DNA from: an uncultured virus (IMG/VR IMGVR_UViG_3300005437_000001)
Taxonomy: Duplodnaviria > Heunggongvirae > Uroviricota > Caudoviricetes
DNA: 20,000 bases
Reading direction: 5' to 3' (one strand)
Virus record (IMG/VR): IMGVR_UViG_3300005437_000001
Positions 1 through 20,000 of the stretch are shown here, piece after piece. How positions within the stretch are numbered: the stretch's first letter is position 1; every line of letters starts with the position of its first letter. The translations under genes and the position numbers were made by a program. Under the pieces are notes generated by a model, which had not been told where the DNA came from, ran no database searches, and saw nothing but the letters and a program-made list of their open reading frames with translations.

Positions 1-7
1 CGCGTGG

Positions 8-520
8 ATGCTGGAGCAGCTGGCCCTGCTGGAGCGATTCGACGGCGACCGCCGCCCGCTGGTGTTCGAGCCGGTGGCTACCGACACGCTGACCCAGGTG
101 TCCGAGGTCGGCGGGACGCTGCGGTCCCTGCTGCCGGTGCGCGGGTACCCGGACGACGCCGGGCTGGACCTGATCGTGAGCACCGACACCGAGGTACCGG
201 CGGGCGCGTTCGTCGACGTGCCCAGCGGAGTCAAGGTGGACCTGCCGCACGGGACGTGGGCGATGATCACCGGTCGCTCGTCGTCGCTGCGGCGCCGGAA
301 CCTGCTGGTCAGCACCGGAGTCATCGACGCCGGGTGGACCGGCGAGCTGTTCGCCGGGGTCAAGAACCTAGGCGATACGGACACCGTGCTGGCGGCGGGC
401 GACCGGATCGCCCAGCTGATCCTGCTGCCCGCGCCGGTCGTGGACTACGTGCCGCGCTGGGGGCAGGTCCGCACCGACAAGTCGCGCGGCGTCAACGGAT
501 TCGGGTCGAGCGGTGCCTGA
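8..520 (+). CDS. dut: dUTPase (trimeric type); frame is open to the window edge so it may extend 5'
   Basis: Motifs AGLDL, GRSS, GVIDAGWTGE, RIAQLI and C-terminal RGVNGFGSSG. Confidence 0.93.
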   Translation: MLEQLALLERFDGDRRPLVFEPVATDTLTQVSEVGGTLRSLLPVRGYPDDAGLDLIVSTDTEVPAGAFVDVPSGVKVDLPHGTWAMITGRSSSLRRRNLLVSTGVIDAGWTGELFAGVKNLGDTDTVLAAGDRIAQLILLPAPVVDYVPRWGQVRTDKSRGVNGFGSSGA

Positions 521-725
521 CCAGACTCCGCCTGCGGGCCCCGGACCTCAGGGTCCGGGGCCCGACCCGTCGCGTCGGCCACGGCGCGACGAGCTGTGGC
601 GGCGCGACCGGGTGATGAGCGTGATAAGATGTCGGGCATGTGCGGCCAAGGGCCGCACCACCGCGATGTGGGACGTAGTCGACGTACACATATTACTGTG
701 TCTGATCTGCGACCGTGTGGTCTGA
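513..725 (+). CDS. small hypothetical protein with CxxC...CxxC (possible Zn ribbon); start uncertain (513 or 615)
   Basis: Overlaps the dut stop; CRAC...CLIC. Confidence 0.45.
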   Translation: MPDQTPPAGPGPQGPGPDPSRRPRRDELWRRDRVMSVIRCRACAAKGRTTAMWDVVDVHILLCLICDRVV

Positions 726-738
726 AAAACATCGGCCT

Positions 739-804
739 TTGACAGCTTGACAAGAGTAGTCTACGGGTGGTTTAATTTTCTTAGTGGGGCCGACAGGCGG
801 CCCC
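739..804 (+). promoter_or_regulatory. class I promoter cassette
   Basis: TTGAC-agctt-GACAA 739-753; TTGACA 747-752, 18 nt spacer, tgg-TTTAAT 771-776; hairpin ggggccg/cggcccc 786-804; GAGGAG before ATG 829. Confidence 0.8.
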
Positions 805-828
805 GAGAGAAACCCGAGGAGACCCGAG

Positions 829-1371
829 ATGGCCGCCAAGACGATCACCGCCCAGACCCCTGAGGCCCAGGCCGAGAAGCCCTGCCTGTGCGGCGCGTAC
901 GAGCTGGAGATCGGTAGCGACGCCGAGACGATGGAGTACGCCGACACCGGCTGCCGGTCGCACACCACCCGCGACTTCGCCCCCGGCCACGACGCGAAGC
1001 TGAAGGCCCTGCTGATCCGGGCGGGCGTCGAGGACCGCAGCGTGCGGGTCAACACGGGCGGAGTGGTCCGCGTGACCACGGCCGAGGACGCCGCCGCCGC
1101 GTTCCCGTTCGCCTACATGGTGACCAACGGCATCAAGAACGGCAGGGAGAAGGCGGCGGCCCGCGCCGCGCGCAAGGCCGAGCGGGACGCCCGCAAGGCC
1201 GACGCCCCGGCCAAGACCCCCCGCCCCCGCAAGGCCAAGGTGACCGAGGCCACCATCAAGATCGGGCGCTGGGTGTACGCGGCCAAGATCGACGCCAGTG
1301 GCAACGCGACCTATGAGACCTCCGGCGGCGAGGTGCGCACCTCTCCGGCGGACAAGTACAAGATCGTGTGA
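829..1371 (+). CDS. hypothetical phage protein with Cys/His motif (CLCG...GC...FAPGHDAKL) and Lys/Ala-rich linker, possibly nucleic-acid binding
   Basis: Strong GC3 codon bias, RBS and upstream promoter. Confidence 0.85.
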   Translation: MAAKTITAQTPEAQAEKPCLCGAYELEIGSDAETMEYADTGCRSHTTRDFAPGHDAKLKALLIRAGVEDRSVRVNTGGVVRVTTAEDAAAAFPFAYMVTNGIKNGREKAAARAARKAERDARKADAPAKTPRPRKAKVTEATIKIGRWVYAAKIDASGNATYETSGGEVRTSPADKYKIV

Positions 1372-1467
1372 ACCGGTCGGACCGGCCGGGTCGGACCGGG
1401 CCCCGAACAGGGGGTCCGGCACCGGCCCAGTCGGGCCGTCCGGCCCGGCGTATGAGAGGAGACGTCA

Positions 1468-1701
1468 ATGGCTTCCGGATCTCGGTTGGCAAGGTTCCTG
1501 CGCAGGGTGGACGCCGCGCTGTCGGGGGACGCGACCCCGGCCAACCGCAACGGGCGCGGGTTCCAGGGGTTCAAGCCGCTGGAGGACGACGGCGGGATGT
1601 GGGCGCGCTGCAGCGTGTGCGGAGATCTGGACCGGGTGCGGACCGAGTCGGCCAAGCACTCCCTGGAGAAGGGACACTGGGACCGTGAACACGCGGGTTA
1701 G
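1468..1701 (+). CDS. small hypothetical protein (CSVC...H)
   Basis: GAGGAG RBS upstream, GC3 bias. Confidence 0.7.
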   Translation: MASGSRLARFLRRVDAALSGDATPANRNGRGFQGFKPLEDDGGMWARCSVCGDLDRVRTESAKHSLEKGHWDREHAG

Positions 1702-1723
1702 ACCGGCATCAACCCCTGAAGGC

Positions 1724-1752
1724 TTGACCGCCTGGCAAGAGGGGGGTGTACT
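1724..1752 (+). promoter_or_regulatory. class I promoter/operator
   Basis: TTGAC-cgcct-GGCAA 1724-1738; TTGACC-N17-TGTACT 1747-1752; GGAGGAGG before ATG 1773. Confidence 0.65.
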
Positions 1753-1772
1753 GGCGGAGGAGGTGGTCGCAC

Positions 1773-2123
1773 ATGGTGGTGCGCCGAGGGTACCTGGTGG
1801 CCAGCACCGTCCGGCAGCTGGTGGGGTACGTGCTAAAGGTCGACTACGACATGGTGCAGGTTCAGCCGATGTCGGTGTCGGGCCGGTGGGAGCCGGAGGA
1901 CGTCCTGCTGTCCGACCTGGTGGTGGTCGGCCCGGTGTTCGCGCCGGGGGAGCTGGTCTGTCCGGCGGAGGACAGGAACGAGGAGCGGCCCCGCTGGGGA
2001 CGGGTGCTGGCGCCGGGAGACAGCTGCCTGGTGCTGTGGTCGGACGACTCGCACACGGTCAGCGTCGAGGCCGTCCGGCTACGTTCTCTGACTATCTGGC
2101 AATCGGTCGCGCTGGGCGTCTAG
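1773..2123 (+). CDS. hypothetical protein, possibly two small beta-barrel (SH3-like) repeats
   Basis: RBS GGAGGAGG; repeated G.LV...G.VL...V pattern. Confidence 0.7.
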   Translation: MVVRRGYLVASTVRQLVGYVLKVDYDMVQVQPMSVSGRWEPEDVLLSDLVVVGPVFAPGELVCPAEDRNEERPRWGRVLAPGDSCLVLWSDDSHTVSVEAVRLRSLTIWQSVALGV

Positions 2124-2131
2124 GTATCTGG

Positions 2132-2344
2132 ATGCTGGTTCCGATCGCGCTGGCGGGCGGGTTCTCGTGCAGCTCCATCCTCAGCCTGCACTACCCGCCC
2201 GGCCCGGTGCTGTCCCAGAACGCGGCCCTGTTCTGCGCGCTGTCGGTGCTGGCGGTCGGCCAGTGGTGGGCCGCCGAGCTGCGCCGCCGGTACTGGGCGC
2301 ACCGGGTTCCGTCCAGCCAGGCGGTCCGGCGGCGGTCTCGGTGA
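2132..2344 (+). CDS. small membrane protein
   Basis: Two hydrophobic segments and basic tail; GTGA overlap with the next ORF. Confidence 0.55.
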   Translation: MLVPIALAGGFSCSSILSLHYPPGPVLSQNAALFCALSVLAVGQWWAAELRRRYWAHRVPSSQAVRRRSR

Positions 2345-2505
2345 ACTGGGTGCATGGGGCGCTGTTCGCCGCTGCCGTCGGGGCAGCCGCCGATCAGGCG
2401 GGAGTGTGGGCATTCTACGCGTGGCGGGGGTGGCTGCTGTTCCGCAAGGTGTACCGGTTCAACAGGGAGCAGGTCCGGGCCGACCGGGCGCGCCGAGGGG
2501 GTTGA
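2341..2505 (+). CDS. small membrane protein
   Basis: GTG coupled to the upstream stop; hydrophobic N-half and Arg-rich tail. Confidence 0.55.
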   Translation: MNWVHGALFAAAVGAAADQAGVWAFYAWRGWLLFRKVYRFNREQVRADRARRGG

Positions 2506-2570
2506 CAGACGGTCAAGGTCCTGGTTTAATTTTAAGTGTGGGGCCGACGGGCGGCCCCCGCGAGAGGAGG
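2502..2570 (+). promoter_or_regulatory. class I promoter cassette
   Basis: TTGAC-agacg-GTCAA 2502-2516; TTGACA-N17-TTTAAT 2525-2530; hairpin ggggccg/cggcccc 2540-2558; GAGGAGG 2564-2570. Confidence 0.85.
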
Positions 2571-2575
2571 CCGAC

Positions 2576-2932
2576 ATGGGCGAGAACGAGCTGAGTCGGG
2601 ACCAGGTCGAGTGGGCGTGCGGGACGTACTTCACCAACCTGACCATGACCAGGGCGCGCGTGGCCGACGAGCTGGCGCGCGGGCAGATGGTCAGCTCGCA
2701 TAACCTGGGCTCGCTGCTCAAGGCCCAGGCCGATTGGAAGCTGTACGGCAAGCTGCAGTCCGATGAGGCCTACCGGTACGATCTGGTGGGTGCCCTGCGC
2801 GAGACGGTGAAGGAGGCCAGCCGGATCCTGCGGAATACCGGCCGCCACACCGACGCGGTGGACCGGGCGCAGGCCGAGTTCGAGCGCCACGCGGCGGCAG
2901 CGTTCCTGAACACGTGGGAGCAGTACCTGTAG
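2576..2932 (+). CDS. hypothetical helical protein (MGENELSRDQ...)
   Basis: Own promoter, RBS and terminator; GC3 bias. Confidence 0.85.
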   Translation: MGENELSRDQVEWACGTYFTNLTMTRARVADELARGQMVSSHNLGSLLKAQADWKLYGKLQSDEAYRYDLVGALRETVKEASRILRNTGRHTDAVDRAQAEFERHAAAAFLNTWEQYL

Positions 2933-2941
2933 AGCATAGAC

Positions 2942-2983
2942 GGCGGCGCCCCGGACCCGTGGTGGGAGGTCTGGGGCGCCGCC
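2942..2983. terminator. probable bidirectional terminator hairpin
   Basis: 16-bp stem (one G-U) ggcggcgccccggacc/ggtctggggcgccgcc between convergent genes. Confidence 0.75.
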
Positions 2984-3011
2984 TTGCCGGTCTCTGGGCG
3001 GTACCAGTGTA

Positions 3012-3194
3012 TCAGTCGGAGACGACCAGCGTGAGCTTGCCCTTGGTGATCTTGCGGATGTCGGCCACCTGCAGGCCGTTCTGCGAGAACGCGGCCTCCA
3101 GGGCGGTCTGCATGCCCTCGGCGGTGTAGGGCTCGCCGTACAGGGCGGTGTCCTTCTCGTCGTCGGTCTCCACGACGATGGCGAATCTGGCCAC
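3012..3194 (-). CDS. 60-aa hypothetical protein (VARFAIVVET...)
   Basis: AGGAGG RBS before GTG; strong codon bias; upstream promoter. Confidence 0.8.
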   Translation of the reverse strand: MARFAIVVETDDEKDTALYGEPYTAEGMQTALEAAFSQNGLQVADIRKITKGKLTLVVSD

Positions 3195-3236
3195 GGTGTC
3201 CTCCTGGTGTGGTAGTGAGTGCCGCTGCACAGGACC

Positions 3237-3265
3237 ACGGTACACTACCCTTGTCAGTCTGGCAA
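3237..3265 (-). promoter_or_regulatory. class I-like promoter/operator variant
   Basis: Minus strand TTGCC-agact-GACAA; TTGCCA-N17-TACCGT. Confidence 0.6.
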
Positions 3266-3502
3266 GTCTCCCGGGCCGTCCGCGCACGGCTGCACGATGG
3301 TCCGGCCGCGCGGGGGCGGCGGTACGTCGGCGTCCTCGCGGGCGGCACAGCGCAGGGCGGCACGCGCGGACCGCCAGGTCGCCGCCGCCGCGTGGGCCAT
3401 CACGTCCGGATCCAGGGTGGACTCCCCCCTGACGTCCAGCTGGTCGGCGACGACCTCGACGCGGGGGCCGGAGTCGGACTCGTAGATCTTGACGGCGATC
3501 AA
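3254..3502 (-). CDS. hypothetical protein; start uncertain
   Basis: GAGG before TTG 3502; protein-like composition (IAVKIYESDSGPRVEVV...). Confidence 0.5.
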   Translation of the reverse strand: MIAVKIYESDSGPRVEVVADQLDVRGESTLDPDVMAHAAAATWRSARAALRCAAREDADVPPPPRGRTIVQPCADGPGDLPD

Positions 3503-3622
3503 GAGACCTCGATTCAGTGGTCGATATGGCATGGGAGGGGTGGCGCAGGACGGGCGCCACCCCACCACACTCCTTGCGCGGTCGTCCAGTGCTACCCACC
3601 GTGCGGCTGGTACCATGGGAGC

Positions 3623-4072
3623 ATGGCAGCCAAGCCGACATCAGCCAAGCTGTACCAGACGCCGCAGGACTCCGGGCAGTCGCAGAGCGGCCCGGTGTAC
3701 GGCGCGGTACCCGCGCCGCAACCCTCTCAAGCCATGACCTTCGACCAGAGGTACCACCCGCACGCGGCGGCCGAGATGAACAGCGACATGCCGCTGCCAC
3801 CGACCGACCCCGACCCGCGCGTGCCGCCGGTAGGCGCCCGCGTGGTGCACCGCACGTCGGGTCAGGAGGGCGTGGTGACCGGGCACCGGCCGCACGGGTA
3901 CTCCGGCACGGCCGTGCCCCAGGTCGTGTGGGCGGGCGAGGATATGTCGTGGCCGCAAGGTGTGAGCGCCAACGCGTTGAGGGTGCAAGGGTCCGAGCCC
4001 TCCGATCTGTACACCGGGACCCAGTCGGCGGCGTCGATCCGGCCGCGCAACCGGAACACTGGAGCGCTGTGA
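3623..4072 (+). CDS. SH3-like paralog A (MAAKPTSAK...), probably leaderless
   Basis: TACCAT-N6-ATG; domain PPVGARVVHRTSGQEGVV...W.G...QG shared with 4072 and 6847. Confidence 0.75.
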   Translation: MAAKPTSAKLYQTPQDSGQSQSGPVYGAVPAPQPSQAMTFDQRYHPHAAAEMNSDMPLPPTDPDPRVPPVGARVVHRTSGQEGVVTGHRPHGYSGTAVPQVVWAGEDMSWPQGVSANALRVQGSEPSDLYTGTQSAASIRPRNRNTGAL

Positions 4073-4344
4073 TGTCGAATCCCGCATACTCCCCGGACGG
4101 CGGCGCCAGCGTGCCCAGGTCCAGCCGGGACAGCGAGCGGCAGACGCCCCGGGGGGTGGGCGGTACCGCGCTGCCCGCCATCGGGTCCCGCGTGCGGCAC
4201 CGCCTGAGCGGACAGACCGGCCAGCTGGTGGACTACCAGCGCGACCCGTTCCTGAAGGACGTGGCGCACGGTATCGTCAACTGGACCGGCGACGGCGACG
4301 GGTTCGGCCAGGGCTACGCCGACACCAACCTGATCAAGTTCTGA
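4072..4344 (+). CDS. SH3-like paralog B
   Basis: TGATG coupling; LPAIGSRVRHRLSGQTGQLV...W.G...QGY. Confidence 0.75.
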   Translation: MSNPAYSPDGGASVPRSSRDSERQTPRGVGGTALPAIGSRVRHRLSGQTGQLVDYQRDPFLKDVAHGIVNWTGDGDGFGQGYADTNLIKF

Positions 4345-4444
4345 GGGTTGGTTTCACGGGAAACGCGGTTGCGCTGCCGGGAAGCGGCGCGCTAGAGTGG
4401 TGGCAGATGGGGAAGGACCGGGCGCTGTGGCAGGCGCTCAGGCC

Positions 4445-4478
4445 GCGACCCCCGCACCTGGCACGGTGCGGGGGTCGC
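4445..4478. terminator. probable terminator hairpin
   Basis: Perfect 14-bp stem gcgacccccgcacc/ggtgcgggggtcgc just after the stop of the minus-strand operon. Confidence 0.8.
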
Positions 4479-4490
4479 AGTGTATCCGGG

Positions 4491-4781
4491 TCAGAGCAGG
4501 TCGTACAGCTTGTCGGACAGGCCGGTCAGCTCGCGGCTGGCGCCGAAATCGCGGTCTGTCGACGCGCGCCCGATCGCAGCCAGCAGCAACCGGATATCGG
4601 TGTTGGTCAGGTCGATGGACATGGTGGCGTCCGGGTGGGCGACTGCCAGCAGGCTGCTGATGATCTCGCCCCGGTTGCGGCGCCACCACTCGTCAAAGTC
4701 GGGGCAGTTGTCCATCTGCTCGTCCCGGTGGTCCCCTCCGGCGTCGAACGCTCGCTCCATGATGTCGCGCAGGGTGCTCAT
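4491..4781 (-). CDS. hypothetical protein (MSTLRDIMERAF...)
   Basis: AAGGAG RBS; ATGA overlap with the upstream gene. Confidence 0.75.
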   Translation of the reverse strand: MSTLRDIMERAFDAGGDHRDEQMDNCPDFDEWWRRNRGEIISSLLAVAHPDATMSIDLTNTDIRLLLAAIGRASTDRDFGASRELTGLSDKLYDLL

Positions 4782-5074
4782 GCCGATTGCTCCTTGATCC
4801 ACTGGTTGACGGTGTCGTAAGAGAACAGGACGCCCGCACGGCGCTCACCCTCGGGGTGGGCGTCCCACCACGCGGTCAGCCGCTCGTTGTGCAGGTCCAT
4901 GACCACCCGGAACACCCGGTCCAGGGCGCCGTCCAGGGTGCGGGCCCGGCCGATCGCGGCGGAGATCTGCGCGTCGGTCAGGTCGGCCAGGCTGGCGCAA
5001 CCGATGCTCCAGCGTCCGAGGTTCTCGGCGACGTGGTCCTTGACCTGCTGGGTGAGTTCCTGCTGCCGGGTCAT
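4778..5074 (-). CDS. hypothetical protein (MTRQQELTQQV...), related to the C-terminus of 19419-19958
   Basis: GAGGGAG RBS; shared IG.A.T..GA...V motif. Confidence 0.75.
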   Translation of the reverse strand: MTRQQELTQQVKDHVAENLGRWSIGCASLADLTDAQISAAIGRARTLDGALDRVFRVVMDLHNERLTAWWDAHPEGERRAGVLFSYDTVNQWIKEQSA

Positions 5075-5103
5075 CGTCGTCTCCCTCAGTCCGTGAGTCG
5101 GGC

Positions 5104-5340
5104 TCACCAGCGGGCCCACAGCACCTTCAGGGTCTTGACGCTGGCGCGGTGGTCCTTGGGGTCCACCTCGGCCGTGTTCAGCGACCCGCTGTAGAGGTTG
5201 GTCAGCTGCAGCCGGGCCTCGACCATGGCGTCCTGGATCGTCTCGTAGCCGCCAGTCGTCCGGCAGCCCGCGAACACCCAGCGCCCGCCCGGGTTGTTGA
5301 AGCTGACCTCGGTGCCCTCGATCGTCCTGGTCTCGGCCAT
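5104..5340 (-). CDS. hypothetical protein (MAETRTIEGT...)
   Basis: First gene after a class I promoter; codon bias. Confidence 0.8.
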   Translation of the reverse strand: MAETRTIEGTEVSFNNPGGRWVFAGCRTTGGYETIQDAMVEARLQLTNLYSGSLNTAEVDPKDHRASVKTLKVLWARW

Positions 5341-5359
5341 CGCCCTGTCCCTTCGTCCG

Positions 5360-5413
5360 GCGGCCGGTCGGCCGCTCTATTACTAGTAAACCACCCCCTT
5401 GACCGTCTGTCAA
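5360..5413 (-). promoter_or_regulatory. class I promoter cassette
   Basis: Minus strand TTGAC-agacg-GTCAA (5413-5399); TTGACA-N17-TTTACT; hairpin gcggcc/ggccgc. Confidence 0.85.
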
Positions 5414-5441
5414 GTTCAAGGTTGACGTTGGTCAGGACCAC

Positions 5442-5471
5442 TTGCGCCCCTGCGAAGCGGCGGGGTACGGT
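5442..5471 (+). promoter_or_regulatory. putative promoter of the RNA cassette
   Basis: TTGCGC-N18-TACGGT; six nt later the first hairpin begins at 5478. Confidence 0.55.
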
Positions 5472-5477
5472 GGGTGT

Positions 5478-5577
5478 GTGCCCGGTCCGGCGGCCTCCCC
5501 GATCCGCCGGGGGCACGGCCCGCCAGCAGGCGGCCGGACGGCGCCACCCCCCCGCCCCGTCCGGCCGCCGGTCTGGC
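5478..5577 (+). ncRNA. 6C-like RNA (two adjacent GC-rich hairpins with C-rich loops)
   Basis: Hairpin 1 5478-5516 with loop CCTCCCCGAT; hairpin 2 with 13-bp stem 5529-5541/5557-5569 and loop containing C7 (5547-5553); no credible ORF. Confidence 0.6.
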
Positions 5578-5579
5578 AG

Positions 5580-5663
5580 GGGAGCTGTGGCGCAGCGGCC
5601 AGCGCGTCGAGCCAACAAGCGGTAAAGGCTCGAAGGTCCCGGGTTCGAACCCCGGCGCTCCCA
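5580..5663 (+). tRNA. tRNA-like element with non-canonical anticodon arm; isotype not assignable
   Basis: Acceptor GGGAGC/GCTCCC with an extra T; D arm GCGC-AGCGGCCA-GCGC; T arm CCGGG-TTCGAAC-CCCGG; anticodon arm is a 7-bp stem plus 13-nt loop; no encoded CCA. Confidence 0.8.
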
Positions 5664-5760
5664 CCGTTCGACAGCAGGAGGCAGCAGCCTGGACGCGTAA
5701 CCGTGGTCGCACACACGGCGATAGTCTGGCCGGGCACCACACCGGTCTGCGAACGAGTAC

Positions 5761-5795
5761 CCGGCCCGGTGCTGCCGAGAGGCGCACCGGGCCGG
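5761..5795 (+). terminator. strong hairpin (terminator or structured RNA end)
   Basis: 12-bp stem ccggcccggtgc/gcaccgggccgg capped by gcc-GAGA-ggc. Confidence 0.55.
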
Positions 5796-5820
5796 TGTCA
5801 TCCGCGCTGGGAGGTGCGCC

Positions 5821-6222
5821 GTGAGACCGAATGTCCGACCGTGGCCGGTGATGGTCGTGTGGCTGATGCTGCTGGGCAGCTGGTGGGTCGTGCGGGTCCT
5901 GTGCTGGGAGCTGCCCCGGCTGGCGTGGGACCTCGTATCCGCCCGGTGGGATTGTCAGGCGGTCAAGCCGCGTGATGGAGTTCCGGCATGGACGAGATCA
6001 TACCCGGAGACGAGAGAGAGTGGGTCGCCGCCGCACAGGCGGGGGACCCTGACGCGTTCGGCCGGATCTACAGCGCCACTGTCGGGCGGGTGCGCGGGTA
6101 CGTGCGGGTGCGGTGTCGGACCCCGGCCGACGCCGAGGACACGGTACAGGACGTTTACCTCAAGGCGTGGCGCAGTATCGGTTCGTATTCGCATGAGCGG
6201 CCGATCGTCGCGTGGCTGGTGA
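5821..6222 (+). CDS. possible membrane protein; 3' part overlaps the sigma gene
   Basis: GGAGGT RBS before GTG; hydrophobic Trp-rich N-terminus. Confidence 0.4.
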   Translation: MRPNVRPWPVMVVWLMLLGSWWVVRVLCWELPRLAWDLVSARWDCQAVKPRDGVPAWTRSYPETRESGSPPHRRGTLTRSAGSTAPLSGGCAGTCGCGVGPRPTPRTRYRTFTSRRGAVSVRIRMSGRSSRGW

Positions 6223-6560
6223 CGATAGCACACAACCGCCTGGCCGACCAGGCCCGGGTGGGCGCGCGCCGCCGGGCGATCGCGGACGTGGCGGTGGGGC
6301 TGGAGGGGGTCGAAGTCGAGCTGGTGTCGGACCGGTGTCCGGGGCCGGAGGATAGGATGCTGATGCGCGAGGAGGCGTCGGCCGCCGTGTCGCTGCTGCG
6401 GGGGATACCGCTGCGGCGGGCGGCCGTAGTGGCGATGACGGCCGACGGATGGTCGACCGAGGAGATAGCGCAGGCGGTGGGGTGCAGCGAGAGCGGAGTC
6501 AGGGGTCTGAGATTCAGGGCGGTCGAGGCGGTGCGCGCCCGTGTCCAGACGGTGGTGTGA
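5988..6560 (+). CDS. ECF (sigma-70 group 4) sigma factor, BldN/AdsA-like
   Basis: Region 2 AQAGDPDAFGRIY...DAEDTVQDVYLKAW...AWLVTIAHNRLAD; region 4 HTH GWSTEEIAQAVGCSESGVRGLRFRAV. Confidence 0.92.
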   Translation: MDEIIPGDEREWVAAAQAGDPDAFGRIYSATVGRVRGYVRVRCRTPADAEDTVQDVYLKAWRSIGSYSHERPIVAWLVTIAHNRLADQARVGARRRAIADVAVGLEGVEVELVSDRCPGPEDRMLMREEASAAVSLLRGIPLRRAAVVAMTADGWSTEEIAQAVGCSESGVRGLRFRAVEAVRARVQTVV

Positions 6561-6789
6561 GCAGACCGGCAAGTACAAGTACCCGACCGAGCTGGAGGCC
6601 CAGCTGGCGCTGCTGGACATACACTTCAGGCTGCGCAACGAGGATCAGAAGATCGAGCGGGTGACCTGTGCGACGCATCCGTGCGATCACTGCGGCCTGT
6701 GGCATCTGACCGGCAATAAGCCGGACGGCAAGTACCGGAGGGGATTGGGCGATGCCATCCGCCCGGACTGGCGTCCGGGCGGGGGGTAA
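6541..6789 (+). CDS. small Cys/His (probable Zn-binding) phage protein
   Basis: C..TGK.KY.T..EA...CDHCGLWHLT pattern. Confidence 0.75.
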   Translation: MSRRWCEQTGKYKYPTELEAQLALLDIHFRLRNEDQKIERVTCATHPCDHCGLWHLTGNKPDGKYRRGLGDAIRPDWRPGGG

Positions 6790-6846
6790 ACTGGGGACAT
6801 GATCACTACCGATTGCACCCCGCGCCTCACAGCGGAGCTGTGAGGC

Positions 6847-7146
6847 GTGGACACTGGTGACAGCCTGGCCTACGACTCGTACCTGGGCGGGATGAACCCG
6901 GGGTCCAGTTACAGCGGCCAGCCGAACATCAAACCGACCGACCGCGCCGACATGGCGCTGCCGAAAGTGGGCGCGAGCGTGCGCCACGCCAAGAGCGGCG
7001 AGAGCGGCACGGTTGTCGGGCACGTGCGCCACGGCTACTCGGCCGAGCGGCTGCCCGTGGTGAAGTGGAACGGCCAGCCGGGCGGTCCCGGGGACGCTCC
7101 CCCGTCGCAGGGGTACTCGCTCGACAGTTTGACAAACCCGACATGA
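6847..7146 (+). CDS. SH3-like paralog C
   Basis: LPKVGASVRHAKSGESGTVVGH...W.G...QGY. Confidence 0.78.
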   Translation: MDTGDSLAYDSYLGGMNPGSSYSGQPNIKPTDRADMALPKVGASVRHAKSGESGTVVGHVRHGYSAERLPVVKWNGQPGGPGDAPPSQGYSLDSLTNPT

Positions 7147-7203
7147 CAGCGAGTCAAATAGTAGTGTCCTGGTAGCAGTACTCGGTCCGGTGTATACTGG
7201 CAG

Positions 7204-7361
7204 GACCAGCTTCAGGCTGTGGGGAAGCAGCCGGGGCCGGAGCGGCCCAGAGTGCGCGCATGCCGGATGCCGACCTGTGGCCGGGACGACGGTCAGGAGA
7301 CTGGTCGAGGCGGGACAGCCCGCAAGTCGAGACCCCCGGTGGCCGAAAGCACGGGGGCCTC
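7204..7361 (+). ncRNA. candidate structured ncRNA
   Basis: TATACT 7193-7198; closing helix GACCAG 7204-7209/CTGGTC 7301-7306 enclosing several hairpins; two further hairpins to 7361. Confidence 0.45.
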
Positions 7362-7378
7362 GGCGCTATAATGACGGA

Positions 7379-7612
7379 GTGAGATACCCCTTTGACGAGT
7401 GGCTGGACGGCCGGGAGTGGACCCTGGTCCGGCCGCGCGACTTCACCGGTCCGGCCGAGACGATGGTCCACAGGCTCAGGAGTGCCGCCGCCGCCCGGGG
7501 CCGCACTCTGACCGCCGACATCCAGCCCGGCGGCAAGTTCATCACGATAAGGTCCGAGGCCAGGACCGTGGTCAGTGTTCAATCGGAGACGCAAGCGGGA
7601 GGGGTGGCGTAG
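7379..7612 (+). CDS. small hypothetical protein (VRYPFDEWLDGREW...), probably leaderless
   Basis: TATAAT-N6-GTG; abuts the next gene. Confidence 0.75.
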   Translation: MRYPFDEWLDGREWTLVRPRDFTGPAETMVHRLRSAAAARGRTLTADIQPGGKFITIRSEARTVVSVQSETQAGGVA

Positions 7613-8176
7613 GTGACCGAGACGATCGACGACGAGCCGCCGCCCGGGTTCCTCAAGAGCCCGGCGGCGATCGCCCGGTGGAACCGCGAGAAGGCCCAGA
7701 AGCGGTGGCTGCGGCAGCAGGCGTACGACCTGCGCAAGACCAACCACTCGCTGGCGCAGATCGCGGCGATCCAGGGCTGCACGATCGCCACGGCCCGCAA
7801 GCGGTACGAGCAGGCGATCAAGGAGTACGTTCCGGAAGAGCTGATCAAAGAGATCCGCGCGATGGAGCTGGACCGGTACGACGCCCTGCAGCAGACACTC
7901 CTGCCGATGATTGAGGAGCGCCGTCGGCTCAAGGATGTCGATGGGTTTATGAAGCTGTTCAACGGGTACCTGTCGGTGAGCGACCGGCGGATCAAGCTGA
8001 CGGGCGCGGCGGCGCCGGTCCAGGTTAGGATCGACGGCACCATCGTGCAGGAGTCCGAGCAGGACCGGGAGCTGAAGCGGCTGATCAAGGACGCCGAAGA
8101 GGTAAACCGGGAGTTCGACCGGATGGCGTCGGCGGCCGGAGCGCAGGACGAGGAGCCATGGACGTCAGGAAGCTGA
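7613..8176 (+). CDS. HTH protein, probable terminase small subunit
   Basis: HTH AYDLRK..HSLAQIAAIQGCTIATARKRY, then ELDRYDAL...DRRIKLTGAAAP as in actinophage TerS-like proteins; GGAGG RBS. Confidence 0.7.
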   Translation: MTETIDDEPPPGFLKSPAAIARWNREKAQKRWLRQQAYDLRKTNHSLAQIAAIQGCTIATARKRYEQAIKEYVPEELIKEIRAMELDRYDALQQTLLPMIEERRRLKDVDGFMKLFNGYLSVSDRRIKLTGAAAPVQVRIDGTIVQESEQDRELKRLIKDAEEVNREFDRMASAAGAQDEEPWTSGS

Positions 8177-8601
8177 TCCGACCGGCCGTGTTCGGGGCGT
8201 TCGACGGGCTGGTCACCGTGCTGGGCGCGGTGTTCCAGCTGGCCCACGATCCCCGGGCGATGTGGCTGACCACGGTCGGGCTGGCGATCGGCGGGGTGAT
8301 CAGCATGGGCGGCGGCGAGTGGCTGTCCGACAGCGAGCACGGGCTGTTCGCATCGCTCACCATCGGCTCGACCACCGGCCTGGGCACGATTCTGCCCGCC
8401 CTGCCGTACGTCGTGGTGCACGGCTGGGCCGGAGTGGTACTGTCCAGCGTCTTGTGCCTGGCGGCGGCCACCGGGATAGCCTGGGCCCGCGTGGGACCCT
8501 CCAAGACCCTCAGAAGGGCTCTGGCTGAGACTCACGGCCTGCTGGCGGTCGCCGCCGGGCTGACCCTGCTGGCCGCCTGGGCAACCGGTGCGGTAGGGTA
8601 G
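8158..8601 (+). CDS. VIT1/CCC1-family membrane protein (short form)
   Basis: RPAVFGAFDGLVT, ISMGGGEWLS, ILPALPY; about 5 hydrophobic segments. Confidence 0.8.
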   Translation: MDVRKLIRPAVFGAFDGLVTVLGAVFQLAHDPRAMWLTTVGLAIGGVISMGGGEWLSDSEHGLFASLTIGSTTGLGTILPALPYVVVHGWAGVVLSSVLCLAAATGIAWARVGPSKTLRRALAETHGLLAVAAGLTLLAAWATGAVG

Positions 8602-8607
8602 TGTACT

Positions 8608-9189
8608 ATGAAGCCAGCCAACACCCCGCTGACACGGATCGACCTGGGGACACCGGCCCTGCAGTGGCCGGACTTCGACCGGGTGACGATCTCGCTGCAG
8701 TCGCCCGACGACAAGGGCGCCGTGGCGTACTACTTCGACACGCTGGCCAAGAGCGGCAAGGCGGGCGACCACTGGGGCGCGGTCGGCCGAGCGGCATGCG
8801 CCTACCTGCTCGGCCTGGTCAGGTCCAGAAGTCTGCAGCTGGTGCGCGGCCCGTACCTGACGGTGGCCGAGGACGCCGCCGTTCCGGACGGCTGGACGAT
8901 GATCCGCGCGATGGTCTGGGTGGAAGAGTTCGACGTGGTGGTCGAGCCCGAGCCCGTCTACTTCGTCACGATCAACGGCCGATCGTATGAGGTAGAGACC
9001 CGCGACGGCCGACTGACCTACTCTGACGTGGTCATCTTCGCCGACATGGACCCCGAGCTTAACCCGACGGTGACGTACCGGCGTACCGAGACGGACGGCG
9101 GAGGTGGCGGCGTCTTGACCCGGGGACAGAGCGTCAGGATCCGACAGAGAGGGACGGTGTTCGATGTCGCCCACACCGGCAGCGCCTGA
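8608..9189 (+). CDS. two-domain protein with C-terminal Multi-ubiquitin-like (beta-grasp) domain
   Basis: VTINGRSYEV...LTYSDVV...TVTY...G.LTRGQSVRI..GTVFDV.HT pattern. Confidence 0.7.
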   Translation: MKPANTPLTRIDLGTPALQWPDFDRVTISLQSPDDKGAVAYYFDTLAKSGKAGDHWGAVGRAACAYLLGLVRSRSLQLVRGPYLTVAEDAAVPDGWTMIRAMVWVEEFDVVVEPEPVYFVTINGRSYEVETRDGRLTYSDVVIFADMDPELNPTVTYRRTETDGGGGGVLTRGQSVRIRQRGTVFDVAHTGSA

Positions 9190-9424
9190 GCCGCGCCCGG
9201 CCAGCGCACCGGCTCCGCACACGGTGACCACGCGGCACGCCGACGACGGTACCGGCCTGATGGTCGGCCACCTGCTGTGCGACGCACCGGAGGTGTACGT
9301 ACCGGCCATGCCGCCGGACGAGGGCGGGTCGTACTACGTGCTGGCCATCGACATCATCCAGGCCGTCATCGGCCACGAATGCCCCGGCGGCACCGAGGGC
9401 CAGACCGTGGGGAGCCTGCTGTGA
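9164..9424 (+). CDS. small hypothetical protein; start may be GTG 9224
   Basis: GTGA coupling to the next ORF; GC3 bias. Confidence 0.6.
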   Translation: MSPTPAAPEPRPASAPAPHTVTTRHADDGTGLMVGHLLCDAPEVYVPAMPPDEGGSYYVLAIDIIQAVIGHECPGGTEGQTVGSLL

Positions 9425-9882
9425 TCGAGGTCGAGAATCTGGCACCGCAGGACGGCGACCCGGAGCTGTGCCGCGAGGTGATCGACGCCGGGCCGGTACG
9501 CGAGATCGTCGACTGGTTGCACGCCAACGAGTGCCCCGACTTCGCCGAGCGGGTCCGGCTTTTGGACCAGCAGAACGCGGCGCGCGGGCGCGAGCTGGAG
9601 CGGCTGCGTGCCCTGCTGGCGGTCGACCTGAAGGACGCGGTGACCGCCGAGAGTGAGCTGAATCAGCGCCAGGTCGACAACCTTCTGGGTCAGATCAAGC
9701 AGTCCCGCCAGGACGCAGACGAGCTGCACCGGGAGTATCAGGATCAGCTGGCGCAGCTGCAAGAAAAGCTGGTCCGAGCCAAGGACAAGGCCAACCTGTT
9801 CTATCGGGGATGGGTGGCGGCCGAGGCCAGGCAGGCGGTGTCTGAGGTCCGGCGAGCGATACAGCAGGCGGTGAGGACGTGA
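9421..9882 (+). CDS. coiled-coil protein
   Basis: GGGAG RBS; heptad-rich E/Q/L/R sequence; coupled at both ends. Confidence 0.75.
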   Translation: MIEVENLAPQDGDPELCREVIDAGPVREIVDWLHANECPDFAERVRLLDQQNAARGRELERLRALLAVDLKDAVTAESELNQRQVDNLLGQIKQSRQDADELHREYQDQLAQLQEKLVRAKDKANLFYRGWVAAEARQAVSEVRRAIQQAVRT

Positions 9883-10400
9883 CCTACCCGGGAGCGCGGC
9901 GCGGCGGGAAGGACGTACACGTCGGCCCGTTCGGCGAGTACAAGTGTGACCCGCCTCGGATGATGGCCGAGTTGCACAAGGGCGTCGAGGAGATATTCAA
10001 GCATACCGCGATGTACCCGTGCGTGGTATACCTGAACGAGGTGGATGTCAAGGCGTTCATCGAGTTCTACATCCAGCCCGGCGTGCCGGTGGACCTGGAC
10101 AGGGTGGCGGGCGGCCGGATACTGGACACGCCGTTCGTCACCAAGGATGTCAAGCCGGGCACCGCCTACTTCCGGCAGTGTCCGCTGATGCACGCGTCCG
10201 ACGCCGACTGCGTGTACGCCCGGGAGGCGGAGAAGGCGTCGATCCGGTCGGCGGTGGGCGCCAGCACCACGCGGCTGTACTCCCACCCGCAGCACCGGGT
10301 GATCCGCCCCACGTTCATCGACCGATTGGTAGCGTCGGGGTACTCCGACGAGCAGGTCGCCTCATGGATAAGGGGCCAGCATGGCGACCTTGGTCGATGA
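9879..10400 (+). CDS. hypothetical protein
   Basis: GTGA coupling; GC3 bias. Confidence 0.75.
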   Translation: MTYPGARRGGKDVHVGPFGEYKCDPPRMMAELHKGVEEIFKHTAMYPCVVYLNEVDVKAFIEFYIQPGVPVDLDRVAGGRILDTPFVTKDVKPGTAYFRQCPLMHASDADCVYAREAEKASIRSAVGASTTRLYSHPQHRVIRPTFIDRLVASGYSDEQVASWIRGQHGDLGR

Positions 10401-10566
10401 GTCGAGGGTGTGCCAGGGCCAGCCGCTGACCGACCAGGTCGGCGGCCCGTGCTCCCTGTGCAGGCACACACCGCACCCCTGGATGCGCTGTCTGAACTGC
10501 GTGCTGGAGCAGAAGATCGAGCAGATCGACGAGCTGATCGGGAGGTACCGTGAGCGGCTTTCCTGA
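10381..10566 (+). CDS. small Cys-rich protein
   Basis: C...CSLCRH..H...CLNC followed by a short helix. Confidence 0.6.
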   Translation: MATLVDESRVCQGQPLTDQVGGPCSLCRHTPHPWMRCLNCVLEQKIEQIDELIGRYRERLS

Positions 10567-11026
10567 CGGGTCGGCCAACGCTGAGCCCGAGCGCAACGTC
10601 AACGCACCGATGCGCAACCGCACGTCCAAGGGCTGGCCCCAGGACGTCGGGCGGACAGGCAGCCCGGGGGCGCCGGGCACGGTGGATCCGTCCAGCCGAC
10701 AGCTGGGCAACCCGCAGTACGTGCGGCACCCGGACAGCAGCGAGCTGGTGTACGACGTGTTCAGCGCGACCCCCGTCCAGCAGGTGGTGATGCATGGCAA
10801 CCGCGAAGTGGGCCGGATCAACCAGCGCAGCGGGCTCTGGGAGCCCACCATTCACCCCGACGTTCATGCAGGCAATCCGCACCATCCCCGCACCGGTCCC
10901 GGGTTCGTCAACGCCTCGGACGCCGTTCACCACCTTACGACCTTCCACCGGGACGTGGCCCAGATCGAGAATGTGGGGGGGTGGCGTCCCCGTGCCGGAG
11001 AGGGACCCAACCTGCCCGGACACTGA
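10550..11026 (+). CDS. hypothetical protein with disordered N-terminus
   Basis: GGAGG RBS before GTG; GC3 bias. Confidence 0.75.
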   Translation: MSGFPDGSANAEPERNVNAPMRNRTSKGWPQDVGRTGSPGAPGTVDPSSRQLGNPQYVRHPDSSELVYDVFSATPVQQVVMHGNREVGRINQRSGLWEPTIHPDVHAGNPHHPRTGPGFVNASDAVHHLTTFHRDVAQIENVGGWRPRAGEGPNLPGH

Positions 11027-11996
11027 CGCGTTCGGCCAGCCCAAGCTGTACGCCCGCAGATTCGGGTTCGACGCGGGCCCCGCCCAGCTGTTCGTGTCCC
11101 CGGTCGGCGGGGACGGCTGGCAGGATGTCGGTACAGTTACCGGGCTGACCATGGAGATCCACCCGACCAGCGACGACATCGAGCTGGGGCGGGCGATCCA
11201 GGAGTACATCGGCTACCAGTGCACCCACAGGTTCAGTGGGCTGCTGCGTACCGAGTCGTGGCCGATGGCGCCGCTGCGGGCCCAGCAGCGCTACCCGTGG
11301 CACGACTGGTACGACCGGGTGACGCGTCCGGCGGTCACAGTACGGTGGAAGACCTGGTACGCGGGCATCCGCTGGCGATACGACGCCTGGTCCGGCCTGT
11401 ATGTCGACGAACACACCATCTATCGGCGGGCCGCCCCCGTCGACCGGTATATGTCGTCCTACCGGATGGCGGACGACATATTCGGCGATCCGGCCGAGCA
11501 CGAGCGGGCCGCGCTGTGGCGTCGGCTGTTCGCCGCCGCGCCCCCCGAGCTGGACAACGAGCCGTTTGTCGAAGTGGCGGCGTCCAGGTACGACCACCCG
11601 GCGCGCGGCGGCAGCCTCAGCACGGACCAGATAGACGATTATCTGTTGGCCATGGTCAAGGGAGTACAGGGGGCGGCCGAGCGACTGCAGCGCGAGGAGG
11701 AATGGTTTATCCAGGAGCGCAACCGCAGGCTGGACCGGTGGTACCCTGGCTGGCGGGATGCGTTTGAAATGGCGGCTCAGCTGACCGCCGGTCAGGAGGT
11801 CGATACCGGTGCCGACGACGCGGAGCAGGTCGGGCGGGGCGCACAGCAGCCCGGGTCCGATGCACAGCCAGAAGCAGTGGCGCTTCCTGTTCGCGACCCA
11901 CAAGACGTTCGCCCACAGGTGGGCCGATCAGGTGGTGGCGGAGCGGGGGCCGAAGACGGGCTATCACAGCCTGCCGGTGAGGAAGGGTGTGCGTAA
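10971..11996 (+). CDS. hypothetical Trp/Arg/Tyr-rich protein; start uncertain
   Basis: Long ORF filling the operon; tail overlaps the next gene. Confidence 0.65.
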   Translation: MWGGGVPVPERDPTCPDTDAFGQPKLYARRFGFDAGPAQLFVSPVGGDGWQDVGTVTGLTMEIHPTSDDIELGRAIQEYIGYQCTHRFSGLLRTESWPMAPLRAQQRYPWHDWYDRVTRPAVTVRWKTWYAGIRWRYDAWSGLYVDEHTIYRRAAPVDRYMSSYRMADDIFGDPAEHERAALWRRLFAAAPPELDNEPFVEVAASRYDHPARGGSLSTDQIDDYLLAMVKGVQGAAERLQREEEWFIQERNRRLDRWYPGWRDAFEMAAQLTAGQEVDTGADDAEQVGRGAQQPGSDAQPEAVALPVRDPQDVRPQVGRSGGGGAGAEDGLSQPAGEEGCA

Positions 11997-12003
11997 GCGA
12001 TGA
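11809..12003 (+). CDS. small basic phage protein (SQKQWRFLFATH...RW...LP.R)
   Basis: AGGAGG at 11794-11799; ATGA coupling to 12000; motif recalls small basic proteins seen in phage genomes. Confidence 0.7.
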   Translation: MPTTRSRSGGAHSSPGPMHSQKQWRFLFATHKTFAHRWADQVVAERGPKTGYHSLPVRKGVRKR

Positions 12004-12554
12004 CCGAGGAGCAGCCCGAGCCGACCGGCTCGGAACCGCCTGAGCTGCCCGACCTCCTCAACACGTACTACATCATCGAGGCCGAGACCGTGCTGTTCGG
12101 CCAGCGTCTCAACCTTCGGCAGGCCGTGCCCCGGGAGCAGTGGGAGGGCATGGGCTCCGGCTTCCAGGAGTCCTACATCAAGAACATGATCCAGCGGATG
12201 GGCGTCGAGGCGGCTACGTGGCTGGCGGCCGAGGGCCATCTGCGCATGAATGTCACCGCGCCAGCCCGGCGGGACAGCAGCTTCGACGCGTTCGCACAGG
12301 ACCAGTCGGCGATGTCCCGTCCGTACCGGTCCGGGGTCAAGGCGCAGGACGCCCGCGTCCGGCTGGAGTTTGTCGGCGGCCCGCTACATGGACAGGAGCG
12401 GCTGTCCGACGGGTACCTGCCCCGTAGCATCAATGTCCTGTACAAGCTGTCGCCGTTGTCCGACACGCACGGCACGGCCGTGTACGCCCGGGACGAGAAC
12501 CAGAACGGGGCGGAGCAGGGCGCGGTCCGCTACCGCTACATCAGGGATCTGTGA
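12000..12554 (+). CDS. hypothetical protein with C-terminal FVGGPLHG domain
   Basis: Coupled ORF; GGP.xG motif common in small actinobacterial and phage proteins. Confidence 0.75.
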   Translation: MTEEQPEPTGSEPPELPDLLNTYYIIEAETVLFGQRLNLRQAVPREQWEGMGSGFQESYIKNMIQRMGVEAATWLAAEGHLRMNVTAPARRDSSFDAFAQDQSAMSRPYRSGVKAQDARVRLEFVGGPLHGQERLSDGYLPRSINVLYKLSPLSDTHGTAVYARDENQNGAEQGAVRYRYIRDL

Positions 12555-13081
12555 TGGCGATGATGAAGACGGTCGAGCCGCCGCTCGGGTCGATCGGGCT
12601 GGTCCGGATCCGGGGCCGGTGGGGCCTGGTCATCAGGATCCTGCAATGGCTGAACGGCGACGGGTTCGCCGACATCGAGCACGCGCTGGTATACGTCGGC
12701 GCTGGAGAAGTGGTCGGCGCGTTCCCGGGCGGCGCCCGCCGGGACACGCTGGCCTCATATCTGGAGCAGGGGTACGAGATCGAGTGGATCGAGTGTCCGC
12801 CGCAGTACGGCGCCGCCGTGGCGATGTGGGCCCGCTCGTTCGTCGGCGTCAAGTACTCGTTCCTGGACTACCTGGCGCTGGCGCTGCACCGGTTCCGCAT
12901 CCCGGTGCCGTGGCTGCGTGACTACATCAGGTCGTCCGGGCACATGATCTGCAGCCAGCTCGCCGACCGGGCGGCCAAGCTGGCCGGGTGGCACCTGTTC
13001 GCCGACGGCCGCTGGGACGGCTACGTCACGCCCGGCGCCCTGCGCAGGCTGCGGGCCCGGCTGCTGGGGCTGGCCGCATGA
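12551..13081 (+). CDS. permuted papain-like (NlpC/P60, YaeF/YiiX-type) enzyme
   Basis: His motif EHALVYVG precedes Cys motif MICSQLAD; VGVKYSF; YVTPGAL. Confidence 0.82.
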   Translation: MMAMMKTVEPPLGSIGLVRIRGRWGLVIRILQWLNGDGFADIEHALVYVGAGEVVGAFPGGARRDTLASYLEQGYEIEWIECPPQYGAAVAMWARSFVGVKYSFLDYLALALHRFRIPVPWLRDYIRSSGHMICSQLADRAAKLAGWHLFADGRWDGYVTPGALRRLRARLLGLAA

Positions 13082-13302
13082 CCGGTCGCAACATCGTCCC
13101 GATGTCTGACAATCCGCATAGACAGCCTGACCAGTGCACCGGCGGGTGGGGCAGCCAGCGTTTGTACCGAGGTCCTTACTGCGCAACCTGTGGTTTTCAC
13201 CCGTCAGAGACCCAGTGGGAACACTGCCCGCTGTATCAACGATGTGACGGGTGTACCGATGCGGACAATCCGTGCGGTGTTCGCCAACTGATGGTACGGT
13301 GA
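13078..13302 (+). CDS. small Cys-rich protein
   Basis: ATGA coupling; CATC...CDGC; weaker GC3 bias. Confidence 0.55.
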   Translation: MTGRNIVPMSDNPHRQPDQCTGGWGSQRLYRGPYCATCGFHPSETQWEHCPLYQRCDGCTDADNPCGVRQLMVR

Positions 13303-13309
13303 TACTCAG

Positions 13310-13687
13310 ATGACAGGCGGTCAACTACCGACCTCTGGGTGGCTGCTGCCGCCGGGCGACCCGGACTCGGTCACCTTGACGGTGGTGCCCACGGTCGGCC
13401 GATGGGCCACCGCCCCCGATGTCCGCCCGGCGTACGTCGGCGAGATGGTGCACCTGGCGCGGCCGGACGGGTCGTGCTGGTCCGCGCTGGTGACGCAGCT
13501 GCACGACGACCCGGACCGGGACCCGGTCTACGGACGCCACGTCGGCCTGACCGTGTTCCGTCCGCCCGCGTTCGCCAGGAACAGCCTGATCACCGAGGCG
13601 GTCGACCGCACGGCATTCGACGGACACGGCGCGCCCGGCACCTGGCACCACGTGGACACGTGGCCCGTCCACCGGTCGCACCAGTAA
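13310..13687 (+). CDS. hypothetical phage protein (VG..VH...A.VT...L.VF.P...GTWH type)
   Basis: Recurring phage small beta-barrel pattern; GC3 bias. Confidence 0.72.
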   Translation: MTGGQLPTSGWLLPPGDPDSVTLTVVPTVGRWATAPDVRPAYVGEMVHLARPDGSCWSALVTQLHDDPDRDPVYGRHVGLTVFRPPAFARNSLITEAVDRTAFDGHGAPGTWHHVDTWPVHRSHQ

Positions 13688-13696
13688 AATACTGGC

Positions 13697-15367
13697 GTGA
13701 CGGTAACCGAGGACGCCACCTCTCTCAATTTCGGCGACAGCGATTCAGTAGGGTCGACTGACGCGGGAGGGGTGGCGTACCTGGCCGGGCTCACATCTAC
13801 CGACCTGAACCCGCAGGCGTACGTCACCCGGCATCACCCCAAGCTACTCAAGTCGCCCGAGGGCCGCCGCGCCCTGACCAAGTACGACCCCCTCCTGTTC
13901 GCCCTGCTGTATCTGCGCCACCATCTGCGGGCGCCAGCCACGAGAAACCGGATCACCCTTTGTGACGCGCACCTGGAGTGGTGCCAGCAGGCACTGCAGC
14001 GGGTGCTGACTCCGGCCCTGCGGCCACGGCAGAACCGGGACGCCTACGTCGCCCCGCGTGAGACTGGCAAGTCGACGTGGCACTTCCTGATCCTGCCGCT
14101 GTGGGAGGCGGCGCACGGGCACCGCAAGTTCATCGCCGCCTTTGCCGACTCGGGCACCCAGGCGGAGATGCACCTGCAGACGTTCAAGAACGAGCTGGAC
14201 ACCAACACCCTGCTGAAAAGGGACTTCCCCGACCTGTGCGAGCCCGCCGTCCGGGCGCGCGGGATGACGCTGTCGGACACCAAGGGCCTGACGATCCGCA
14301 AGTCGGGGTTCGTGTTCGGGGCGCGCGGCGCCGACTCCAAGACCCTGGGCATGAAGGTCGGCCACACACGGCCGGACAAGCTGATCCTGGACGACATCGA
14401 GCCGGGCGAGGACCAGTACAGCGAGTACCAGATCGAAGGCCGTCTGAACACGGTCACCGATGTCATCATGCCGCTGAACGAGTACGCCGACGTGGTGATC
14501 TCGGGCACGGTGACCATGCCCGGCTCGATCGTGCACCAGCTGGTCAAATCGGTCACGGAGCCGGACGAGGAGCACCCGGAGTGGATCCGGGAGCAGAACA
14601 TACGGGTGCACTACCACGCCCCGATCATCGTCGCCGACGACGGGTCGGAGCGCTCCATCTGGCCCGCCAAGTGGCCGCTGGACTACCTGCTGGGGATCCG
14701 GCACACGCGGTCGTATCTCAAGAACTTTGCCAACAGCCCGATGGGCCTGGATGGGGACTACTGGTCCAAGGACGACTTCGAGTATGGGTCGCTGCCGTTC
14801 AAGACCAAGGTGGCGCTGTCGATCGACCCAGCCGACAAGACCAAGAAGACCAGCGACTGGACCGGGTTGGCCGTGGTCGGCTGGATGCCGCCGCCCAGGA
14901 AGGACCCCCGGCGCCAGACCACTGATGCCGAGGACATCACGGCCATGATATTCGGCAACCTGGGCGCGTGCGAGGTCATGCACGCCGAGCAGGTCAAGCT
15001 GGTCGGAGAGCGCCTGCGCCAGAAGGTGCTGCAGATCCTGGAGGCGTTCCCGGAGATCGGCCTGGTCGTGGTCGAGGTCAACAAGGGCGGCGAGCACTGG
15101 TACGACATCCTGCACCATCTGCCGTGCAAGATCCAGCTGATCGACTCCACCATCGACAAGCGGGTGCGGGCAGCGCACGCGCTGGCGCACTACCAGCGCC
15201 ACCGGGTCAAGCACACCCAGCGCATGTCGGCGCTGGAGGAGCAGATGGTCGGCTTCCCCAAGGCTCCGAACGACGACATGGTGGACGCCGTCGGCGCGCT
15301 GGTCACCAGGTTCCTGCGCCGACCTGAGGCCAAGCCCGGCGTGCGCGCCGTGGGCGGATACGCGTAG
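13697..15367 (+). CDS. terL: terminase large subunit
   Basis: Walker A APRETGKST, Walker B LILDDIE, nuclease motifs SIDPA, DWTG and FPKAPNDDMVDA. Confidence 0.95.
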   Translation: MTVTEDATSLNFGDSDSVGSTDAGGVAYLAGLTSTDLNPQAYVTRHHPKLLKSPEGRRALTKYDPLLFALLYLRHHLRAPATRNRITLCDAHLEWCQQALQRVLTPALRPRQNRDAYVAPRETGKSTWHFLILPLWEAAHGHRKFIAAFADSGTQAEMHLQTFKNELDTNTLLKRDFPDLCEPAVRARGMTLSDTKGLTIRKSGFVFGARGADSKTLGMKVGHTRPDKLILDDIEPGEDQYSEYQIEGRLNTVTDVIMPLNEYADVVISGTVTMPGSIVHQLVKSVTEPDEEHPEWIREQNIRVHYHAPIIVADDGSERSIWPAKWPLDYLLGIRHTRSYLKNFANSPMGLDGDYWSKDDFEYGSLPFKTKVALSIDPADKTKKTSDWTGLAVVGWMPPPRKDPRRQTTDAEDITAMIFGNLGACEVMHAEQVKLVGERLRQKVLQILEAFPEIGLVVVEVNKGGEHWYDILHHLPCKIQLIDSTIDKRVRAAHALAHYQRHRVKHTQRMSALEEQMVGFPKAPNDDMVDAVGALVTRFLRRPEAKPGVRAVGGYA

Positions 15368-15390
15368 ACCCCCTGACGGGGGTCTACGCG
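15361..15390. terminator. probable bidirectional terminator
   Basis: Perfect 13-bp inverted repeat cgcgtagaccccc-tgac-gggggtctacgcg between convergent genes. Confidence 0.85.
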
Positions 15391-15399
15391 CCGGTATGG

Positions 15400-15600
15400 T
15401 CAGGCCACCAGCAGCCAGTCGGTCGCGATGAGGTCACGGGCACTGGGACGGAAGGGGGACTCGTCGCCATCCTGCTCCTGGTCCCACAAAGACATCCGTC
15501 CGGTGTCCTCGTCGCGACTGACTATCCAACATCCGTTCCAGGCCTCGCGCTCGACACACTCTCCGGTGATCATCAGGCCGACCGCCTCGTCCCAGGTCAT
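15400..15600 (-). CDS. DUF2829/Tad2-like protein
   Basis: MTWDEAV.....G..V.R.AWNG...F.PS..DLIATDW matches the family's N- and C-terminal signatures. Confidence 0.78.
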   Translation of the reverse strand: MTWDEAVGLMITGECVEREAWNGCWIVSRDEDTGRMSLWDQEQDGDESPFRPSARDLIATDWLLVA

Positions 15601-15612
15601 GTCGATCCCCTC

Positions 15613-15795
15613 TCAGATCACGGTGACCGCAGACAGCGGCACCCAGTTGTGGGTCTTCGGGACGCCCACCCGCTTGGATGGCTCGCAGATCACGCCCTGG
15701 GGGTTGTGGTCGCTGCGCTCGGCCAGCACGATCTGACCACTGATGTAGTAGACCGCCCCGTGAAGCCGGTAGTCCCGCTTGAACTTGACCAGCAT
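15613..15795 (-). CDS. 60-aa hypothetical protein (MLVKFKRDY...)
   Basis: GAGGAG RBS; first gene after a class I promoter. Confidence 0.75.
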   Translation of the reverse strand: MLVKFKRDYRLHGAVYYISGQIVLAERSDHNPQGVICEPSKRVGVPKTHNWVPLSAVTVI

Positions 15796-15812
15796 CGCCG
15801 TCTCCTCTCGAC

Positions 15813-15871
15813 GGGGGCGGCCAGCCCGCCCCCACAAGACAATCAAACCACGTTAATTGACCGTCTGTCAA
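15813..15871 (-). promoter_or_regulatory. class I promoter cassette
   Basis: Minus strand TTGAC-agacg-GTCAA (15871-15857); TTGACA-N18-TTTGAT; hairpin gggggcgg/ccgccccc. Confidence 0.85.
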
Positions 15872-16224
15872 GTATTAAGGGCGTTGGCCTCAGCCTTTTG
15901 GCGTGCGTAGCGGGCCCGCCGGGCGATGCGCTCGCGATGTCGCTCCAGCTCGGCCAGCACGCCAGGCAGGTCGGTCCCCAGGGACTCGGCGACCAGGGCC
16001 GCCGCGCGCCAGAACGGCGTGCGCACCATCCACCACGCCTCCGGGCTGTCCTCGTGCATGTCCGTGCGGCCGTCCGGCCACGCGTACCGCAGTTCCTGCA
16101 GGCGCCGCAGTGCCTCCTCCTTCTCCGCGTACCCGGCATGCAGCCGCCAGCCGGACAGCACCCTCTCCACGACCACGAGATCCGGCTCGCCCTGGCACTG
16201 CGCTATCGACCGCCGCGCCGCCAT
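15868..16224 (-). CDS. hypothetical helical protein, possible HTH
   Basis: GAGGAGG RBS; DLVVVERVLSG...AAALVAESLGT. Confidence 0.7.
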   Translation of the reverse strand: MAARRSIAQCQGEPDLVVVERVLSGWRLHAGYAEKEEALRRLQELRYAWPDGRTDMHEDSPEAWWMVRTPFWRAAALVAESLGTDLPGVLAELERHRERIARRARYARQKAEANALNT

Positions 16225-16283
16225 ATCAGCCTCCTCATACGGCGGCGCCCGCCCGGCCGTGGGGACCGGACGGGCGCCTGTCT

Positions 16284-16895
16284 CTACAGTGGGTTGCCCT
16301 CGGCGTCGACGTTGGGGGCGCAGTTGGTCGCCAGCGGCGGCGTGCGCGCCCCCGCCACTCCGGTGGAGTAGGGCGTTTTCTTGTCGTAGCCGATGCCGGT
16401 GATGTAGGCCAGGATCGACCAGACGCCGTTCTCGCACTGGTCGATATGAACCACGTACTCGTTGTTCACGTTGCCGCCCACCGGGGCGTCGGCTGAGACG
16501 TAGACTCCCTTGGACTGCCACTGCCCGTCGCCCGGGTTGCGCTTGTCACCCGTGATGACCGTGGTCTGCTGGAAGGTGGTGTACAGGCACCTGACCACGA
16601 TCACCCCCTCCATGTGCCGGTCGGGGTAGATCAGCCAGCCCCGGTCGCCGCCGAGGAACAGCTGGCACTGGCCGTCCATCAGGATGCCCCGCAGCTCGCT
16701 GATCTGCCCGTCGGACAGCTTGGGGAATCCCCGGCTGTCCGTCGGCGCGGGCTGCCGCCCGGACTCGGTGGCCTTGGCGGCGGCGGTGTTCGTGGTACCC
16801 GCCGGGTTGATGTGACAACTGGCCGCCATCGCCAGCGGCAGCAGCGCGGCCACCAGTACGGCGGCCACGGGTCCGGGCAGCTTCGACCTTCTCAT
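16284..16895 (-). CDS. putative lipoprotein
   Basis: Basic N-terminus, hydrophobic core, AASC lipobox-like motif; GGAGAGG RBS; ATGA coupling. Confidence 0.75.
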   Translation of the reverse strand: MRRSKLPGPVAAVLVAALLPLAMAASCHINPAGTTNTAAAKATESGRQPAPTDSRGFPKLSDGQISELRGILMDGQCQLFLGGDRGWLIYPDRHMEGVIVVRCLYTTFQQTTVITGDKRNPGDGQWQSKGVYVSADAPVGGNVNNEYVVHIDQCENGVWSILAYITGIGYDKKTPYSTGVAGARTPPLATNCAPNVDAEGNPL

Positions 16896-17059
16896 CTGAC
16901 CTCTCCTACAGTCGGTGTCGGATCGTTCGTCGGCATCAGCGACGGCGCGGGGTTGCTGAATGTGGACTGGACCGGGTCGGGCCCGGTCTTGACGGTCTTG
17001 CATCCCGCCGCAGCGGCGGTCACCAGGACCGCCGCCACGACCATCTTCAGGATCCTCAT
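16892..17059 (-). CDS. small putative lipoprotein
   Basis: MRILKMVVAAVLVTAAAAGC lipobox; Pro/Thr-rich tail; GAGGAG RBS. Confidence 0.72.
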   Translation of the reverse strand: MRILKMVVAAVLVTAAAAGCKTVKTGPDPVQSTFSNPAPSLMPTNDPTPTVGEVR

Positions 17060-17080
17060 GCGGTGGCGCTCCTCTCGGCC

Positions 17081-17134
17081 GGGGGGCACGGCACCCCCCA
17101 CAACCAGTACACCACCATCTTGTCCGGGAGTCAA
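17081..17134 (-). promoter_or_regulatory. class I promoter cassette
   Basis: Minus strand TTGAC-tcccg-GACAA (17134-17120); TTGACT-N17-TGTACT preceded by TGG; G6/C6 hairpin. Confidence 0.75.
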
Positions 17135-17138
17135 CCCT

Positions 17139-17270
17139 TCAGCAGTCTATCTCAAGCCCCTTAAGTGAGGGGTCGCGCTTGTGCCAGATCGCGGCCACGA
17201 ACACGACCGTGCCGACTGCGTACACGCACAGCGCGATCAGGATGATCCGGCACAGGAGATCGGGACTCAT
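17139..17270 (-). CDS. small single-pass membrane protein
   Basis: ATGA coupling; one hydrophobic helix. Confidence 0.6.
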   Translation of the reverse strand: MSPDLLCRIILIALCVYAVGTVVFVAAIWHKRDPSLKGLEIDC

Positions 17271-17584
17271 ACCGGCAGTCCCTCGTACACCAGGCTGCGC
17301 AGCCACGGCGGCATCTTCTCGGCCCGATCGATCAGACCCATCCGGTGCACGAAGAATTCGTGAACTCTGTCGTCGCCGACACCGCCTCCACGCAAGCGCG
17401 GCCGCCCGGTGACGTCGACAGTTACCACGCGCCAGTCCGGCTCGGCGGTCTGGCGCCGGTACTCCAGATGAACCAGGTCGACGACCAGCGTGCCGTGGCT
17501 CTCGTCGTAGCGCGGCACGTCGTCCTCGTCTTGGACGTCCAGCCACACCTCGTGATGGTCGCGCGTCCGGCGCCCGGTGATCAT
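17267..17584 (-). CDS. hypothetical protein, paralog of 18759-19088
   Basis: TGATG coupling; W...V.GR..L.GGG.G...P.W motif. Confidence 0.75.
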   Translation of the reverse strand: MITGRRTRDHHEVWLDVQDEDDVPRYDESHGTLVVDLVHLEYRRQTAEPDWRVVTVDVTGRPRLRGGGVGDDRVHEFFVHRMGLIDRAEKMPPWLRSLVYEGLPV

Positions 17585-18762
17585 CACAGCTCCGACAGGC
17601 TGACCACGTTGCCCAGGACGGCATACCCCGCCGGTCCCGGGTGGATGTGGTCGCCCGAGTCGTAGATGCTGCTCAGCGCGGACGGCGTGGTCGGCGACGA
17701 CACGGCCGAGCTGAAGTCGGCCCAGCCGTCGGCCGTGCTGGCACCGCTGGTCACCCACGTGTTGTAGGCCAGCCGCTGGGTCTCGAATGCCGACGTGCAC
17801 AGAGTCGCCCCCGAGCACGGGGTGACCGTGGTCAGCAGCACCCTGATACCCAGGGTGTGCGCCTTGGCGATCAGGGAGTTCTGTGCCGCCTCCAGGGTGG
17901 GCGCCGACACTCCGCCCCGCAGGTCATTGATACCTGCGGCGTCGATCACCGTCCGCACACCCGGCACCGTCAGCACGTCGCGGTTCCACCGGTTGGTCAG
18001 CGACTGATTGCCCGGCTGGTCGGCAGTCACCCAGTCGTTCACGATGCCCTCGTTCACCACAGCGAATCCTGCGGACGCCGCGCGGTCGGCCAGGTAGTCC
18101 GGCCAGCGGGTGTCGGCGTCGACCGTGGCCGACGTGCCGTCGGTGATCGAGTCGCCCGCCGCCACCACGGTCTGTGCGGCGGCCGTGCCCACATCGACTC
18201 CGGTGACGTAGCTGGTGAAGTTGAACATATTGCTGACCGTAGGGCTCTGCAGCCCGGCGGCGTCGCTGCCGACGATGTTGTACTCCTCCTCGTCCGGCAG
18301 CTGGTGCATGGGGGCCGAGGTGATGTTGGCCCCCGACGGGATGTACAGGCTGACCAGCAGGCGGCTGTTCGCGGGCACGGCCAGCGCGGTCGGGTCGGAC
18401 ACCACCGAGGCGCCCGCCCCCAGGACCACCGAGGACGACCCCCCGAACGTCAGGGACACCGGTACGGCCTGGGTCTGCGCGCCGTCCTGCTGCACCCCGA
18501 CCGACACGTGGGCGAAGCTGGCGCCGCCGGTCACGAAGGTGTTGGCCAGGTGCACCCGGACCTGGGTACCGCCGAGCGACGAGCGCACGGCCATCCGCAG
18601 GGTCTGGTTCTGCCACGGGCCGACGGACACAGCCTGCGCCTGTGCGGTGCCCCAGCTGGCCGACCACGCCACGGTGCTGCCGTGGGCCGACTGGCTGGCC
18701 AGCACACTGCCCGCCACGGCACCGGCCGCAGCCAGCACCGCCGTCCATCTCTTGACACTCAT
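17584..18762 (-). CDS. secreted SGNH/GDSL hydrolase
   Basis: Signal peptide; blocks GDSIT, NEGI, GIND and DHIHP. Confidence 0.93.
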   Translation of the reverse strand: MSVKRWTAVLAAAGAVAGSVLASQSAHGSTVAWSASWGTAQAQAVSVGPWQNQTLRMAVRSSLGGTQVRVHLANTFVTGGASFAHVSVGVQQDGAQTQAVPVSLTFGGSSSVVLGAGASVVSDPTALAVPANSRLLVSLYIPSGANITSAPMHQLPDEEEYNIVGSDAAGLQSPTVSNMFNFTSYVTGVDVGTAAAQTVVAAGDSITDGTSATVDADTRWPDYLADRAASAGFAVVNEGIVNDWVTADQPGNQSLTNRWNRDVLTVPGVRTVIDAAGINDLRGGVSAPTLEAAQNSLIAKAHTLGIRVLLTTVTPCSGATLCTSAFETQRLAYNTWVTSGASTADGWADFSSAVSSPTTPSALSSIYDSGDHIHPGPAGYAVLGNVVSLSEL

Positions 18763-19088
18763 GCCTCGTCCCTCCAGGGGAGCTGGTCCGGGCGGTTATC
18801 GGCCGCCCACTGCTTGATCCACGCGGGAGCGCCCCTCTGCTCGCTGTCCGAGTAGTACCGGACGCTGACCGACTGGCCGAGTCCGCCGCCCTTCAGGATG
18901 CGTCGGCCGTAGACGGAGATGTGCCCGGTCTGCCAGTCGGCGTCGCGCATCTGGTAGCCCACCTGGATACCGGTGGGCTGGAACATGACACCGCCCCGCC
19001 ACTCCAGCAGGATGTGCCGCTCGCCAGGGTCGTCCTGGTCGAAGTCCTCGTGAACGTTGCACGACGCGATGCGCCTGCGCTTTCCCAT
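18759..19088 (-). CDS. hypothetical protein, paralog of 17267-17584
   Basis: AAGGAG RBS; shared motif; ATGA coupling. Confidence 0.78.
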   Translation of the reverse strand: MGKRRRIASCNVHEDFDQDDPGERHILLEWRGGVMFQPTGIQVGYQMRDADWQTGHISVYGRRILKGGGLGQSVSVRYYSDSEQRGAPAWIKQWAADNRPDQLPWRDEA

Positions 19089-19090
19089 GT

Positions 19091-19417
19091 CTACTCCTTA
19101 ATAGTAGTTTCTCGCGGGCTGGCCACGTGCCACAGCCCGCAGCCATCCGGCCCGTCACACTGGTACCAGTCCAGCCCCTGCCTCTTGGCGAACAGGCGGG
19201 CCCGGTACGCACTCCAGAACACCCTCTTGGGCTGCCAGCCCAGTTCCGGGCCCTTCCACACCCGGCAGCAGCGCGGCAGGTCTTTGATATCGACCGGGCG
19301 GGGAGACCGCCCGGCGCACTCGTCGGAGCAATACAGCCGCTGCACCACCTGGAACCCGAAGTAGCTGCGGCAGGTGCGGCAGCGCCTGCGCTCGGGAAAC
19401 AGCAGCAGCCTGGCCAT
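19091..19417 (-). CDS. Cys-rich (probable Zn-binding) protein
   Basis: CRTC...YCSDEC; C-terminal K..F.S...A...YQC....CGLWH. Confidence 0.75.
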   Translation of the reverse strand: MARLLLFPERRRCRTCRSYFGFQVVQRLYCSDECAGRSPRPVDIKDLPRCCRVWKGPELGWQPKRVFWSAYRARLFAKRQGLDWYQCDGPDGCGLWHVASPRETTIKE

Positions 19418-19418
19418 G

Positions 19419-19958
19419 TCAGAACGCCGTCGCCCGGATCTCGTCGGCGTAGTCGTTGCGCAGCTTGACCGTCTTGGCAACAGCCTTGATGGCACCGTTC
19501 ACGGTGAAGGCCTTGCCGATGCAGAAGGCCAGGAAGTCGTCGTCCCAGGCCTCGACGACCTCGTCCCAGCCCTTGCCGTCCGCGTAGTGGACCTGCGCGT
19601 ACTCGCGCACCTCGGACATCAGATAGCGCTTCTTCTCCGAGTACTTGTGCTTGGGCTTGTAGACGGTGTTGAAGTGGACGATGCCGTCCTCGGGGACCTT
19701 GCTGGTGGACCGCGAGTAGTAGTACCCGGCCCGGGTCAGCGCCCGACCGATGCGGTCGGCCACGTCCTCCAGCTCGGCGTCGGACCACTCGCTGTGGCCG
19801 ACCGTGATCGACGCGCCCGCCGCGACGCTGACGCCGCGCCGGACGATCACGCCGAACTCGACACGGTTGCTGCTGCCGGACGGACGGGGGATGACGCCCG
19901 TCTCCCTGCGGATCAGCGCACTGACGGCCGCCGCCTGGCTGATCGCCGAGCTTCCCAT
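19419..19958 (-). CDS. hypothetical two-domain protein
   Basis: GGAGGGAG RBS; upstream hairpin tcgggcgc/gcgcccga suggests another class I cassette continuing beyond the window. Confidence 0.8.
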   Translation of the reverse strand: MGSSAISQAAAVSALIRRETGVIPRPSGSSNRVEFGVIVRRGVSVAAGASITVGHSEWSDAELEDVADRIGRALTRAGYYYSRSTSKVPEDGIVHFNTVYKPKHKYSEKKRYLMSEVREYAQVHYADGKGWDEVVEAWDDDFLAFCIGKAFTVNGAIKAVAKTVKLRNDYADEIRATAF

Positions 19959-20000
19959 CGTGGTCTCCCTCCCGATCGGGCGCCCCACGCGCCCGAAAAG

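What the first reader, a model, noticed from the sequence alone, without database searches (positions are those of the whole stretch)
5442..6560. Candidate host-development module: 6C-like sRNA + tRNA-like element + BldN-like sigma factor on one strand
Seen: a predicted start (TACGGT-N6) lands exactly on a two-hairpin C-loop RNA, followed within 2 nt by a tRNA-like cloverleaf, more hairpins and then an ECF sigma gene. Known: 6C RNA and sigma-BldN are both linked to differentiation in Streptomyces, and RNase P cuts at the 5' end of tRNA-shaped RNA. Inference: the phage carries a compact RNA-plus-sigma cassette that reprograms host development or dormancy, with the anticodon-less tRNA acting as a processing signal (as mascRNA does for MALAT1) that releases the sRNA. 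I know of no description of this arrangement in phages.
Basis: partly seen in the sequence, partly recalled or inferred. Interest (0 to 1): 0.85.

Follow-up and report, generated by a model that had tools for sequence, protein, structure and literature searches.

The report
Anticodon-less tRNA relic before phage sigma gene
An uncultured Streptomyces-type phage has turned the initiator-like tRNA gene its relatives keep at this spot into a tRNA-shaped RNA with no anticodon, preceded by two C-looped hairpins and followed by an accessory sigma-factor gene; nothing links the set to host development.

Summary
All the described features are present. These are a promoter-like TTGCGC-N18-TACGGT, two very stable hairpins with C-rich loops, a cloverleaf two bases later (Rfam tRNA 40 bits, no usable anticodon loop), further hairpins, and an ECF-type sigma gene.

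The labels hold less well. The hairpins share 6C's architecture, but the 6C covariance model gives no hit on them even at E<=10. No C-loop hairpin lies in the 260 nt upstream of tRNA-Met in any of 14 relatives' loci. The sigma passes only the general ECF model. BldN is its top family at 72 bits, against a cut-off of 206.

Context explains most of it. In about eight related uncultured phages the same slot holds a real tRNA-Met(CAU), between a divergent promoter and a conserved 99-aa gene. Sigma is an optional insert: it occurs in three relatives among the loci sharing that gene, and in two more distant phages without tRNAs. It has its own operator-like element and a leaderless-type promoter.

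My reading is a remodelled tRNA slot whose cloverleaf probably still directs RNase P cutting, beside an accessory phage sigma. It is not a host-development cassette.

One open lead: hairpin loop 2 carries a 9-base complement to a 13-base ribosome-binding motif that is repeated in the genome, in eight copies as part of a two-part element.

The parts
5399..5413 (.). 15-bp element TTGACCGTCTGTCAA (inverted TTGAC/GTCAA) in the divergent promoter region. Its leftward half is a -35-like TTGACA for the minus-strand gene 5104-5340.
   Evidence: 3 exact and 3 two-mismatch copies in the 20-kb window, 0 expected in 200 shuffles. GTCAAGT is conserved at this place in G001, G005 and L032.
5442..5471 (+). 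Promoter-like TTGCGC-N18-TACGGT. The predicted transcript start is near 5478.
   Evidence: Sequence. The -10 box is positionally conserved in 4 relatives. It is not called by the E. coli-type consensus scan. The start site is inferred.
5477..5518 (+). Leader hairpin 1, loop CCUCCCCGAU (5494-5503). The loop contains the anti-Shine-Dalgarno-like CCUCC.
   Evidence: The 5' arm GCCCGG..CGGCGGCC matches G001 at 14 of 16 bases by my own count on the alignment.
5522..5577 (+). Leader hairpin 2. Inner stem of 13 perfect pairs (5529-5541 / 5557-5569), loop CGCCACCCCCCCGCC (5542-5556).
   Evidence: the genome's only C7 run. The loop holds a 9-nt perfect complement of the repeated GGGGTGGCG motif.
5580..5665 (+). 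tRNA-derived cloverleaf without an anticodon. It has a perfect D arm, T arm and T loop UUCGAAC, a 7-bp anticodon stem with a 13-nt loop, and an acceptor stem of 6 pairs plus a bulged U. The 3' end reads ACC.
   Evidence: Rfam RF00005, 40 bits, at 5581-5663. Default ARAGORN finds nothing. With the intron option it gives a forced tRNA-Phe(AAA) with a 10-nt 'intron' at 33/34. The MFE fold is a cloverleaf.
5665..5824 (+). Trailer. It holds a predicted four-way junction (5665-5755), a 15-pair terminator-like hairpin without a U tract (5761-5795), and a hairpin (5798-5824) that encloses the GGGAGG at 5810-5815 and the GTG at 5821.
   Evidence: These are predictions only, and there are no Rfam hits at E<=10 other than chance-level ones.
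5821..5987 (+). Possible small membrane-protein ORF (GTG 5821, one hydrophobic segment). Its frame runs on to 6222, overlapping sigma. Unresolved.
   Evidence: GC3 is 0.9 in this frame for 5820-5940. In the overlap, substitutions against L042 fall mostly on sigma's third codon positions (12 of 26, versus 6 of 26 for this frame; my count). No Pfam or PHROG hit.
5952..5981 (+). Second copy of the 15-bp element (TTGTCAGGCGGTCAA, 2 mismatches), followed by a -10-like TGGAGT 6 nt before the ATG. This is a candidate promoter of sigma's own, of the leaderless-mRNA type.
   Evidence: G001 and G004 show the same geometry (a hexamer 6-7 nt before the ATG). Inferred.
5988..6560 (+). ECF-type sigma factor, 190 aa.
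   Evidence: Pfam r2 and r4_2. PHROG 1740. TIGR02937 scores 61.3 against a cut-off of 42.9. PDB ECF sigmas at E about 1e-13.
6541..6789 (+). 82-aa Cys/His-rich (zinc-ribbon-like) ORF overlapping the end of sigma by 20 nt.
   Evidence: Homologues follow sigma in L042 and G004 and occur in L045. PHROG 3424, function unknown.
6847..7146 (+). Conserved 99-aa gene that marks the downstream edge of the slot in all relatives.
   Evidence: (50-64% identity; 90% in L042).

Best explanation
Bases 5399-5987 are this phage's version of a conserved, non-coding 'tRNA slot' that is transcribed early by host RNA polymerase.

In related uncultured actinophages the order is: a divergent promoter pair, then a structured leader of 65-150 nt that is not conserved in sequence, then a real and often initiator-like tRNA-Met(CAU). 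Optional extra tRNAs and genes follow, and then a conserved 99-aa gene.

Here the tRNA has been remodelled. Its anticodon loop is expanded to 13-17 nt and one base is inserted in the acceptor stem, so it cannot decode. Its D arm, T arm and acceptor/T stack are intact.

I infer the following, none of it shown. The primary transcript starts near 5478. Host RNase P cuts at 5579/5580, and the usual 3' enzymes trim near 5663-5666. This releases a leader of about 100 nt with two very stable C-looped hairpins, plus an inert tRNA-shaped RNA. The cloverleaf therefore survives as a processing and stability module rather than as a tRNA.

The two hairpins are specific to this lineage. They are an analogue of actinobacterial C-loop sRNAs such as 6C, not a homologue.

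The ECF sigma gene, with its zinc-ribbon partner ORF, is an accessory insert between the slot and the 99-aa gene. It carries its own copy of the phage's 15-bp TTGAC-N5-GTCAA element and a leaderless-type promoter. It therefore belongs to the same early regulon but is not part of one RNA cassette. Its most likely job is timing of phage transcription, not control of host development.
For: Phage identity:
- dUTPase, sigma, terminase, portal and DNA polymerase are present.
- The terminase is 47-52% identical to those of Streptomyces phages.

The slot:
- ARAGORN finds tRNA-Met(CAU) upstream of the 99-aa gene in 6 of the 10 IMG/VR loci that carry that gene (12 loci scanned) and in 8 of 14 metagenome loci.
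- That is about 8 distinct phages. I judged duplicates between the collections from equal contig lengths and coordinates and did not align them.
- The -10 box and the GTCAAGT element are at the same places in these relatives.

Likeness to tRNA-Met:
- The four best pairwise identities of the cloverleaf are all to relatives' tRNA-Met (61-64%).

The cloverleaf:
-.

A second case:
- G001 has an independent anticodon-less tRNA-like element of 99 nt (39.9 bits), with perfect acceptor, D and T arms, lying between its tRNA-Met and tRNA-Ile.

Sigma is optional:
- tblastn finds it in G001, G004 and L042 only among the loci carrying the 99-aa gene.
- G005 and L032 go from tRNA-Met straight to the 99-aa gene.

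Sigma's own control elements:
-.

Non-coding status:
- No frame shows a coding GC3 signal across 5400-5800.
- 0 of 6 mechanical ORFs across this stretch hit Pfam.

RNase P on tRNA-like RNA in an actinobacterium:
- Passages I read in PMC4201824 show that M. smegmatis YrlA is cut by RNase P, and that a 7-bp acceptor stem is a major determinant.
Against:
- The only other copy of the RNA region is 100% identical. The 85%-identical relative L042 is cut off at window base 6007. Covariation on the hairpins and cloverleaf therefore could not be tested.
- Descent from tRNA-Met rests on position plus modest identity. G001's and L032's tRNA-Met are only 55-57% identical, below G005's tRNA-Asn at 59%.
- The acceptor stem has a bulge, or two mismatches in Rfam's register. 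This could impair RNase P cutting.
- The intactness of three arms is also what one expects of a recent pseudogene.
- The promoter is not called by the consensus scan.
- Sigma could still be read through from the upstream promoter, because the 5761-5795 hairpin has no U tract.
Confidence: 0.5

Rival explanations
1. Anti-ribosome-binding-site sRNA. The RNase P-released leader is a working regulator. Its two C-rich loops pair with the phage's own repeated G-rich start-region motif (GGGAGGGGTGGCG) and set the timing of translation of about ten phage genes. It works like 6C but is aimed at phage messages.
For: - The bipartite element TTCA[GA]T-N12-15-GGGAGGGGTGG(C/T)G occurs 8 times, all on the + strand. 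It accounts for 8 of the 10 TTCA[GA]T on that strand, and lies in front of terminase, the phrog_645 gene and others.
- Loop 2 holds a 9-nt perfect complement (CGCCACCCC), and loop 1 holds CCUCCC, the complement of GGGAGG.
- The predicted duplex of loop 2 with the 7593-7613 site is -32.5 kcal/mol.
- GGGGTGGCG and its complement occur 6 times in the window, against 1.13 expected; 0 of 200 shuffles reach 6.
- At 3537-3563 the motif is followed 9 nt later by its own perfect complement, giving an in-cis hairpin.
- Passages I read in PMC6486639 show 6C acting through C-rich loops on G-rich ribosome-binding sites without a chaperone.
Against: - Given the loop's own composition, 3.1% of shuffles of loop 2 reach a match of 9 nt or more, and 18.5% of shuffles of loop 1 reach 6 nt or more. 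C-rich against G-rich pairing is therefore cheap.
- Relatives carry a variant motif (GGGAGGGGTGGTG; 4 forward copies in G005, 2 in G001) with no anti-motif in their leaders.
- There is no expression data.
Confidence: 0.15
2. A 6C-like sRNA, a tRNA-shaped processing signal and a BldN-like sigma act together to reprogram host differentiation or dormancy.
For: - The architecture resembles genuine 6C RNAs that I fetched from 6 actinobacterial genomes: two adjacent hairpins with C-rich loops of about 9-12 nt by my reading of the folds.
- BldN (TIGR02952) is the top-scoring NCBIfam family for this sigma and for G001's.
- tRNA(-like) elements and sigma are adjacent in this phage, G001 and G004.
Against: - RF01066 gives no hit on the hairpins at E<=10. 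The genome's best 6C-model hits (17.3 and 13.3 bits, cut-off 47) lie elsewhere.
- BldN scores 72 bits against a cut-off of 206.45. G004's sigma is closer to SigY and ShbA.
- The three parts are unlinked in most relatives.
- No host target is identified.
Confidence: 0.07
3. Decoy or sponge. The anticodon-less cloverleaf, and the similar one in G001, is kept because it binds tRNA-directed host factors without being consumed. Such factors include anticodon nucleases, toxins that cut initiator tRNA, and modification or processing enzymes.
For: - There are two independent anticodon-arm-remodelled cloverleaves with otherwise intact arms in one phage group.
- The relatives invest in an initiator-like tRNA-Met at this site.
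- This is an inference from general knowledge of tRNA-targeting defences; no call tests it.
Against: - No partner is identified.
- No conservation data exist for this element.
- The acceptor-stem defect argues against tight mimicry.
Confidence: 0.08
4. Integration-site remnant. The cloverleaf is a copy of a host tRNA gene kept as attP, or picked up by imprecise excision.
For: Phage att sites often overlap tRNA genes (general knowledge).
Against: - Both halves of the cloverleaf are present, not only the 3' part.
- An exact search of 185,579 species genomes with 24 nt of the variable loop plus T arm gave 16 loci in unrelated taxa and none in Streptomyces.
- No integrase appeared among the ORFs I scanned, though the record is only about 55% complete.
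- The slot holds phage-type tRNAs in relatives.
Confidence: 0.03

Closest known systems
Phage-encoded tRNA genes and arrays of actinophages, here the tRNA-Met(CAU) slot of the related uncultured phages
   Same: - Same genomic position, with the same promoter geometry and flanking genes.
- Cloverleaf with a canonical D loop (GG) and T loop (UUCGAAC).
- Passes the Rfam tRNA cut-off.
   Different: - There is no 7-nt anticodon loop and no anticodon.
- The acceptor stem has a bulge.
- It cannot be a decoding tRNA.
6C RNA (Rfam RF01066) of Actinomycetota
   Same: Two adjacent GC-rich hairpins with C-rich apical loops. The mode of action could be the same, with C-loops pairing to G-rich ribosome-binding sites (PMC6486639, passages read).
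   Different: - No covariance-model match.
- The stems are longer.
- It is not a free-standing gene with its own end; it is the 5' leader of a tRNA-like element.
- It is absent from relatives.
YrlA / bacterial Y RNA-like RNAs (PMC4201824; passages read)
   Same: A tRNA-mimicking non-coding RNA, found in actinobacteria and mycobacteriophages. The M. smegmatis form is cut by RNase P.
   Different: - No YrlA hit in the Rfam scans.
- No Ro60/TROVE gene among the window's ORFs.
- In YrlA as I recall it, the RNA ends lie in the Ro-binding stem. Here the ends are at the acceptor stem, as in a normal tRNA.
tRNA-shaped processing signals: mascRNA at the MALAT1 3' end, tRNA punctuation of mitochondrial transcripts, tRNA-mRNA operons such as tufB (recalled; from no call)
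   Same: A cloverleaf inside a longer transcript that would define ends through RNase P and 3' enzymes.
   Different: Processing here is only inferred. The element is explained more simply as a remodelled resident tRNA than as a purpose-built signal.
ECF sigma factors; BldN family (TIGR02952)
   Same: Two-domain sigma with regions 2 and 4. BldN is the top NCBIfam hit.
   Different: - 72 bits against a cut-off of 206.45.
- Several other ECF families score nearly as well.
- It is phage-encoded, with a zinc-ribbon-like ORF overlapping its end.
Start-associated sequences (SAS/ESAS) of Cluster K mycobacteriophages (PMC3203893; passages read)
   Same: This comparison is for the repeated GGGAGGGGTGGCG motif. 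Both are 13 nt, one-orientation, contain a Shine-Dalgarno core, lie a few bases before start codons, and have an upstream second element in a subset.
   Different: - The sequence is different.
- The upstream part is TTCA[GA]T at 12-15 nt, not a 17-bp inverted repeat.
- The motif also occurs before structural genes such as terminase.

Membership tests
6C RNA (RF01066) | Match to the family covariance model at or above its gathering score (47 bits) | tested here: not met
   There is no 6C hit on 5340-6000 at E<=10. The whole-genome search gives only 17.3 and 13.3 bits, both elsewhere. The model does find genuine 6C at 47.6-92.4 bits in 5 of 121 Actinomycetota genomes. One caveat: the control C. 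glutamicum rings only below the cut-off in this pipeline.
6C RNA (RF01066) | Two adjacent hairpins with C-rich loops | tested here: met
6C RNA (RF01066) | Conservation of the element among relatives | tested here: not met
   0 of 14 relatives' loci have a C-loop hairpin in the 260 nt upstream of tRNA-Met, by my own criteria. The closest relative, L042, is truncated and could not be tested.
tRNA (RF00005) | Covariance-model score at or above 29 bits; cloverleaf with conserved D- and T-loop bases | tested here: met
   40 bits, model positions 1-71 of 71.
tRNA (RF00005) | 5-bp anticodon stem with a 7-nt loop carrying U33 and an anticodon | tested here: not met
   Rfam's alignment shows 16 bases where the model has 6. 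Default ARAGORN finds nothing. Only a forced model with an 'intron' at 33/34 and anticodon AAA can be fitted.
tRNA (RF00005) | Uninterrupted 7-bp acceptor stem | tested here: not met
   Two mismatches in Rfam's register, or 6 pairs plus a bulged base when read from 5580.
ECF sigma factor (TIGR02937; Pfam Sigma70_r2 + r4_2) | Regions 2 and 4 present; score above the superfamily cut-off | tested here: met
   In one search, 61.3 bits against a cut-off of 42.9.
BldN family (TIGR02952) | Score at or above the curated cut-off of 206.45 bits | tested here: not met
   72 bits. Neighbouring families score 60-67 bits.
BldN family (TIGR02952) | Control of developmental (chaplin/rodlin/bldM-type) promoters | not testable with these tools
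   The host is unknown and there are no promoter data.
YrlA / Y RNA-like | Rfam match and a Ro60 gene within a few kb on the same strand | tested here: not met
   No YrlA hit. No TROVE domain in 30 window ORFs.
tRNA-like processing signal (mascRNA type) | RNase P cleavage at the 5' end of the cloverleaf in vivo | not testable with these tools
   No read data were available.

The most novel reading that the evidence does not exclude
The leader is a phage-made 'anti-start-site' RNA. RNase P cutting at the tRNA relic frees a two-hairpin RNA. Its loops are antisense to the phage's own 13-nt start-associated motif, GGGAGGGGTGGCG. Eight copies carry an upstream TTCA[GA]T; they lie before terminase and other genes. 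The first 16 nt of the relic itself match the motif plus CAG at 14 of 16 positions. The early transcript would thus gate translation of later genes. That would supply the trans-acting RNA partner which the Cluster K SAS paper left open as a possibility (PMC3203893, passage read).
Probability: 0.12. Interest if true: 0.75.

Novelty: new variant of a known kind. Interest (0 to 1): 0.4.

Why it matters
If the reading is right, it shows how a phage tRNA gene can lose decoding yet persist as an RNA-processing module. A second independent example exists in the same phage group, so such 'anticodon-less tRNAs' may be a recurrent class that standard tRNA finders skip.

It also shows that a C-loop, 6C-style RNA architecture can arise in a phage leader without descent from 6C.

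The practical value is modest. For annotators of actinophages: Rfam-positive, ARAGORN-negative cloverleaves in tRNA slots deserve a label. An ECF sigma next to RNA genes should not be read as a host-development device without promoter data.

The open lead, loops antisense to a repeated start-site motif, would bear directly on the unsolved function of start-associated sequences.

Tried and rejected
Searches that gave nothing useful:
- blastn of the locus and of the whole window against 50,697 phage records gave no match.
- tblastn of sigma against the same records gave one 26% hit in a faecal phage.
- Single-protein and DNA-pattern scans of IMG/VR found only a 100%-identical contig.
- The notebook of earlier findings has nothing for this genome or sequence.

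Host-tRNA or attP origin: an exact 24-nt T-arm pattern in species genomes gave 16 loci in unrelated taxa.

tmRNA: ARAGORN finds none. The permuted-tmRNA hit of 14.6 bits covers just the T arm.

Intron-bearing tRNA: ARAGORN's intron mode gives tRNA-Phe(AAA) with a 10-nt insert at 33/34, and tRNA-His for G001's element. I rejected both because the positions and anticodons are non-canonical. From general knowledge, no short-intron splicing is known in bacteria or their phages.

Protein coding across the RNA region:
- 0 of 6 ORFs hit Pfam, and there is no GC3 signal.
- I considered a frameshift fusion of ORF 5821 to sigma. An in-frame TGA at 5973-5975 and the lack of a slippery site argue against it.

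A second tRNA between 7147 and 7612, where relatives have Ser, Gln or Asn: none at E<=10.

The repeated motif as a sigma-dependent promoter: the variant motif is also present in G005, in which the sigma search found no homologue at E<=0.01. It is not tied to sigma.

Expression, and binding of those two proteins, therefore remain open.
Full report
**What the window is.** The window lies in an IMG/VR virus record of 42,127 bases, estimated about 55% complete, with 68.5% G+C. It encodes dUTPase, a sigma factor and large terminase. Outside the window it encodes DNA polymerase, portal and a PurZ-like enzyme. The terminase is 47-52% identical to those of Streptomyces phages such as PHTowN, Yara and Gibson. 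There is no nucleotide match among 50,697 phage records. The host is therefore inferred to be a streptomycete or a near relative.

- Promoter: TTGCGC (5442-5447), an 18-nt spacer, and TACGGT (5466-5471).
- Hairpins: from 5477 two hairpins follow. The 104-nt leader folds at -69.1 kcal/mol, z = -2.99, and 1 of 200 shuffles folds as well. Loop 1 is CCUCCCCGAU. Loop 2 is CGCCACCCCCCCGCC on a stem of 13 perfect pairs.
- Rarity: by a scan of my own, C-loop hairpins occur at 7 places on the two strands of the genome. These two are 48 nt apart, and loop 2 holds the genome's only C7 run.
- Cloverleaf: two bases after hairpin 2, Rfam's tRNA model scores 40 bits against a cut-off of 29 at 5581-5663, with 16 bases where the anticodon loop should have 6. 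ARAGORN finds no tRNA. With introns allowed it forces a tRNA-Phe(AAA) with a 10-nt insert at 33/34.
- Fold: the minimum-energy fold is a cloverleaf with 6 acceptor pairs plus a bulged U, a perfect T arm, a 7-bp anticodon stem and a 13-nt loop. Its D arm is drawn in another register than Rfam's 4-pair GCGC arm.
- Downstream: a predicted four-way junction (5665-5755), a 15-pair hairpin (5761-5795) and a hairpin over an SD-GTG (5798-5824).
- Sigma: the ORF 5988-6560 has Pfam regions 2 and 4.
- Non-coding: 0 of 6 mechanical ORFs across the RNA stretch hit Pfam, and no frame shows a coding GC3 pattern there.

**The two family labels do not hold as memberships.**
- 6C: the covariance model gives nothing on the hairpins at E<=10. 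Its best genome hits (17.3 and 13.3 bits, cut-off 47) lie elsewhere.
- The same model finds genuine 6C at 47.6-92.4 bits in 5 of 121 Actinomycetota genomes. The control C. glutamicum stays under the cut-off in this pipeline, which is a caveat on sensitivity.
- Side by side, genuine 6C RNAs and this leader share the architecture of two adjacent GC-rich hairpins with C-rich loops. It is an analogue, not a detectable homologue.
- Passages I read in PMC6486639 say that C-rich loops occur in 9 of 25 verified M. tuberculosis sRNAs. The design is common in high-GC bacteria.
- Sigma: it passes only the ECF superfamily model (61.3 against 42.9). BldN is the top family at 72 bits against a cut-off of 206.45, with other ECF families at 60-67 bits. 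G004's homologue is nearer SigY and ShbA.

**Relatives explain the layout.**
- Terminase relatives, sigma relatives and relatives of the conserved 99-aa gene at 6847-7146 define a group of uncultured phages.
- ARAGORN finds tRNA-Met(CAU) upstream of the 99-aa gene in 6 of the 10 IMG/VR loci carrying that gene (12 loci scanned) and in 8 of 14 metagenome loci. This is about eight distinct phages. I judged duplicates from equal contig lengths and did not align them.
- Several of the loci without it are cut off just upstream of the gene.
- Several of these tRNAs look initiator-like, with CGCGGGG... and a GGG/CCC anticodon stem.
- Upstream of them the GTCAAGT element and a -10 box (TACGGT, TAGAGT or TAGGAT) sit where they do here. 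They are followed by structured leaders of 65-150 nt that are not alike in sequence.
- The cloverleaf is most like these tRNA-Met. The four best identities (61-64%) are all to tRNA-Met. However, G001's and L032's tRNA-Met reach only 55-57%, below G005's tRNA-Asn at 59%.
- G001 has the order leader, tRNA-Met, a 99-nt tRNA-like element, tRNA-Ile(UAU), sigma. The tRNA-like element has perfect acceptor, D and T arms but a roughly 43-nt anticodon arm (39.9 bits).
- G004 has tRNA-Ile(UAU), then sigma, then the zinc-ribbon ORF.
- G005 and L032 go from tRNA-Met straight to the 99-aa gene.
- Two more distant sigma carriers, L026 and L028, have no tRNA nearby.
- 0 of 14 tRNA-Met loci have a C-loop hairpin in the 260 nt upstream.
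- The slot is therefore conserved, the sigma is an optional insert, and the C-loop leader is private to this phage and its identical twin contig.
- The one close relative, L042, is 85.5% identical in DNA and 84.6% in sigma, but it starts at window base 6007 and cannot speak to the RNA region.

**Sigma has its own control elements.**
- The 15-bp element TTGACCGTCTGTCAA occurs 3 times exactly and 3 times with two mismatches in the window, against 0 expected.
- One copy is in the divergent promoter region (5399-5413). Another lies 21 nt before sigma's ATG (5952-5966).
- Behind the latter, a hexamer ending 6 nt before the ATG gives the geometry of a leaderless mRNA. G001 and G004 show the same geometry.
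- I infer that the RNA locus and sigma share an early regulon but are separate transcription units. Read-through is not excluded.

**The most likely mechanism.** Host polymerase starts near 5478. RNase P cuts at 5579/5580 and 3' enzymes trim near 5663-5666. The products are a leader of about 100 nt with two hairpins and a non-decoding tRNA-shaped RNA. All of these steps are inferred. The support from outside is that M. smegmatis YrlA, a tRNA mimic, is cut by RNase P, and that a 7-bp acceptor stem is a major determinant (PMC4201824, passages read). The bulge here may weaken the cut.

**An open lead.**
- The genome carries eight + strand copies of TTCA[GA]T-N12-15-GGGAGGGGTGG(C/T)G. They account for 8 of the 10 TTCA[GA]T on that strand, and lie before terminase, the phrog_645 gene and others.
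- This resembles the start-associated sequences of Cluster K mycobacteriophages, whose partner is unknown (PMC3203893, passages read).
- Loop 2 contains a 9-nt perfect complement of the motif, and loop 1 contains the complement of GGGAGG.
- The 13-base motif matches the cloverleaf's 5' end with two mismatches. Adding the CAG that follows several motif copies gives 14 of 16 by my own count.
- Against it: 3.1% of shuffles of loop 2 and 18.5% of shuffles of loop 1 do as well. Relatives with a variant motif have no anti-motif in their leaders. I rate this at about 0.12-0.15.

**Earlier notes of this scan.** A look-up by words returned unchecked notes on other genomes. One describes a phage early operon with 'a tRNA-shaped RNA with no anticodon'. 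Another describes small GC-rich inserts in anticodon loops. These are leads that such elements recur, not evidence.

**Literature.** Five full-text searches turned up no description of an anticodon-less tRNA relic with a C-loop leader beside a phage sigma. I read only listings and the passages cited, and I opened no supplementary files.

**Verdict.** The host-development cassette reading is mostly unsupported. The locus is a remodelled tRNA slot next to an accessory ECF sigma. That is a new variant of known kinds, of moderate interest, with one testable and more novel possibility.

Noticed in passing
window 1724-1738, 2502-2516, 5399-5413, 5952-5966, 13310-13324, 15857-15871: The 15-bp near-palindromic element TTGACCGTCTGTCAA occurs 3 times exactly and 3 times with 2 mismatches, against 0 expected. 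By my reading, most copies lie in gaps between predicted genes or just before gene starts. It is a likely operator and/or a shared -35 pair of an early regulon.
   Followed up: partly
window 3513-3545, 7578-7609, 13744-13777; five more copies in the genome outside the window: Bipartite repeat TTCA[GA]T-N12-15-GGGAGGGGTGG(C/T)G: 8 copies, all on one strand, a few bases before start codons (terminase, the phrog_645 gene and others). It resembles the start-associated sequences of Cluster K mycobacteriophages. In relatives, a variant GGGAGGGGTGGTG sits at gene junctions.
   Followed up: partly
window 7327-7363: Conserved hairpin GACCCCCGGTGGCCGAAAGCACGGGGGTC between the 99-aa gene and the phrog_645 gene. 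The apical bases are almost invariant in 8 sequences, and 6 of 14 pairs show compensatory changes. In G005 it lies a few bases before tRNA-Asn. Its loop contains GCCGAAAG, which fits the short GNCGAAN0-1G motif of YrlA RNAs (PMC4201824). No YrlA hit or Ro60 gene was found, so this may be chance.
   Followed up: partly
L016 1734-1832 (G001:C1:37926-38024): A second, independent anticodon-less tRNA-like element: perfect 7-bp acceptor, D and T arms, and a roughly 43-nt anticodon arm. It scores 39.9 bits with Rfam tRNA and is missed by default ARAGORN. It lies between tRNA-Met and tRNA-Ile, upstream of G001's sigma.
   Followed up: partly
G005:C1:13073-13429; G130:C1:20608-21046; G132:C1:46304-46679; G001:C1:17523-17806: Tandem runs of weak tRNA-model hits (16-26 bits) in relatives; in G005 the run sits beside a real tRNA-Asp. 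They may be arrays of degenerate tRNA-like elements.
   Followed up: no
L089 1353-2594 (-), outside the window: A 413-aa protein matches PHROG 1211 (PurZ-type 2-aminoadenine pathway enzyme) at E = 3e-76, beside a dUTPase at window 8-520. The phage may replace adenine in its DNA.
   Followed up: no
window 3537-3563: One copy of the GGGGTGGCG motif is followed 9 nt later by its perfect 9-nt complement, giving a hairpin that would hide that start region. It lies in a 1.5-kb stretch (2933-4490) with no ORF passing my GC3 filter.
   Followed up: no
window 5821-6222: An ORF with a GGAGG 6 nt upstream, one hydrophobic segment and a coding-like GC3 for its first 40 or so codons. Its frame overlaps sigma by 235 nt. 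The overlap evolves under sigma's frame when compared with L042. Whether it is a real small membrane protein is open.
   Followed up: partly
window 6541-6789: An 82-aa Cys/His-rich ORF overlaps sigma's stop by 20 nt. It is conserved after sigma in L042 (83%) and G004, and is present in L045.
   Followed up: partly
window 5665-5755: The stretch directly behind the cloverleaf is predicted to fold into a second four-way junction of 91 nt. It has no tRNA-model hit at E<=10. It could be the ghost of a further tRNA, since G001 has three in a row.
   Followed up: no
window 7613-8176: A 187-aa protein of PHROG 645 (labelled 'RNase E') is conserved next to the tRNA slot in many relatives, 27-48% identical (90% in L042). 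It has no NCBIfam hit and only one weak, below-cut-off Pfam hit. A role in processing the neighbouring RNAs is conceivable.
   Followed up: no

Follow-up and report, generated by a model that had tools for sequence, protein, structure and literature searches.

Two hairpins with cytosine-rich loops lie next to each other at positions 5478-5577 of a stretch of DNA from an uncultured virus (IMG/VR record IMGVR_UViG_3300005437_000001). A first-pass annotation of the sequence described them as a phage-encoded RNA of the 6C type known from actinobacteria, with anti-Shine-Dalgarno-like loops that could repress host translation, mimic the host RNA or switch early to late phage genes. The locus raises two questions: whether the element belongs to the 6C family and, if it does not, what its loops might pair with. 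Throughout, 'the window' denotes the whole 20,000-nt stretch analysed. It has 68.5% G+C and comes from a 42-kb record judged 55% complete, from which it differs at two bases, 8026 and 11573. That the DNA is of phage origin was confirmed by the genes in the window, which encode the terminase large subunit, a dUTPase and an ECF-type sigma factor among other phage proteins.

Fold and genomic context of the hairpins

The prediction of two tandem stable hairpins with C-rich loops was borne out by folding. On the plus strand, 5478-5577 has a minimum free energy (MFE) of -67.9 kcal/mol, compared with -56.5 +/- 3.5 kcal/mol for 200 dinucleotide shuffles (z -3.21), and none of the 200 shuffles folded as stably. 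Neither of the C-rich loops is paired in the MFE or in the centroid fold, and both hairpins persist when the entire predicted transcript, 5478-5800, is folded. Loop 1 holds the core of an anti-Shine-Dalgarno sequence, as had been proposed. Since the minus strand of the same stretch is equally stable (z -3.13), the fold alone does not allow a choice of strand. We place the hairpins on the plus strand because of their context, namely a tRNA-like element and a predicted promoter whose -10 recurs in relatives, both of which are on that strand (Table 1).

The hairpin stretch consists of 50% C and 37% G (86% G+C). In a census of six phage sequences, C-rich loops (at least 60% C) made up 144 of 1488 predicted stable-hairpin loops of at least 5 nt, or about 10%; this census, like a second one, is too permissive for a sharp estimate of how often C-rich loops arise by chance. 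Runs of at least six C were found in two of the 144, one of them being the element described here. An open frame that starts at GTG 5478 was considered as a gene and rejected, since its GC content by codon position, 0.80/0.72/0.68, is the reverse of the coding pattern, for which the terminase gene served as reference (0.65/0.42/0.93).

Table 1. Positions of the features discussed in the text, in window coordinates
Feature	Position	Strand	Description
Divergent 78-aa gene, no assigned function	5104-5340	-	GC3 0.95-0.97
Leftward sigma-70-like promoter of the 78-aa gene	5385-5413	-	-35 TTGACA (5413-5408), 17-nt spacer, -10 TTTACT (5390-5385); read from the sequence
Predicted rightward promoter	5442-5471	+	-35-like TTGCGC (5442-5447), 18-nt spacer, -10 TACGGT (5466-5471)
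Hairpin 1	5478-5516	+	6 + 7 pairs, 3-nt bulge; 10-nt loop CCUCCCCGAU at 5494-5503, includes CCUCC
Hairpin 2	5522-5577	+	About 21 pairs; apical 9-nt loop CACCCCCCC at 5545-5553, C7 at 5547-5553
Degenerate tRNA-Met-like element	5580-5665	+	Begins 3 nt past hairpin 2; Rfam tRNA and ARAGORN with the intron option
Terminator-like hairpin	5761-5795	+	12-bp stem CCGGCCCGGTGC/GCACCGGGCCGG, then UGUCAUCC; from the fold of the unit
Phage ECF-type sigma factor gene	5988-6560	+	Pfam Sigma70_r2 1.8e-14, r4_2 4.7e-07; phrog_1740
Motif copy	3533-3545	+	Predicted cis pairing with CGCCACCCC at 3555-3563
Motif copy	7597-7609	+	End of upstream ORF, 8-9 nt before GTG 7613 (phrog_645 gene); kept in L021
Motif copy	13765-13777	+	Before or at the terminase large-subunit start (GTG 13772 in frame)

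The start of transcription predicted from the rightward promoter, at about 5478, coincides with the first base of hairpin 1. A strict scan for the E. coli-type promoter consensus found no promoter. In related phages a -10 of the form TAnnGT, with GG or CG directly after it, occupies this position ahead of the tRNA leader (TACGGT in L003, TAGAGT in L025 and L008, TAGGGT in L026/L033). On the other side, the divergent 78-aa gene gave no match in Pfam or PHROG, and the -35 of its promoter sits within a palindrome, TTGACCGTCTGTCAAGT (5399-5415). A palindromic -35 region of this kind, TTGACnnnCnGnCAAG, characterizes a family of promoter-like sites at 1724, 2502, 3251, 5399, 5952, 15857 and 17134 (minus strand) of the window. 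Several such sites in the window and the record carry a -10 of the type TGGTnTACT, and the sequences suggest that the palindrome is an operator overlapping the -35.

The element that follows the hairpins resembles a tRNA without being a regular one. The Rfam tRNA model (RF00005) scored 40 bits on 5581-5663, above its cut-off of 29, and ARAGORN called no tRNA at 5580-5665 by default, doing so only with the intron option. Its D- and T-arms are preserved, as are the elbow bases. However, the anticodon loop has 15-17 nt instead of seven, and in place of a regular 7-bp acceptor stem there are two mismatches in the register of Rfam or a one-base slip between acceptor and connector in that of ARAGORN. 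Alignment to the tRNA-Met of related phages places a 10-nt insertion in the anticodon region. The element might be a pseudogene in decay, serve as a handle for processing or act as a decoy.

According to the fold of the unit, the hairpin at 5761-5795 likely ends it, although it has no canonical U-tract and a scan of 5000-6200 for intrinsic terminators found none. Hairpins 1 and 2 could themselves be terminators or insulators that separate the divergent promoters from the genes downstream by ending transcription or making it pause. Their stems are very strong, generic GC hairpins follow tRNAs in the relatives, and C-rich stem-loops that have no U-tract have been proposed as terminators in actinobacteria. 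We nevertheless consider this role improbable: the hairpins come directly past the predicted start and directly before the tRNA-like element, which they would cut off; no T run follows either of them on either strand; and a separate terminator-like hairpin is present further on.

The next gene downstream opens at GTG 5821 with the ribosome-binding site (RBS) GGGAGG. The third-position GC signal tracks this frame (5821-6222, with a hydrophobic N-terminus) to about 5985 and then shifts to that of the sigma factor gene, which begins at ATG 5988; the first frame remains open as far as 6222. The ATG of the sigma factor gene lies only 8 nt past a promoter-like site, TTGTCA-17-ATGGAG, so the sigma factor mRNA may be leaderless.

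Contigs of related phages were retrieved by means of the terminase and a conserved 99-aa protein, at 50-77% protein identity. Four related lineages (L003, L008, L025 and L026/L033) have a common layout, in which a divergent gene is followed by the TAnnGT -10, a structured leader and a canonical tRNA-Met(CAU). Their leaders, 57-149 nt long, fold with z -1.6 to -4.4, and the folded part begins 0-4 nt from the predicted start and extends to a few nucleotides before the tRNA. Further downstream lies a sigma factor gene in L003, and also in L006/L028, there after a tRNA-Ile; the conserved 99-aa gene is found downstream in some of the loci. Because the tRNA-like element aligns with the tRNA-Met of these phages, the 100 nt described here are the positional counterpart of a tRNA-Met leader. 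The leaders of the relatives have no detectable sequence in common with it. The loops of the relatives' leaders (ACCA, GUUAG, GGGA, UGCG, GGUA, GAUCGUA, AGUCA and AAUUAAAUA; 4-9 nt) are not C-rich, so the conservation that would be expected of 6C-like loops is missing among leaders at this position, and a generic leader role does not need C-loops. The leader described here is the most G+C-rich and the most stable of the five, at -0.68 kcal/mol per nt versus -0.40 to -0.55.

Searches for sequence homologues of the leader found none outside the same phage. Comparison of 5340-5820 with 50,697 phage records by blastn gave no match, and three exact-pattern scans of IMG/VR returned the same phage only. 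A covariance model of the leader, R1, found no convincing homologue in five records and 13 loci; its best foreign match, 26.6 bits in L025, was rejected as a hairpin pair that follows the tRNA-Met and has no C-rich loops. The sigma protein had one match at 26% in the 50,697 phage records, and in IMG/VR only an identical copy from the same phage (L002). Its closest relatives are P0002 (84%, an ENA contig) and L021 (85%, from a metagenome scan), the contig of the latter beginning inside the sigma gene.

Some observations on these loci are recorded here in their own right. L003 has a second odd tRNA-like element at 2982-3081, between tRNA-Met and tRNA-Ile(UAU), whose acceptor, D- and T-arms are perfect; its anticodon region is longer by about 30 nt, and ARAGORN detects it only when introns are allowed. 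The 69-nt tRNA-Met(CAU) of L025 (3703-3771) and L026/L033 (3607-3675) has an unusual, shortened T-arm region and scores 51.5 bits with Rfam. L035, a 65-kb contig binned with an Actinocrinis MAG, contains the conserved 99-aa gene (59% identity) together with two tRNAs, arranged in the same way; this is no more than a hint at the host group. In the window itself, an apparently non-coding stretch at 7200-7372 follows a -10-like box, TGTATACT. Within it a 46-nt segment (7321-7366, with the hairpin GAGACCCCCGG...CACGGGGGCCTC) is 98% identical to 3880-3925 of L006, a phage otherwise about 70-77% identical. The segment matched no Rfam family; judged by its sequence, it is possibly another conserved RNA.

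Comparison with the 6C family

The family is named, according to a published study of it (PMC6486639), after a run of about six or more cytosines in the hairpin loops. Run on 5350-5750, the Rfam 6C model (RF01066, curated cut-off 47 bits) gave no match at E<=10. Over the full 42-kb record it gave none on the hairpins, and its best score elsewhere, 17.3 bits, lay inside the sigma gene. As a positive control on likely relatives of the host, the model scored 53.5 bits in an Actinocrinis MAG, one of whose contigs is related to the phage. Scores above the cut-off (47-66 bits) were obtained in 23 of 41 actinomycete genomes of the same class as this MAG; the count includes the unpublished genomes G019, G028, G036 and G040 and becomes 19 of 37 when they are left out. 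Other Rfam families matched at E<=10 in 5350-5750 were only tRNA and a permuted tmRNA, the latter an 11.9-bit echo of the T-arm.

We also compared the element with 12 fetched actinomycete 6C sequences. These are 73-77 nt long and have six to eight C in a run in their loops; a run of at least six C is present in loop 1 of all 12 and in loop 2 of 11. In their alignment the stem of hairpin 2, CCCCCGC...GCGGGGG, is invariant. The phage element has GGCGGCCGGACGG/CCGUCCGGCCGCC in its place, measures 100 nt and carries a long C run in one loop only, C7 in loop 2, the longest run in loop 1 being four. A class-specific model built from the 12 sequences, R2, was used with filters off. It gave 10.5 bits on the phage hairpins, for 5538-5560 and model positions 7-30 only, and 8.3 bits on hairpin 1, for 5481-5516 with the second hairpin deleted, so that each score covers a single hairpin module. 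Ordinary GC hairpins in the window and in related phage loci scored higher, 16-24 bits.

Because both the Rfam and the R2 results are negative, we reject membership of the element in the 6C family. It is very improbable that the element is a true or captured 6C RNA that mimics the one of the host. Two tandem hairpins, the resemblance of loop 2 to 6C loops such as ACCCCCCC and the identity of CCGGTCCGGC at 5482-5491 to the consensus 5' side of 6C hairpin 1 would fit such an origin, but set against them are the missing match to a model that works in other genomes, the low and partial R2 scores and the differences in stem, loop 1 and length. The architecture to which the first-pass annotation appealed, two hairpins with C-rich loops in the general shape of the 12 real 6C RNAs, does exist in the phage; the kinship read from it does not, and nothing was found that points to mimicry of the host RNA. 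The term '6C-like' fits only by analogy, in shape and in possible mechanism. C-loops are a common actinobacterial device and not a mark of 6C.

Loop 2 and a repeated G-rich motif

A G-rich motif of 13 nt, GGGAGGGGTGGCG, occurs in about 11 copies on the coding strand, in one orientation, at or near gene starts. Its core, GGGGTGGCG, is found eight times on the plus strand of the 42-kb record versus 1.2 expected, with a maximum of five in 200 shuffles. Counted with up to two mismatches, the 13-mer is present 10 times in the window versus 3.3 +/- 1.8, a number that none of 200 shuffles reached. There are 14 plus-strand matches to the 13-mer in the record; those at 5580, 9807 and 17165 have no G-run and were set aside, which leaves 11 sites. 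Besides the exact copies at 3533, 7597 and 13765, further sites in the record lie, in the numbering of the window, at -8658, -5165, -2963, -191, 20094, 25101 and 30328.

At six of the 11 sites a GTG within the motif is in frame with a long GC3-rich open reading frame (ORF), including those of the DNA polymerase, a dUTPase-domain protein and the terminase. At three more the gene opens at a GTG 15-17 nt past the start of the motif (portal, the phrog_645 gene and a gene at the record's end). TTCAGT or TTCAAT stands 12-15 nt upstream at eight of the 11 sites. Some copies lie in short intergenic gaps and one at the end of an upstream ORF; at three of 10 sites the motif is inside an uninterrupted, coding-looking frame, reading ...GGVA.... 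An ORF runs through or into the motif at four of 10 sites, and so the motif is part of the mRNA there. The motif was kept in L021 while the spacer upstream diverged, and it is absent from more distant relatives. Judged by its sequence, the motif may serve as a promoter, perhaps one read by the phage sigma factor, as a signal for start sites, as an internal start, or as promoter and start signal together. Were it the promoter of leaderless transcripts, those mRNAs would lack most of it.

Individual copies have features of their own. At 3533-3563 an exact complement of part of the motif follows the motif copy after 9 nt, with a predicted 10-bp hairpin; the site could give rise to another small RNA or to a 5' end that masks itself. 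The same copy, preceded by TTGACG-18-TTCAGT, is the only copy of the module with a good -35. At 7604-7615 of the window and at record site 30328 we noted mini-frames (GTG GCG TAG/GTG, and GTG GTG CAG TGA overlapping GTG) in which a stop and the real start come directly after the GTG of the motif, a layout typical of translational coupling. In the tRNA-like element the first 13 nt, GGGAGCTGTGGCG, match the motif with two mismatches, and GTGGCGCAG (5587-5595) is identical to the 3' end of the motif plus the next bases at sites 3533, 20094 and 25101.

Loop 2 is complementary to this motif. Motif positions 5-13 are complemented exactly by CGCCACCCC at 5542-5550, which takes in inner pairs and the loop of hairpin 2, and loop 2 with its flank pairs with 12 of the 13 positions overall. 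CCUCCC in loop 1 complements positions 1-6, which is equally plain Shine-Dalgarno complementarity. A 16-nt probe containing loop 2 gave a mean duplex energy of -36.4 kcal/mol for its top 10 matches, compared with -29.8 +/- 1.35 for 150 composition-matched shuffles, none of which reached it. The eight best plus-strand matches listed were all with the motif or a close variant, seven of them among the 11 retained sites. Both the motif and the C-loops are present in this lineage, and both are absent in more distant relatives.

The link between loop and motif was found post hoc, in a leader that is half C, and the chance figures have to be read with this in mind. Of the shuffled leaders, 2.1-3.4% contained an exact match of at least 9 nt to the complement of the motif. 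No enrichment was seen for the anti-motif 9-mer (three copies versus 1.1 expected; P(>=2) 0.33), and its other copies, at 21822 and 28773, are not in clear loops. Co-folding of the leader gave -6 to -25 kcal/mol with seven motif start regions and -3 to -9 kcal/mol with eight controls, values to which we give no weight since the algorithm melts the hairpins and is unable to represent pairing between a loop and its target. The features that define C-rich-loop antisense RNAs, unpaired C-loops and complementary G-rich sites at translation starts, are present here in silico only.

These results alter the translation switch that had been proposed for the element. Loop 2 does complement a repeated G-rich module at gene starts. 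The GAGGAG-type RBS that class I genes carry, which had been named as the target, is not, however, its best complement. The 'class II' sites had been expected to offer no target, and the GGGAGGGGTGGCG module, taken as those sites, is the one that loop 2 complements best.

The main rival of an antisense role is a purely structural leader, whose hairpins would protect the 5' end of a tRNA or tRNA-like precursor or aid its folding or processing; the match in the loop would be a by-product of a C-skewed sequence with 86% G+C. We hold this to be a serious possibility, if one that falls well short of an even chance. In its favour, all five leaders are structured, with a helix from the predicted 5' end, regardless of loop sequence; C-rich loops are as frequent in these phages as the census indicates; and motif matches of this length arise in 2-3% of shuffled leaders, with no enrichment of the anti-motif. 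On the other hand, the tRNA is degenerate here and leaves little for a leader to serve by tRNA maturation alone, the leader stands out from the other four in G+C content and stability, and the match lies exactly in the apical loop with a pairing energy that the shuffled probes did not attain.

The complementarity could also have its cause in the DNA. Read on the minus strand, the apex of hairpin 2 (CGGGGGGGTGGCG, 5554-5542) matches the 13-bp motif with two mismatches, and as an inverted twelfth copy it might be bound, possibly on a cruciform, by a protein or sigma factor that reads the motif; the phage does encode a sigma factor of its own. But the upstream TTCAGT box, present at most motif sites, is missing at hairpin 2, all other copies of the module face in the direction of the genes, and the perfect 13-bp arms around this copy would be unexplained by a duplex binding site. 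A DNA-level element therefore appears quite improbable to us.

Proposed role and known systems

The reading that we favour, tentatively and at somewhat less than an even chance, is a leader-derived C-loop antisense RNA that acts on the phage's own gene starts by a 6C-like mechanism while being unrelated to 6C. The locus would be a small non-coding unit, in which a host-type promoter is followed by the two hairpins, the degenerate tRNA-Met-like element and the terminator-like hairpin. The 100 nt would form the structured 5' leader of this unit, in which decay of the tRNA part would have left a handle for processing. Cleavage by RNase P where the tRNA-like element begins would liberate a leader RNA of about 102 nt that comprises both hairpins. 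Its single-stranded loops would be antisense to the repeated G-rich module, GGGAGGGGUGGCG, and by covering the starts of replication and packaging genes the pairing may lower or time their translation. The mechanism would be that shown for 6C, reached independently. A more detailed version, in which a tRNA-Met gene was reduced to an RNase P handle and an early antisense leader, having arisen together with the start module, masks that module at the DNA polymerase, terminase, portal and other genes and so times middle and late translation, seems to us unlikely to hold as a whole. The element is, in sum, a lineage-specific, tRNA-linked leader with a specific but unproven in silico link to a repeated start module.

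Should the leader function as an antisense RNA, an actinobacterial phage would encode a C-loop regulator of its own, of which we found no printed case: the literature searched gave no paper linking 6C RNA to actinobacteriophages and, among the titles listed, none on such an RNA in phages of Streptomyces or mycobacteria, and in a 2025 review of phage-derived small RNAs a search for the terms mycobacteriophage, Streptomyces, Actinobacteria and tRNA found no mention of them. It would also mean that decay of a tRNA gene could turn it into a signal for the processing of the leader that precedes it, and that the 6C-type mechanism of a C-loop on a G-rich start site could be re-invented outside the 6C family. 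A leader with a purely structural role would make the finding an ordinary one, the lesson being that C-rich loops in a sequence with 86% G+C do not make a 6C.

Several known systems resemble the proposed one in part. T4 species 1 and 2 are small stable RNAs that are co-transcribed with the T4 tRNA cluster. They too are non-coding RNAs of a phage and derive from precursors that also yield its tRNAs, but they come from a phage whose host belongs to a different phylum, and we know of no C-rich loops or antisense targets in them. The 3'ETS-leuZ of E. coli, the 3' spacer of a tRNA precursor, reportedly sponges small RNAs with Hfq. Common to it and to the role proposed here is a spacer of a tRNA transcript that is freed by tRNA-processing enzymes and acts by base pairing. 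In the present case the spacer is a 5' leader in a phage unit, the tRNA looks non-functional and the putative targets are start regions of mRNAs.

The tRNA-Met leaders of L003, L008, L025 and L026/L033 share position and gene order with the element and are likewise folded from their first bases. Unlike it, they precede a canonical tRNA-Met(CAU) and have loops of other composition, in addition to having no detectable sequence in common with it. The 6C RNA (RF01066; B11 or ncRv13660c in mycobacteria) shares with the element two adjacent GC-rich hairpins with C-rich apical loops, and loop 2 of the phage looks like the loops of the 12 fetched examples. The phage element differs from 6C in that it is phage-borne, is fused to a tRNA-like element rather than free-standing, has no covariance score, no invariant hairpin-2 stem and no U-rich tail, has CCUCCCC instead of C6-8 in loop 1 and is longer. 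In mycobacteria, according to the same study (PMC6486639), 6C uses its C-rich loops to bind G-rich RBS regions directly and needs no chaperone for this, and direct pairing of this kind is what we propose, as a possibility, for the phage loops and the start module.
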